64,000 nt of DNA from an uncultured Actinomycetota bacterium (lineage in GTDB: Bacteria > Actinomycetota > Actinomycetes > JAHEKZ01). The stretch lies in assembly GCA_963743915.1 (NCBI GenBank), contig CAVURN010000003.1:512001-576000 (forward strand), given 5' to 3'. The notes beneath the pieces are model-generated. The model searched no databases, was not told the origin of the DNA, and was given only the letters and a program-made list of their open reading frames with translations. Shown in pieces: positions 1 through 64,000 of the stretch. The stretch's first letter is position 1; each line of letters starts with the position of its first letter. Made by a program: the position numbers and the translations under genes.

Positions 1-885
1 GCGCAGGGGGCCGCCGTTCATGCGCGCGCCAACCCGCTGTCCGTCTGGCTGTACCGCCGACCCAAGGCACGGTTGCTGGCCCTGCTCGCGGCTCCCGTCG
101 TCTGGCTGACACTGGCCTACTTTGCAGCGCTCTTTTTGCTGCTGATGACGTCGTTCTACACCGTTGACGACTTCACGAGCGAACCCGTCCGGGCGTTCAG
201 TCTCGAGAACTACCAGGACATCTTCTCCAACTCGGCCTACCTCAAGGTCATCGGCCGCACCGTCGGAATTGCCGCCGGGGTCACCGCGCTCGCTGTCATC
301 TTCGGTGTTCCCATGGCGTTCTTCATCGCCAAGGTCGTGCCTCGCCGGTGGCGCGGGCTGCTGGTCGCCCTCGTGGTGACGCCGCTGTGGGCTTCCTACC
401 TGGTCAAGGTCTACGCATGGAAGACCATGCTCCAGCCCGAGACCGGCGTCGTGGCCTGGATGCTCGACCCGTTCGGGCTGTCCGGTCCTGGGTACGGTGT
501 GGTCGCGGTGATCATCACGCTGACATATCTGTGGCTGCCGTACATGATCCTGCCGGTCTATGCCGGCCTGGAACGTCTCCCCGACTCGATGCTCGATGCC
601 TCTGCCGATCTCGGCGGCCGGGCCGGCCGCACCCTTCGCTCGGTGGTGCTTCCGCTCGCCTACCCGTCGATCGTGGCCGGGTCTGTCTTCACCTTCTCGC
701 TGAGTCTCGGCGACTACATCACCGTGCAGATCGTGGGCAGCAAGACGCAGATGCTGGGGAGTGTCGTCTACAACAGCTACACCACGGACCTGCCCTTTGC
801 CGCGGCCATGGCCACCGTACCGATCGTGATCATGGTCGTGTACCTGGCTGTGGTCCGTCGCACCGGTGCCTTGGACAGCCTGTGA
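1..885 (+). CDS. ABC transporter permease (PotB-like, polyamine/amino-acid type); 5'-truncated by window edge
   Basis: Frame open from base 1; multiple TM segments, EAA-like loop DASADLGG, LSLGDY. Confidence 0.85.
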   Translation, partial: AQGAAVHARANPLSVWLYRRPKARLLALLAAPVVWLTLAYFAALFLLLMTSFYTVDDFTSEPVRAFSLENYQDIFSNSAYLKVIGRTVGIAAGVTALAVIFGVPMAFFIAKVVPRRWRGLLVALVVTPLWASYLVKVYAWKTMLQPETGVVAWMLDPFGLSGPGYGVVAVIITLTYLWLPYMILPVYAGLERLPDSMLDASADLGGRAGRTLRSVVLPLAYPSIVAGSVFTFSLSLGDYITVQIVGSKTQMLGSVVYNSYTTDLPFAAAMATVPIVIMVVYLAVVRRTGALDSL

Positions 886-895
886 GCGTGCGCAC

Positions 896-1723
896 ATGAC
901 TCTCTCGCGTCCGGCCAAGTGGGCCTTCGGGGTGATGGCTGCGATATGTCTGGCCTTCATCTACGTGCCGCTGGTCGTGGTCGTCATCAACTCCTTCAAT
1001 GCGTCCCGGGTGTTCGCGTGGCCCCCCCAGAGCTACACGACTGACTGGTGGCACGCTGCACTCACCAACCCGGGGGCTCGCGAGGCGGCTCTGACGTCGG
1101 TGCTCGTCGGCATCGCCGCGACGTTGTTCGCGCTCGTCCTCGGCACTCTGATCGCGTTCGCGTTGGGTCGATACTCCTTCTTCGGTCGCCATACGATCTC
1201 CTTGCTGATCGTGCTTCCCCTGGCGCTTCCGGGAATCGTGACTGCACTCGCCTTGCGCACCGCGTTCAAGCCATGGCTCGGGACGTCGTGGGAGTGGCTC
1301 GGTGTCGCGATCGGCCCGACAGTGGTCGCGGCTCATGCGACTTTCTGCATCGTCGTCGTCTACAACAACGTGATCGCACGGCTGCGACGTATGGGGACGA
1401 ACCCGGAAGAGGCATCGATGGATCTGGGCGCGGGTGTGTTCACCACCTTCCGCCTCGTGACCTTCCCCCTGATCCGTCCTGCACTCGTCGCTGGTGCCGT
1501 CCTGGCCTTCGGGCTGTCCTTCGATGAGATCGTGGTGACGCTGTTCACCGCTCCGGCCGATGTCACCACCCTGCCCATCTGGATCTTCCAGAGCCTGTTC
1601 CGACCCAACCAGGGACCGATCGTGAACGCGGTGGCAGCCATTCTGGTGCTGCTGTCCATCATCCCGGTCTACCTGAGCCAGCGCCTGTCCGGTGATCCGG
1701 GGCACGCCGGCGGACGGATGTAG
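896..1723 (+). CDS. ABC transporter permease (PotC-like)
   Basis: EEASMDLGA EAA motif, LSFDE, TTLP; ATG at 896. Confidence 0.88.
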   Translation: MTLSRPAKWAFGVMAAICLAFIYVPLVVVVINSFNASRVFAWPPQSYTTDWWHAALTNPGAREAALTSVLVGIAATLFALVLGTLIAFALGRYSFFGRHTISLLIVLPLALPGIVTALALRTAFKPWLGTSWEWLGVAIGPTVVAAHATFCIVVVYNNVIARLRRMGTNPEEASMDLGAGVFTTFRLVTFPLIRPALVAGAVLAFGLSFDEIVVTLFTAPADVTTLPIWIFQSLFRPNQGPIVNAVAAILVLLSIIPVYLSQRLSGDPGHAGGRM

Positions 1724-1731
1724 CGGACTGC

Positions 1732-2985
1732 ATGACGGACCTGACCCGCGCATGGGCTGAGCAGCAGGACGCCGCTGACGAGCTCGCCTCCTTTCGCCAC
1801 CGCTTCCACCGCGCGGACCCCAACCTGCTGTACCTCGACGGCAACAGTCTCGGCATGCTGCCTCTGGCCACACGGGAGCGGTTGAGTCGCTTCGTCGAAG
1901 ACGAGTGGGGGCGTGACCTGGTGCGCGGGTGGCCGCGGTGGGACCCGCTGCCACTCGAGGTGGGCGACACGGTCGGTGAGCTGATCGGCGCAGCCGCAGG
2001 GCAGGTGGTGGTGTGCGACTCGATCTCGGTGAACCTGTACAAGCTCGCCGTCGCGGCGTTGGAGGCGCAGCCGGGACGCAAGGTGCTGGTCACGGACGCG
2101 CGCAACTTCCCGTCCGACCGATACGTCCTGCAAGGCGCCGCCGAGCGACGCAAGGGCCAGCTTCGCCAGGTGCCGGTCGACCCCGTCGCGGGGATCACGA
2201 GCGATGCGCTGCACACCTACCTCGCCGACGACGTCGCCATGGTCGCGTTCTCCCACGTCGACTACCGGTCGTCCACGATCGCGCAGGTGGCCGAGCTGAC
2301 CGAGCAGGCGCACCGTGCCGGCGCCCTCGTGCTCTGGGACCTCGCCCACTCGGTCGGCGCCGTGCCGATCGAGCTGGACGCCCTGGGCGTCGACCTGGCC
2401 GTCGGCTGCACGTACAAGTACCTCAACGCCGGCCCCGGCTCACCGGCGTTCCTCTACGTGCGCCGCGACCTGCAGCCGCGCCTGCACAACCCGATCCAGG
2501 GCTGGTGGAGCGTCGCCGACCCGTTCGACATGGATGCCCCTTACACACCCGCCGACGGCATCGCCCGCTGGCAGACCGGAACACCGCCGATCCCGGGCGT
2601 GATCGCCGTCCAGGAGGGCGCCGCCCTGCTCGCCGACGCGGGCATCGGACGCCTGCGCGCCAAGTCGGTCGCTCTCACCGAGTACCTGATCGCGCTCGCG
2701 GACGCCTGGCTCGCGCCGCTCGGCTTCACGGTCGTCTCCACGCGGGACGCGGAGCGACGCGGCGGACACGTGATCCTCGCCCACGACGACGCCTACCGGA
2801 TCGGGCAGGCGTGCTCCGCCGCGGGCGTGGTCGGTGACACGCGACCGCCGAACCTGTTCCGCCTGGCGCCGGCGCCGGTGTCGACCTCGTTCGCCGACGT
2901 GTGGGAGGCGATGGGTCGCATCCGCGACCTCGTGGCGTCCGGGGCCCACCTCGCGCTGCCGACCGAGCGCCCACGCGTCACGTGA
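1732..2985 (+). CDS. kynU: Kynureninase
   Basis: YLDGNSLG, WDLAHSVGA, GCTYKYLNAGPG PLP-lysine motif. Confidence 0.93.
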   Translation: MTDLTRAWAEQQDAADELASFRHRFHRADPNLLYLDGNSLGMLPLATRERLSRFVEDEWGRDLVRGWPRWDPLPLEVGDTVGELIGAAAGQVVVCDSISVNLYKLAVAALEAQPGRKVLVTDARNFPSDRYVLQGAAERRKGQLRQVPVDPVAGITSDALHTYLADDVAMVAFSHVDYRSSTIAQVAELTEQAHRAGALVLWDLAHSVGAVPIELDALGVDLAVGCTYKYLNAGPGSPAFLYVRRDLQPRLHNPIQGWWSVADPFDMDAPYTPADGIARWQTGTPPIPGVIAVQEGAALLADAGIGRLRAKSVALTEYLIALADAWLAPLGFTVVSTRDAERRGGHVILAHDDAYRIGQACSAAGVVGDTRPPNLFRLAPAPVSTSFADVWEAMGRIRDLVASGAHLALPTERPRVT

Positions 2986-2993
2986 GGGCTGCC

Positions 2994-3783
2994 ATGGTCA
3001 CGTCCGAGGACCGCTCCATCCTCACCCCCGGTGCCCTCGCGCCCGATGTCGTCGTGAGCTATGGCGACCACGAGGACCAGGTCGCCGAGGTCTGGCCCGT
3101 CGACGCCGAGCTCACCCCTGGTCGTCGTGCTGCACGGAGGGTTCTGGCAGCAGTCGTACGACCGCGCCCACTGCCGACCGCTCGCCGCGGCACTCGCCCA
3201 GCAGGGTGCGACCGTGATGCTGCTCGAGTACCGCAGGGTCGGGGGCGCAGGCGGATGGCCGCACACCTTCGACGACGTGCGGGTCGGCCTGCGGCGTCTG
3301 GTGCAGCACCACCCGCAGGCATCCCGGCGCGTGGTGGTCGGCCACAGCGCCGGGGGGCATCTGGCGCTCTGGGTGGCGGCGACCGAGCCAACGCCGGTGG
3401 TGGACGCCGTCGTCGCGCTGGCGCCGGTCGCCGACCTCGGTGCGATGGCGGCGCACTTCGGGTCGGGGGAGAACCCGGTGCGTCGACCTGCTCGGCGGCG
3501 ACCCGGACGCGCGGCCGGACCGCTACGACCTGGCCGACCCCGTACGCCTGCCGTCGCCGCGCGCGGAGGTGCAGCTGGTGCACGGCCGTGCGCGACACGC
3601 TGGTGCCGGTGGAGCAGAGCCGCCGCTACCTCCAGGCACATCCCACGGTCAGCGCTCACCGAGCTCGACTGCGCGCACTTCGAGCTGATCGACCCGCGCA
3701 GCACCGCTTTCGCCACGGTGCGAGCGGCCGTGGACGAGGCGACGGACGCCGGCGCGGCCGGCGTCCGCACCCGCCCCTGGTGA
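2994..3783 (+). CDS. Alpha/beta hydrolase (possible kynurenine formamidase); several frameshifts
   Basis: SYGDHEDQ, HGGFW, GHSAGG, HFELIDP split over two frames. Confidence 0.75.
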
Positions 3784-3799
3784 GCGCGGCGCCGCCCCC

Positions 3800-3879
3800 G
3801 CCGGTGATCGGAGCGTTTCAGTCACTTCAGGGCCGTCGACGGCAGCCGAGAAACTGACGAGGATGCTCCGATCACCGGC
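3800..3879. repeat. Palindromic REP/MITE-like intergenic element, copy 1
   Basis: GCCGGTGATCGGAGC...GCTCCGATCACCGGC inverted repeat; related copy at 17712-17781. Confidence 0.65.
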
Positions 3880-3937
3880 AGGTGGCGCGCGCCGTGTGAC
3901 TTTGGGGCTCCGGTGGACGACCCCCTAGACTGGGTGG

Positions 3938-5508
3938 GTGAAGCGCGGCGATGGTCAGCTCACCCACGAGCTCCTCCCCGGAGAACGTGGTCCCCAGGAC
4001 GCCTGCGGCGTCTTCGGCGTCTGGGCCCCCGGCGAAGAGGTCGCCAAGCTCGCCTACTTCGGGCTGTACGCCCTGCAGCACCGCGGCCAGGAGTCCGCCG
4101 GGATCGCGGTCAGCGACGGCGACGGCATCGTGGTCTACAAGGACATGGGTCTCGTCGCGCAGGTGTTCGACGAGAGCCATCTGGCCACCCTGACCGGGCA
4201 CCTGGCCGTCGGCCACACCCGCTACTCCACCACCGGCTCCAGCAACTGGGAGAACGCCCAGCCCACCTTCCGGCACACCGGCGACGGTGGCGTCGCGCTC
4301 GGGCACAACGGCAACCTGATCAACACCGGCGAGCTCGCCCGGCTGGCTGCGGAGTCCGAGGTGGCGCGCGGCGACGTCCTGCTCCCCGGGTTCGCCACCC
4401 CCAACGCCACCAGCGACACCGACCTGGTGACCACGCTTCTGGCCAACCACCCCACCCGCTCGCTGGAGAAGGCGGCGCTGGAGATCCTGCCGCTGCTGCG
4501 GGGCGCCTTCAGCCTGGTGTTCATGGACGAGTCCACGCTCTACGCCGCCCGCGACGCGCAGGGCATCCGCCCGCTGGTCCTCGGACGCCTCGAGCGCGGC
4601 TGGGTCGTGGCGTCCGAGACCGCGGCGCTCGACATCGTCGGCGCGCTCGTACGTGCGCGAGGTCGAGCCCGGCGAGATGGTCGCCGTCGACGAGCACGGC
4701 CTCCGCACCCAGCACTTCGCCCAGGCCGACCCCAAGGGCTGCATCTTCGAGTACGTCTACCTGGCCCGCCCCGACACCAGCATCGCCGGCCGCAGCGTGC
4801 ACGAGGCGCGCGTCGACGTCGGACGCCGCCTCGCGCGGCAGCAGCCGGTCGAGGCCGACCTGGTGATCCCCGTTCCCGAGTCCGGCACGCCGGCCGCGAT
4901 CGGCTACGCGCAGGAGTCCGGCATCCCCTACGCGCAGGGGCTCGTCAAGAACGCGTACGTCGGGCGCACCTTCATCCAGCCGTCGCAGACCATCCGTCAG
5001 CTCGGCATCCGGCTCAAGCTCAACCCGCTCCGCGAGGTGATCGCCGGCAAGCGGCTCGTCGTGGTGGACGACTCCATCGTGCGCGGCAACACCCAGCGCG
5101 CACTGGTGCGCATGCTCCGCGAGGCCGGGCGCGGCCGAGGTGCACGTGCGGATCTCCAGCCCGCCGGTGAAGTGGCCGTGCTTCTACGGCATCGACTTCG
5201 CCACCCGCGCCGAGCTGATCGCCAACGGCCTCGCGGTCGACGAGATCCGCCAGTCGGTCGGCGCGGACTCCTTGACCTACATCTCGCTCGACGAGCTCGT
5301 CGAGGCCACGATGGTCCCGCGTGACCGTCTGTGCACCGCCTGTTTCACCGGTGAGTACCCGATCGAGCTGCCGGAGCCGGAAGCGCTCGGCAAGCACCTG
5401 CTCGAGGGCCTCGAACGCGGCAGCACCGCGGACGCGACCACCGACGTCGACGGGCTCGCCTCGGTCACCGCCGGTACCGGCGCGGCCGACGCCCTTGGGC
5501 GACCGTGA
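3938..5508 (+). CDS. purF: Amidophosphoribosyltransferase; frameshifts near 4650 and 5130
   Basis: DACGVFG, LQHRGQESAG, GHTRYST, HNGNLIN, CIFEYVY, VVVDDSIVRGNT. Confidence 0.95.
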
Positions 5509-6659
5509 CCATGGACGGGTCTGAGGGAGCCCAGAAGGTCACCTACGCCGACGCCGGCGTCCGCATCGCCGAGGGGAACCGCGCCGTCGAGCTGATGAAG
5601 TCGAGCATCGCGCGCGCGTCCCGGCCGGAGGTCGTGGGCGGCATCGGCGGCTTCTCCGGACTCTTCGACCTGACCCCGTTCACGCGGCTGCGTCGGCCGC
5701 TGCTCGCGTCCTCCACGGACGGCGTCGGCACCAAGGTCGACGTCGCGCGCCGGATGGACGTCCACGACACGATCGGCATCGACCTGGTCGCGATGGTGCT
5801 CGACGACCTCGTCGTCTGCGGCGCCGAGCCGCTCTTCATGACCGACTACATCGCGGTCGGCAAGGTCGTTCCCGAGCACATCGCGTCCATCGTCTCCGGC
5901 ATCGCGGAGGGCTGCCGCGTCGCGGGTGCCGCGCTGATCGGTGGCGAGACCGCTGAGCACCCCGGCCTGCTCGACCCTGACGAGTACGACGTCGCCGGCG
6001 CGGGTACCGGGATCGTCGACGCCGAGCACGTGCTCGGCGCCGAGCGCGTCCGGGCCGGGGACGTCCTCGTCGCCCTGGGCAGCAGCGGGCTCCACTCCAA
6101 CGGCTACTCGCTGGCGCGTCACGTCTTCTTCGCGCTCGCGCAGTGGAGCCTGGACCGTCAGGTGGACGAGCTGGGTCGCACGCTCGGGGAAGAGCTGCTC
6201 GAGCCCACGCGCATCTACAGCCTCGACTGTCTGGCGCTGGCGTCCGCGCAGCGCGAGCACCTGCACGCGTTCTCGCACATCACCGGCGGCGGCATCGGCG
6301 AGAACCTCGGGCGGGTGATCCCCGCCGGGCTCACCGCGACGGTCGACCGCGGCACCTGGACGCCGGCGCCGATCTTCGGCCTCGTCGGCGACGTCGGGAG
6401 CGTGGCGCGCGAGGACCTCGAGCGCACCTTCAACCAGGGCATCGGGATGGTCGCGGTGGTGGCCCCCGAGGCGGCGGACGCCACGGTGCGGCTGCTCACG
6501 GACCGGGGAGTGCCCGCGTGGGTGTGCGGTCAGGTGGCTGCGTCTGACAGCTCGGAGCGGGCCCGCCTGGTCGGCGACCACCCGCCTGAGCCTGCTGCCT
6601 TCGATCCCTACGCCAGGGCGCCACGATACCCGTCCTGCGGCGCGACTGTGGCGGTCTGA
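5505..6659 (+). CDS. purM: Phosphoribosylformylglycinamidine cyclo-ligase
   Basis: TDGVGTK, GGETAEHPG, GLHSNGYSL, HITGGG. Confidence 0.96.
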   Translation: MTMDGSEGAQKVTYADAGVRIAEGNRAVELMKSSIARASRPEVVGGIGGFSGLFDLTPFTRLRRPLLASSTDGVGTKVDVARRMDVHDTIGIDLVAMVLDDLVVCGAEPLFMTDYIAVGKVVPEHIASIVSGIAEGCRVAGAALIGGETAEHPGLLDPDEYDVAGAGTGIVDAEHVLGAERVRAGDVLVALGSSGLHSNGYSLARHVFFALAQWSLDRQVDELGRTLGEELLEPTRIYSLDCLALASAQREHLHAFSHITGGGIGENLGRVIPAGLTATVDRGTWTPAPIFGLVGDVGSVAREDLERTFNQGIGMVAVVAPEAADATVRLLTDRGVPAWVCGQVAASDSSERARLVGDHPPEPAAFDPYARAPRYPSCGATVAV

Positions 6660-6663
6660 CGTG

Positions 6664-6861
6664 TCAGCGGCCTGAGTCGGCGTCGCCGTAGGCCTGCGCG
6701 TAGGGGTCGTAGGGGTCGTCCTCGACGGTGTCGCTGTGGTCGAGGTGCGCGTCAGCGGCACCGAGCTCGACCGAGAGCTTGTCCACGTCGAGCTCGGAGC
6801 TGGAGTACTTCAGTTGCCGAGCGACCTTCGTCTGCTTGGCCTTGGCCCTCCCGCGACCCAT
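6664..6861 (-). CDS. DUF3073 family protein
   Basis: [19 protein letters not shown]; usual actinobacterial position next to purM. Confidence 0.9.
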
Positions 6862-7005
6862 GGGCTGACCCCCTCGTTGGGGCCGGGCCCCAGTAGGCGT
6901 GTCTGGCGGTCTGTGCAGCAGTGGCGCGACCAGCGCCACCGCCCTCCAGGGTAGACGATCCTCCGCCCGGAGGTGCACCCAGGCGCACCCGACCAGCCGT
7001 TCGGC

Positions 7006-8071
7006 TCAGACCGGCGTCGCCCGCCCGGCGGCCATCCGGGCCTCGGCCAGCCGGTCGGCGGCCTGGGCAGGGGGCACCCCCTCCGACGTCGCCAGCGCCA
7101 GGACCTCCAGGGTCGTGTCGAAGATGCCCAGCGCGCGGGTGCGGGCCCGGTCGGCGTCGAACCCGTGCAGCTCGTCGGCCACCTGGATGACCCCGCCGGC
7201 GTTGACGAGGTAGTCGGGCGCGTAGGTGACGCCTCGGGCGGCCAGCTGCTGCTCGACGCCGGGGTGCGCCAGCTGGTTGTTGGCGCCGCCGCACACCACC
7301 TGGGCGGTGAGGTGTTCGACGGTGCTGTCGTCCAGCGCGCCGCCCAGGGCGTTGGGGGAGTAGATGTCGACGCCGGGCCAGGCCACGAGCTCGGCCTCGG
7401 TCGCCGCCACCTCGACGTCGGGGTGGGCGGCCCGCACCCGGCCGACCGCCTCGGCGTCCACGTCGTGCACGACGACGGACGCCCCCGCTTCGGTCGCGTG
7501 GTCCACCAGCCGGTGTCCCACCTTGCCCACCCCCGAAGATCGCGATCCGGCGTCCGGTCAGGTCGTCGGTGCCCCACAGGTGCTGGGCGCAGGCCCGCAT
7601 GCCGCAGAAGACGCCGAGCGCGGTGAGGATCGACGAGTCGCCGCTGCCCCCGTTCTCGGGGCTGCGACCGGTGACGAACCGGCTGGTGCGGGCGACCACG
7701 TCCATGTCGGCGACGTAGGTGCCCACGTCGCACGCGGTGACGTACCGACCCCCCAGCGACTCGACCACGCGTCCGTACGCCTCGAGCAGCGCCTCGGTCT
7801 TGTCGGTGCGCGGATCACCGATGATGACCGCCTTGCCGCCGCCGAGGTCGAGGCCGGCCAGGGCGTTCTTGTAGCTCATCGCTCGGGAGAGGCGCAGCAC
7901 GTCGTCGAGCGCGGCGGCGTCATCGACGTAGCGGTGGAAGCGGGTGCCGCCGAGGGCGGGGCCGAGAGCGGTGGAGTGGATGCCGACCAGGGCCCGGAGC
8001 CCGGTGGCGGTGTCGGAGGCGAGGACCACCTGCTCGTGTCCGGCGAACCGGTCGAAGAGGTGCACCGCCAC
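7006..8071 (-). CDS. Leu/Phe/Val dehydrogenase; frameshift near 7533
   Basis: [43 protein letters not shown]. Confidence 0.92.
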
Positions 8072-8269
8072 GGTCCGACCCTACCGGTGGGGCCGATGCC
8101 CCGAACGGGTTAGTCCGGGCACGAGGTGTGAGATGGTCCATTGGAGGGATATCTGGACAAGCTGGACAACCGTCACTCTTTGCATTAGTACGCTTGCGCA
8201 GAGCAATCAGGCGGGACGCCGTGCGCCGCACCGCGCCGCCCGACCCACGACGGGACCGAGGGGGGACCG

Positions 8270-8545
8270 ATGGGACCAGGAGCACCCGAGCCGGAGACCC
8301 TGCTGACGCCTGCGGAGGTCGCCGCCCTCTTCCGGGTCGACCCCAAGACGGTCACCCGATGGGCCAAGGCGGGCAAGCTCAGTGCGATCCGCACGCTCGG
8401 CGGCCATCGCCGCTACCGGGCGGCCGAGGTCTACGCCCTGCTCGAGGGCCTGCAGGTCGAGCCCCCGGAGGCCTCCCCGGACACCCAGGGGCCGCTCGGA
8501 CCCACTGGCGTGAGCCCCACGGAGAACAACACTCCGCATCGCTGA
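8270..8545 (+). CDS. bldC: BldC family MerR-like DNA-binding protein
   Basis: LLTPAEVAALFRVDPKTVTRWAKAGKL...TLGGHRRY. Confidence 0.93.
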   Translation: MGPGAPEPETLLTPAEVAALFRVDPKTVTRWAKAGKLSAIRTLGGHRRYRAAEVYALLEGLQVEPPEASPDTQGPLGPTGVSPTENNTPHR

Positions 8546-8590
8546 CGCGACACCTGCGGCTGGATTACGCCAAACGAGTGACGCGAATGG

Positions 8591-8606
8591 TGTGACATGA
8601 GTCACA
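8591..8606. promoter_or_regulatory. CRP/GlxR-type site upstream of NlpC/P60 gene
   Basis: TGTGA-CATGAG-TCACA, perfect TGTGA-N6-TCACA; arms extend to GGTGTGAC/GTCACACC. Confidence 0.7.
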
Positions 8607-8684
8607 CCAGCCCGTCCTGGCTTGCGTCCCCACGCGAGGGCCGTCGATACCATCTCGTGACTTCGCCGCCCGGCGGAGCAGCGC

Positions 8685-8865
8685 CGGGCACGCCGAATCC
8701 TGCCCAGCCCGGCGACTACGCACCGAACCACGTGGGCAGGAGCGGGGGACCCAAGGTTAGTGACCGGCTTCATGCCGGTCTTGGGGTTAAGTCGTGCCAG
8801 CCACTGGCTGGGCGACCGGGCACTCTTCGGCCCGCACCCGACAGCTGACCTCGCAGGCGTCGGAG
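8685..8865 (+). ncRNA. Cyclic di-AMP (ydaO/yuaA) riboswitch
   Basis: GCCGAATCCTGC...GCAGGAGCGGGGGACCCA...TTGGGGTTAA...CCCGACAGCTGACCTCGCAGGCG directly upstream of a cell-wall hydrolase. Confidence 0.9.
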
Positions 8866-8872
8866 AGGAAAC

Positions 8873-9565
8873 ATGTCGCGTCTTTTCGCGCGTCGACGTC
8901 TGCTTGCCGTCGGCCTGTCCCTGGCCCTTGCCATCCCGATCCTCGGGAGCACCTCCGCCACCGCGTCCGACCGAGATTTCGAGATGCTGCGGCTCCGAGA
9001 CTCCGGCCCGCGGGTGCTGCTCGCGCAGCGTGTGCTCGATGTCGATCCTCGGACCGGCTTCTACAACAAGCGCACCAAGCAGGCGGTGAAGCGCTTCCAG
9101 GACAACCGCAACTACGAGGCGACCGGCCTGGTCAACGAGCGCACCTGGCACGCACTGGAGCGTCGTTGGGACGCCATCCAGGACGCCAGGCGCCGGATCA
9201 ACACCAAGTACCACCGCATCATGAAGATCGCCAAGAACCAGAAGGGCGACCCTTACGTCTACGGCGCGGCTGGCCCCGGCGCCTTCGACTGCTCAGGCCT
9301 CACGATGTACGTCTACCGCCAGGCGGCCGGCGTCTCGATGCAGCACACCGCCACGGGACAGTTCCGCAAGGGCGACCGCATCACCCGCAAGCAGGCGCGT
9401 CCCGGCGATCTGGTGTTCATGCACTCCGGCGGGAACATCTACCACGCAGGCATCTACGCCGGTAAGGGCAGGATCCTGCACGCCTCGCGTCCGGGCACCA
9501 ACGTCAAGGTCGACCCGATCTGGACCAGCAGCACCTACTACGTGCGCATCCTGCCGAACCGCTAG
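8873..9565 (+). CDS. Secreted NlpC/P60 (C40) peptidoglycan endopeptidase with PG-binding domain
   Basis: Signal peptide, TKQAVKRFQ PG-binding motif, PYVYGAAGP-AFDCSGL, HAGIY. Confidence 0.92.
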   Translation: MSRLFARRRLLAVGLSLALAIPILGSTSATASDRDFEMLRLRDSGPRVLLAQRVLDVDPRTGFYNKRTKQAVKRFQDNRNYEATGLVNERTWHALERRWDAIQDARRRINTKYHRIMKIAKNQKGDPYVYGAAGPGAFDCSGLTMYVYRQAAGVSMQHTATGQFRKGDRITRKQARPGDLVFMHSGGNIYHAGIYAGKGRILHASRPGTNVKVDPIWTSSTYYVRILPNR

Positions 9566-9572
9566 GAACAGC

Positions 9573-9619
9573 GTGACGTGAGGAAGGGCCCCGCCATGGC
9601 GGGGCCCTTCTCACGTCAC
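9573..9619. terminator. Bidirectional hairpin terminator
   Basis: GTGACGTGAGGAAGGGCCCCGCC-AT-GGCGGGGCCCTTCTCACGTCAC between convergent genes. Confidence 0.8.
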
Positions 9620-9870
9620 GAGCCGGTGCCGGCTGACGTCTTCGCCGGGGAGCTGGTCGACGACGTGCCACTGTCCGGCGAGGTCAGGTCGATGCCGCCG
9701 GGCAGCCGCTGCGTGAGCGAGGGCAGCTTCTCGGCGACCTTCTGCTCGACGGCCTTCGCGCGAGGTGACTGCCAGGCGTCCTTGGCGGTCGTCCAGACCT
9801 TCTGCCGGGCGCTCTCGTTGGCGGCGAGATAGCCCACGGCCATGCCGACCGCGGTACCGAGCTTGAACAT
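9616..9870 (-). CDS. Small membrane-anchored hypothetical protein (YtxH-like)
   Basis: MFKLGTAVGMAVGYLAA; GGAGG RBS upstream. Confidence 0.7.
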   Translation of the reverse strand: MFKLGTAVGMAVGYLAANESARQKVWTTAKDAWQSPRAKAVEQKVAEKLPSLTQRLPGGIDLTSPDSGTSSTSSPAKTSAGTGS

Positions 9871-9966
9871 CGTTCCTCCCTGGGGCTGGCGCACCGCGGG
9901 GATCTGCGGCGTCCACTCAGCGGTACCCGAGGAGCGCGGGCGGCCGAAACCCCGGCCTGGCGGCGC

Positions 9967-10116
9967 TCAGCGGCAGGAGGCGGCGCTGGCCGGAGGCTCG
10001 TCGCACGCCTGGGGGAAGAGCTCGGTGGAGTAGCGCCCTGCGGCGTAGCCGAGCAGTCCGACCAGCATGAGCGCCGCCAGCACCGTCGCCACGACGACTC
10101 CCCGTGCCTCGACCAC
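9967..10116 (-). CDS. Putative 49-aa single-TM protein with two Cys (not in ORF track)
   Basis: GTG start after GGAGAGGGG; MVEARGVVVATVLAALMLVGLLGYAAGRYSTELFPQACDEPPASAASCR*. Confidence 0.45.
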   Translation of the reverse strand: MVEARGVVVATVLAALMLVGLLGYAAGRYSTELFPQACDEPPASAASCR

Positions 10117-10222
10117 CGCGCCACCCCTCTCCCAGGACGTCTGTCCGCGCCCCTTGGGGGTATCGGCAGGTCAGCACCGCGAGGTGAGCCGCGGGCGAGG
10201 GGCTCATCGACCTACGGCGAAT

Positions 10223-10287
10223 TACCCCCGGGGGGTACTTGACAGGAATGGATCGGAGAGGAACGATGCTAGTACCCCATAGGGGTA
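10223..10287. promoter_or_regulatory. Tandem CsoR/RicR-type copper operators flanking a TTGACA promoter
   Basis: TACCCCCGGGGGGTA (10223-10237), TACCCCATAGGGGTA (10273-10287), TTGACA at 10239; degenerate third box at 10148-10162. Confidence 0.75.
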
Positions 10288-10306
10288 TAGGGCATCTGGA
10301 GGAATC

Positions 10307-12509
10307 GTGACCACCACCACATCGCGGCCAGCCGCACACCACGACGCGCACCACGGACACCACGGACACCACGCACCGGTCGGGCACGGGAACCACGAGG
10401 GCGCTGCGTCCCTGACCGGGGTCGGCAGCGTTCATGGGACCCCTGAGGGCCGCGCGAGCGCCCACGGGGCCAACAGCGGCCACCAGGGCCATGCCCCGCA
10501 GGACGTGATGGGCCACGGCGGGCACCACGGGTCGATGTCGATGGCCGAGATGGCGGCTGACATGCGGCGCCGCTTCCTGATCGCAGCCGTGCTCTCGGTG
10601 CCGATCCTGCTCTACTCACCGATCGGCCGCGACGTGCTCGGGTTCACCGCTCCTGCGCCGTTCGGCCTGCGGGACGACGTCTTCGCGCTGCTGCTGAGCC
10701 TGCCCGTCGTCTTCTACGCCGGGTGGATCTTCTTCGACGGAGCCGTGCGGGCGCTGCGCGCGCGGACGCTGGACATGATGGTGCTGGTCGCCGTCGCGAT
10801 CGGCGCCGGGTGGACCTACAGCCTGGTGATCACCCTCAGCGGTGGTGGCGAGGTCTTCTACGAGGCGGCCTCCGTCCTGACGGCGTTCGTGCTGCTCGGC
10901 CACTGGTTCGAGATGCGCGCCCGCGGCGGAGCCAACGACGCGATCCGGACCCTGCTCGAGCTGGCGCCGGCGAAGGCATTGCTCGTGCGCGGCGACGACG
11001 TCGTCGAGGTGGACACCGCAGATGTCGTCATCGACGACATCGTGCTCGTGCGACCGGGTGCGAAGGTCCCGGTCGACGGCATCGTCGAGTCGGGGACCTC
11101 CGAGGTCGACGAGTCGATGGTCACCGGGGAGAGCCTGCCGGTCGCGAAGACAGCGGGCTCAGAGGTCATCGGTGCGTCGGTGAACACCACCGGCACCCTC
11201 CGCGTCCGCGCCACCAAGGTCGGGTCGGAGACCGCGCTGTCCCAGATCGTCGCGCTCGTGCAGGAGGCGCAGAGCAGCAAGGCGCCGGGTCAGCGGCTCG
11301 CCGACCGGGCCGCGTTCTGGCTGGTGCTCGTGGCGCTCATCGGTGGAGCGGCCACCTTCTTCGCATGGATCGCGCTCGGCAGGGACGCGTCCGAGGCGAT
11401 GCTCTTCGCGATCACCGTCGTCGTCATCACCTGCCCCGACGCGCTCGGGCTCGCGACGCCGACCGCCGTGATGGTCGGTACCGGGCGGGGAGCCCAGCAC
11501 GGCGTCCTCTTCAAGAACGCATCGGCTCTCGAGACGTCGGCGTCCATCGACACCGTCGTGATGGACAAGACGGGGACCCTCACCAAGGGCGAGCCGGCCG
11601 TCACTGACGTGGTCGCAGTGTCGGACACCGAGGTGGATCGCGCGCTGGCGCTGGCGGCTGCCGTCGAACGCGAGTCCGAGCACCCCCTGGCGGCTGCCGT
11701 GGTGCGGCACGCCGACGCGCTCGGCGTCGAGCGGCTGACCGTCGACGGGTTCCGCAGCATTCCCGGACGCGGTGCGTCCGGCCGTGTCCAGGGGCACCTG
11801 GTCGCGGTGGGATCGCCCACCCTGCTGCAGGAGCTCGGGATCGACGTGAGTGAGCACGCTGCGCGTCGGCGTGAGGAGCTGGCCGGTGAGGGGCGAACCG
11901 CCGTGCTGCTCGGTGTCGACACCGAGACGGTGGCGGTCATCGCCCTCGCCGACGAGGCGCGGGAGACCGCGGTCGAGGCCGTCGCAGCGCTGCACGGGCT
12001 GGGGAGCCCGCGTGGTCATGCTCACCGGCGACAACGAGGCAACCGCGCGGCGCATCGCGTCCGACCTCGGGATCGACGATGTCATCGCTGGCGTGCTGCC
12101 GGAGGGGAAGGCGGCCCAGATCCAGCAGCTGCAGGCGCAGGGTGCTCGGGTCGCGATGGTCGGTGACGGTGTCAACGACGCACCGGCACTGGCGAGGGCC
12201 GATCTCGGGATCGCGATCGGTGCGGGAACGGACGTGGCGATCGAGACCGCCGACGTGGTGCTCATGCGTTCCGATCCGCTCGACGTGGCACTCGCGCTGC
12301 GGCTCGGACGCGGCACGGTGCGCAAGATGCGCCAGAACCTCGGCTGGGCGATCGGCTACAACAGCATCGCGCTGCCGATCGCTGCAGGCGTCTTCGAGCC
12401 GAGCCTCGGCTTGATGCTGCGCCCGGAGATCGCTGCTCTGTCGATGTCGGGTTCGTCGGTGATCGTCGCGATGAACGCGATGCTGCTCAAGCGCCTGCGT
12501 CTTCGGTGA
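10307..12509 (+). CDS. Copper-translocating P1B-type ATPase with His-rich N-terminus; frameshift near 12000
   Basis: [37 protein letters not shown] and MSGSS. Confidence 0.9.
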
Positions 12510-14134
12510 CGGCGCCGGCATCCACCCGGAGTCGACGCGTGACATGGACTGCGTCGAGCAGGCGCCGGTCGTGCGACACGAGCAGCAAGGTGCCGTCGTA
12601 CGAGTCGAGCGCCTGCTCGAGCTGTTCGATCGCGGGCAGGTCGAGATGGTTGGTGGGCTCGTCCAGCACGAGCAGGTTGACGCCCCGCGCCTGAAGCAGC
12701 GCGAGTGCCGCTCGCGTGCGCTCCCCGGGCGAGAGCTGGGCGGCAGGACGGAGGACGTGCTGGCTCCCGAGGCCGAACTTCGCGAGCAGCGTGCGCACCT
12801 CGGCGTCCGACCAGGTGGGCACCTGGTCGGCGAAGGAGCGGAACAGCGTCTCGTCGTGGGTGAACAGGTCGCGCGCCTGGTCGACCTCGCCGACGGCGAC
12901 GCCGCTGCCGAGGGTTGCCTCGCCCTCCACCGGTGGCAGCCGTCCGAGCAGCAGCCCGATGAGCGTCGACTTGCCCGCGCCGTTGGGTCCGCTGACACCG
13001 ATCCGATCGCCACGGGTGAGCTGCAGGTCGACCGGCCCGAGTCGGAACCCGCCGCGCTCGACGACGGCGCCGCGCAGCACCGCGACCACCTCGCCCGACG
13101 GCGGTGCGCCGGCAACGGACATCTGCAGCTGCCACTCCTTGCGCGGCTCGTCCACCGGGTCGAGGCGCTCGAGCAGGCGTTCGGTCTGCCGCGCCTTCGC
13201 TGCCTGCTGCTCGGTCTGCTCGACCCGCGCCTTGCGTCCGATCTTGTCGTTGTCACGCTGCTTGCGCACCGCGTCCCGGACGCCACGCTCGGCCCAGGTG
13301 CGCTGCGTACGGGCGCGCTCGGTCAACGTCGCGACCCGCTGCGGCGTACTCGTCGTACGTCTCGCGGGCCTGGCGTCGCGCGGCTTCGCGCTCGCGCAGG
13401 TACGCGTCGTAGCCGCCGTTGACGACGAGCACCCGCTGCTGGGCCAGGTCGAGCTCGACGACGCGGGTGACCGAGCGGGCGAGGAACTCGCGGTCGTGGC
13501 TGACGAGCACGACCGGGACGCGCAGGCCGCGGACGAACTGCTCGAGCCGCTGCAGGCCGTCGAGGTCGAGGTCGTTGGTCGGTTCGTCCAGCAGCAGCAC
13601 GTCGTAGCGGCTGAGCAGCAGAGCGGCGAGCGAGAGGCGCGCCGCCTGGCCACCGGACAGCGCAGTCGTGGGGCGGTCGAGGTCCACGGCGAGACCGAGC
13701 TCGGCGACGACCTGGTGGGCGCGCTCGTCGAGATCGGCGCCGCCGAGGGCCAGCCAGCGGTCGAGGGCGGCACCGTAGTCGTCGTCCGACCCCGGAGCCC
13801 CGGCGGCGAGCGCGTGCGCTGCGGCGTCCAGCGCGGCGTGCGCGGCCGCGACGCCTGTGCGGCGACCCAGGTACTCGCGCACGGTCTCACCGGTGCGCCG
13901 ATCGGGTTCCTGGGGCAGGTACCCGACGGACGCCGTGGCCGGGTGCACCTCGACCGTCCCGGTCTCCGGGGCGATCAGCCCGGCCAGCACCTGCAGCAGG
14001 GTGGACTTGCCCGCCCCGTTGGCGCCGACCAGGCCGACCACGTCACCGGCGGCGACGACCAGCTCGAGGTGGGAGAACAGGGTGCGGTCGCCGTGGCCGG
14101 CGGACAGGTCGCGGGCGACGACGGATGCGGACAC
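12487..14134 (-). CDS. ABC-F family ATPase; frameshift near 13335
   Basis: Two ABC domains (GANGAGKS, LSGGQ, DEPTN; GPNGAGKS, LSPGE, DEPTNHLD), no TM. Confidence 0.88.
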
Positions 14135-14157
14135 AGCAGATGACGGTAGAGCAGCCG

Positions 14158-16874
14158 TCAAGCGGGTTGGACGCGGCGTCGTGACCCACTTGCTGATCTC
14201 GATCACCAGGGGAAGGAGAAGAGCCAGGCCAAGGGCGGCCAGCCACTGCGCACCGGTCAGAGGTGTGGTCATGAGGAATCCCTGCGGGCGAGGCAGCTCG
14301 GTGGCCAGCAGGATCATGCCGCAGGGGATCAGCGAGATCGCCGCCGCGCGCAGGATCGGGGGCGCGAGTCCGCTGGTGGGGTCACGCCGGTTCGTCAGTG
14401 CGTTGAACACGGTGCCGAGCCCCATGACCACGAACGTCATCGTCATCGCGGCGGTGGGATGCTCGACGCTCGGTTCATCCGGCCCCACGACCAACGGGGT
14501 CAGAGCGGCGAGGAAGAGCACTCCTCCGTACAGCAGCCACTGGCGGATCGCGCCGCGGTTGGTGATGGGAAGCTTCGGGTCGCGGGGTGGACGGCTCATC
14601 ACGTCCGGGTCGCCCGGATCGACGGCGATCACCACGACGCCGGCCGAGGTCACGAAGAAGAGCAGGAAGAGCACCATCGACGGCGTCAGAGCGACACCTT
14701 CGTTGATGTTGAAAGCCGTCGCGGCGACGAAGAGCATGACCAGCGACAACAGCTGGGTCATCTGGTAACGGATGTATGCGACGACCTTGTCGTAGACGCG
14801 ACGACCGAGCTCGACAGCATGAACGAGCGTGCCGAAGTTGTCGTCGGTCAGGATCATCCGGCCGGCTTGCTTGGTGACTTCACTGCCGCTCCCCATGGCG
14901 ACACCGATGTCAGCCTGCTTGAGTGCAGCTGCGTCGTTGACCGCGTCGCCGGTCATCGCGACGACCATTCCCTCCTCCTGCATCACGCGCGCGAGGCGCA
15001 GCTTGTCCTCCGGCGTGACGCGCCCGAAGACGTGCAGCTCGGGAAGTCTGAGCTTCAGCTCGTCGTCGGTCAGGCCCTGCAGCTCGCGACCACTGATGGC
15101 ACCGGGCCCGAGGCCCAGCGTCTCGCCGATCGCCCGAGCAGTGACGGCGTGGTCGCCGGTGATCATCCTGACGTCGATCCCGGCCGCAAGAGCGGTCGTC
15201 ACCGCGACCTTCGACTCGGGACGCAACGGATCGATGATGCCCACCAGGCCGACGAACGCCAGGTCCTCGACGTAGCTCATGGGATCGCTCTGCAGGGCGG
15301 GAAGGTCGTCCTCGTCGAGGACGCGGGCGGCGAAGGCGAGCACCCGCAGACCCTTCTCGCCCATGCGGGCGTTCGCGGCGTCGATTCCTGCGCGCGCCTC
15401 GTCGATGGGGACCTGCGAGCCACTCAGTGGACCTCCGGCCTGCGCGCACCGCGCCAGCACCACGTCCGGACCGCCCTTGACCAGCTCGACCAAGTGGTCG
15501 ACCCCGTCGACCTGGATCCGGTGGAAGGTCGCCATGAACTTGTACTCGGAGTCGAAGGGCACCTCGGCGAGACGCGGATAGGCGCGCCGCGTCTCCTCGG
15601 CGTCCACCCCGAGCTTGGCGGCCAGCACCACGAGAGCCGCCTCGGTGGGGTCGCCCACGACAGTGCCGTCGTCGGCGACCGTTGCGTCGCTGTCGAGAGC
15701 GAGCCCGTATGCCAGCCGGGTGAAGTCGGGTACCGCGCTGCCGGCCACCGACAGGATGGCGCCGGACTTGCGGTAGCCCTCGCCTTCGACGGAGAACCAG
15801 GAACCTGCCGTGTACAGCGTGGACACCATCATCTGGTTCAGCGTCAGCGTCCCGGTCTTGTCCGAGTTGATGACGCTGGTCGCGCCAAGGGTCTCGACAT
15901 CGGTGAGGTTCTTCACCACCGCCTTGGCCTCGGCGAGCTGCTTGGCACCCATGGACAGAAGTCCGGACACGAACGCGGGAAGACCGGTGGGGATCGCTGA
16001 GATCGCCATGGCCGTGCCGAGCAGGAGCAGCTCGTCCACCGGCATGCCGCGCGCAGCGCCGATGACCACGATGAAGGCGACCGCTGACCAGGCGATGATC
16101 CCGAGGACCTTCGTCAGGGCGTCCAGCTCCTGCTGAAGGGGTGAGCGCGTGCGGGTGACCGAGGTCAGCATCGTGGCGATCTGGCCCATCTGGGTGGCCA
16201 TGCCCGTCGCCGTCACGACCATCGCCGCGGTGCCCCGGGTCACCGACGTGTTCTGGAAGAGCATGTTCGTGCGGTCGCCCAGAGCCACGTCGCCCTCGGG
16301 GAGGGGCGCGCTGTCCTTGGCGACGGGGGCGCTCTCACCGGTGAGCGCTGCCTCCTGCACCTCGAGGGTCGCTGAGCGGACGATCCGGCCGTCGGCCGGC
16401 ACGAGGTCGCCGGCCTCCACCTGCACGAGATCGCCCGGCACGACCTCGGTCGCCGGGACGAGCTGCAGCGAACCGTCGCGGACCACCTTGGCCTGAGGCA
16501 CCTGCAGGCTCGACAAGGCGTCGACGCTGGCCCTTGCCTTGAGCTCCTGTCGCGACCCGAGGACCACGTTGAGCACGATGAGCAGCCCGACGACGATGCC
16601 CGTCGAGACCTCGCCGATGAGGAAGCTGACGACGGTCACCGCGACGAGCATCAGGTTCATCGGGTCACGGAGCTGCTGCAGCGCCACCGCCCACACCGAC
16701 GGGGGTTGCTCGGGGGTGATCAGGTTCGGCCCGTAGGACGTCAGACGCGCCGCGGCTTCTGCCGCGGTGACGCCGGACGTCGGCGTCGGTTCCGAGCGCG
16801 CGGACGAGGTCGTCGGCCGGCGTGAGGTGAGGAGGGGGGTCGAGCTCGAGCGACGGTGGACTGGTCGGGACCAT
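14158..16874 (-). CDS. Cation-transporting P2-type ATPase (Ca2+/CtpF-like); frameshifts near both ends
   Basis: [36 protein letters not shown]. Confidence 0.88.
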
Positions 16875-16958
16875 GTCGTCTTCCCTCTGCCGTGGACGCG
16901 GACGGCGCCAATCTATGGCAGCGACGCCGCAGCGGGCGTGGGGGACCGTGGACGGAGG

Positions 16959-17035
16959 TGGTGGGCAGGGGCGGGGTCGAACCGCCGACCTTCCGCTTTT
17001 CAGGCGGACGCTCGTACCAACTGAGCTACCTGCCC
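16959..17035 (-). tRNA. tRNA-Phe(GAA)
   Basis: GGGCAGGTAGCTCAGTTGGTACGAGCGTCCGCCTGAAAAGCGG...TTCGACCCCGCCCCTGCCCACCA. Confidence 0.96.
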
Positions 17036-17061
17036 CAGACGACTCTGACGAGCCGACCGAG

Positions 17062-17136
17062 CGGTCCCGACGGGATTTGAACCCGCGACCTTCGCCTTGA
17101 CAGGGCGACGAGCACTCCGAACTGCTCCACGGGACC
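17062..17136 (-). tRNA. tRNA-Asp(GTC)
   Basis: GGTCCCGTGGAGCAGTTCGGAGTGCTCGTCGCCCTGTCAAGGCG...TTCAAATCCCGTCGGGACCG. Confidence 0.96.
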
Positions 17137-17165
17137 TCAACATGAGGCCTTGCCACCTGGCGGAG

Positions 17166-17241
17166 TGGCACCCCCAGCGGGATTCGAACCCGCGCTACCG
17201 CCGTGAAAGGGCGGCGTCCTAGGCCGCTAGACGATGAGGGC
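17166..17241 (-). tRNA. tRNA-Glu(TTC)
   Basis: GCCCTCATCGTCTAGCGGCCTAGGACGCCGCCCTTTCACGGCGG...TTCGAATCCCGCTGGGGGTGCCA. Confidence 0.96.
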
Positions 17242-17330
17242 TAGCTCCGCCGGAAGCCCGCTCAGCATAGGGGATGCCCGCGCCAGCCTCCAAAGCCGGG
17301 GCTGCGGCGTCCGGCCCGTACGCTGGCGCC

Positions 17331-17681
17331 GTGCTGGAGATGGACGCCGAGACGTTCGAGCGGCTCGTGGCCGAGGCTCTCGACGGCGTCCCCACCGACC
17401 TGATGGCGTTGCTGCAGAACGTCGTCGTGCTCACCGCGGATGAGCCACCGCCCGACGAACCGGACCTTCTGGGGCTCTACGAGGGCATTCCGCTCACCGA
17501 ACGCGACGGCTGGTACAGCGGCGTCCTGCCCGACCGCATCACGATCTTCCGCGGTCCGACGCTGCGCCACGCCCGCACCTGGGACGAGGCGGTGAGCGAG
17601 GTGCGCATCACCGTCGTGCACGAGATCGCGCACCACTTCGGCATCGACGACGACCGTCTGCACGAGCTCGGCTACGGCTGA
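17331..17681 (+). CDS. Zincin-like metallopeptidase (DUF1025)
   Basis: LLGLYEGIPL, LPDRITIF, HEIAHHFG. Confidence 0.9.
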   Translation: MLEMDAETFERLVAEALDGVPTDLMALLQNVVVLTADEPPPDEPDLLGLYEGIPLTERDGWYSGVLPDRITIFRGPTLRHARTWDEAVSEVRITVVHEIAHHFGIDDDRLHELGYG

Positions 17682-17711
17682 CGGCGTCTGCGTGGCCGCG
17701 GCGCGTCCGGT

Positions 17712-17781
17712 GTGATCGGAGCGGATCAGTCGTCTCTGGGGCCGCGCACGAGAGCTGAAGTGACTGGAATGCTCCGATCAC
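17712..17781. repeat. Palindromic REP/MITE-like intergenic element, copy 2 (inverted)
   Basis: GTGATCGGAGC...GCTCCGATCAC; shares CAGTCACTTCAG core with 3804-3875 in opposite orientation. Confidence 0.65.
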
Positions 17782-17798
17782 GGATCACCTGTCACCGG

Positions 17799-18727
17799 TC
17801 AGTCGACGAGGAGGACCGCTTTGCCGTCGACGCGGCGGTCCAGCAGGTCCTGCACCAGTGGCATCGGGTCGCTCCACGACCCGACACGGGTCACCTGCGG
17901 GTCGAGCAGTCCGTCGGCGATGAGCCGCAGCATGCGCTCGAGCTGTGCGGTGCCGGATCGCCGCCGGGCCACCTCGGTGAAGACCAGCAGCCCCTCGACG
18001 CGGGCGCCGGAGTGGTCGCCGAACCAGTAGGGGTCGAGCGCGCTGTCCTCACCTGACGAGCGTCCGTAGGTCACCAGGACGCCCTCGGGCGCCAGGATCG
18101 TCGAGGCCCGGCGGAACGACGAGCCGCCCACCGACTCGAGGATCAGGTCGAAGGGACCGGTGGCGGCGTCGATGCCGACGACGACCTCGGACGCGCCGAG
18201 CCCCACCAGGCCGGCGCGACGCTCGGGGCGTCCCACGACCGCGGTGACGTGGGCACCCGCCCGGTGTGCCAGCTGGACCGCGAGGCGTCCGACGCCACCG
18301 GCCGCACCGGTCACCAGCACCCGCGCGCCGAGCAGCATCCCGCCGAGCTCGAGGGCCCGCCACGCGGTCAGGCCGGCGATGGGCAGGACGGCTGCGGCCT
18401 CGTCCGTGACGGCGTCCGGGACCGCGGCGAGGGCGTGGGTGGGGACGGCGACCTGCTCGGCCCAGCCGGCGTCGTCGACGAGACCGACGACGCGTGTTCC
18501 GGCTGGCGGGTCCGGAGCCGTCGCCGGCGGCCTGGACGACGGTGCCGACGACGTCCCAGCCGAGCCGGGTGCCGGGCTCCTCCTCGGCGAGATGGCGTAC
18601 CTCGCCCCGGTTGAGCGACGTGGCCGCTCAACCTCACGAGGGCCTGGTCGGAGGCGGGTACGGGCTCAGGGACGTCGGCGAGGGCCAGGCCCGGTCCGTC
18701 CGGTCCGGTCGTGACGAGGGCCTTCAC
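17799..18727 (-). CDS. MDR-family (zinc-binding/quinone) oxidoreductase; frameshifted
   Basis: MKALV..PEP N-terminus, VLVTGAAGGVG, GKAVL C-terminus. Confidence 0.82.
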
Positions 18728-18745
18728 GCCACCTCCGGAAGTGGT

Positions 18746-19708
18746 CTACAGGTATCGACCGCAGTGCGGCCAGGGCGAGCTGCCCGCGCGCTGGTACAGC
18801 TTCCAGGCGCGCTTGGTCTGCTCCCAGTAACCGTAGTCGGTCGGGAGCCCGGTCCCGCCGACTGCCCGCCAGGTGGACAGCGAGAACTGGTAGAGGCCGT
18901 AGAAGCCCGCAGGGTTGTACGCGTTGGGGTTGCCGCCGGACTCGCAGCGGGCGAGGCCGGTCCAGTTCGGGCCGGTGCCGACGCGGACCACGCGCCGCTC
19001 GTCGTCCTTGACGATCCGCGACTTGACGATCCGCTTGCCGGCGAGGTCGCCGTCGACGAAGCGCTTGCGGAACACGACCTTCTTGACGCCGTGCCGGCCG
19101 GCGTCCCACACCTTGGTCGAGCCCTGCCGCACGAGCTTGCTGCGGTCGCGCACGACCTCAGGCTTGAAACGGACGCGTCCGTCGGCGTACGCCAGGCGCA
19201 CGCGGTGGACGACGGCGAGGCTGTCCTCGACGACGCGGTCATCGCCGGCCAGCGGTCGACCGTTGGGCGAGTAGAGGCGGCCGACCTCGAACGAGGTGGC
19301 CTGCATGCGGGTGTAGGTCGCCTCGACGCCGGTGGGCAGCTCGAGCTCGGTGACGACGCCCTGCGCGCGAGTGGCGGTGACGCGGTGGGCGGTGCGGTCC
19401 GCGCCGTCCTTCACGACGACGCGGATGGCCGGCGTCCACGAGACGGCCATGCCCCACTTGAGGGGCGTGCTGCCGACAGGGCTGATCAGGTCGGTCTTGT
19501 CGAACGGCACGGCGCGCTCGTTGAGCAGCTGGCGCACGGTGTCGGCGCTGGTCTGCACCTTGCTCGTGACCCCGTTGACGGTGAGCGTCACCGTGGTGGT
19601 GCCCGCCGCCGATGCCGCGGGTGCTGTGGTGACCAGGCTGGTCGCGAGGACCGCTGTTCCGGCGATGGCACCGCCGAGGGCGCGAAGCGTGAGACGCGAG
19701 CCGAGCAT
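18746..19708 (-). CDS. RpfB-like resuscitation-promoting factor (DUF348-G5-transglycosylase)
   Basis: Signal peptide, TSADTVRQLL ubiquitin-like domain, G5 ending VRVGT, WTGLARCESGGN...GLYQF..TW. Confidence 0.88.
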   Translation of the reverse strand: MLGSRLTLRALGGAIAGTAVLATSLVTTAPAASAAGTTTVTLTVNGVTSKVQTSADTVRQLLNERAVPFDKTDLISPVGSTPLKWGMAVSWTPAIRVVVKDGADRTAHRVTATRAQGVVTELELPTGVEATYTRMQATSFEVGRLYSPNGRPLAGDDRVVEDSLAVVHRVRLAYADGRVRFKPEVVRDRSKLVRQGSTKVWDAGRHGVKKVVFRKRFVDGDLAGKRIVKSRIVKDDERRVVRVGTGPNWTGLARCESGGNPNAYNPAGFYGLYQFSLSTWRAVGGTGLPTDYGYWEQTKRAWKLYQRAGSSPWPHCGRYL

Positions 19709-19858
19709 GCAACTCCAGACCTTGCACGTCCGGGCAGGAGCACAGCAATGCGCCAGGCGCACTGGTTAGGCGGGCTCCACCCCGGCTGTCAGCACCGGCG
19801 GGGAATCCCGGTGCAGTGGTCCCCGTGGGGACCGCGTCTCGTCGGACGCAACAGTCAG
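19709..19858 (-). promoter_or_regulatory. Highly structured 5' leader of rpfB-like gene (candidate cis-regulatory RNA)
   Basis: Six predicted hairpins between TAGGGT -10 element and ATG; last stem overlaps GGAG RBS. Confidence 0.45.
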
Positions 19859-19961
19859 GGACCCTAGTCACGGGTTTCGCGCAAAGGCCAACGCTGCAGC
19901 GACACTTCCCCAGGGACGAGTCCGGCAAAACGGACACCGTCCTGGGCCTTCGTGATCCAAA

Positions 19962-19977
19962 TGAGATATGAGTCACA
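19962..19977. promoter_or_regulatory. CRP/GlxR-type site upstream of rpfB-like gene
   Basis: TGAGA-TATGAG-TCACA, one mismatch to consensus; shares ATGAGTCACA with 8591-8606. Confidence 0.6.
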
Positions 19978-20057
19978 TCGCGCGCGGGGCTTGTGGACGC
20001 GGACTTGTTACCCGTCGGTAGTCGGGCACCTACGGACGGTGCCGAAGGTCCGGGGCC

Positions 20058-20507
20058 TCAGGGCCGCCGGTACTCCGCGATGACGACCGGGTAGGCGCCG
20101 TGCGGCGGGTACACGTGGTCCATCACCAGGCGGAGGGCGTCGGGGTGCTCGGCCTCGACCCGGATGTTCCAGCCGGCCCCGGGCCCGTACGTGCCCTCGA
20201 GCTGCAGCGTGTGCGGAGCGCTCAGGCGTCCTGTCGACGCCAGCCAGTGCGGCTGCTGGTGCCACGACTCGGTCCACGTCGACTGGAAGGCGCCGTCCTC
20301 GGGAGCGGCGCCGACCACGAGGAGCCCGTCGTGCTCCTCGCCCTCGATCACCCAGGTGTGCTCGACGAGCGCGACGTGGCCGTGTGCCTTGAAGGAGACG
20401 TGCGCGCGTGACGGGGACTCCGCGTACTCCTCGTCCGGCAGGAACCGGAACCGGTTGGTGCCCGTCCAGTCTCCGGTGTGGTCGGCGAGCCAGTCGAGTG
20501 CCGTCAT
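20058..20507 (-). CDS. Hypothetical protein (DUF1579-like beta-barrel)
   Basis: GDWTGTNR, HDGLL, WTESWH, GWNI; GGAG RBS. Confidence 0.7.
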   Translation of the reverse strand: MTALDWLADHTGDWTGTNRFRFLPDEEYAESPSRAHVSFKAHGHVALVEHTWVIEGEEHDGLLVVGAAPEDGAFQSTWTESWHQQPHWLASTGRLSAPHTLQLEGTYGPGAGWNIRVEAEHPDALRLVMDHVYPPHGAYPVVIAEYRRP

Positions 20508-20576
20508 CGGTCGTCTCCTCGTCGTCTCTCGCGGTCCGTCGGGGCGCACCCTCGTGACCGGTAGTTTGGGCCCCTC

Positions 20577-20649
20577 GGGCCGCTAGCTCAATTGGCAGAG
20601 CTGCGGACTTTTAATCCGTAGGTTCAGGGTTCGAGTCCCTGGCGGCCCA
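20577..20649 (+). tRNA. tRNA-Lys(TTT)
   Basis: GGGCCGCTAGCTCAATTGGCAGAGCTGCGGACTTTTAATCCGTAGG...TTCGAGTCCCTGGCGGCCCA. Confidence 0.96.
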
Positions 20650-20662
20650 CCGTGCCTTGTGT

Positions 20663-20848
20663 TGTCTCGGTTGAGTGGTGACGTTTCCTGCTCGCCTGAG
20701 ACTTGACGGTGTCTCGGCTGATGGTTGACACCGTCTCGGTTGATTCTTGACACCTCCGTTCGGGCTGATGCGTGACGTTCTGGCTCCGGCTGTCGGGTGA
20801 CATGGCTTCGGCTGATGGGTTACAGCTGTTTCGGTTGATGGGTGACAC
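20663..20848 (+). repeat. Array of eight degenerate 21-25 bp direct repeats (IS481-like end, putative transposase-binding sites)
   Basis: Consensus TGTYTCGGYTGATGGKTGACAC; starts with TGT 14 bp after tRNA-Lys. Confidence 0.75.
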
Positions 20849-20856
20849 TCCTGACC

Positions 20857-20945
20857 ATGTTGGTGGAGTTGAGCGTCGTGGAGCGGCGGTAGCAAGCGGT
20901 TCTGGCGGTGATCGCCGAGGGTGTGCCGGTGGTGGCTGCATCCAA
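20857..20945 (+). pseudogene. IS481-family transposase N-terminal remnant
   Basis: MLVELSVVERR*QAVLAVIAEGVPVV resembles actinobacterial IS481 start (ELSVxEQRYQAVLAVI) with Tyr->TAG, then truncated. Confidence 0.65.
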
Positions 20946-20996
20946 GTCCCGACCTGGCATCCTGACGTCAAGATCACCGACGAGGGGAGCCACAAA

Positions 20997-21668
20997 GTGT
21001 CGGCACCGGCAGGCTGGTACGACGACCCACAGAGCCCGGGGCAGCAGCGGTACTGGGACGGCCAGCAGTGGACCGAGCAGCGCCAGCCCGCCGCGAGTGT
21101 GCCCCCGCCTCCCCCGACCGCCCCGGTCACGCATACCGCTGCGGCGCCGGAGAAGAGGAGTCACACGACCCGCAACGTCATCCTGGCCGTGATCGGCGTG
21201 CTCGTCTTGCTCATGGGCGGGTGCACCATCGCGCTTGTCGCCGTCGGCGGCAACACCGTCAACGAGGCGATCGAGAAGACGAATGACGAGTTGGCCGACC
21301 CCGGCGATACCCCTGCGCCCAACGCGTCAGGCAAAGACGATCCGGAGCCGACGCAAGAACTGACAGTCAGCCAGCAGAACGCGCTGGAGTCAGCGGAGTC
21401 CTACTTGTCCTTCTCTGCCTTCAGCGAGGCCGGTCTGATCGATCAGCTGTCCTCGAAGGCCGGCGAGGGATTCCCGAAGGCGGACGCGGTTTGGGCGGTC
21501 AAGCACGTCGAGGTGGACTGGAACAAGGAGGCTGTCGAGGCCGCTAGGTCATACCTCGACTTCACGTCCTTCAGTCGCAGCGGGTTGATTCAGCAGCTAT
21601 CGTCCCCCGCCGGCGACCAGTTCACGAAGGCTCAGGCTACCTACGCGGCGAACAAGGTTGGGCTGTAA
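20997..21668 (+). CDS. DUF2510 + Ltp-family surface protein (superinfection-exclusion-like)
   Basis: PAGWYDDP..QRYWDGQQWT, TM ending MGGC, two Ltp repeats (SQQNALESAESYL..FSEAGLIDQL; DWNKEAVEAARSYL..FSRSGLIQQL). Confidence 0.85.
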   Translation: MSAPAGWYDDPQSPGQQRYWDGQQWTEQRQPAASVPPPPPTAPVTHTAAAPEKRSHTTRNVILAVIGVLVLLMGGCTIALVAVGGNTVNEAIEKTNDELADPGDTPAPNASGKDDPEPTQELTVSQQNALESAESYLSFSAFSEAGLIDQLSSKAGEGFPKADAVWAVKHVEVDWNKEAVEAARSYLDFTSFSRSGLIQQLSSPAGDQFTKAQATYAANKVGL

Positions 21669-21739
21669 GGGTCTTCCGTTCGTGCCGGGGGTGCCTGCCG
21701 TGGTGCAGACCCAGCCCGGCGCACGCGAATGGGTGTCTG

Positions 21740-21830
21740 GTTCCGGCTGATGCGTGACGTCTTGGCTCCGGCTGTCGGGTGACATGGCTTCGCCTGATGG
21801 GTTACAGCTGTTTCGGTTGATGGGTGACAC
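21740..21830 (+). repeat. Second copy of IS481-like repeat array (units 5-8)
   Basis: 91-bp direct repeat of 20758-20848, 4 mismatches by manual alignment. Confidence 0.85.
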
Positions 21831-21872
21831 ACCCTGGACGAGGGAGCCAGTCCGCCGGCTGGACGCCTGGCG

Positions 21873-24047
21873 TCATCCGACGACGCCGGCGGGAACGGGT
21901 TCCAGCGACTGGGGGTGCTCCCTCCGACCCTCGATGTCGAAGGTCGGAAGCACCCGGCCCATCCAGTCGGGCAGCCACCAGTTGGCGTCGCCCAGCAGCT
22001 TCATGGTCGCCGGCACGAGGACGAGGCGCACCACCGTGGCGTCGAGGAAGATCGCGGTGGCCAGGCCCAGTCCCATCATCTTGATTCCCGGGTCATCGCC
22101 GAGCATGAAGGCGAAGAAGACCGCGATCATGATGAGCGCAGCGCTCGTGATCACTCGGCCGGTACGCGCGATGGCTTGGACGACCGATGCCTCGTTGTCC
22201 CCCGTCAGCTGGTACTCCTCCCGGACCCTGCTGAGCAGGAAGACCTCGTAGTCCATCGAGAGTCCGAACAGGATCGCGAACATCAGCATCGGGATGAACG
22301 CGATGACCGGAACGGTCTCCTGCAGTCCGATGAGGTCCTTGCCCCACCCCCACTGGAAGACCATGACGAGGACGCCGTAGGCAGCGCCGATGCTGAGCAG
22401 GTTCATGAGCGCCGCCTTGAGCGGCACCAGCACCGAGCGGAAGACGACCGTGAGCAGCAGGAAGGAGAGCAGCACGACGGCGGCGATGAACCACGGAAGC
22501 CGGTCACCGACCCGACCGCCCAGGTCACCCCAGGTCGCGGTCTGCCCACCGACATGCGCGGAGGCTGTGCTGTCGGCCAGCACCTCCGGGAAGACCTCGG
22601 TGCGGAGCCGCTCGACGGTTTCCATGGTCGCTGCATCCTGCGGAGGGGTGGACGGAAGGGCGACGAGGGTGGCCACCTGCCCATCTCCGCTCAGCTCGGC
22701 CGGTGCCACCGAGGCGACTCCGGGGTCAGCGGCGACAGCTGCGGCCAAGGGCTCGAGGACGCCGGGGTCGGACGAGACGTCGACGGCGATGACCAACGGC
22801 CCGTTGACCCCGGCACCGAAGCCGTCGGCGAGCAGGTCGTAGGCCTGACGCTCGGTACGACTCTCGGGCAGCGCTCCCTCATCCGGAAACCCCAGACGCA
22901 GCGACAGCGCGGGGGCGGCGAGGGCGACGAGCAGTGCTGTCCCGCCGACCGCGTAGACCCAGGCGTGCCCCGACACATGACGACCCCACCGTTGCCACGT
23001 CCGGTCGGCGACGTGAGCCCCCTGACGTTGCCGGCGCCCGGACCGCAGGCCGTTGATCCGGTGGCCGGCCAGCCCCAACAGAGCGGGGAGCAGGGTGACG
23101 GCGGCCACCACCATCGTGCCGACGACGACCGAGACCGCGATGCCGGTCGCCGTCATGAACGGGATGCCCGAGACCGCCAGGCCGAGGATCGCGATGACCA
23201 CCACGCCGCCGGCGAAGATCACCGACTGACCGGCGGTCGCCACGGCCCGTCCAGCAGCCTCCGGCACGTCGAGACCCTCGGCGAGGTACTCCCGATGGCG
23301 GGTGACCACGAAGAGCGCGTAGTCGATCCCGACGCCCAGGCCGACCATCGCTCCCACCACGGGGGCGAAGCTCGGGATGTCGACCAGGTAGGTGATGAGG
23401 GACAGACCGCTGACGCTCACGGTCAGCCCCACGAGGGCGATGCCGATCGGCAGGCCCATGGCCAGCACCGACCCGAAGGCGACCAGCAGGATGACGACCG
23501 CAGCCAGCAGACCGATCGCCTCACCCACGCCCGTCGGCGCCTCCTCGAAGGCGAAGAACAGGTCACCACTCGCCTCCACCTGCAGCAGCGAGCCGGCGGG
23601 GCTGTCGGTCACCAGCTCTTTCAGGTTCTCCAGATCCACCGGGTCCAGCTGCTCCACGACGGGGTACTGCACCCGGATCAGCGCGACCCGGCCGTCAGGA
23701 GACACCGTCCGAGTCGTCCCGAGCACCTGCGGCAGGTCCGCCAGCTCTGCCTCGAGCTCATCGGTCGCTGAGCGTCCGGCGGACGCCACGTCCAGCCGGG
23801 TGTCGTCATCTCGAGGGGTGACGACGACCTGGGCGGTCAGCCCGGCCCGATCGGACTCGGCGGCCACCTGAAGATCCACCGCCTGCTGGGAGTCAAGGCC
23901 CGGCACCACGAACGAGTCCTCGAGCTCTCGACCGAAGCCGGTCGACCCGGCCAGTACGGCAACGACCACGACCAGCCAGACCGCGATCACCCGCCACGGA
24001 CGCATCGCCGCCACTCGACCCCACCGGTACAACAGACCTGACATCAC
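21873..24047 (-). CDS. MMPL family RND transporter
   Basis: GVGIDYALF, GLSMDYEVFL, DATVVRLVLVPA, NWWLP. Confidence 0.93.
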   Translation of the reverse strand: MMSGLLYRWGRVAAMRPWRVIAVWLVVVVAVLAGSTGFGRELEDSFVVPGLDSQQAVDLQVAAESDRAGLTAQVVVTPRDDDTRLDVASAGRSATDELEAELADLPQVLGTTRTVSPDGRVALIRVQYPVVEQLDPVDLENLKELVTDSPAGSLLQVEASGDLFFAFEEAPTGVGEAIGLLAAVVILLVAFGSVLAMGLPIGIALVGLTVSVSGLSLITYLVDIPSFAPVVGAMVGLGVGIDYALFVVTRHREYLAEGLDVPEAAGRAVATAGQSVIFAGGVVVIAILGLAVSGIPFMTATGIAVSVVVGTMVVAAVTLLPALLGLAGHRINGLRSGRRQRQGAHVADRTWQRWGRHVSGHAWVYAVGGTALLVALAAPALSLRLGFPDEGALPESRTERQAYDLLADGFGAGVNGPLVIAVDVSSDPGVLEPLAAAVAADPGVASVAPAELSGDGQVATLVALPSTPPQDAATMETVERLRTEVFPEVLADSTASAHVGGQTATWGDLGGRVGDRLPWFIAAVVLLSFLLLTVVFRSVLVPLKAALMNLLSIGAAYGVLVMVFQWGWGKDLIGLQETVPVIAFIPMLMFAILFGLSMDYEVFLLSRVREEYQLTGDNEASVVQAIARTGRVITSAALIMIAVFFAFMLGDDPGIKMMGLGLATAIFLDATVVRLVLVPATMKLLGDANWWLPDWMGRVLPTFDIEGRREHPQSLEPVPAGVVG

Positions 24048-24219
24048 CGCTCCTCGAGGTTGCGCGTCGTCGGCGTCGTCACCGAGACACCTCGAGCGTC
24101 GCCAGGAATCGGAGCGCGGGCATCGGTCAGTGGGCGCGAGCTGTCCCGGCCTATCCGCCAGGACACGTCTCGAACTTTCGGCCGAGTCGGTGAAGCGCGC
24201 GCACCCCTACTGTGATCGC

Positions 24220-25365
24220 GTGCTGTCAGAGACCTTTCGCTCGCTGTGGGACGAACCTCGCGCCCCCGGCGCTCCCGCGCGCGTGTGGCGCGACTGGGTG
24301 CTGGTCGGGCTCCTGTCCCTGTCGGCGCTGCTCGAGGGGACGTTCCGCAGCGACGTGCTGTGGCGTCCCGTGGCACTGGTCCTGGCGCTGACCCTGGTGT
24401 GGACGCTGCTGTGGCGTCGGACGCACCCGCTGCTGATGCTGGCGATCGCCTTCGTACCTCTGACGCTGCTGTCCGTGGCATCCCTGCTCACCGGGGTCGC
24501 GCCCGTGGGCCTGTACACGAACGGGTTCATCCTGCTGCTCCCCTACGCACTGCTGCGCTGGGGCAGCGGTCGAGATGCGTTGCTCGGTCTGCCCCTGATC
24601 GTGACGACATACGTCCTGGGGATCGCTGCCGACTACACGAACGTCGGGGAGTCCGTCGCCGGCCTGCTGTTCGGCCTGTTCCCCGCGGTTCTCGGCGTCC
24701 TGGTGCGGCTGCAGTCCCAGACGCACGCGCAGGAGAAGGAGCAGGTCAAGCTGCGTGAGCGCGAACAGCTCGCACGCGACCTGCACGACACCGTGGCACA
24801 CCACGTGTCGGCCATCGCCGTCCGCGCGCAAGCCGGCCGCTACGTGGCCGCCACCGACCCAGAGCGCGCCATCGACTCGCTGCGGGTCATCGAGGAGGAG
24901 GCGTCGCGGGCCCTCAGCGAGATGCGCGTGATGGTGGGTGCACTGCGCAACGGTGAGGACGCCGACCTGGCCCCGCAACGCGGCATTCGCGACATCCCGC
25001 ACCTCGCGCACGACGACCACTCTCCCGTTGTCGCCGTACACATCGCGGGCTCCCTGGATGACCTCAGCTCGGCAGTCGACGGAGCCGTGTATCGGATGGC
25101 CCAGGAGTCGATCACCAATGCACTTCGCCACGCGCGCGACGCCACGCGCATCGATGTCCGCGTCCACGCGGGTGAGAGTGACATCGGTCTGACGGTCATC
25201 GACGACGGTGCACCGTCGACGACGCCCTCCGACCGACAGGGGTACGGCTTGCTGGGGATGCGTGAGCGCGCGGCGCTGCTCGGCGGGACCTTCGAGGCCG
25301 GCCCGCAGCGTGACCGAGGCTGGCGGGTCACCGCAGTCCTTCCTCGCGCCGGGGGTTATGCATGA
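24220..25365 (+). CDS. Sensor histidine kinase (HisKA_3)
   Basis: REQLARDLHDTVAH, QESITNALRH, GYGLLGMRER. Confidence 0.92.
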   Translation: MLSETFRSLWDEPRAPGAPARVWRDWVLVGLLSLSALLEGTFRSDVLWRPVALVLALTLVWTLLWRRTHPLLMLAIAFVPLTLLSVASLLTGVAPVGLYTNGFILLLPYALLRWGSGRDALLGLPLIVTTYVLGIAADYTNVGESVAGLLFGLFPAVLGVLVRLQSQTHAQEKEQVKLREREQLARDLHDTVAHHVSAIAVRAQAGRYVAATDPERAIDSLRVIEEEASRALSEMRVMVGALRNGEDADLAPQRGIRDIPHLAHDDHSPVVAVHIAGSLDDLSSAVDGAVYRMAQESITNALRHARDATRIDVRVHAGESDIGLTVIDDGAPSTTPSDRQGYGLLGMRERAALLGGTFEAGPQRDRGWRVTAVLPRAGGYA

Positions 25366-26015
25366 CGATCCGGGTGCTGGTCGCCGACGATCAGGAGATC
25401 GTCCGTGCCGGGCTGGCGATGATCCTCGACGCACACCCGGACATCGAGGTCGTGGGGCAGGCCGCTGACGGGCGAGCAGCGGTCGAGCTCGCCCGTGAGC
25501 TGCGTCCGGACGTCTGCCTGTTCGACATCCGGATGCCGGAGATGGACGGCCTCGAGGCCACGCGTCAGCTGGCCGGTCCCGAGGTCGCAGAACCGATGGC
25601 GGTCGTGGTCATCACCACGTTCGACCTCGATGAGTACGTGCACGGAGCGCTCAAGGCCGGTGCGCGCGGCTTCCTGCTCAAGGACGCCGGACCCGAGCTG
25701 CTCGTCCAGGCGGTGCAGGCCGCCGCCAACGGAGACGCGCTGATCGCCCCCAACATCACCATCCGGCTGCTCGCCGCCTTCAGCGAGTCGACGGGTCGAC
25801 CCCCCGCCCAACCGATCGCCCCGCTGACCGACCGCGAGGAGGACGTGCTCCTCACCGTCGCCCGCGGACGCACGAACTCAGAGATCGCCGACGAGCTGCA
25901 CATCAGTCTGAGCACGGTGAAGACGCACCTCACCGCCCTGATGAACAAGCTCGGGGCACGCAACCGGGTGGAGCTGGCGATGTGGGCCTACGAGACGGGC
26001 CGGATCAAGCGCTGA
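25362..26015 (+). CDS. NarL/LuxR family response regulator
   Basis: VADDQ, DIRMP, LTDREEDV..TVKTH. Confidence 0.94.
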   Translation: MTIRVLVADDQEIVRAGLAMILDAHPDIEVVGQAADGRAAVELARELRPDVCLFDIRMPEMDGLEATRQLAGPEVAEPMAVVVITTFDLDEYVHGALKAGARGFLLKDAGPELLVQAVQAAANGDALIAPNITIRLLAAFSESTGRPPAQPIAPLTDREEDVLLTVARGRTNSEIADELHISLSTVKTHLTALMNKLGARNRVELAMWAYETGRIKR

Positions 26016-26016
26016 A

Positions 26017-26430
26017 TCAGCTCAGTCGATGCCAGACAGTTCCCGAGTCATCGGTCAAGGTGTCGCTACCCGCGTGGTACCTGAAGAGAATGGGTCCGAC
26101 CAGTCCAGTGGTCGGCCCCCTGCCCGAGCCGGGGCACGTGATGGTGAAGAAGAACGTCATCGTCGTGCCGGTCACCGAACCGCGTCCTTGGACGCCGGCG
26201 GGCGCATCGGCGCACGCCTGTGATGCCGCCGTGTCGAAAAGGCGGACACCGTGCATCCCCTCAGTTCCAGCTCCGCGCACTGCCAGGGTCTGGTAGCTCC
26301 CGTCCCCGATGTCATAGGACTCCCACGTCCCGGCGAACGAGTCTGACGCGAGAGCGGCGGCAGGTTGGCCCGCCATCATCAAGGCGGAGAGGGTGAGTAG
26401 TGCGGCAAGAGCGCCCGCGGTCTTTCGCAT
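26017..26430 (-). CDS. Secreted hypothetical protein
   Basis: Signal peptide MRKTAGALAALL..AAALA; AAGGA RBS; two Cys. Confidence 0.7.
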   Translation of the reverse strand: MRKTAGALAALLTLSALMMAGQPAAALASDSFAGTWESYDIGDGSYQTLAVRGAGTEGMHGVRLFDTAASQACADAPAGVQGRGSVTGTTMTFFFTITCPGSGRGPTTGLVGPILFRYHAGSDTLTDDSGTVWHRLS

Positions 26431-26815
26431 GGCACTGTCCTTTCGATCGGGAGTGGTGCAAGCCCTGCCCCGAGCACTCACACGGTGCTCCCAGCCGCTG
26501 TCAGGGCGCCATAGCTATTTGTTGCCGGTCTCGTCGGCCCCCGGGGTGTACCCATAGCCATGCGGACGTCAGGTGCCGTTCGCCGCCTGCCACGGCGGAA
26601 GCCAGGTCAACCGCCGCCCTCGTCGATCCATGCGCGGGTCGATGTCACGTCCGCGTGGCACCTCTGCTGCTCGGCGAAGGTCCGCTCGGAGGTCGTCCCA
26701 GCCGGCGTCGAACTGCCCGCGGTAGCGGTCGGCCACTCGAGCGGCACGTGGTGCGGCGCGTGCCTAGCGTGGAGCCGCACGCGATCGCGTCTCGGTGCCC
26801 GGAGGAGCACGTCGG

Positions 26816-28048
26816 TCAATGGGTCTCGGCGACCCAGTCGGCGAGCGCCAGGCACATCGCCTCTGCGAGTCCACCCAGCGCACGGTCGACCGCATCTGGC
26901 TGCGAGGACATACGAGCCACGACCGTGCCGGTGTGATCGTCGACGAGGACCTGTTGGCCGTGGATCCCGAAACCCCGACCTGGCCCCACGGTCCGGGTCG
27001 ATCACCCACCACTTGTCACGGTAGTAGGCGGAGTCGGGCATCCCTTCGCGCTCGGAGTCGAACTGTGCTGCGAGCCCGGGGTTGTGCCCGACGACACGGG
27101 ACACCCACGCGTCGGACACGACCCTGCGCCCGTCCGCCGAGCCACGGTGCAGGTGCAGCAAGCCGTAGCGGGCGAGGTCTCCCAGGGTCACGCAGAAGCC
27201 GCCATCGACAAGGGCAAAGCCGGCAGGGCCGAGAACCAGGTCGGCATCGTGCTCAGCCCCCATCGGCTGCCACACCGCGCGTGCGAATGACTGTGCCAGG
27301 GGCTCACCGGTGACTCGCTCGATCACCCAGCCGAGCACGTCGGTCAGGATCGACCGGTACTCGTACTCGTGGCCATGGGGAGCCTGCGGCGACATCCGGG
27401 CGATGTACTCGTGTGGTGTCGGGTCGTCGTCGTGGCGCGGCATCCACCCGACGGCCCGGAAACCGCGCCACGACTCGCTGTCCTCATCGGCGTAGTCGGA
27501 CTCGTCGAACGTCACGCCCAGCCCGCATGTCGAGCAGGTGCGCCACCGTGCACCCTTCCCACACCGTTCCGCTGAGCTCGGGGACGACGTCGGTGACCAG
27601 CGTGTCGTCGGTGAGGCTGCCCTGGTCCCAGAGCACTCCCGCCAGGGTCGAGGTCAATGACTTGGACACCGACTGCAGCAGATGACGCGTCCGACGTGTC
27701 ATTCCGTTGGCATAGCGCTCGACCACTGACCGCGCCGTCGTGGACGACCATGAGGCCGTCGACGTAGGTGGTGTCGATGAGCTCGTCGAGTGTCCAGGAT
27801 CGGCCGGCGTGCTCGAGCCGGAAGGCCGAGGTGTCCAACGCCTTGGTCGGCAGCTCCCACACCGGGCCGTTGCCCCGGTCCACGAGCGCGGTCGGCACGA
27901 TTTCGCGGGTGTGCTGGAAGGACCAGCGCAGATACGGGAACGTGCTCCAGTTCTCGAAGTCGACCACCTTGTTGCTCGGTGGCGGTGACCCCGCCATCAG
28001 GCCGAGGTCGGCGGCTGTCGGGGGCACGGTGGGGTGCAGGTCGGTCAT
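26816..28048 (-). CDS. Serine hydrolase, beta-lactamase/NylB-like; several frameshifts
   Basis: RWSFQH, QSVSKS (SxxK), HLLDM, YEYRS, GIHGQ. Confidence 0.82.
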
Positions 28049-28117
28049 CGGATGAGCGTAGGGCGCGGCTCAGCCGGGCGGCGGGTGGAGTTGCGTGCGT
28101 CGCCCGTCCTCCCTACC

Positions 28118-28225
28118 CTGATCGTGCGGGGAGTACCTCGCGAATTGCGTTTCGTCATTTCGACGGTCAGTGCCGTCCGGGACGCACCCCGGCTCACGCC
28201 GGGTGAGGGAGACCGAAAGCTCACG
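28118..28225 (+). ncRNA. yybP-ykoY (Mn2+) riboswitch
   Basis: GGGGAGTAC...CGTCATTT...GAGACC directly upstream of a TerC/Alx gene. Confidence 0.72.
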
Positions 28226-28260
28226 GCTGCGGCCGTGACCGGTCTCGAAGGGGTACGTCC

Positions 28261-29280
28261 GTGGACGTCTCACTGCTCGCCTGGGCGCTGGTGCTCGGCG
28301 CCATTCTCCTGATGCTCGCCGTCGACCTGTTCCTGCACAGGGACGCGCACGTCATCTCGGTCCGTGAGGCCGCGGTGTGGAGCGGGATCTGGGTCACGGT
28401 CGGTGTGGCCGCCGGCATCGTGATCTGGACGACGTACGGCGCCGAGTTCGGTCAGCAGTACTTCGCCGGGTACTTGATCGAGAAGTCCCTCGCGGTCGAC
28501 AACGTCTTCGTCTGGGCCATCATCTTCACGTACTTCGCGGTGCCGCGGCGCTACCAGCACCGCGTGCTCTTCTACGGCGTCCTCGGTGCGCTGGTCTTCC
28601 GCGCGATCTTCATCGCCGCCGGGTCGACGCTGATCGCGTCCTTCAGCTGGATCCTGTACGTCTTCGCGGCATTCCTGCTCTACACGGGCTACCGGATGCT
28701 GCGCACGCGCAACTCCCACTTCGACCCGGCTCGCTCACGCGCCTACCTGCTCTTCCGGCGTCTGGTCCCGATGGTGGACGAGTACCGAGGGCGCAGGTTC
28801 GTGGTGAAGCAGGCAGGGAAGTGGGTGGCCACCCCGCTGCTGGCCGTGCTGGTGATCGTGGAGGTGACGGACATCGTCTTCGCCGTCGACTCGATCCCGG
28901 CGATCTTCGCGGTGACCAGTGAGCCGTTCCTCGTCTTCACGGCCAACGCGTTCGCGATCCTCGGTCTGCGGGCCATGTACTTCCTGCTCGCTGACCTGAT
29001 CCACCGGTTCGTCTACCTGAAGGCCGGACTCGCCCTGGTGCTGATGTGGGTGGGCGTCAAGATGCTGCTGAAGATCGACGTCGTCTACATCCCCACCACG
29101 ATCTCGCTCGCCGTCGTGGCCACGATCATCACCGCCTCGATCGTCCTGAGCCTGCGGGCGACCCGCGGGCAGGGTCGTCGTCCGGTGGAGTCGGTCAAGG
29201 GCCCCTTCACGGTGCTGGACGAGGAGGGCCGCCCGGTCGTCGAGGAGGATGCGCTGCCCGGGAGCCGGAGTTCCGCATGA
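28261..29280 (+). CDS. TerC/Alx family metal homeostasis membrane protein
   Basis: EKSLAVDNVF, QHRVLFYG, DIVFAVDSIPA, ILGLRAMYF. Confidence 0.93.
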   Translation: MDVSLLAWALVLGAILLMLAVDLFLHRDAHVISVREAAVWSGIWVTVGVAAGIVIWTTYGAEFGQQYFAGYLIEKSLAVDNVFVWAIIFTYFAVPRRYQHRVLFYGVLGALVFRAIFIAAGSTLIASFSWILYVFAAFLLYTGYRMLRTRNSHFDPARSRAYLLFRRLVPMVDEYRGRRFVVKQAGKWVATPLLAVLVIVEVTDIVFAVDSIPAIFAVTSEPFLVFTANAFAILGLRAMYFLLADLIHRFVYLKAGLALVLMWVGVKMLLKIDVVYIPTTISLAVVATIITASIVLSLRATRGQGRRPVESVKGPFTVLDEEGRPVVEEDALPGSRSSA

Positions 29281-30120
29281 CCGCGGGACACCGGGACGGG
29301 CGCCTGGCGCGGCTCGTCGACTCGGGGCGGTTCAACGGGGTCATCGCCGGGGTGATCGTCGCCAATGCGGTCGTCCTGGGGCTGGAGACGTATCCCGGGG
29401 TCATGGCCGCGCACGGTTCGCTGCTGATCAGCCTCAACGCGCTCTTCTACGGCGTGTTCGTCGTCGAGCTGGTGCTGCGCCTGGCCTCCTACGGCCGACG
29501 GCCGCAGGACTTCTTCCGCAGCGGGTGGAACGTCTTCGACCTGGTGATCATCGGCGCGGCGGCGCTCCCCGTCGTCCGGGAGCAGACGCAGCTGCTGCGA
29601 CTGCTCAGACTGGCCCGGGTCGTCCGGCTGGTGCGTTTCCTGCCGGACGCGCGCATCCTGATCCTGACCGTGGTGAAGTCACTGCCCTCGGTCTTCAGCA
29701 CCTTGGTGCTGACGTTCGTGCTCATGTTCGTCTACGGGATGACCGGCTGGTCCTTGTTCGGGCAGGCGTTGCCGGAGACCTGGGGGACCATCGGTCAGTC
29801 GATGGTGACCCTCTTCATCCTGCTGACGCTGGAGAACTTCCCCACGTACCTGTCCGAGGCCGAGGCGGTGAGCCCGTTCGCGCAGCTGTTCTTCATCTCG
29901 TACGTCGTGCTGGCCGCGTTCATCGTCTTCAACCTGTTGATCGGCATCGTGATCGCCTCGATGGAGAAGGCCCGGCAGCACGAGGCGGAGGAACGCCCAC
30001 GTGCGCCGGATGCCCACCTCGTCGACCGCATCTCCGAGATCCAGACGTCCCTTCGGGAGCTCCAGTTCGAGCTGTCCCGACGGACCGCGACACCGGCAGA
30101 CGGCGAGGCTGCGGTGCGTC
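29277..30120 (+). CDS. Voltage-gated (BacNav-like) ion channel; 3' end approximate, no nearby stop
   Basis: GWNVFD, S4 RLLRLARVVRLVR, pore TLENFPT, FNLLIGIVI, coiled-coil tail; ATGA overlap with terC. Confidence 0.82.
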
Positions 30121-30149
30121 CGGAAGTCCAGGGCTCGAGGTGCCCTGGC

Positions 30150-30383
30150 CGGCCCGACCAGCGTTGCGCTCGAGTCGATCGAGGGATCGAACTCCAGCAG
30201 GTCGCCGGGCTGGCATTCGAGAACTCGGCACATCGCCTCCAGCGTGCTGAAGCGGACGGCCTTCGCACGACCGTTCTTCAGCACGGCCACGTTGGCCGGT
30301 GTCAGCCCCACACGCTCGGCGAACTCACCCACGCTCATCTTGCGTTTGGCCAGCTCGACGTCGAGCCGCACGACGATGGCCAT
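30150..30383 (-). CDS. XRE/YozG-like HTH regulator; 3' end approximate
   Basis: LKNGRAKAVRFSTLEAMCRVLECQPGDLL; coupled to DUF2975 gene. Confidence 0.85.
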
Positions 30384-30862
30384 CAGATCACCGCTTCCAT
30401 GTCGGTGCGCAACACCGTCGCCCTGCGCAACAGGGCGCGCATGACGACCATGAGCAGTCCGAGAACCGTGACCGCGGTGAGCAGGAGCAACAGCAGCATC
30501 GGGGCACCCGGATCGTCGGCTTGGGACACGACGAAGAGGAAGAGTCCGAGAAGAGTGGCCCAGGCGGCGGCTATCGACCAGACGATCGCGTCCACCCAGC
30601 GGAGCGACGGTTCGCTGAAGATGCGGTCGTCCTGGACCCGCGTGAGGAGCTTCCAGGTCGCCACGATCACGACCTGTATGCAGAGGATGAGAAAGACCGC
30701 CACCGCGGTCAGGGGCCACCGCAGATGCGCGTCCTGCGGAGACTCCTCCGCCATGTACCGGAACTGACCCGGCATCGACAGGGTCTGGAAGACGACGAGG
30801 ATGCCGAACAGCACGACCAGGAACACTCTCAGGGCCGCGACGGCCCACCGTTCAGGAATCAT
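30383..30862 (-). CDS. DUF2975 membrane protein
   Basis: Four TM segments, IFSEPSLRWVD, LRTDMEAVI C-terminus. Confidence 0.85.
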   Translation of the reverse strand: MIPERWAVAALRVFLVVLFGILVVFQTLSMPGQFRYMAEESPQDAHLRWPLTAVAVFLILCIQVVIVATWKLLTRVQDDRIFSEPSLRWVDAIVWSIAAAWATLLGLFLFVVSQADDPGAPMLLLLLLTAVTVLGLLMVVMRALLRRATVLRTDMEAVI

Positions 30863-30883
30863 TCATCGAATATCGCTGGCAAT

Positions 30884-31507
30884 CTATCGATTGTCAATCG
30901 ATTCGTCCCGGGTGTGTGCCTGCTCGGCGCGGTCGCGGATCCCGAGCATGCGTCGCATCATGGGGAAGTCGCCCACCTCCATCAGCAGCACCGTGACCGG
31001 AAGCAGCGGGGTCATGCGGTACCGAGCCTTCAGCCGGGTGACGAGGCGGGTGCCGTCGGCGCCCTCCGGGGTCAGTCGCCACGCCCAGGTGGAATCCGGC
31101 TTGCTCCAGACCAGCACCGTCGGCTCGTTTACCTCCGCCACCGTGAAGGCGGTCTGCTCGTTCGACGGTGATGCCATCGGCGCTGCGAGGTCCCCGACCG
31201 CCACCGACTGGTGCTCCTGGAGCAGCACCTCGGCGCTGGGCCGACCGAGGTTGTCCAGGAGGTCGTAGGAGTAGAAGCCGGCCCTTCCGAACCCGACCTG
31301 CGCGAGCCACGGCCACACCCGTTCCGGTGGGGCAGCGATGGACAGGGCTCGGGTGGCCGTGAAGGCGGCGGGCCCGAGCACGTCGTCCCCGGGCATGGCT
31401 CCTTCGACCTCAGCCCTGGTGGCGCCCCACGACAGGTGCCAGGACCTGTACTTCGCGGCGCCAGTGACGGCCGCGGCCACGACGGTTGCCAGCACGGCTC
31501 TGCGCAT
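30884..31507 (-). CDS. SRPBCC-like hypothetical protein
   Basis: WGAT..E...MPGDD, VWPWLAQVG.GRAGFYSYD. Confidence 0.75.
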   Translation of the reverse strand: MRRAVLATVVAAAVTGAAKYRSWHLSWGATRAEVEGAMPGDDVLGPAAFTATRALSIAAPPERVWPWLAQVGFGRAGFYSYDLLDNLGRPSAEVLLQEHQSVAVGDLAAPMASPSNEQTAFTVAEVNEPTVLVWSKPDSTWAWRLTPEGADGTRLVTRLKARYRMTPLLPVTVLLMEVGDFPMMRRMLGIRDRAEQAHTRDESIDNR

Positions 31508-31546
31508 GCCGTTCACGATACGGAGATGGCGCGGCAGACTCGAGGG

Positions 31547-31952
31547 ATGCAGAGCGAGCTGATCGACGTCCACACCGGTGACCGCGACGTCGTCGTGGAC
31601 CTCACCACGCAGTGCGCCTCGTTCGTCCGCGACCGAGGCGACGGTCTGCTGCACGTGTTCGTCCCGCACGCCACCGCGGGGATCGCGATCCTCGAGACGG
31701 GGGCGGGAAGCGACCACGACCTGCTCGCGGCGCTCCGCGACCTGCTTCCCGCGGACGACCGTTGGCACCATCGCCACGGCAGTGCAGGGCACGGCCGCTC
31801 GCATGTGCTGCCGGCGTTGGTCGCACCGTTCGCCACGCTGCCCGTCGTCGGCGGTCGCCTGGCACTGGGGACGTGGCAGAGCATCTGCCTGGTCGATCTC
31901 AACATCGACAATCGAGGACCGGCAGGTCCGACTGAGCTTCGTCACCGCATGA
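31547..31952 (+). CDS. YjbQ/UPF0047 family protein; frameshift near 3' end
   Basis: PHATAG, HGRSH, LGTWQSI. Confidence 0.88.
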
Positions 31953-31965
31953 AGGGAGAGCGTCG

Positions 31966-32529
31966 ATGACGGCACGCACGGACGCGGCAGCCAACCACCG
32001 CGAGACAGCAGAAGGCTTTGCGCGCCGCGTGCGGGGCGTCACCGCGGGGGGTTGGGACGCTCCGTCCCCCGTCGAGGGCTGGGTCGCGCGCGACGTCGTC
32101 CGCCACCTGGTGACCTGGCTCCCCGGATTCCTCGAAGGGGGCAGCGACGTGGTGCTGGCTACCGTTCCCTCGGTCGACGACGACCCGGTGGCTGCGTGGT
32201 CGGCGCATGCCGAGCAGGTGCAGACGGTTCTCGACGACCCCGCCACCGACGGGCGCGTCTACACCAGCCAGTTCACCGGTGAGATGCCGCTCGCGCAGGC
32301 GATCGACCAGTTCTACACAGCCGACGTCTTCATGCACACCTGGGACCTGGCACGCGCGACAGGACAGGACGAGCGGCTCGACGAGCAACGGTGCAAGGCG
32401 ATGTACGAAGGCATGCTGCCCCTGGACGAGCTGCTGCGCAGCAGCGGTCAGTTCGGTCCGCGGGTCGATGTCCCCGAGGACGCGTCCTACCAGGACAAGC
32501 TGATCGGTTTCATCGGCCGTCAACCCTGA
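31966..32529 (+). CDS. TIGR03086/MDMPI-family metal-binding protein
   Basis: WDAPSP..GW.ARDVVRHL, HTWDLARA, GRQP. Confidence 0.85.
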   Translation: MTARTDAAANHRETAEGFARRVRGVTAGGWDAPSPVEGWVARDVVRHLVTWLPGFLEGGSDVVLATVPSVDDDPVAAWSAHAEQVQTVLDDPATDGRVYTSQFTGEMPLAQAIDQFYTADVFMHTWDLARATGQDERLDEQRCKAMYEGMLPLDELLRSSGQFGPRVDVPEDASYQDKLIGFIGRQP

Positions 32530-33786
32530 GCGTCAGCCAGCAGCGCGTCGTCCAGGAACCCGGTCACCCGCGACTCCCACTCGTCCGGTGCCGTGGCGAG
32601 GCCGCCGGTGTGTCCGGCGCCGTCGACCGTCCAGACGTCGACGCGGGACGGCGCAGCGGACTCGAGGTAGGTGGCGGCGTGCGACTCGTCCGGCATCTCG
32701 CCGGCCGTGATGAGCAGGAAGCGGGCGTCGGTCGCCTGCTCGACCGTGTCGTGCAGAGCTGCGGGGCGCGGGACGTCCGTGAAGAGCGCCGTGACGAGAT
32801 CCTGCACCTTCTCGAGCTGCTCCTGGACCGCGCCGCGGACGCCGTACACGTCGGACAGCCATGACTCGTCCGGCGCCGTGCGCGCCGTCGCTCCTTCGGC
32901 AACCACCGCGCGGACGTCGGTGGCGTCGGCTGCGCCGATGGCCTCCTCGCCGCCCATGGACATCCCCACCAGGCCGATCCGGCCGTCCTCGACGTCGTCG
33001 CGTCCGTCCAGGTACGCCGTCGCGGCTGCGACGTCGGCGTCGCCGGCCCATCCGAAGTCCATGGCCCGGCCCTCACTCTCGCCATGACCACGCGCGTCCA
33101 GCATGAGCACCCCGAAACCGTGCTCGGCCAGCACGGCCGCCTCGTCGAGGACGTTCGAGCGGGTCGACCCGGCCCCGTGCAGCAGGACCACCGCTGCACC
33201 GTTGCGGGACGGCACGTACCAGGCGGCGAGCGTCACGCCGTCGGCCGTCTGGACGCGGACGTCCTCGTAGCCGAGGTCCGACGCTGGAGGGGCTGGCCCC
33301 GATGGCGGGTCGGGGGACGTGCGTGGCCGCCACCGCGGGTGAGACCACCGAGACGGTCAGCACCAGCGCTGCCAGCACCACGAACCCGGCCAGCACCCGC
33401 CGCCAGATCCTCACCCCCGCGGTCGCGCGCACCAGGCCGCCGCCGATCAGCAGCAGACCCGCGACCAGCAGCACGGCGGTGGCCGCCTTGACGATGAAGG
33501 GGCCGTCCTTGACCAGGTAGGGCCCGAAGCCGACGGCCGTGGCCACCGTCACGATGCCCACCAGTGTCAGCAGCCACCCGGACCACCGCGGACTCGTGCG
33601 CCGTAGGCCGAGGGAGAGCAACCATCCGGAGGCCAGCCCGAGCAGCGTGAAGGTCACCTGCCAGGCCGCTCCCGCGTCCGAGGCGAGCAGGAACCCCGCA
33701 GAGGCGCCAGCGACGAGCAGGGTCGCCTCGAGCCGACGGGGACGTGTGACGCCGGTCGTCGGGACGTCGAGCACTGCCTGCTGCAC
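32520..33786 (-). CDS. Membrane-anchored alpha/beta hydrolase; frameshift near 33285
   Basis: N-terminal TMs, LLHGAG, DARGHGES, GMSMGG, GAGHT. Confidence 0.8.
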
Positions 33787-33852
33787 ATCTCGAACCTACG
33801 GCTGGGGCGCAGGCGGTCGAGCAGGGCCGAATGTCACCGCGACGCCTGCGCG

Positions 33853-35266
33853 TCACCGACGCGCGCGAGTCACCCCGGGAAGCAGCGACAGTCCTGGGGT
33901 GTGCATGAGGCGTCCACCGATGAGCTGACCGAGCAGGACGCCGGCCGCCAGCGCGATGGCGATGGAGGCCGCTTCGACCAGCGAGGCGATGCCCTTGTCG
34001 GGCTGGTCCTGGCTCAGCGCGTAGCAGACCCTGGTAGACGGCGAGCCCGGGGAGCAGGGGGATGATCCCGGGCACCGTGACGAGCACCGGGGGAACGCGC
34101 ATGCGGGCGCCGAAGAAGCGGCTGGCGACGCCGATGGCGATCGCGGGGACGGCTGTGGCGGCGCCCGGGCTGTCCAGCCATTCGCTGACCGTCAGGAACA
34201 CGACGAAACCGAGACCGGCGATCACCCCGCCGACGATCGCCAGGCGCCAGGGCGACTGGTACGTGATCGCGGCTGCCAGAGCCGCGACGCCCGCAGCGAT
34301 GGCAGCCGCGGTGACGGTGGACGCGCTCGCGTCGGGTCGGACGGTCGCCGCCATCGTCACGTCGAGCTCGGCGGCAATGGTCAGGCCGAGGAGGATGCCC
34401 GACACGATGCCGATCGTCGCGAAGGTCAGCTCGACGGTGCGCGCCGCCGCGGTGACGGCGAAGGATCCGATCGCCTCCTGGGCGGCCACCATCAGGCTCA
34501 TGCCGGGGAGCAGTCCGATGATGCCGCCGACGATGACCAGTGACGCCTTCACCTTCAGGTCGCCCTGCTCGTCCTCCAGTGCGGTGACACCGACGGCGAT
34601 CATGACCGACGAGAGAGCCAGCACCAGGTTGATGAAGAACGTGGCGACCTTGCGGTGCGCCAGTCGGTTGCCGATGAACCCGGTGGTGCTCGCCGCGGCG
34701 AACGCGACGGCGGCGGTGAGGGCGTTCCCTCCCAGCATGACGGTGATGGCCGCGGACAGGGCGCCGAAGGCGATCACGACGAACCACCGCGGGTACGGAC
34801 GGCGCAGGTGCTCGATGTCGCTCAGCCGCCGCTCGACGTCGCTGGGCGGAATGCGTCCCTCCGCGAGGTCGAGCACGAGCTGGTGTGCAGCAGCGACACG
34901 TGCGTAGTGCGTCGAGCGTCCCCGGACGACGCGCATGTCGGTCAGTCCCGGACGGTCGTTGCCGGGGGCGACGCTGATGACGATCGATCCGTACGTGATG
35001 TCGACCTCGAAGGTGCCGAGGCCGACGGCGGTGCCGACGGCGAAGATCGCCGCCTCGACGTCCTCGGTGGGTGCGCCTCCTGCGAGCAGCAGGGTCCCGA
35101 CCCGCAGCGCGAGCGATACACCGTGGTCGACGGCGGCCAGCTCGGCGTCCTCGCTGGGGCCGCGCCGCGGGTAGACCGCGCGGGTCGGCGTCCGGACGAC
35201 GGGGATCGGGGCCGTCTCCCCTCGCCAGAGGGCGGTGCGCCAGCGCGAGGGGGTGGGTTCGGTCAC
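33853..35266 (-). CDS. Threonine/serine exporter (ThrE family); frameshift near 34020
   Basis: GAPTEDVE, LLPG twice, about ten TM segments. Confidence 0.85.
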
Positions 35267-35329
35267 CCCGCCAGTATCCCGCGGGCACACTCGCCGGGTG
35301 TCCCGCTTCGGTGTCGCGCTCGGCGGGCT

Positions 35330-36329
35330 CTACGGGACCAGGACGGCGGCTCCGTCGACGCGGTCCGCTGCGAGGTCGGCGAGCGCCCGGTCCGCCGCGT
35401 CGAGCGGGTACACCTGGTGGTGCACCTGCAGCGACAGGGACGCGGCGGCGCGCAGGAACTCCTCGCCGTCGGCTCGCGTGTTCGCGGTGACCGACCGCAG
35501 CACCCGCTCCCGGAACAGGTGCTTCTGGTAGTCGAGCGGCGGGATGTCGGACAGGTGGATGCCGGCGACGGCCAGCGTCCCGGCGTCGTCGAGGGCGGCA
35601 AGTGCGGCGGGCACGATCTCACCGGCCGGCGCGAAGATGATCGCCGCGTCGAGGCGCTCGGGGGGAGCGTCGTACGTGTCACCGGCGCTCGCGCAGCCCA
35701 GGGAGAGCGCCAGCGCCCGGGCCTCGGGCGACCGCGTCATGACGTGCACCGTCGCCCCCTGCTGCATCGCCACCTGCGCGGTGAGGTGGGCGGAGGCGCC
35801 GAACCCGTAGATGCCGAGCCGCCCGCCCTCGGGCAGCGACGCCATCCGCAGGGCCCGGTACCCGATGATCCCGGCGCACAGCAGCGGTGCGGCGTGCACG
35901 TCGCTCCACTGCTCCGGGATGCGGTACGCGAACGCCTCGGGGACCACCGCCTGGTCTGCGTAGCCGCCGTCGGCGTCCCACCCGGTGAAGGTCGCCTCCG
36001 GGCACAGGTTCTCCAGGCCGCGCCGGCACCAACGGCACCTGCCGCAGGTGTGGCGGAGCCAGGCGATCCCGACCCGGTCGCCGACCGCCAGCCGCATCGG
36101 TGCCCGGGCCGACCCGGCTCACCGTCCCGACCACCTCGTGCCCCGGCACCGTGCGGGGACGGTGCGGGGCGAGGTCGCCCTCGGCCAGGTGCAGGTCGGT
36201 CCGGCAGACGCCGCACGCCCGGACGTCCACGACCACCTCACCGGGGCCGGGCTCAGGGTCGGGCAGGTCGACGAGCCGCAGTGGCCCGGACGCCATCGGC
36301 CCCGGCTCCAGCACCACCCATGCCCGCAC
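35330..36329 (-). CDS. Zinc-dependent alcohol dehydrogenase; frameshift near 36100
   Basis: [30 protein letters not shown]. Confidence 0.9.
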
Positions 36330-36387
36330 GGCGTCAGCCTGCCGTGCGGACGGGGCCGGGGCCAAGGGTCGATCGGCCCGGCGGCCC

Positions 36388-36436
36388 GTTCACCCCGGCC
36401 CGCGTGACCTGCCGTTGTTCACCTTCCGTTCACCTG
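36388..36436 (+). promoter_or_regulatory. PHO box (PhoP/RegX3-type direct repeats) upstream of Pit transporter
   Basis: GTTCACC at 36417 and 36428 (11-bp period), plus 36388. Confidence 0.75.
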
Positions 36437-36519
36437 GTGGTCGCCTGGCGGACGGCGCGGTCGATCAAGATTTCCGCGCAGTTCACGGGCCACAAGCCCC
36501 CGAACATCTGAGGACCAGG

Positions 36520-37698
36520 GTGGACCCTCTGCTGTTGGCCGTCATCGCCGTCGTTGCGCTTGCCTTGGTGTTCGACTTCACCAACGGGTTCCATGACGCC
36601 GCCAACTCGGTCGCCACGGTGGTGGCGACGAGGGCCCTCAAACCGAAGGCGGCTGTCGCCTTCTCCGCCTTCTTCAACTTCGCCGCGTACTTCATCGTCG
36701 GCACGGCGGTCGCCAACACCGTCAGCAAGTTCGTCGACGCCGAGTACGCCGGCGTCGCCGTGGTGTTCGCGGCGCTCATCGGCGCCATCACGTGGAACTA
36801 CCTCACGTGGTGGATCGGCATGCCGTCATCGTCCAGCCATGCGCTGATCGGCGGACTCGTCGGCGCGGGGCTCTCCGTCGGATGGATCGACGCGATCGCG
36901 TGGTCAGAGGTCGAGAAGGCGGTCATCGCCATCTTCGTGTCACCACTGGTCGCCTTCACGATCGCCTTCGTCGCGATGTACCTGGTGGCGCTGCTGCAGA
37001 AGCTGACCGGGTGGCACGACAACGCCAAGCCGTTCAAGTACCTGCAGGTGGTGTCGGCGGCCGCCGTCTCGTTCGGGCACGGAGCCAACGACGCGCAGAA
37101 GACCATGGGAGTGATCGCCGCCCTCCTGGCCGGAGCCGGCTACACGACGGTCGGCGGCGACGGCACCGTCCCGGTGCCCGAGTGGGTGGCGCTCGCCGCC
37201 TACGCCGCCATCGCCCTGGGAACGTTCTGGGGCGGCTGGAAGATCATCGAGACGATGGGTCTGCGCATCACGACGTTGCACGCCAGCTCCGGCGTTGCGG
37301 CCAACGTGGGTGCCACCGCCTCCATCTTCGGAGCCACCGATCTGGGGATCCCCATCTCGACCACCCACGCCGCCGGGTCGTCGGTGATGGGCGCAGGGGT
37401 GGCGTCCGGCCGTGGCATCAACCTCAAGGTGGTCGGCGAGATGCTGCTGGCCTGGGTCGTGACGATCCCGGTGACCAGCGTGATCGCGTTCCTGGTCTTC
37501 AAGCTGACGCAGCTTCCCACGCCAGCCGCATGGGTGTCGGTCACCGCGCTGCTGTTCGTGCTCGGTGGCGCGATCGCCTACGCCATGACGCATGCGGTGG
37601 GAGCCGACGACGTCGAGCAGGAGATCCCCGACGAGCAGGATCTCGCGGAGCACATCCCCGCGATCCCGCACATCGAGGGCCACGGTCCGGCCGCCTGA
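36520..37698 (+). CDS. pitA: Inorganic phosphate transporter (Pit family)
   Basis: NGFHDAANSVAT, PSSSSHALIGG, HGANDAQK, PISTTH. Confidence 0.92.
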   Translation: MDPLLLAVIAVVALALVFDFTNGFHDAANSVATVVATRALKPKAAVAFSAFFNFAAYFIVGTAVANTVSKFVDAEYAGVAVVFAALIGAITWNYLTWWIGMPSSSSHALIGGLVGAGLSVGWIDAIAWSEVEKAVIAIFVSPLVAFTIAFVAMYLVALLQKLTGWHDNAKPFKYLQVVSAAAVSFGHGANDAQKTMGVIAALLAGAGYTTVGGDGTVPVPEWVALAAYAAIALGTFWGGWKIIETMGLRITTLHASSGVAANVGATASIFGATDLGIPISTTHAAGSSVMGAGVASGRGINLKVVGEMLLAWVVTIPVTSVIAFLVFKLTQLPTPAAWVSVTALLFVLGGAIAYAMTHAVGADDVEQEIPDEQDLAEHIPAIPHIEGHGPAA

Positions 37699-37707
37699 CC
37701 CTCGGCT

Positions 37708-37767
37708 GTTGATCTGAGCGCGGGGGCAGACCCGCCGGGTGTTTCTGCCCCCAGGCTCAAGATCAAC
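37708..37767. terminator. Long imperfect hairpin between convergent genes (terminator or REP-like)
   Basis: GTTGATCTGAGC..GGGGGCAGA / TCTGCCCCC..GCTCAAGATCAAC. Confidence 0.55.
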
Positions 37768-37794
37768 TGCGGTCAGGCGAGGCGCAGCAGCGGA

Positions 37795-38685
37795 TCAGGG
37801 GACGCGGACGGTCAGCGCGTCCTCGCGGAGCCGCACGATGAATCCGTGGCCCTCCTCGATCAGGTCCCCGTCGATCTGCCGCGGACGCGCCCGGTGCGTC
37901 GTCACCACGACCTTGCGTCCCTGCAGCACCGTGCGTGAGGGGTCGTCGTCGCCGGTGTTGCCGCGCAGCAGCCCCCAGGACGAGCGGGCGTAGTCGACGG
38001 CAGTCGTGGGATCGAACACCAGCACCTCCATCTGCCCGTCATCCGGCTCGGACTCCGGCAGCAGGGACACCCCGCCGACCAGCTTGCCGACGTTGGCGAT
38101 GAGGCAGGTGCGGGCCAGGTAGCTGTGCTCGGGTCCGTCGTCCACCTGCACGCGCAGGCGCAGCGGGTGGTCGCGAACGGTCCGGGCGGCCTGGACGGCG
38201 TAGGCCGCCCAGCCCATGCGGGCCTTGACCGCCTCGCTGACGTCCATCATCGCCGCGTCCCACCCCATGCCGCACATGACGAGCGACACGGTGCGGCGAC
38301 CCTGACCGAGGGAGACGTCGAGCACGTCGATGACGCGGTCCGAACCACCGAACGCGACCCCGATCGCCTCGGTGACCTCGAGCGGGACGTCCAGGTTCCG
38401 GGCGAGCAGGTTGCCGGTCCCGAGCGGCAGCAGTCCGAGCGGGGTCTTCGTTCCGCTCAGTGCTGTGGCCACGGCGCGCACGGTGCCGTCACCGCCTGCG
38501 GCAAGCACGAGCGAGGCGCCCTCGGCGACGGCGGTGGCGGCCTGGGCGGTGCCTGGCTCCTCGGCGGTGGTCTCGACCCACTGCAGCTCGCCGAGCTCGT
38601 ACTGCTCAGCAGCGGTGACCAGCCGTGCCCGAAGTCCGTCGCGATCGTTGACCTTCGTCGGGTTCACGATGGCGACGACGGACAT
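37795..38685 (-). CDS. Diacylglycerol kinase family lipid kinase
   Basis: IVNP, AGGDGT, PLGTGNLLA, QIDGD. Confidence 0.9.
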   Translation of the reverse strand: MSVVAIVNPTKVNDRDGLRARLVTAAEQYELGELQWVETTAEEPGTAQAATAVAEGASLVLAAGGDGTVRAVATALSGTKTPLGLLPLGTGNLLARNLDVPLEVTEAIGVAFGGSDRVIDVLDVSLGQGRRTVSLVMCGMGWDAAMMDVSEAVKARMGWAAYAVQAARTVRDHPLRLRVQVDDGPEHSYLARTCLIANVGKLVGGVSLLPESEPDDGQMEVLVFDPTTAVDYARSSWGLLRGNTGDDDPSRTVLQGRKVVVTTHRARPRQIDGDLIEEGHGFIVRLREDALTVRVP

Positions 38686-38750
38686 GCGCCGACCGTACCG
38701 GGCGGCTCCACGACCGCATGCTCTGGCCGGGTGGGTGCGAGAGTGGTCCC

Positions 38751-39263
38751 GTGCGCGTGCGAACCCCCCTCGGCCGGCTCCCGGCGTTCGTCGTCATCGC
38801 GGCCAACGCAGCGTTCTGGCCCGCGTGGACGGCCGCCGTCGGCTGGGCGGCGCAGCGGACCCCGGACCGGCGCTTCTCGTCCGACGACGCGGTCACCCGG
38901 GAACGTTCCTTCGAACGCGGCGGCCGCTGGTACCGCGAGGAGTGGCAGATCGAGCGGTGGAAAGGCGCCCTTCCCGAAGCCGGACGTGCGTTCGGCGGGT
39001 TCGAGAAGCGTTCGGTGGCGCAGGGCGACGTCGAGGTGATGGAACAGTTCCTGATCGAGACGCGGCGGGCCGAGCACGCGCACTGGGGCATGGTCGCCGG
39101 AGTGGCGGTGACGCTGCTGTGGAACCCGTGGTGGGCGACACCGGCCAACGTCGCAGTCGCGGTGGGCAGCAACGTCCCCTGCATCGCCGTGCAGCGCTAC
39201 AACCGGGCGCGCCTGCGTCGCGCGATCGTCGCGGTGCGACGCCGCGCTACATCTGCTCGATGA
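38751..39263 (+). CDS. CrtO-like carotenoid-glycoside acyltransferase family protein
   Basis: WKGALPEAG, ETRRAEHAHW, NVPCIAVQRYNRARL. Confidence 0.72.
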   Translation: MRVRTPLGRLPAFVVIAANAAFWPAWTAAVGWAAQRTPDRRFSSDDAVTRERSFERGGRWYREEWQIERWKGALPEAGRAFGGFEKRSVAQGDVEVMEQFLIETRRAEHAHWGMVAGVAVTLLWNPWWATPANVAVAVGSNVPCIAVQRYNRARLRRAIVAVRRRATSAR

Positions 39264-40011
39264 GGTCCCGCGGGCCCACCACGATCACCGGATCGAGGTC
39301 AGGGTCGAGCCACTGCAGCACCTGACGCATCCGGGCGCGCGAGATGGAGATGCACCCGGCGGTGGCGTCCGTGCCGTTCACGTGCAGGAAGATGCCACCG
39401 CCTGCTCGCGTGTCCGCGGTCTCCAGAGCGATGCGCTGGCCGTTCCGCCACCGCAGCGCGGCGGGCAGGTTGTAGTCGAGCACCACCGCGAAGCGGTACT
39501 GCTTGCGGTAGGACGCCAGACGCTCGGCCCAGTCGGTGCGCCACTGGGCGTGCCGGGGTCGCCACGGCTGCAGGACGTTGTACGTCTTGGGGTCCGACGG
39601 GTCGTACGGCCACCAGTCGTTGGCGTCGACCCGGCGGTACGGCAGCTCGACGCCGCCAGGCTTGGCCAGGCCGAACCCGCGCAGCAGGGCGAACGTCCCG
39701 GCCGGGGTGGTCCCGGTGCTCTGCAGGCGGTCCTCCGCGGCTCGCATTCCGTTCCAGCCCACCCGCGCCGGCACCGGTGCCATCACCTGCACCCAGGCAC
39801 CGCCCGTCGTCCGGCGCCAGGTCTGCAGCCTGGCGTAGCTGGTCTGCCAGCCGCTGGAGGTGACCACCACGACCTGGCGGGCGTCACCGACGTTCGCGAG
39901 GCGTGCGGGCAGTGGCGCACCGGCAGCTCCTGCCGGCGCCGCTCCACCCAGCGCTCCGGCCACCACGGCGGCCGCTGCCAGGGTCGCGAGGGCGGCGACG
40001 AGTCGTCTCAT
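39247..40011 (-). CDS. L,D-transpeptidase family protein
   Basis: Signal peptide, TTPAG, GIFLH...TAGCIS. Confidence 0.85.
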   Translation of the reverse strand: MRRLVAALATLAAAAVVAGALGGAAPAGAAGAPLPARLANVGDARQVVVVTSSGWQTSYARLQTWRRTTGGAWVQVMAPVPARVGWNGMRAAEDRLQSTGTTPAGTFALLRGFGLAKPGGVELPYRRVDANDWWPYDPSDPKTYNVLQPWRPRHAQWRTDWAERLASYRKQYRFAVVLDYNLPAALRWRNGQRIALETADTRAGGGIFLHVNGTDATAGCISISRARMRQVLQWLDPDLDPVIVVGPRDLIEQM

Positions 40012-40101
40012 CCCCCCAGTATCGGTCGGTGGGGCGGGGCGGCTTGAACCCCGGGACCGGCCTGGTGACCACGGAGCGCGCCGGCGTGCGAACCTGGGCC
40101 C

Positions 40102-40563
40102 GTGCGCGGACGCCTCTTCGTGACGGTCCAGACGATGCTCCTGGTGGTCCTGGGGCTGTCGCCCTTCTGGGCCCGGGAGCCTGACGTACCGCTGGTCGTC
40201 ACGCTGGCGGGGGCACTCGTCCTGCTGGCCGGGCTGGTGGTGTCCGCGCTCGCTCTGCGGAACCTCGGCGACGCCCTGACCCCGCTGCCGGAGCCACGCC
40301 CTGACGCCGCGTTGGTGGTCACGGGCCTCTACCGGTGGGTCCGGCACCCGATCTACACGGGGGTCCTCACCACGGCGGTCGGCTGGACGCTGATCCTTCC
40401 GTCGTGGTGGACGGCTGGTGTCACCGTCGCTCTCGTCCTCCTCTTCACGTTGAAGAGCCGCTACGAGGAGTCGCTGCTGCGCGAGCGGTACGTCGGGTAC
40501 GCCGACTACGCCAGGCGCACGCCGCGCTTCGTCCCGCGTCCGCGTCGTCCGCTATCGCTGTAG
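40102..40563 (+). CDS. Isoprenylcysteine carboxyl methyltransferase family membrane protein
   Basis: GLYRWVRHPIY, EE..L, Y..Y...TPRFVP. Confidence 0.88.
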   Translation: MRGRLFVTVQTMLLVVLGLSPFWAREPDVPLVVTLAGALVLLAGLVVSALALRNLGDALTPLPEPRPDAALVVTGLYRWVRHPIYTGVLTTAVGWTLILPSWWTAGVTVALVLLFTLKSRYEESLLRERYVGYADYARRTPRFVPRPRRPLSL

Positions 40564-42069
40564 GCGGCCTGTAGCCGCGGCGAAGGCCAGCACCGATCGT
40601 GGGGCGAACGGTGCGCGCCACATGCCGCCATGCATGGCGCCGGCGGCGAGCAGGTCCATGCAGGAGTCGACCGGGACGGCGGGGTTGGCGAGCGATGCGT
40701 CGTTGCGCAGGTCGTGGACCAGCAGGGCGGCCATCACCTGTCGGCTGGCTGCCGGGGAGAACACGTGCAATCCGAACCGGTGTGCGCCCCCGTACGCCGA
40801 GGCGATCAACGGATTGCTGACGACCGAGCGTGAGCGGGTGGCCGGAGCGACGTTGATCGAGACACGGACGCCTTGCGCCCGGGCCCGCGCGGCACGCCAC
40901 CGCTGCACCCGTTTGGCCAGGGCGTAGTTGGGCCCCTGCTGCGTGATGAGTGCATCCATCAGCCCGTACCGCTGTCCGGTCGGCAGCGTCTCGATGCCGT
41001 CGTACGCGGGTCGGAAGATGCGGCGTCCGCCGAGCTCGCGGGCGATCGACACCATGACGGTCGACTCCGCGTAGCGCCGGCGCGACAGCTCGACCGCGTC
41101 GCTCGGGACGGCGTACACGTCGGTGGGGGTCGCCAGGTAGGCGAGGCTGATGTCGGACCGCCGGTCGAGCAGGTGGGCGATCACCGCGTCCACCGCCGCC
41201 GTGGTGCGCACGTGCGTCGAGCCCGAGGCGTAGACGTAGTCACCGATGACGAGGGGGCCGGGCAGGTGTGCGAGCCACTCGGCGATCTCAGGCGCCTCGT
41301 TGATCACGTCGGTGCCGGCCTTGGCGGCGACGGCGGCGTCCCTGGCGTCCGGGTCGATGCCCCCGCGCACGGGCACGGTCAGGCGTCCGGGCGATCGCCG
41401 GGCCTGCTCGATGAGGGGACGCCACAGGTGCGGTCCCGGCAGGTCGACCGCCACGACATGGGCCCCCCACCGCAGCAGCGGCGCGAGCGGCCCCATCTCA
41501 GACGCGGCACCGAGCACGACGACCGTGGTGTCGGACAGGTCGAGCCACTCCGGGTGCGCTGCGACGGTGCGGAGAGCCTCGATCGCCGACGGCTCGCCGA
41601 CCGCCTCGGCCTCCCAGCGGTCGAGCAGGCGCAGCGCGTCGTCGCCGGCGACGCGCGTCTCGTCGTCGACCAGGGTGAACGTGGTGTCGGGCAGGCCCTG
41701 GCCACGTACCCGGTGACCGGACAGGTAGTGGGTGCGCGGCACCTCGAGGGCTTCGGTGATCGAGCCCTCCGCGCCCTGGCGTCGGAAACGCATCTCGGAG
41801 TGGAAGGCGGTCAGGCCATCGGTGGCGATGAGACCAACGTGCCCGCCGGCCGACAACCGGGTCATCTCGCGGAAGTGCTTCGGGTAGTGGCGGTACCAGT
41901 GGGACTCGTCGCGGGCCGCGTCGCTCGCGGCGGTGTCGACCCGACCCGTCGAGGCAGCCACCACACGCCGACCGACCGGCTGGGTGGCCCGCTCGCTGCC
42001 GGTGAGCGGGAACACCACACCCGCATGGGACGCGGGGGTGTTCGCCGGCTCCCGGCTGCGACGCCTCAC
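40552..42069 (-). CDS. Conserved hypothetical protein with Rossmann-like motif
   Basis: 505 aa, VVVLGAASEMGP, QGPNYALAKR, HGGMWR; GTGA overlap with sua5. Confidence 0.72.
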   Translation of the reverse strand: MRRRSREPANTPASHAGVVFPLTGSERATQPVGRRVVAASTGRVDTAASDAARDESHWYRHYPKHFREMTRLSAGGHVGLIATDGLTAFHSEMRFRRQGAEGSITEALEVPRTHYLSGHRVRGQGLPDTTFTLVDDETRVAGDDALRLLDRWEAEAVGEPSAIEALRTVAAHPEWLDLSDTTVVVLGAASEMGPLAPLLRWGAHVVAVDLPGPHLWRPLIEQARRSPGRLTVPVRGGIDPDARDAAVAAKAGTDVINEAPEIAEWLAHLPGPLVIGDYVYASGSTHVRTTAAVDAVIAHLLDRRSDISLAYLATPTDVYAVPSDAVELSRRRYAESTVMVSIARELGGRRIFRPAYDGIETLPTGQRYGLMDALITQQGPNYALAKRVQRWRAARARAQGVRVSINVAPATRSRSVVSNPLIASAYGGAHRFGLHVFSPAASRQVMAALLVHDLRNDASLANPAVPVDSCMDLLAAGAMHGGMWRAPFAPRSVLAFAAATGRLQR

Positions 42070-43049
42070 GGGGCCACCGTCCGCGCGGACGCGGCGCGCC
42101 GCAGGCGGTCGCGCACCGCGTGCCCGACGCCCTCGTCGGGAGGGAGCACCGCGACGACGGTGTCCAGTCCGGCCTCGTCGGCGGCGCGCAACGCGGCGTA
42201 GAGCAGGTGCGCGTACTCGGTGTCGTCGGTCGGGGCCGCGAGTCGTTCGTGCGGGATGCCGGGGTCGGCGAGGTCCGCCAGGGCGATCAGCCCGAACCGG
42301 ACGGGTGCCAACGTGGCGGCGAGCGCGGCCAGGTCCTCCGGCTCGGTGACGAGCACGCGTGCGCGGGGCGCGTAGTGGGACTCCGTGCTCCCTGGCGCAC
42401 GGACGCCCGCAGCGTCGCGGACGACGACCAGCCCGGTCAGCTGCTCGACCTGGGCCACGGTGACCGCACCCGAACGCAGCAGCCGAGGGTGTTCGTCCCA
42501 GGCGCCGATGATGGTGGACTCCACCCCGACCGGGCAGCGGCCACCGTCGAGCACGAGGTCGCGGTCGGCGTCCAGCAGCGGTCCGAGCTCGTCGACGACG
42601 TGCTGGGCGGTGGTGGGGCTGACCTGTCCGTAACGGTTGGCCGAGGGAGCCGCCAGGCCGCCGCCGAAGGCGCGCAGCACGGCGAGCGTGAGTGGGTGCG
42701 CCGGCACCCGCAGGCCGACGGTCGGCTGCCCGCCGGTGACGGCGTCCAGCACCCCCTCGCCGCGCGGCACGACCAGCGTGAGGGGTCCGGGCCAGACGGA
42801 GTCAGCGAGGGCACGCGCCCAGGGCGGGACGGCGGTCGCCCAGTCGTCGAGCATCTCGGGACCGGGCAGGTGGACGATCACGGGGTGAGTGGCGGGGCGT
42901 CCCTTGGTCGCGAAGATGCGGTGCACGGCCTCGGCGCTGCGCGCGTCGCCGGCGAGCCCGTACACCGTCTCGGTCGGAAGCGCGACCAGCCCACCGCGGC
43001 GCAGGCTCTGCACGGCGGCGTCGACGTCCCGGGTCACGGCGATCGGCAC
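42066..43049 (-). CDS. L-threonylcarbamoyladenylate synthase (Sua5 type)
   Basis: PTETVYGL, KGRP..HP.IVH, APSAN, APG...HYAP, DRLRRA. Confidence 0.92.
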   Translation of the reverse strand: MPIAVTRDVDAAVQSLRRGGLVALPTETVYGLAGDARSAEAVHRIFATKGRPATHPVIVHLPGPEMLDDWATAVPPWARALADSVWPGPLTLVVPRGEGVLDAVTGGQPTVGLRVPAHPLTLAVLRAFGGGLAAPSANRYGQVSPTTAQHVVDELGPLLDADRDLVLDGGRCPVGVESTIIGAWDEHPRLLRSGAVTVAQVEQLTGLVVVRDAAGVRAPGSTESHYAPRARVLVTEPEDLAALAATLAPVRFGLIALADLADPGIPHERLAAPTDDTEYAHLLYAALRAADEAGLDTVVAVLPPDEGVGHAVRDRLRRAASARTVAP

Positions 43050-43105
43050 ACGTCCAGTGTGGCGGCAGTGCCGGTCGGGGTGCGCAGAGGCCCGACGGGT
43101 GGGCC

Positions 43106-43369
43106 TCAGGCAGCCGTGCTGGCGCTCTCCGCTGCCTCCCGGCGGGCCCGCCGCTGGCGGGAGCGTCGCAGCGACCGTCGCTCGACCTCGGTGAGGCCGC
43201 CCCAGACCCCGTGGTCGAGCCGCGTGGCCAGGGCGAACTCCAGGCACTGGGTGCGCACCGGGCAGCCACGGCAGATCGCCTTGGCCTCCAGGGACGGGTC
43301 CGAGGGGCGCTCGGGGAAGAACACGTCGGGGTCGATGGCCCGGCAGCTCGCCTCGTCATCCCATTTCAT
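43106..43369 (-). CDS. WhiB family transcriptional regulator
   Basis: C..DPDVFFP, CRGCPVRTQC, GVWGG. Confidence 0.92.
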   Translation of the reverse strand: MKWDDEASCRAIDPDVFFPERPSDPSLEAKAICRGCPVRTQCLEFALATRLDHGVWGGLTEVERRSLRRSRQRRARREAAESASTAA

Positions 43370-43586
43370 GCAGCACCTCCGCGTGCTCTCGTCCCTGGCG
43401 AGACCAGTAGGACGCGGCGGGCGGGCCCCCGGTTCCCTCCGAGCAGTGAAGAGTGCGGCCGTCTGGCGGCCGGAACCGTCAGCCGTGCGCCGTGCACCTG
43501 GCAGTCGGTTGGTGGTGGTCACAGCAGCCCCGCACGTGGAAACTCTTGCCGATCTCGTCGGCCGAAGTTTCCGCAACCGGGACCGG

Positions 43587-45212
43587 CTAGCGGACGACCG
43601 CCTTGATCGACGCTCGGAGGTTCTGGTCGCGGGGGATGCCGCCGTAGCACGAGAACTGGGTCAGGCCCGAGTAGCACTTGCTGAAGGCGTCACTGGCGTT
43701 GCCGACGGTGAGCACCACCCGTTGCACGTCTCCTGGAGAGAACCCCACGCGGATGGATCCGTCACCCTTGCGGTTGAGCGCGATGCGGCGGATCCCGGAG
43801 GTGCTGCCGTCGTCGCGGACCACGAGCAGCCGGGCCACGGGAGAGGTTCTCCGGGACGGCAGGTCGACGGTGATCGCCAGACGAGCGTCGGAACGCAGCC
43901 GGTCACCCGGCAGGATGCGGACGGGTGCGTAGGAGAGATGGTCGAGGGTGAAGCGACGCCACCCGGTGCTGTCACCGGTCCTCGTGAGTCGGTAGCTGCC
44001 GACCGACGCCGACGGGTAGGCGGAGCCCTCTTCGAGGAACTCGTCCGGTTCGGCGATGGCCAGACCGAAGTCGCCGAGCACCGCGGTGAGGTCAGCCCCC
44101 CGCTTGCGCAGGACGCGCTCGAGTGCCGTGAGCGAGTAGTCGTCGGGGCCGGTGGGGGAGGCGTCCGCACGTTGCCACACCGACCACATCAGGCCCGGCC
44201 CGAACCGCTCGGTGAGGTAGCGCCAGAACCCCCACGACCCGTACCGGCTTGCCCCCTTGGAGACGTCGAGGGAGAGCCACGGCCGAGCGAACTGGCTGAC
44301 GGCGAGGTACTGGCGGTTGTCGTTGACGCTGTCGTAGACCTCGTCCTCGATCCAGGCCGCGGATCCCTCGGCGAGCCAGAGGTCCTCGGTGGCGTCGTAG
44401 GCGAACTGGATCGCGTGGAAGAACTCGTGGGCGGCGGTGACCTTGAGGTTCTCCAGCGGGGTGTTGCGGCTGCCGAACTCGCCCTTGGCGTAGTCCTCGT
44501 CCAGGACGCAGTAGGACGCGAAGTCGTAGTACCGGTAGTTGGACGTGCGGAGCGCCCGTGAGTCGTCGATGGCGCAGTACCCGTAGAGGCCCGAGTCGCC
44601 GATGTCGCTCAGATAGACGTCGAAGCGGGGGTCGTCGTCGTCGATCGAGGCCCGCTCGTCGGTCAGCGGTTCCCGGAACCCCATGTCGTCGATCTCGACC
44701 GTCCAGACCGACTCCATCACCGCGAGGGTCCGCTCCACCTGGTTGGGGACACCGTCGACGTCACGGTCACCTGGGTACGGAGCGTCGTCCCCGCTCTCGG
44801 TCCAGTGCACGCAGAGGGGCAGGGTGGTCGAGCAACCAAGGTCGTCCCGGGACGCCTGTGCCTCCGGTCCCTGCCAGATGGCGCCGGAGTCCGCTGCCTG
44901 TCGACCGCCGTTGGGCCGGGCCAGCAGGGCCCGGGCGGTGCGCCGGTCGGCCCGGTCGAGGGCCGGCAGCGCCAGGGCCAGCTCGCGCAGCGCGAGGGTG
45001 GCGTCGGGCTGATGACCGGTTCCGTCGCCGGCGAGCACCTGCTGGGCCAGCGCGAGCGCCTGCTCGGCGTCGGTCGCGACCGGGGCGAAAGCCGGTGGCC
45101 CGTCGACGTCCGCCGATGCGGAGGTGACGCTGACGGCAGCCAAGGGCAGGGCCAGCGCACCGGCCAGGACGAGAGCCAGAGCGCGCCGCGGCGCGCGTGG
45201 CAGGTGAGCCAT
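43587..45212 (-). CDS. Secreted zinc metalloprotease (MXAN_6640-like)
   Basis: Signal peptide, VTAAHEFFHAIQ, WLAEGSA. Confidence 0.8.
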   Translation of the reverse strand: MAHLPRAPRRALALVLAGALALPLAAVSVTSASADVDGPPAFAPVATDAEQALALAQQVLAGDGTGHQPDATLALRELALALPALDRADRRTARALLARPNGGRQAADSGAIWQGPEAQASRDDLGCSTTLPLCVHWTESGDDAPYPGDRDVDGVPNQVERTLAVMESVWTVEIDDMGFREPLTDERASIDDDDPRFDVYLSDIGDSGLYGYCAIDDSRALRTSNYRYYDFASYCVLDEDYAKGEFGSRNTPLENLKVTAAHEFFHAIQFAYDATEDLWLAEGSAAWIEDEVYDSVNDNRQYLAVSQFARPWLSLDVSKGASRYGSWGFWRYLTERFGPGLMWSVWQRADASPTGPDDYSLTALERVLRKRGADLTAVLGDFGLAIAEPDEFLEEGSAYPSASVGSYRLTRTGDSTGWRRFTLDHLSYAPVRILPGDRLRSDARLAITVDLPSRRTSPVARLLVVRDDGSTSGIRRIALNRKGDGSIRVGFSPGDVQRVVLTVGNASDAFSKCYSGLTQFSCYGGIPRDQNLRASIKAVVR

Positions 45213-45262
45213 GGATCCCCGATCGAGAAAGACCGCCTCTGGGGCGGTGCCGAGCACCCAGT

Positions 45263-46919
45263 CTACCTGTCCGGGTCGGCCCATCGAGGGGACGTGGAGC
45301 GCGGGGGGAAGAGCGTGGCGCGGTAGACGATCAGCCGCGGGTCGCCGGACACGGCCGCGCGGGCCAGCGCGTCGCGGAGGTCGTCGGGGGCGTCCGGTCG
45401 GTCGATCGGCAGGGCGAACGCCGCAGCGAGCTCTTCCCACCGGGGCCCGAGCAGGTCGACGCCGCGCTCGGGGTGTCCGCCGCGCTGCTGGTCGAACCGG
45501 AGCATGCCGTAGCCCCCGTCGTCCACGACGAGGAGCGTGACGGGCAGGTTGAGCTGGCGGACGGTGGCCAGCTCGCCGAGCGCCATGGCGAGCCCGCCGT
45601 CACCCACGACCGCCAGCGTGGGGGTGCCGCTCGCTGCGACGCCGATGGCGGCCGGCAGTCCGTAGCCGAGCGTCCCCCAGCCGACGGGGTAGAGCATCTG
45701 ACGGGAGCGTCGGACCGCTGCGTAGCCGCCGACCCAGTAGCCCGCGACCGCCATGTCGCACACGATCGCGTTGGCGTCCGGCCAGGCGCGCTCGACGGCG
45801 TCCACGACTGCCACGGCCTCACGGGTGCGGGCGTCGGTGGCGGCATCGGCGCGGACGGCGTCGCGGATGCGGAAGGGCGAGTCCGCCCACGGCTCGCGTC
45901 CGGCGAGGCGCAGCGTGACCGCGTCGACGAACGCGGCCACGTCGGCGGCGATGGTGAGGTCGGGGTCGAAGGCTCCGCTCGGGGCCAGGTTGACGTCGAT
46001 CACCGCTGCCGGACGCGGCAGCGACCAGTGCGCCGTGGTCATGCCGTCGAGCGCCGAGCCGAGCACGACCAGCAGGTCGGCGTCGGCGAGCAGCTCGCGA
46101 GCGCGGGGCTCCATGGCCGGCACGTCGACGAGCAGCGGGTGGCCCGACGGCAGCACTCCGCGACCGGCGTACGTGGCGAACACGGGTGCGCCCAGCCGCC
46201 ACGCGAGCGCCTCGACGTCGGCACCCGCGGCGACGGCGCCGCCTCCGACCCAGAGCGCCGGGCGGCGCGCGCGGGCCACCAGCTCGGCGGCCGCCGCGAT
46301 CTCCGACACCGACGGGGTGGCCGCGGGTGCTGGGCGCGCGGCCGGGACAGGGGGCGCGGGCGCGTTCAGCACGTCCGCGGGGATGCCGAGGTAGACCGGC
46401 CCGCGGGGGTGGGTCAGCGCGGTCGCGATGGCATCTGCGGCGGAACGGACGGCGTCCGCAGGGGTGGTGGGCTGCAGCGACGCCTTGGCCAGCGGGGCGA
46501 ACCACGCACCCGGGTCGGCGGACTCGTGCAGCAGGCCGCGCGGCCGAGCCCGGTCGCGGAGCGCCTCCGGGACGTCGCTGGCGATCACGAGCAGCGGGAC
46601 GCCGCTCGCCGCTGCCTCGCCGAACGCGCCGAGGGTGTTGGCCGCCCCCGGTCCGCTGGTGACGAGCGCGACGCCGAGGCCGCCGGTCGAGCGGGCGAGT
46701 CCGTCGGCGGCGTACGCCGCGGTCTGCTCGTGGCGCACCGTGTGGATCTGCACGCCGGACGGATGCCGGTCGTCGCCGTCGAGGCTGCGCCAGAACGGGA
46801 GGTTGTGCACACCCGGGAGGCCGAAGGCGGTGCGGACGCCGGCGTCCGCGAGTGCGTCGAGGATGCGGTCAGCGGTGGTGGACGCCGGTGGTGGGGCCGG
46901 TGGTGGACACGCGCCCCAT
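45263..46919 (-). CDS. Thiamine pyrophosphate-binding enzyme (acetolactate synthase-like); start approximate
   Basis: FGLPGVHN, RHEQ, SGPGAAN, GDGG..DGGYG. Confidence 0.87.
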
Positions 46920-47002
46920 CCTTTCCCAAGAACGACGCATTCACCCGCACTGGTGGAACACGCGCCGCACTCACGCGGTGGACGGGGCCGGTGACGTCGG
47001 AG

Positions 47003-47635
47003 CTAGCGCGTCCAGACGGGTGCGATGTTCTTGCGGTAGCCGCGTCCGAACAGGGCGGTGAGAGCCGAGAGCACGGGGCCGGGAACCCCGTCCGTCACGG
47101 CCGCTCGCTGGGCCGGGGTCGCGCCGTCGAGCATCCACGCGAAGAAGCGACCGCCACGAGCGGGGCTGACCTTGGCGAACTTCTTGCCCATCGCCTTGAT
47201 CTCGGGGTGGTCGCGGTTCTGCTGGTACACGTCCTCGAGCTCGGCCTCCTCGTGGTCGAGGTGCGCCACCGCGGCGTTGCGCAGCTGCTGCATCGCGCTC
47301 AGCGCGATCTGTGCATGCTCGGCGCTGGGGACGCGGTTCAGGTCGGCCATGGCGCGTCGGGCGTCGCCCAGCGCGGCCGCCATGGTGTCGTGCTCGGCGT
47401 CCATGGTGTCGAGCAGCTCGCGGCTGACGCCGACCGCCTCCAGGTGCGGCCACGCGATGGTGTGCTCGCCCTCGTGGTGGTGCGTGAGCTGGTCGTCGAA
47501 GTTCTCCCAGGCCGCGGCCAGCTGCTGGGCGCGGACCGCGTCCCCGGCGGGGAAGTCGCCGAGGGCGGCGATGAAGCGGTCGAGGTCGCGGCGGAAGGCT
47601 CCGTGGATCGCCTTGTTCATGCTCATCTCAGCCAT
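47003..47635 (-). CDS. Hemerythrin domain protein
   Basis: H..FRRD, HHEGEH, EH, HLDHEE. Confidence 0.85.
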   Translation of the reverse strand: MAEMSMNKAIHGAFRRDLDRFIAALGDFPAGDAVRAQQLAAAWENFDDQLTHHHEGEHTIAWPHLEAVGVSRELLDTMDAEHDTMAAALGDARRAMADLNRVPSAEHAQIALSAMQQLRNAAVAHLDHEEAELEDVYQQNRDHPEIKAMGKKFAKVSPARGGRFFAWMLDGATPAQRAAVTDGVPGPVLSALTALFGRGYRKNIAPVWTR

Positions 47636-47681
47636 GCGAGGAGGGTACGGCGATCCGCGAGGTCGCTCTAGGGTGACGAGC

Positions 47682-49217
47682 ATGGCGATTTCGAGCTCGG
47701 CAGGCACCCCGTTCGTCAAGCACAACCCGGCCAACACGTCCGACGTGGTCTGGAGCGGTGAGCTGGCGGCGTCCGACGTGCTTCGTGGACGCCGCGCGGC
47801 GTGCGCGGGAGGCGCAGCGTGAGTGGGCGCAGATCCCGGCCCCGGCGCGCGGACGCGTGATCGCGCAGGTCGGCCGGCTGGTCGAGGCGAACAAGGAGCG
47901 GCTGGCGGGGCTCGTGACCCGCGAGATCGGCAAGCCGTACGCGGAGGCGCTCGGCGAGGTGCAGGAGGTCGTCGACACGTGCGACTTCTTCCTCGGTGAG
48001 GGACGTCGGCTGTACGGGCAGACCGTGCCGAGCGAGATGCCCGACAAGCAGCTGTTCACGTTCCGCGTCCCGGTCGGAGTCGCGGCGGTGGTGACGGCGG
48101 GCAACTTCCCGGCTGCCGTGCCGTCCTGGTACCTCGTGCCGGCGCTGCTGTGCGGCAACGCCGTGGTGTGGAAGCCGGCCGAGACGGCGAACGCGGTGGC
48201 GGAGGCGCTGACCGCGCTGTTCCACGCCGGCGGTGTGCCGGCCGACGTGCTGCAGACGGTGCCGATGGCCGGGCAGGAGACGTTCCAGGGTCTCACCGGC
48301 GCGTTGGAGGCGGGGTTCGTCGACAAGGTCGGCTTCACCGGCTCGACCGAGGTGGGCCGGGCGATCGGTGAGCTGTGCGGTCGGCACCTGCAGTCACCGT
48401 GCCTGGAGCTCGGCGGCAAGAACCCGATGGTCGTCATGCCGGACGCCGACCTCGACCTGGCCGTCGAGGGGGCGCTCTTCGGCGGGTTCGGCACGGCGGG
48501 GCAGCGGTGCACGTCGCTCGGCACGGTGTGGGTGCACCGCTCGGTGCACGACGCGTTCGTCGACGCCTTCGCCGATGCCGTGGAGACAGCCGTCATCGGT
48601 GACCCGACGCAGGACGTGCTGTACGGACCGATGATCGACGAGCGGTTCCTGCAGCGGTTCGAGGGATGGCTCGACCTCGTGCAGCCGCACCACACGCTGC
48701 GAGGGTCGACGGGGACCGGACGCATCACGTCGTCCAACCCGCGCAAGGGCTTCGTCGGTGACCCGGACGCGGGTCTGTTCGCGCATCCGACGATCGCGGT
48801 GGGCGTGCAGGCGTCCGACGCTCTGTACCGGACCGAGACGTTCGGGCCGTTGGTCGGCGTCGGCGTGTTCGACGACCTCGACGAGGCGCTCGCGTTGGCG
48901 AACGGTCACGGGTACGGGCTCTCGTCCTCGATCTACACGCGCGACCCGGAGGCGGTGTGGCGGTTCCGCCAGGGGAGTCAGCGCCGGCATGGTCAGCGTC
49001 AACAACTCGACGTCCGGCGCGGAGGCGCACCTGCCGTTCGGCGGGAACGGCAAGAGCGGCAACGGCTCACGCCAGAGCGGCATGTGGGTGCTCGACCAGT
49101 TCACCCGCTGGCAGGCGATGAACTGGGACTACAGCGGCCGACTCCAAAAAGCCCAGATGGACACCGCATCGGTGACCGACGCTCTTGGCCGGCGAGCCCG
49201 ACTTCCGCCTCCCCTGA
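47682..49217 (+). CDS. Aldehyde dehydrogenase; several frameshifts
   Basis: GNFP, WKPAE, FTGS, LELGGKN, GQRCT, ETFGP, PFGG. Confidence 0.9.
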
Positions 49218-49336
49218 GGGTGCGGTGTGACACCGATCCCGTTGATTGCAGGGATCGGCACACCCATGGTCGAACGCCACCCACCGTGGGTGGCGACCAA
49301 ACCTTCATTGATCGTCTGCGGTGTCACACCGCACCC
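49218..49336. repeat. 119-bp element with perfect 18-bp terminal inverted repeats (MITE-like or structured RNA)
   Basis: GGGTGCGGTGTGACACCG ... CGGTGTCACACCGCACCC with two internal hairpins. Confidence 0.6.
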
Positions 49337-49349
49337 AAAGGGGGGTGGG

Positions 49350-49934
49350 TCAGGCGAGGGCGCCTTCGGCGAAGGCTTGGGCGTCCGCGTCGCTCTGGAA
49401 GACGAGCACCGTCGCGACCGAGTCCTGGATCCACGCGTACGCGGTGCCACCGGCACTCGGTGCGGACACCTTGACGACCTTGGTGCCGTTGATCTCCTCG
49501 TAGTCCGGCTCGACGTCGCTGCCGGCGATCCCGCCGGCGAAGCCCGGCAGGAAGCCGTCCTCGAACCCGGGAGTGTTGGCCGCCTCCGGGTCGATCGAGA
49601 TCCGCATGATCAGACCGGCCTGCTCCCCGTCCTTGAGCACCAGCTGACCCGCGGCCTTGCCGACCTGGGGCGTGCCCTTGACGGCGGCGTCGAAGGCGTC
49701 GAGCGCAGCGGCCGGGAGCTTCTGGTACGTGTAGCCGTCGACCTCGGGGAAGTCGTCGAGCGCGGCCGGTGCGGAGGTCTCCTCCGGCTGCGACGACGGC
49801 GACTCCTCGGGCGAGCTGCTCACCTCGGGCGAACCGGCGGCCGGCTCCGGTGTCGAGTCGTCGGAGGAGCAACCACCGAGCACGAGCAGCGCGGAGGCGG
49901 CGAGGGCAGCGACAAGGGTCGCGGAGCGGCGCAT
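49350..49934 (-). CDS. Lipoprotein, hypothetical
   Basis: Lipobox LGGC followed by S/P/E-rich linker. Confidence 0.78.
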   Translation of the reverse strand: MRRSATLVAALAASALLVLGGCSSDDSTPEPAAGSPEVSSSPEESPSSQPEETSAPAALDDFPEVDGYTYQKLPAAALDAFDAAVKGTPQVGKAAGQLVLKDGEQAGLIMRISIDPEAANTPGFEDGFLPGFAGGIAGSDVEPDYEEINGTKVVKVSAPSAGGTAYAWIQDSVATVLVFQSDADAQAFAEGALA

Positions 49935-50009
49935 GGGAGACCTCGATCTCATCTGGGTGTCTTCACCCTAGTCTTCGGCAGGTGCCCGGCCGTGCCTTAC
50001 GGTGCTGGG

Positions 50010-50327
50010 GTGAGCGATGTCGCCGAGGTGCTGCGGGCCAAGCGGGCCGAGGTGCTGGCGGAGATGGGGCAGCTCACCGAGCCCACCCCCGACACCGGTG
50101 GCATCTCGTTCGGCAAGCGCGTCGGTGACGGCACCAGCATCGCCGTGGAGCGCATCACCCAGGTCGCGGCGCACGACCGGCTGCAGGTGGTGCTCGCCGA
50201 GATCGACCGCGTCGAGGCCAAGCTCGACGAGGGCAGCTACGGCGTCTGCGACGTCTGCGGGACGCCGATCGCTGCGGCCCGCCTCGAGGCACGTCCGTGG
50301 TCGACCCACTGCGTCGCGTGCGCGTGA
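50010..50327 (+). CDS. TraR/DksA C4-type zinc finger protein
   Basis: YGVCDVCG..I...RLEARP...CVAC. Confidence 0.88.
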   Translation: MSDVAEVLRAKRAEVLAEMGQLTEPTPDTGGISFGKRVGDGTSIAVERITQVAAHDRLQVVLAEIDRVEAKLDEGSYGVCDVCGTPIAAARLEARPWSTHCVACA

Positions 50328-50343
50328 GCGATCCGCTGCCACG

Positions 50344-50757
50344 ATGATGAGGCGAGCGCTGCGGACGACGGTTCCGTTCGGGTTGGCCGCCGGCACCCTG
50401 TACTTCATCATCATCGGGTTCACCGCGACGCTGTTCACCGTGTTCGGGATCGAGGGGTTCTCGGCCCTCGAGCTCGTGCTCTTCATCGGCGTCGGTGCGG
50501 GGCTAGGCCTGGTGCTCGGCGTCGTCGTGGGTGTCGTCCTGGGCGCGACCGTCCGACCGGGCGGGACGCCGACGCGTCAACGGGTCATCGGGGCGTTCGC
50601 CGGTGGGCTTCCGGTTCTCGTGCTGACCGGCATCGAGTACTTCACGGGAGTCGTCGGCGTCCTGGACCAGGACCCGACGACGGTGGTCGTCGTCCCGACC
50701 GCGGTCGCAGCCATCGGCTCCGCCGCCCTGGCCCCCCACCTGACGACTTCGGGGTAA
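50344..50757 (+). CDS. Hypothetical membrane protein
   Basis: Four hydrophobic segments; GC3-rich codons. Confidence 0.65.
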   Translation: MMRRALRTTVPFGLAAGTLYFIIIGFTATLFTVFGIEGFSALELVLFIGVGAGLGLVLGVVVGVVLGATVRPGGTPTRQRVIGAFAGGLPVLVLTGIEYFTGVVGVLDQDPTTVVVVPTAVAAIGSAALAPHLTTSG

Positions 50758-50802
50758 TCCGTCAGGGTCATGACCCGGAGGAGTTTCCCCAAAGGTGTGC
50801 CG

Positions 50803-51735
50803 TCAGCCGAAGCGGCCGGAGACGTAGTCCTCCGTGCGCTGGTCCGCCGGGTTGGTGAAGATGTTCCGCGTCCAGTCCATCTCGACGAGGCGACCGTGCC
50901 GCTCGCCGTGCTCGTCGACCTCGGCGGTGAAGAACGCCGTGCGGTCCGAGACGCGCGCCGCCTGCTGCATGTTGTGGGTCACGATGATGATCGTGTAGTT
51001 CTTCACCAGGTTGTGCATGAGGTCCTCGATCTTCGTCGTCGAGATCGGGTCCAGGGACGCGGCCGGCTCGTCCATGAGGATGACGTCCGGCTCGACAGCG
51101 ATGCAGCGAGCGATGCACAGCCGCTGCTGCTGGCCGCCGGAGAGCGCGAACGCGCTGTCCTTCAGCTTGTCCTTCACCTCGTCCCAGAGCGCCGCCTTGG
51201 TCAGGGACTCCTCGACGAGGTCGTCCATGTTGGAGACCTTCCAGCCGTTGACGCGCGGGCCGTACGCGATGTTGTCGTAGATCGACTTGGGGAACGGGTT
51301 CGGCTTCTGGAAGACCATGCCGACGCGTCGCCGCACCTCGATGATGTCGACGTCGGGGGCGTAGAGGTCCTGCCCGTGGTAGGTGATCTTCCCGGTGATG
51401 GTTGCGCCGGGAATCAGGTCGTTCATCCGGTCGAAGCAGCGCAGCACCGTGGACTTGCCGCAGCCGGACGGGCCGATCAGCGCGGTGATCTGGTTCTTTC
51501 CGAACACCATGTCGACGTTGCGGACCGCCTCGTAGTCGCCGTAGTAGACCGACAGGTCGATCGTCTCGATGACCGGGTCGACGGTGGCGTTGTTCGGGGC
51601 CTCGGTGGACGCCACCGAGCTCACGTTGAGCGAGGGCATTCGCTGGGACTCGCTGGGGGTCGTGTCCATGGCTCCCGCCGGTCTCGTGATGTGCGTCCTG
51701 CTCGACTCATGATCGATGGTCATGGCCTTCTTCAC
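50803..51735 (-). CDS. pstB: Phosphate ABC transporter ATPase
   Basis: [29 protein letters not shown]. Confidence 0.96.
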
Positions 51736-52628
51736 CAGCGCTTCTGGGTCTTGTTCCGGATGTAGATGGCTACCGAGTTCATGGCGAGGAGGATCACGAG
51801 CAGGACGACGCTGGCCGCGGCCGCGAGCTCCTTGAACTCAGCACGGGACTCGGTCGTCCACTGGAAGATCTGGATCGGGAGCGCCGTGAAGGACGACATG
51901 AGGCCGTCCGGGTTGAACCGGACGAACCCGATCCCGAGCATGATCAACGGTGCGGCCTCGCCGATCGCCCGCGACAGGGCGAGGATCGACCCCGTGGCCA
52001 TGCCCGGCGTCGCCGCGGGCAGCACCTGGCGCCAGATGGTCTGCCACTGGGTGGCGCCGAGCGCCAGCGACCCCATGCGGATCGAACGCGGGACGGCGCG
52101 GATGGCCTCGCGGCTGGCGATCACGACGGTGGGCAGCACCAGCAGGGCCAGCGTGAGCGATCCGGTGAGGATCGTCGGGCCGAAGCCGAGACCCCGGGAG
52201 ATGAACGCAAGGCCGAGGATGCCGAAGATGATCGACGGCACCGCTGCGAGGTTGAGGATGTTCACCTCGATGATGCGGTTGATGCGTGCCGTCGGGTTGG
52301 CGTACTCCTCGAGGTAGATCGCCGCCGCGATGCCGGTCGGGATCGTCCAGAGCGCCGTGAAGAACATCAGCCACAGCGTGCCGGTGATGGCCGACTGAGC
52401 CCCGGCTGTCGCCGGGTTCACCTGCGAGGGCATGTTCAGCACCAGGTCGGCGTCGAGCCTGGGCCAGCCTTTCAGGACGGTGTAGGTCAGCAGGACGACC
52501 AGCGTGACGACACCGACTGAGAGGCACGCGATGAGCATCCAACGGAAGAGCTTCTCCCTGAGGGGCTCGCCACCGGACTTCGTCAGCGACGGCCTCTCGC
52601 CACCTCGGATCATCGTCGGCGCGCTCAT
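51732..52628 (-). CDS. pstA: Phosphate ABC transporter permease
   Basis: [21 protein letters not shown]. Confidence 0.94.
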
Positions 52629-53575
52629 TCGTAGACCTCCCGGTACTTGCGCACCAGTCGGATGCTCAACATGTTGAGCAGGAAGGTGAAGACGAAGAGC
52701 AGCGAGCCGACCGCGAAGATCGTCTTGTACTCGATGGAGCCGGTGGGCACGTCACCGGAACCGGTGGCCGCGATGAAGGCTGTCATGGTCTCCATGAACT
52801 CGAGCGGGTTCAGTGACAGGTTGGGCTGCAGCCCGGCTGCGACGGTGACGATCATCGTCTCGCCGATGGCCCGGGAGATGCCGAGGATGAAGGCGGCGGC
52901 GATCCCGGAGAGCGCGGCCGGGACGACGACGCGCGTCGAGACCTGGCGCTTGTTGCTGCCGAGCGCGTAGGCGCCCTGACGCAGGCCGTTCGGCACGGCG
53001 GCCATGGCGTCTTCGGAGAGCGATGCGACGGTCGGGATGATCATCACGCCCATGATCAGGCCGGCTGAGAGGGCGTTGAAGGTCGTGGGAAGGGAGTCGC
53101 CGGGCACGATCGACTTCAGGATCGGGGTCATGAAGGTCAGCGCGAAGAAGCCGTAGACGACCGTGGGGATGCCGGCCAGCACCTCCAGGGTCGGCTTGAG
53201 GGCCTGCCGGACGCGTTCCGGTGCGTACTCGGACAGGTAGATCGCCGACCCCAGGCCGAGAGGGAGGGCGACGAGGCAGGCGATGAAGGTGATGACCAAG
53301 GTGCCGACGACGAGGGGCAGGACACCGAACTGAGGATCCTGGAAGAGCGGAGTCCAGTCGGTTCCGGTCAGGAAGTCAGTGATCGGTACTTCGGCGAAGA
53401 ACTCGACGGTGGGGATGACCAGGGCGACGATGATCGCCACGGTGGTGGCGACGGCTACTGACGCAGCGGTGAAGAGGACGGCCTTGATCGCCCACTCCCC
53501 GTAACGCGGTCGCTGCTGCCGCAGGAACCCTTCGGCTCCCGCGGCAGCAGCGCGCTTGTCGACCTGGATCGTCAT
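52625..53575 (-). CDS. pstC: Phosphate ABC transporter permease
   Basis: [18 protein letters not shown]. Confidence 0.94.
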
Positions 53576-53583
53576 CGACAGTG

Positions 53584-54570
53584 CTACAGACCAGCCGCGG
53601 ACTTGGCGTCGGCCAGCTCGGACTCCAGCGTGCTCTTCTGGTCGTCGCTCAGCGGGATGTACTGGGCGGCCTCGGCGATCGCGTCGTCGTTCTCGACGTA
53701 GTAGTCGAGGAACGCCACGAAGGCCTCGTTGTCGCTCAGGCTGGCGATCGCCGGGTAGATGAAGAGCGGGCGACCCAGCGGGGTGTACGACCCGTCCTGC
53801 ACCGTCTCGGCGCTCGGTGCCACACAGCCGGAGCCGCTGTCGATCTCGACGGCCTTCAGCGTGTCGGCGTTCTCCTCGTAGTAGGTGTAGCCGAGGTAGC
53901 CCAGGCCACCCTCGCCGCCGGCCACACCCTGGACGATGATGTTGTCGTCCTCGCTCGGGGTGTAGTCGGCACGGCTGGCGCCCTCTTCACCGTTGATCTC
54001 GTCGGTGAAGTAGTCGAAGGTGCCCGAGTCGGTGCCGGGGCCGTACAGGTCGAGGTCCACGTCAGGGAACGACGGGTCGACCTGGTTCCAGTTGGTGATC
54101 TTCTTCTCGGCCTTCGGCTCCCAGATCAGCTTCAGCTGGTCGGTGGTGAGGCAGGTGGCCCAGTCGTTGCTGGTCGGCACGATGACCGTCAGCGCGTCGT
54201 TGGCGACGACCATCTCCTGGTACTCGATGCCGTTCTCCTCGCAGATCGGCACCTCGTCCTCGTCGCTGATGGGGCGGGAGGCGTTGCTGAGGTCGGTCTC
54301 ACCGGCGCAGAACTTCTCGAAGCCGCCACCGGTGCCGGACTCACCCACGGTGATCCGGACGTCGGGGTTCTCTTCGTTGAAGAACTCGCTGGCGGCCGCG
54401 GTGAGCGGGCCGACGGTGCTCGAGCCGTCGGCGGTGATCGTGCCGGAGAGGCCGCCGTCCGTACCGCCGCCGTCCTCGTTGTTGTCGCCGCCGCAGGCGG
54501 CCAGGGTCAGGGCGAGGGCCGCGACCGTCGCCGCCGGGGCAGCTGCCCGGCGCAGGGTGGTGCGCTTCAC
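53584..54570 (-). CDS. pstS: Phosphate-binding lipoprotein
   Basis: LAACG, DGSSTV, SGTGGGF, DSGT. Confidence 0.94.
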
Positions 54571-54645
54571 GTGTAGGACCTTCCAGTCGATGTGAACTGT
54601 CGCGGCGACGCTAGGGATGCGCGGTGACCGGTTGCGGACGTCTCG

Positions 54646-54747
54646 GTGAACGGGTCGTGGCCCACCGGTGCCGAGTCTGGAAAAGGTCGGTGGACGGGCT
54701 GCGGCCGTCAGGTGAACGGAAGGTGAATTCAGGCTTCCCGGGTGAAC
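54646..54747 (-). promoter_or_regulatory. PHO boxes upstream of pstS
   Basis: Minus strand ATTCACCTTCCGTTCACC (54728-54711), plus GTTCACC near 54747 and 54652. Confidence 0.75.
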
Positions 54748-54796
54748 CGCTGGGCCGTGGACACCTCAGACCGCGTCGGGGAGCATCAACCAGGTG

Positions 54797-55699
54797 ATGC
54801 GAGAGACCGTGTCGACCGAAGGGCTCCCCAGCGATTCTCTCCTGTGCCTCCCTGACACTGGACGGCTGTTCGTGGGGGGATTGTCGCCCTGCACGGCTCG
54901 TCGCTGCCCCAGCGCGACCAGCCAATCTTCCATCACCTGGCGCAGACACTGACGCCGCTCGGCTACGTCGTCATCGACGTTCGACCGACGATCGGCGGCC
55001 GAGGCGAAGACACGCCGTTGGACGTCCAAGCGCGCGACGCACGACAAGCGGTGCGCGACTTGAAGGATCGGATCAATGCACCCGTGGGGCTCTTCGGGTT
55101 CAGCCAAGGGGCGTGGTCGGCGGCTCTGGCCGCGTCCGAGGACGACACGCGTGGCCTTCTTGGTGCTGGTCGGGTGTTCTGGCGTGAGTCCTGCCGACCA
55201 GATGAGGTTCTACGGTGACGAGCTGCTGCGCCGCGGCGGATTACGACTCGACTGCTCGGGCTGCCCAGCTGCGGCTACGCATCGCGATTGAGGACTGCTC
55301 TTCGCGGCACGGGAACCAGGGAGGAAGCACAGGCCCTCCTGGAGGAGTCACGCGACGAATCGTGGTTCCGCGTGGCTTTCGAGAGTGCGGACCTGCCCTC
55401 GTCCTGAGGATCGATGGCACGACATGGACTACGACCCGGCGCCATCGTTCACCCGCGTGACCGTCCCGACGCTGCTGCTGTACGGCGCGGACGAGGAGTG
55501 TGTGCCGGCCGAAGCCAGCAAAGAGATCTGGTCACGCGCGTCGCAGGCGTCGGGGAACCGAGACATCACGATGCTGGACATTCAGGACTGCGGGCACTTC
55601 CCGGCGGCAGGCGAAAGTGCCGCATCCCTGGAGGTTCCCGCTGTCGGCCTTCAGCCCCGCCTACACGGCGGCGCTGCACACGTGGTTCGAGGTCCTTGA
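54797..55699 (+). pseudogene. Alpha/beta hydrolase, heavily frameshifted (pseudogene or low-quality consensus)
   Basis: GFSQGAW, GVSPADQM, PTLLLYGADEECVP, GHFP in at least four reading segments. Confidence 0.6.
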
Positions 55700-55744
55700 C
55701 GTGTCGGCGAAGACGCGACTCGCAGACCGCCTCTGTCACCGGCG

Positions 55745-56683
55745 TCAGCGGGTGTGGAGCTCGAGGGCGAGGGCCTGCAGCCGCTCACCAGCACCGGCCG
55801 CGCCGGGGTCGGCGTGGACGTGCAGCACGATCAGGGACGCCGTGGGCACGGTGTCCGGCAGCGGCAGGTCCCACGGGTCGGCGGTGGGGGACGCCGGACA
55901 GAGGCCGACCAGGTGGTCGACGAGGGCGGGCAGGTACGGACGGTGGCCGCACAGAGCCGTGGGCTCATCGCTGCGGGCCGCGTCGGCCAGCAGTTCGGCG
56001 GCCCGCTCCAGGGCGGCCTCCGGGGCTTCGTCGAAGCCCGCCTCGGTCAGCGCCGGCTCGGCGGCCAGTGGCACTCCCGCCGTCAGCGAGTAGGGCCGGA
56101 CGGTGTCGGAGCAACGGCGAGCAGCCGAGGAGTGCAGCCGGGTGACGCCGTACGCGGCGAGCGCGCGGACGAGCACCTCGGCCTGCTCGACCCCGGCAGC
56201 GTCGAGGGGTCGGTCGACGTCCTGCCCGGTCCAGTCCGAGCGCTTGACGGCGTGCCCGTGCCGCAGGAGGACGAACGGGGTGCCGGCCGGCTCTGAGGCC
56301 AGCTTCACCAGGGACGCGTCGTCGACGTGCGTCACCAGGGCGGCGGCATCGTCGACGCTGAGCCAGCGGATCTCGTCCACCTCGTCGTGCGGGGTGAACG
56401 TTCCTTCGGCCAGCACCTCGGCACGCCAGTAGTGGACGACCTTGCGCTCGCCGTCCACGAGGTACCGACGCTCGGGCAGCGGCCGGCGCAGGGCGACGTG
56501 GCAGCCGGTCTCCTCCAGCACCTCGCGGACCGCGGTGCACGTGATGTGCTCCCCGGCGTCCACCTTGCCCTTGGGCAGCGACCAGTCGTCGTACCGCGGT
56601 CGGTGGACGAGCAGCACCTCGAGGCCGCGCGACCCCTGCCGGGTGACCAGGCATCCGGCGGCGACGATCGGGTCGCGGCTCAC
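55745..56683 (-). CDS. NUDIX hydrolase with histidine-phosphatase domain (MutT1-like)
   Basis: HRPRYDDWSLPKGK, REVLEETG, LRHG. Confidence 0.9.
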   Translation of the reverse strand: MSRDPIVAAGCLVTRQGSRGLEVLLVHRPRYDDWSLPKGKVDAGEHITCTAVREVLEETGCHVALRRPLPERRYLVDGERKVVHYWRAEVLAEGTFTPHDEVDEIRWLSVDDAAALVTHVDDASLVKLASEPAGTPFVLLRHGHAVKRSDWTGQDVDRPLDAAGVEQAEVLVRALAAYGVTRLHSSAARRCSDTVRPYSLTAGVPLAAEPALTEAGFDEAPEAALERAAELLADAARSDEPTALCGHRPYLPALVDHLVGLCPASPTADPWDLPLPDTVPTASLIVLHVHADPGAAGAGERLQALALELHTR

Positions 56684-58256
56684 GACTTGGCCGCCATCCA
56701 GGTGCGCCACTCGGGGGCTGAGATCCGCGGCCAGGCCTCGACGAACTCGTGGCGCAGCGCCGCCACCTCGGCGCGCTGCTGGGCGTAGAGCACTCCGAGC
56801 GCGAACGGTGCACGCGCCCCGCGCGTCGTCAGCGCCAGCTGACGGGCCAGCTCGGCGGCGATCGCGGCGTCCTGGTGCTGCCCGAGCATCTCGGTCACCT
56901 GCTCGAGCTGCCGGGCCAGCTTCTTCGCCGGGCCGCCGAAGACCGGCACACACGCCTCGACGGTGTAGCGCGCGCGCTTGGCGGTGATGCGGGTGCGGTG
57001 CCAGTGGTCGTCGTGGCCCTCGAGCTCGTCGTGCAGACGCCGGGCCTGCTTCTCGAGGCGTCGCCAGGCGCGGTCGGCGAGCGGTGGCAGCACGGCGGAC
57101 GCCTTGGGCTCGGCCAGTGCGGTGACGGGCGTGTCCTCGACCGCGTCGTGGAGGGCGTCGACCAGGGTGAGGTAGCGGTCGGAGGCCATCGCCTCGTCGA
57201 TGCCTGCCTGCGCCTCGACCAGCTCGGCGTCGAGGTGACGTCGAACCGCGACGAGTGCCGCGGCGCCGTCGACGTCCGAGGGCAACATCCGAAGCGCGTC
57301 GGTGAGCCGCTCCTCGAGCACCTCGCGGTCGCGTGCCTGCGACAGCACGGAGGCGATCCAGCCGAGCTCCGCGCGCAGCGAGCGCGCCCACACCTCGTCG
57401 ACCAGCGGCTCGAACGCCTGCAGCACGCTGCGCAGGCGGCGGGCGGCGACCCGGTACTGGTGCACGGCGTCGGGACGGCCGCGACGGACGCGGAGGTCCT
57501 GAGTGATGATCGCGTCGACCTGGGTGCGCACGTGGTGGCGCACGGCGTCCGCGGCGGGCTGCTTGGGGCGCGGTCGCGCGCCGATCTCGACGAGCGGGGG
57601 CAGCGTGGTGTCGCCGACCATCGCTCGCACCCCCTTGCTCACCGCCGCGGACGGAGCGGCGCCGGCGGTGACGAGTGCGTCGACCGCGACCGCGAGCAGG
57701 GCCGGGGCGGACTTGACCTCGACCTCGAGCTCTCGGTACCGCAGCGCCGGTCTGCGGCCCACCGACCACGCTCACCTCGTCGTCGACGACCTCGACGCCC
57801 ACGCTGCCGTCGTCCGCCATCACCCACCAGGGGATGCGGCGGGTCTGCTGCGTCGCCTGCACCTCGAGCGGGGAGCTGCCGGTGACGCCGTACACGAGGG
57901 TCGCCAGCGCCGAGGGGACGCGGCCCGGCCCTCCGGCCGACAGCGGGAGCTGGATCTCCTCGCGCGCGTCCGGGTCGAGAGGGTCCGGGGGCAGCTTCAG
58001 GTGCCAGCCGGAGTCACCCACCGGTGCGCCGCCGCAGGGTGATCCGGGCGCGGGCGAGCCGGTGGTCAGCGGTGTCGTAGTAGACCGCGGTGAGCTTCAG
58101 GGCGCGCTGGCGCACCACAGGGCCGACGTGCTGGAGCGCCGCGACGATCTCGGCGTCTCCGAACGACTGCGGCACGGTGAGCTTGCGCTCGACCTCGGAC
58201 GTGACGTCCGGCGTCCCGTCCGGGAGGTCAACCTGCTGCTGTGACACGGCCTGCAC
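56680..58256 (-). CDS. CYTH + CHAD domain protein (polyphosphate-associated); frameshifted
   Basis: EVERK, YYDT.D.RL, ELEVE; VHQYRVAARRLRS, HRTRI..KRARY. Confidence 0.88.
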
Positions 58257-58262
58257 CTGGCG

Positions 58263-60363
58263 CTACCGGAGCGGGACGCGTCGGGACTGGCGTTTGCGCG
58301 CGATGAGCTCGGCCTGCAGGTCACCCAGCGGCTCACCGTCGGCGTCGCGGCTGACCTGCTGCCAGCTGCCGTCGGCGTGCAGGTGCCACGACGCGATGTT
58401 CTCGTCGAACGACAGGTCGAGCAGGGCACCGAGCTCGGTGACGTGGTGCGCGCCGGTGATGCTGACGAGCGCCTCGACGCGGCGGTCCAGGTTGCGGTGC
58501 ATGAGGTCGGCGCTGCCGATCCACACGCTCGGCTCGCCGTCGTTCTCGAACCAGTAGATGCGCGAGTGCTCGAGGAAGCGCCCGAGGATGCTGCGCACCC
58601 GGATGTTCTCCGACAGTCCGGGCACGCCGGCCCGGATGGCGCAGATGCCGCGCACGAGGACGTCCACCGGGACGCCTGCCTGCGAGGCGCGGTAGAGCGC
58701 GTCGATGATCCGCTCGTCGACGATCGAGTTCACCTTGAAGCGGATCGCTGCCTTGCGCCCGGAGCGTTGGTTCTCGATCTCGCGCTCGATGCGCTCGACG
58801 AGTCCGGAGCGCACCGAGTGCGGCGCCACCATCAGGCGCTGGTAGTCGGTGGTCAGTGAGTACCCGGTCAGCACGTTGAAGAGCTTGCTGACGTCGTCAC
58901 CGACGGCGGCGTCCGACGTCAGCAGGCCGAGGTCCTCGTACAGGCGAGCGGTCTTGGGGTGGTAGTTGCCGGTGCCGATGTGCGTGTACCGGCGCAGGAC
59001 GCCGTCCTCGTCCTGCCGCACCACCATCGACAGCTTGCTGTGTGTCTTCAGCCCGACGACGCCGTACACCACGTGGCAGCCCGCCTGCTCCAGCTTGCGG
59101 GCCCACTGGATGTTCGCCTCCTCGTCGAAGCGCGCCTTGATCTCGACGAGCACGAGCACCTGCTTGCCGGCCTCGGCTGCCTGGATGAGCGCGTGGACGA
59201 TCGGCGAGTCACCGCTGGTGCGGTAGAGCGTCTGCTTGATGGCCAGGACGTTGGGATCCTCGGCCGCCTCCTCGAGGAACGCCTGCACGCTGGTCGAGAA
59301 CGAGTCGTACGGGTGGTGCAGCAGGACGTCGCGGTGGCGCATGACCTCGAGCACCTCAGGTGCCTGGCTCGTCTCGACCTCGCTCAGCTCGGTGGACGTC
59401 ATGGGCACGAAGGGCGGGTACTGCAGGTCGGGTCGGTCGAGCGCGGCGATGCCGAAGAGCCCGGTGAGGTCGAGCGGCCACGGGACGGTGACCACCTCTT
59501 CGCGGGCGATGTCGAGCTCTTCGACGAGCAGCTCGAGCACGTGCGGGTCGATGGTCTCCTCGACCTCGAGCCGCACCGGCGAGCCGAAGCGCCGGCGGGA
59601 GAGCTCGCGCTCGAGCGCCTTCAGCAGGTTCTCCGACTCGTCCTCCTCGACCTCGACGTCCTCGTTGCGGGTGACGCGGAAGGTGTGGCGCTGGAGGATC
59701 TCCATGCCGGGGAACAGACGATCGAGGTGCGCGGCGATGACGTCCTCGAGCGGGACGAACCGGTCGCCCTCGAGCGGGACGAAGCGCGGCAGCGTCGGTG
59801 GCACCTTGACCCTGGCGAAGTGCTCCTGCCCCGTCGCCGGGTTGCGCACCACGACGGCGAGGTTGAGCGACAGGCCGGAGATGTACGGGAACGGGTGGGC
59901 AGGGTCGACGGCCAGCGGCGTCAGGACGGCAAAGATCTGCTCGTCGAACCACCCCGTCATGGCCTTCTGCTCGTCGACGTCGAGGTCGCGCCAGCGCAGG
60001 ATCTCGATGCCGGCCTCGCTCAGCTCGGGAGAGAGGCTGCGGTAGGCCTGCGCGTGCTGCGTCATGAGCTCGCGGGTCCGCTCGTGGACCCGCTTCATCA
60101 GCTCGCGCGGCGTGAGCCCGCTGGCCGCTCGCACCGCGATGCCCGCCGCCATGCGGCGCTTCAGGCCGGCCACCCGGACCATGTAGAACTCGTCGAGGTT
60201 GCTGGCGAAGATCGCCAGGAACTTGGCGCGCTCCAGCGTGCGGGACGGTCGTGTCCTCGGCGAGCTCGAGCACGCGCTGGTTGAAGGCGAGCCACGACAG
60301 CTCCCGGTCGGAGAACCGGTCGGCAGGCAGCGGCTCGTCAGGCGCGGCAACGGCCTCGCTCAC
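58263..60363 (-). CDS. ppk1: Polyphosphate kinase 1; frameshift near 60245
   Basis: [40 protein letters not shown]. Confidence 0.96.
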
Positions 60364-60472
60364 AGAGGACCCCTCTCATCAGGTGCCTCCATGGTGACAG
60401 CAGCGGGGGCATCGGTCATCCGGACCAAGGTCCCCATCACCCGTCCGGTGGTGACGGCGCGGTGCGCCCGGC

Positions 60473-61465
60473 TCAGGCGGGGGACCGGAACTGGACGTCG
60501 GAGTCCCAGTGGGTGAACCCGAGCCGCTCGTAGGCGGTGATGGCCCGCCGGTTGTCCGCGTCCACGTACAGCATCACCTCGAGCAGGCCCCTGCTGCGCA
60601 GGTGGTGCAGGCCGGTGAGGATCAGGGCACGCCCGAGCCCGGTCCCCTGCTCGGAGGGGTGGACGCCGACCACGTACACCTCGCCGATCAGCTCGTGTCC
60701 GTGGTGGTGGGGCTCGGTGCCGTCGGCGTGGCTGTGCCCGTGCTCGTGGTCGCCCCCGTGGACCTTCGTCCAGTGGTAGCCCACGAGGCTCCCGTCGCGC
60801 TCGGCCAGGAAGAACCCGGCGCGGTCGAACCAGGGTTCGGCCATCCGCCGGTGCAGGTCCTCGCGCGTCAGCGACCCCTGCTCCGGGTGGTCGGCGAACA
60901 CCAGCGCGTTGAGGGCGACCCACGCGTCGTCGTCAGCGCCCGGGACGAAGGTGCGCAGGCTGACGCCGGGGGGCACCTTCGGTGTGGGCAGCGGCGCCGA
61001 GAGCGAGCGGCGCAGCTGCAGCAGCTCCCGCACCTTGCGGAATCCCAGGCTCTTCGCGAGACCGACCGCCGAAGGGTTCTCGCCGTGGGCCCACAGGCGC
61101 AGCCGTCCGTCCGGTGTCTCGGTGCGGGCGGTGGCGACGAGTCGCCGCCCCACACCGCGTCGCCGCCACGAGGGGTCGACGACGACCTCGGCGCTCGACC
61201 CCGCCACCGTGTCCGTGACATCGAGGTGCGCGTAGCCGGCCAGCTGCGGATGATCGCCGCGCGCCGGACCGTGGACGAGGATGTGCCGGATGCCGACGTC
61301 GCCGCCGTGGCGCAGGTGCAGCGTCGAGTGCTCCGACAGCGGCCGGACGCCGTCGGCCTCGGTGGCCCGCTCGGCGAGCAGGGCGACGGCTGCGGTCTCG
61401 TCTGCGTCGAGCCGGGTGAGCACCTCGACGAAGAAGCCGTCAGGCTCGCTGCTCTCGGCGCTCAT
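60473..61465 (-). CDS. mshD: Mycothiol synthase
   Basis: Tandem GNAT domains, [19 protein letters not shown]. Confidence 0.93.
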
Positions 61466-61493
61466 GCGTGCAGCCTAGGCCGCGGCGTCCGCC

Positions 61494-62169
61494 TCAGGAC
61501 GACGCGCTGACGAAGCGGTAGCCGACGTTGCGGACGGTGCCGATCAGCTGCTCGTACTCGCCGCCGAGCTTGGCGCGCAGGCGTCGCACGTGGACGTCGA
61601 CCGTGCGCGTGCCGCCGAAGTAGTCGTAGCCCCAGACCTCCTGCAGCAGCTGTGCCCCGCGTGAACACCCGTCCCGGGTGCTGGGCCAGGAACTTCAGCA
61701 GCTCGAACTCCTTGTAGGTCAGGTCGAGCACGTTGCCGCGGAGCTTGGCGGTGTACGTCGCCTCGTCGATCACGAGGTCGCCGTTGCTGATCAGCGGCTG
61801 GTCACCGTCGTTCGTGGCTGCGAGCCGCTCAGTGGCGAGGCGCAGCCGCGCGTCCACCTCGGCCGGGCCCGCGGTGGCGAGCACCACGTCGTCGACGCCC
61901 CACTCGGCGGTGACGGCGGTGAGTCCGCCCTCGGTGGTGACCAGGATCAGCGGCACGGTGACGCCGGTGGTGCGGATCAGCCGGCAGAGCGAGCGGACCC
62001 GTGGCAGGTCGCCGCGTCCGTCCACGAGCAGGGCGTCGGCCGGTCCGGAGTCGAGCAGCGCGGCGGCCTCGGCCGGCAGCACGCGCACCTGGTGGGGAAG
62101 CAGCTCGAGGGCAGGCAGCACCGACTCGGCGGTGGGACCACCGTGCGTCAGCAGCAGCAGCCGTGCCAC
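61494..62169 (-). CDS. glnR: GlnR-type OmpR response regulator; frameshift near 61655
   Basis: Atypical receiver, [24 protein letters not shown]; adjacent to mshD. Confidence 0.82.
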
Positions 62170-62230
62170 GCGTCCTCCTCGCTGTCGCCCCCCTGAGGCT
62201 ATCGACCCGTGGGGGACGCGGGTGAACGCG

Positions 62231-63067
62231 TCAGGCGCTCACCTTGGCCGGAGCCGCTGCCGCCACCGGACGCCGGATGCTGCGGAGGAAGAGGTACATC
62301 GTCGGCACCAGGTAGGCGAACCAGGCGACGACCTCGAGCCAGCTGGGCACCGTCCGGACCGCGAAGAGGCCGCGGAAGAGGGCGTACTGCACCGAGTCGG
62401 TGGGGAACGCGCCGCTGATGTCGAACGCGATGGAGTCCTCACCGAAGAGCAGGCCGGCCTCCTGCAGCTCGTGGATGCCGTAGGTGAAGACGCCGGCCGC
62501 GATGATGATCAGGGCGAAGCCGGTCCACTTGAAGAAGGTGCCGAGGTTGACGCGGAGCGCTCCTCGGTAGATGAGGAGTCCGAGGGCGACCGCCACCACG
62601 AGGCCGAGCAGGCCGCCGAGGATGGCCAGCCAGCCACCACCGGTGGTCTGCAGCGACGACCAGAGGAAGAGCGCGGTCTCGAACCCCTCGCGGGAGACGG
62701 CGATGAAGGCCATGGCCGCGACGGCGCCCGCGCCGGCCGCGGTCGCCTTGTCGAGGTGGGCGTGCAGCTCGCCCTTGAGCGCGCGGGCGTTGCGGGCCAT
62801 CCAGAAGACCATCCAGGTCACGAAGGCCACGGCCAGCAGCGCCATCACGCCCTCGAACGCGGCCTGCGCCGCCTCGGGAAGCCGGTCCGCGGCCAACGCG
62901 AGGGCGCCACCGACCGAGAGCGAGAAGACGGCAGCGGCACCGACGCCCGCCCAGACGTAGCGCACCGAGCTGCCGCGGTCGGTCTTGACCAGGTAGGCGA
63001 TGAGGATGCTGACGATCAGCGCGGCCTCGAGGCCCTCGCGAAGCGTGATGAGAAAGGCGGCGAGCAT
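62231..63067 (-). CDS. efeU: FTR1/EfeU iron permease
   Basis: REGLE and REGFE (RExxE) motifs. Confidence 0.88.
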
Positions 63068-63113
63068 GCGGCGGTCCTTCGGGAGGGGCAGCGGGCCGCC
63101 CGTGCTGGTGGAG

Positions 63114-63132
63114 TTAGGTAAACCTTACCTTT
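63114..63132. promoter_or_regulatory. IdeR/DtxR iron box
   Basis: TTAGGTAAACCTTACCTTT vs consensus TTAGGTTAGCCTAACCTAA, upstream of efeU. Confidence 0.75.
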
Positions 63133-63217
63133 GACAGGTCTCCCGTGCCAAGCCCGTCAGGCGTCGGGGAGAATCGGGGGATCGGGGCGGACCGGTCCGA
63201 ACGGGAGGCGGGGATCG

Positions 63218-63502
63218 ATGGCGGTGCTGCGCTACTGGGCCGGTGCCCGGGCTGCGGCGGGTGTCACCGAGGAGCAGGTGGACGCCGCGACGCTGGCGGC
63301 CGCCCTCGACGCGGCCCGGGTCGGCCGGGACGAACGGTTCGCGCGGGTGCTCTCGGTCTGCGCCTTCGTCATCGACGAGCAGCCGGCGGGGCTGACCCCG
63401 CCCGACCAGCTGCCGCTGACCCCTGAGTCAGTGGTCGACGTGCTGCCGCCCTTCGCGGGCGGAGCCCGCGACATCGGGCTGAGCGCAGCCGGAGCCGGCT
63501 AG
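63218..63502 (+). CDS. MoaD/ThiS family sulfur carrier
   Basis: LRYWAGARAAAG, DVLPPFAGG followed by a 12-aa extension. Confidence 0.82.
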   Translation: MAVLRYWAGARAAAGVTEEQVDAATLAAALDAARVGRDERFARVLSVCAFVIDEQPAGLTPPDQLPLTPESVVDVLPPFAGGARDIGLSAAGAG

Positions 63503-63532
63503 CCGGATTCGGCGGTGCGGCATGATCGGCGG

Positions 63533-64000
63533 GTGACCGCCGGACTCCACCTGCCCGACTGGCGCGCTCCTGCTGTCGGTGCCGTGGCGTCAGGGGCGCT
63601 GCTCGTCGGCGGGATCGCGGACCTGCCCTGGCTCTGGATCCCGGTGGTCGGCCTGCAGCTGATCGTCGTCGTCACCTGGCACCGCACCGCTGACGCGCCG
63701 GCAGCCGCCAGCGGTGCGCTGGTCGGTGCCGGACTCGCCGCGATCGTCGACGTCGTGGTCGCGACCACCGAGGACGCGCCCAGCCTCGGTCCGGTGGCGG
63801 TGGTGCTGGGCGCCGGCTACCTCATCGCTGTCGCGCAGCAGCTTGTCCGGCGCGACGGCCGGCCCCGGCTCGTCGACTCCATCGCCACCTCGGTCACCCT
63901 CGCCACCCTGGCCGCGTTCGGTGCCGCGTGGGTGGTCCTGGTGCAGCTGCCCGACGGGCCGGACATCGTCGTGGTGCTGGCCGGCGCGTCCGCCGCCGCC
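63533..64000 (+). CDS. Hypothetical membrane protein, 3'-truncated by window edge
   Basis: Open hydrophobic frame from GTG 63533 to window end. Confidence 0.6.
   Translation, partial: MTAGLHLPDWRAPAVGAVASGALLVGGIADLPWLWIPVVGLQLIVVVTWHRTADAPAAASGALVGAGLAAIVDVVVATTEDAPSLGPVAVVLGAGYLIAVAQQLVRRDGRPRLVDSIATSVTLATLAAFGAAWVVLVQLPDGPDIVVVLAGASAAA

Follow-up and report, generated by a model that had tools for sequence, protein, structure and literature searches.

Evidence for tRNA 3'-end targeting by IS481-family elements from stacked left-end relics at a tRNA-Lys locus in an uncultured Actinomycetota bacterium

The DNA analyzed here (the window) is a 64,000-nt stretch from the genome of an uncultured Actinomycetota bacterium. 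Between an intact tRNA-Lys gene and a convergent transporter gene, this window carries three left ends of insertion sequences (IS), the stump of a transposase gene, and a single gene for a DUF2510-Ltp protein, which are arranged as follows.

20577..20651, + strand: intact tRNA-Lys gene (anticodon TTT), the target gene (ARAGORN; Rfam tRNA, 70.6 bits)
20642..20657, no strand: presumed left copy of a 15-16-bp target duplication, by analogy with the complete copies
20658..20758, + strand: left-end relic 1 (left-end profile positions 1-102), with a TGT terminus and four repeats, then cut off
20763..20859, + strand: left-end relic 2 (profile positions 12-109), with four repeats (nhmmer E=4e-21)
20857..20931, + strand: truncated 5' part of the relic 2 transposase gene, roughly 25 codons (from the sequence and the DNA match to full copies)
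20997..21668, + strand: DUF2510-Ltp gene, 223 aa, an accessory gene (Pfam PF10708, E=8e-12; PF07553, E=5e-35)
21718..21733, no strand: 16 nt (GGCGCAC...) immediately before relic 3, compared with tRNA-Lys ends
21734..21846, + strand: left-end relic 3, complete (profile positions 1-113; nhmmer E=1.3e-22)
21873..24047, - strand: convergent MMPL-family transporter gene, an ordinary chromosomal neighbor that bounds the region (Pfam PF03176, E=2e-75)

The other neighbors are equally ordinary (a DUF1579 protein, a histidine kinase, and a response regulator). None of the 10 neighboring ORFs tested encodes an integrase, in keeping with the integrase-independent origin that had been proposed for the locus, and no other phage gene lies nearby. 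A scan of positions 20400-22100 returned no promoter-like site and one terminator-like hairpin versus 1.2 expected by chance, and the tRNA was the sole Rfam match in the repeat region.

The repeats next to tRNA-Lys, which drew attention to the locus, are genuine. The repeat core TCGGYTGATGNNTGACA has 15 matches with at most 3 mismatches in the window versus 2.9 expected (100 shuffles; maximum, 7), and 11 of these fall within 20667-21829, every one on the + strand. The original prediction, made from the sequence alone, had described a single array of eight repeats starting with TGT. All eight exist, but they belong to two left ends with four repeats each (20658-20758 and 20763-20859) rather than to one array. 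Likewise, the IS does begin with TGT, at 20658 and 6 nt past the tRNA end called by ARAGORN, but the TGT noted earlier sits inside a repeat unit. Scanning the window with left- and right-end profiles, built from 36 related elements, identified three left ends and no co-oriented right end.

The three left ends differ in preservation. Relic 1, the nearest to tRNA-Lys, is 98% identical to a full copy elsewhere in the genome (C5:424259-424357) and, judged by this identity, is probably the youngest of the three. Relic 2 lacks the terminal 11 nt and is 77 to 80% identical to full copies on contigs C3 and C5; relics 1 and 2 are the left ends of two different IS types. The dead transposase start recognized in the original prediction belongs to relic 2. 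It runs from an ATG at 20857 to an in-frame TAG at 20890 (MLVELSVVERR*), and at the DNA level it can be aligned with the 5' ends of the transposase genes in full copies up to about 20931. Relic 3 has a TGT terminus, four repeats, and a ribosome-site region, followed by unrelated DNA. The second direct copy of the repeats predicted on the far side of the Ltp gene was also found, although its extent is 94 nt at 95% identity (20758-20851 in relic 2 versus 21740-21833 in relic 3) rather than 87 of 91 nt. The two copies diverge just beyond the shared stretch and come from separate insertions. At the tRNA, the presumed left target duplication would take in the final ~10 nt of the called gene and 6 nt of trailer. 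It is placed by reference to the complete copies, in which the duplication begins 6 to 12 nt ahead of the tRNA end; its right counterpart would have been lost along with the right end.

Complete versions of the element reside elsewhere in the same genome. A search with 20652-20960 as the query yielded nine matches, and a scan for the core motif (at most 3 mismatches) yielded 136, of which 36 group into 10 clusters and the other 100 lie singly and scattered. Four full units of about 1.36 kb were delimited, with TGT...CA termini (ACA at the end). They carry three to four motif matches at the left end (four in the clearest copy) and two inverted matches at the right end; the subterminal repeats of the full element are 22 to 25 bp long, with four in direct orientation to the left and two inverted to the right. 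We presume them to be sites for transposase binding. Each full unit holds a single transposase ORF that reads away from the tRNA, without Tn7-type partner genes. Only one of the four copies is intact, encoding a 402-aa protein (P0001; C3:229804-231012). The other three have transposase genes frameshifted at differing places, some of which may be assembly errors, so that the elements are at most putatively active at present.

The window itself holds only about 25 transposase codons and is tied to P0001-type genes by DNA identity; family assignment refers to the intact protein. P0001 scored 301.4 bits against the NCBIfam IS481 model (NF033577; cutoff, 224) and stayed below the cutoffs of the IS3, IS21, and ISNCY models (84 bits versus 250 for ISNCY), which agrees with the IS481-like nature originally predicted for the repeats and the truncated peptide. 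Pfam matches were rve, rve_3, HTH_32, and LZ_Tnp_IS481. The intact copy has one long transposase frame instead of the two-ORF frameshift layout of IS3, and the units show the inverted ends and a target duplication in the range of the family (direct repeats of about 13 to 16 nt in this genome). Residues D145, D205, and E249 do not vary among 26 sequences, nor does R256, seven residues after E249; the first three are candidates for the catalytic D, D, E triad. The structure model of P0001 is poor (mean pLDDT, 55; pTM, 0.28; core residues 122-261 below a pLDDT of 50), the only confident parts being a pair of helix-turn-helix domains at the N terminus and a six-strand beta domain at the C terminus (about residues 330-385; pLDDT, 85 to 89). 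A fold search with this model returned generic helix-turn-helix matches (Z of at most 7.1) and barely probed the C-terminal domain, while a sequence search of the PDB returned retroviral integrase cores only (E of about 1e-5). The family is large, with at least 8,000 homologues at an E value of 1e-30 or better. The names of homologous proteins gave no specific element name, the labels being generic ("IS481 family transposase" or "InsO family").

All 10 repeat clusters of the genome lie directly 3' of six tRNA genes, i.e., Met-cat, Thr-cgt, Arg-acg, Lys-ttt, Lys-ctt, and Arg-cct, out of a tRNA set of 50 ARAGORN predictions, 4 of which were set aside as doubtful. No cluster occurs at a random position, as expected if the elements target tRNA genes. 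The four full copies are flanked by direct repeats that are site specific in sequence and start within the tRNA. By eye, these repeats measure 13 nt plus one mismatched extension, 14 to 15 nt, and 15 to 16 nt, as exemplified by GGGCACCGTGGTTT(T) at tRNA-Arg(cct). Since they differ between sites and begin inside the tRNA, they are true target duplications rather than sequences borne by the element.

Linkage to tRNA genes extends to other genomes. With P0001 as the query, 284 relatives were confirmed, and the best 80 of the 284 were retained, giving 79 loci mostly from Actinomycetota (including Mycobacterium and Nocardioides), with some from Dormibacterota and Chloroflexi and one from a Solibacter metagenome-assembled genome. 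The linkage count was limited to the 68 loci of this best-80 set with at least 250 nt of upstream sequence. In 55 of them, a same-strand tRNA gene ends 49 to 155 nt (mode, 112) before the transposase start. These genes represent only four amino acid families: Met (11), Arg (14; tct, 9; cct, 4; acg, 1), Lys (15; ttt, 8; ctt, 7), and Thr (15; tgt, 7; cgt, 7; ggt, 1). No tRNA was called by ARAGORN at the other 13 loci, although 3' parts of tRNAs are visible by eye in 5 of the 13; the remaining 8 show no remnant. Two distant relatives at 48 to 50% identity (L098 and L100) show none. Exact repeats of 13 to 18 nt were found in 35 loci, again from the best 80 of 284; the first copy begins 6 to 12 nt short of the tRNA end, and the second directly follows the right end of the element, 1.30 to 1.40 kb away. 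The position of the left terminus relative to the tRNA was scored in 62 targets; in 56 of these, it lies 29 to 31 nt beyond the G that opens the T-loop sequence GTTCGA. Moreover, one IS type was found at Lys, Thr, and Arg tRNAs within one genome (loci L080-L083), and another at Met, Lys, and Thr tRNAs (L060, L061, and L090). The target set is therefore a property of the single element.

Within the genus, a copy or relic occupies 3 of 10 other tRNA-Lys(ttt) loci, and the remaining 7 sites are empty. Among 19 places with the motif in genomes of the genus, 10 adjoin a tRNA gene for Lys, Met, or Thr on the same strand; the other 9 have no tRNA within 1.5 kb, most of them being single one-mismatch matches that occur near the control rate. 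DNA-level similarity at tRNA-Lys is confined to the tRNA itself, and the content downstream is different in each genome, so that comparison within the genus yielded no ancestral state of the locus. An end-gene-end unit was found at none of the 10 loci.

These data also bear on what the repeats are. Tandem, evenly spaced, and placed directly after a tRNA, they could be read as iterons, as arm-type recombinase sites, or as a regulatory or processing array of the tRNA locus. However, the same repeats stand inverted at both ends of four transposase units of about 1.36 kb flanked by target duplications, they recur at six different tRNA genes while the tRNA-Lys site is vacant in 7 of 10 genomes of the genus, and Rfam detects nothing except the tRNA among them. 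We consider any such reading extremely improbable and treat the repeats as transposon ends.

A lead to the feature of the tRNA that may be recognized comes from comparing the target genes with the 40 untargeted tRNAs of the genome. At the acceptor end, untargeted tRNAs (Ile, Val, Leu, and Arg-ccg) are much like targeted ones, and the two sets differ mainly in the anticodon arm. The target tRNAs (Lys, Thr, Arg, and Met) nearly all have the anticodon-arm sequence A-CT-NN-TAA-T; frequencies in target versus untargeted genes are 0.65 versus 0.05 for A at -22, 0.95 versus 0.40 for T at -17, and 0.76 versus 0.07 for T at -14. Because these tRNAs are related to one another, the signature is no more than a lead to a candidate recognition site. 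A further candidate, in which the repeat sequence TTCGGyTGA would mimic the T-loop (GTTCGAnTC), was rejected; its spacing is out of phase (36 nt versus 22 to 25), and the T-loop is common to all tRNAs.

Insertions at one tRNA can recur, as had been predicted from the locus. Besides the three left ends in the window, tRNA-Arg(cct) on C5 is followed by two full copies and then by a third left-end stub, with a duplication of the tRNA end at each junction, and a genome of the same genus has two copies stacked after tRNA-Met. A second left end is present in 5 of 76 related loci (from the best 80 of 284). Because the target duplication restores the tRNA end, the site stays available for further insertion. 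Decay, in turn, leaves a distinctive record. The profile scan of the genome counted six solo left ends and no solo right end. We propose that this bias reflects deletions that are not tolerated when they reach the tRNA; random deletion would fit left-end-only relics only if deletions into the tRNA are selected against.

Taken together, the observed anatomy, family membership, tRNA linkage, duplications, and stacking make it very probable that at least three separate insertions of IS481-family elements targeting tRNA 3' ends left the tRNA-Lys region in its present form, with the Ltp gene as a bystander. The transposase would join the element ends to target positions about 15 bp apart, which take in the 3'-terminal 7 to 10 nt of the tRNA gene together with 6 to 8 nt at the start of its trailer. 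Gap repair would duplicate the spanned stretch and keep the tRNA gene whole, with the left end then starting 29 to 31 bp after the first G of the T-loop GTTCGA. Each new copy would enter between the tRNA and the older copy, causing a pileup, and the older copies would lose their interior and right end through deletion until, at this locus, three left ends remained. Binding of the transposase to the repeats, the order of events, recognition of the target, and the origin and expression of the Ltp gene are what we infer in this account. Relic 3 lies 1.1 kb from tRNA-Lys, so an extra event is needed to place the Ltp segment in between. Most likely, the DUF2510-Ltp gene between relics 2 and 3 either came in with other DNA between insertion rounds or ended up beside a relic as the result of a deletion. 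Its transcription may now start from the promoter of the tRNA or that of the dead transposase gene.

The Ltp gene starts with a GTG located 7 nt after GAGGGGAG, and its product consists of a DUF2510 domain, a proline-rich linker, a hydrophobic stretch, and two Ltp repeats. No full-length homologue was found in 40 related genomes, where the best partial matches cover residues 1-106 (68% identity) and 122-223 (55%); the best metagenome relative is 45% identical over the full length. GC content drops to 62 to 63% in the 3' half of the gene versus 70 to 72% in the flanks. By its distribution and composition, this is an accessory gene.

In the original prediction, the locus was a gene-capture unit of the form end-cargo-end. 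Broadly stated, the Ltp gene would be the passenger of a transposase-less IS derivative or of an end-cargo-end system, and tRNA ends would be integrase-free sites of gene collection. The gene does lie directly after a left end with a transposase stump and before another left end, and its accessory character (the missing full-length homologues and the lower GC of its 3' half) would suit a cargo. However, the bounding ends are two left ends in direct orientation. A unit of left end, gene, and left end without a right end cannot transpose, as it is no substrate for a transposase that pairs inverted ends. The right-end profile has no co-oriented match in the window, and in the 66 nt that follow the gene, local alignments to the four right ends are weak (p of about 0.03 to 0.5 with shuffled sequences) and are not at the terminus; neither a right end nor a cassette structure was found around the gene. 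No target duplication could be paired around it either. Beyond the locus, we searched for Ltp homologues as regular passengers of the IS and rejected this candidate as well. The 80 metagenome loci that encode relatives of the Ltp protein (255,603 nt) contain neither left nor right ends of the IS, and no second end-gene-end unit was seen in the genome, at the 10 same-genus tRNA-Lys(ttt) loci, or near the homologues in four related-genome loci (L109-L112). The capture proposal is therefore very unlikely. Successive insertions seem to have trapped the gene; a dedicated mechanism of capture is not supported.

A different origin of the cargo, compatible with the insertion history favored above, would be a recombinase-integrated island or prophage at tRNA-Lys, of which the Ltp gene is a remnant enclosed between two IS rounds. 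Temperate phages are known to encode proteins of the Ltp type, and integration often takes place at tRNA genes. An old tRNA end with its trailer would be represented by the 16 nt upstream of relic 3, which begin with GGCGCAC and differ at one position from GGCCCAC, the end of tRNA-Lys(ttt); the Ltp stop codon is closely followed by 12 nt that are identical to a stretch in the 3' part of tRNA-Arg(tct); and the GC dip over the gene would also be expected. Set against this, the resemblances to tRNA near the gene do not reach significance (the best score was attained in 25 of 200 shuffles), neither a recombinase or other phage gene nor bounding att repeats accompany the locus, and the segment is only about 0.8 kb long. 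We regard this origin as unlikely, albeit less so than gene capture. The same 16 nt also look like the first part of a duplication formed at the end of a Lys-type tRNA, which may point to an older tRNA-end junction.

Among described IS481 members, target duplications are mostly of 6 bp, with a subset of about 15 bp in a family range of 2 to 15 bp, and eukaryotic relatives have TGT...ACA termini, according to PMC10045372. The element described here resembles the subgroup with TGT...ACA ends and duplications of ~15 bp (for example, ISMac4 and ISA0963-1; PMC10045372) in its single DDE transposase, its length of about 1.3 to 1.4 kb, its TGT...CA termini, and its duplications of 15 to 16 bp. It differs in its strict specificity for site and orientation, directed at Lys, Thr, Arg, and Met tRNA genes at their 3' ends, and in its own ends, where subterminal repeats (four left, two right) take the place of simple inverted repeats. 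A search of the full-text literature, with ISfinder and subscription journals outside its scope, found no report of tRNA targeting by IS481-family elements, a negative that we hold with reserve.

IS1202 elements encode a single protein, have TGT/ACA ends with extra internal binding sites, and insert in one orientation at a distance of 5 bp from dif sites, and target choice is proposed to reside in the transposase itself (PMC10132070). The ISAjo2 group of this family shares with our element the single-protein organization, the TGT/ACA ends, the extra internal sites (putative binding sites in our element), and the fixed orientation and distance from a conserved site. In contrast, it uses dif/pdif sites, generates 5-bp duplications, and has a TnsB-like transposase of 441 to 457 aa (PMC10132070), whereas the element studied here uses the tRNA end, duplicates 15 to 16 bp, and scores as IS481. 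The IS1202 family is the closest behavioral parallel.

Tn7-like elements and casposons are the known seekers of tRNA ends among prokaryotic DNA transposons, and casposons insert at the tRNA 3' end with 14- to 15-bp duplications. Tn7 itself requires TnsA, TnsB, TnsC, and a target selector (TnsD or a CRISPR effector) and generates 5-bp duplications. Like Tn7, the element has TGT...ACA ends, several repeats of ~22 bp, unequal in number between the ends, that are putative binding sites, and an oriented, harmless insertion downstream of a conserved gene. Its ends thus have the multiple subterminal repeats and TGT/ACA termini typical of Tn7 and Mu. Nevertheless, the 1.36-kb units hold one ORF and lack TnsA, TnsC, a target selector, and MuB, so they do not belong to that group. 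Some Tn7-like lineages, including CRISPR-associated ones, use tRNA genes as attachment sites (PMC11406308 and PMC9881144). Casposons (PMC5137440) and the eukaryotic Dada transposons (PMC3706591) are DNA transposons that likewise settle at tRNA genes, where their insertion is harmless. Their enzymes (the Cas1 casposase and a separate Dada transposase) are unrelated to P0001, and their hosts and sizes are different.

For the window, the outcome is modest, i.e., dead relics and one gene that seems to be a trapped accessory; the interest lies in the lineage from which the relics derive. Targeting of tRNA genes and repeated insertion at one site by IS481-family elements are strongly supported by the sequence comparisons. 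A broader reading, which we put forward tentatively and rate somewhat below an even chance, is that these elements form a large undescribed IS481 lineage over several phyla. Its lone transposase would recognize a subset of Lys, Thr, Arg, and Met tRNAs, measure 29 to 31 bp from the T-loop, insert in one orientation, and rebuild the tRNA through a 15-bp duplication; recurrent insertion and decay at the same site would give rise to small accessory regions free of integrases, such as the Ltp segment. Site-specific DNA transposons that work with one protein are rare, and the studied cases (Tn7 and CRISPR-associated transposons) need several. If true, the element would have a one-protein, site-specific DNA transposase directed to a safe harbor. 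An IS that finds and repairs the tails of tRNA genes would explain "integrase-less islands" and direct repeats of tRNA ends that are misread as att sites. It would also offer a simple system in which to study how a DDE enzyme reads a distant target feature, and a candidate for compact safe-site integration tools in Actinomycetota.

Insertions of the IS481-family element at tRNA gene 3′ ends were confined to Lys, Thr, Arg, and Met tRNA genes; none of the Ile, Asn, Val, or Leu tRNA genes was occupied among the 63 targets identified in the own genome and at loci L029 to L107, which derive from the best 80 of 284 relatives of the intact transposase P0001. The acceptor ends of the unoccupied Ile, Asn, Val, and Leu tRNAs are similar to those of the occupied ones. 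Across the same 63 targets, the anticodon loop reads CT-NN-TAA in all except the two Arg-acg genes.

Some loci lacked a regular tRNA upstream. At L087, L088, L107, and L035, the element adjoins tRNA 3′ parts whose 5′ halves are not foldable as tRNA and were missed by ARAGORN; these may be partial tRNA copies, e.g., att sites of other integrated elements. At the Dactylosporangium loci L098 and L100, which belong to distant relatives (48 to 50% identity to P0001), the left-end repeats are similar, no tRNA was found upstream, and a GC-rich hairpin-like sequence lies ∼50 nt upstream in its place. This suggests a different target in a sister lineage.

A tRNA-like stretch also follows the DUF2510-Ltp accessory gene, beginning 12 nt past its stop codon:

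Window 21680-21691: TCGTGCCGGGGG, 12 nt found unchanged in the T-stem/acceptor portion of the own-genome tRNA-Arg(tct)

This match is not significant, as 25 of 200 shuffles do as well.

A clean case of stacking at one tRNA is found elsewhere in the own genome, where two full tandem copies and ∼43 initial nt of a third left end follow tRNA-Arg(cct), the end of which (GGGCACCGTG...) recurs at every junction. The transposase gene is frameshifted in three of the four full own-genome copies, with breaks at differing places that may reflect decay or assembly error.

C5:422794-425712: stack after tRNA-Arg(cct), outside the window
C5:422876-424243: full copy, frameshifted transposase
C5:424253-425655: full copy, frameshifted transposase
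C3:60-1430: full copy, frameshifted transposase

At the tRNA-Lys(ttt) locus of a same-genus genome (L127, G006), an 11-nt terminus (TGTTTGGTTCC) of one element type intervenes between the tRNA and a left end that belongs to a different type. Therefore, either the simple rule that the newest copy is nearest the tRNA does not always hold or the exact point of insertion varies.

P0001 extends ∼100 residues past the IS481 family model. Within this extension, residues ∼330 to 385 are confidently predicted to form a six-strand beta domain (pLDDT 85 to 89), which contains several invariant residues (W332, W347, Q348, Q349, and G353) and is a candidate for contact with the target or a partner.
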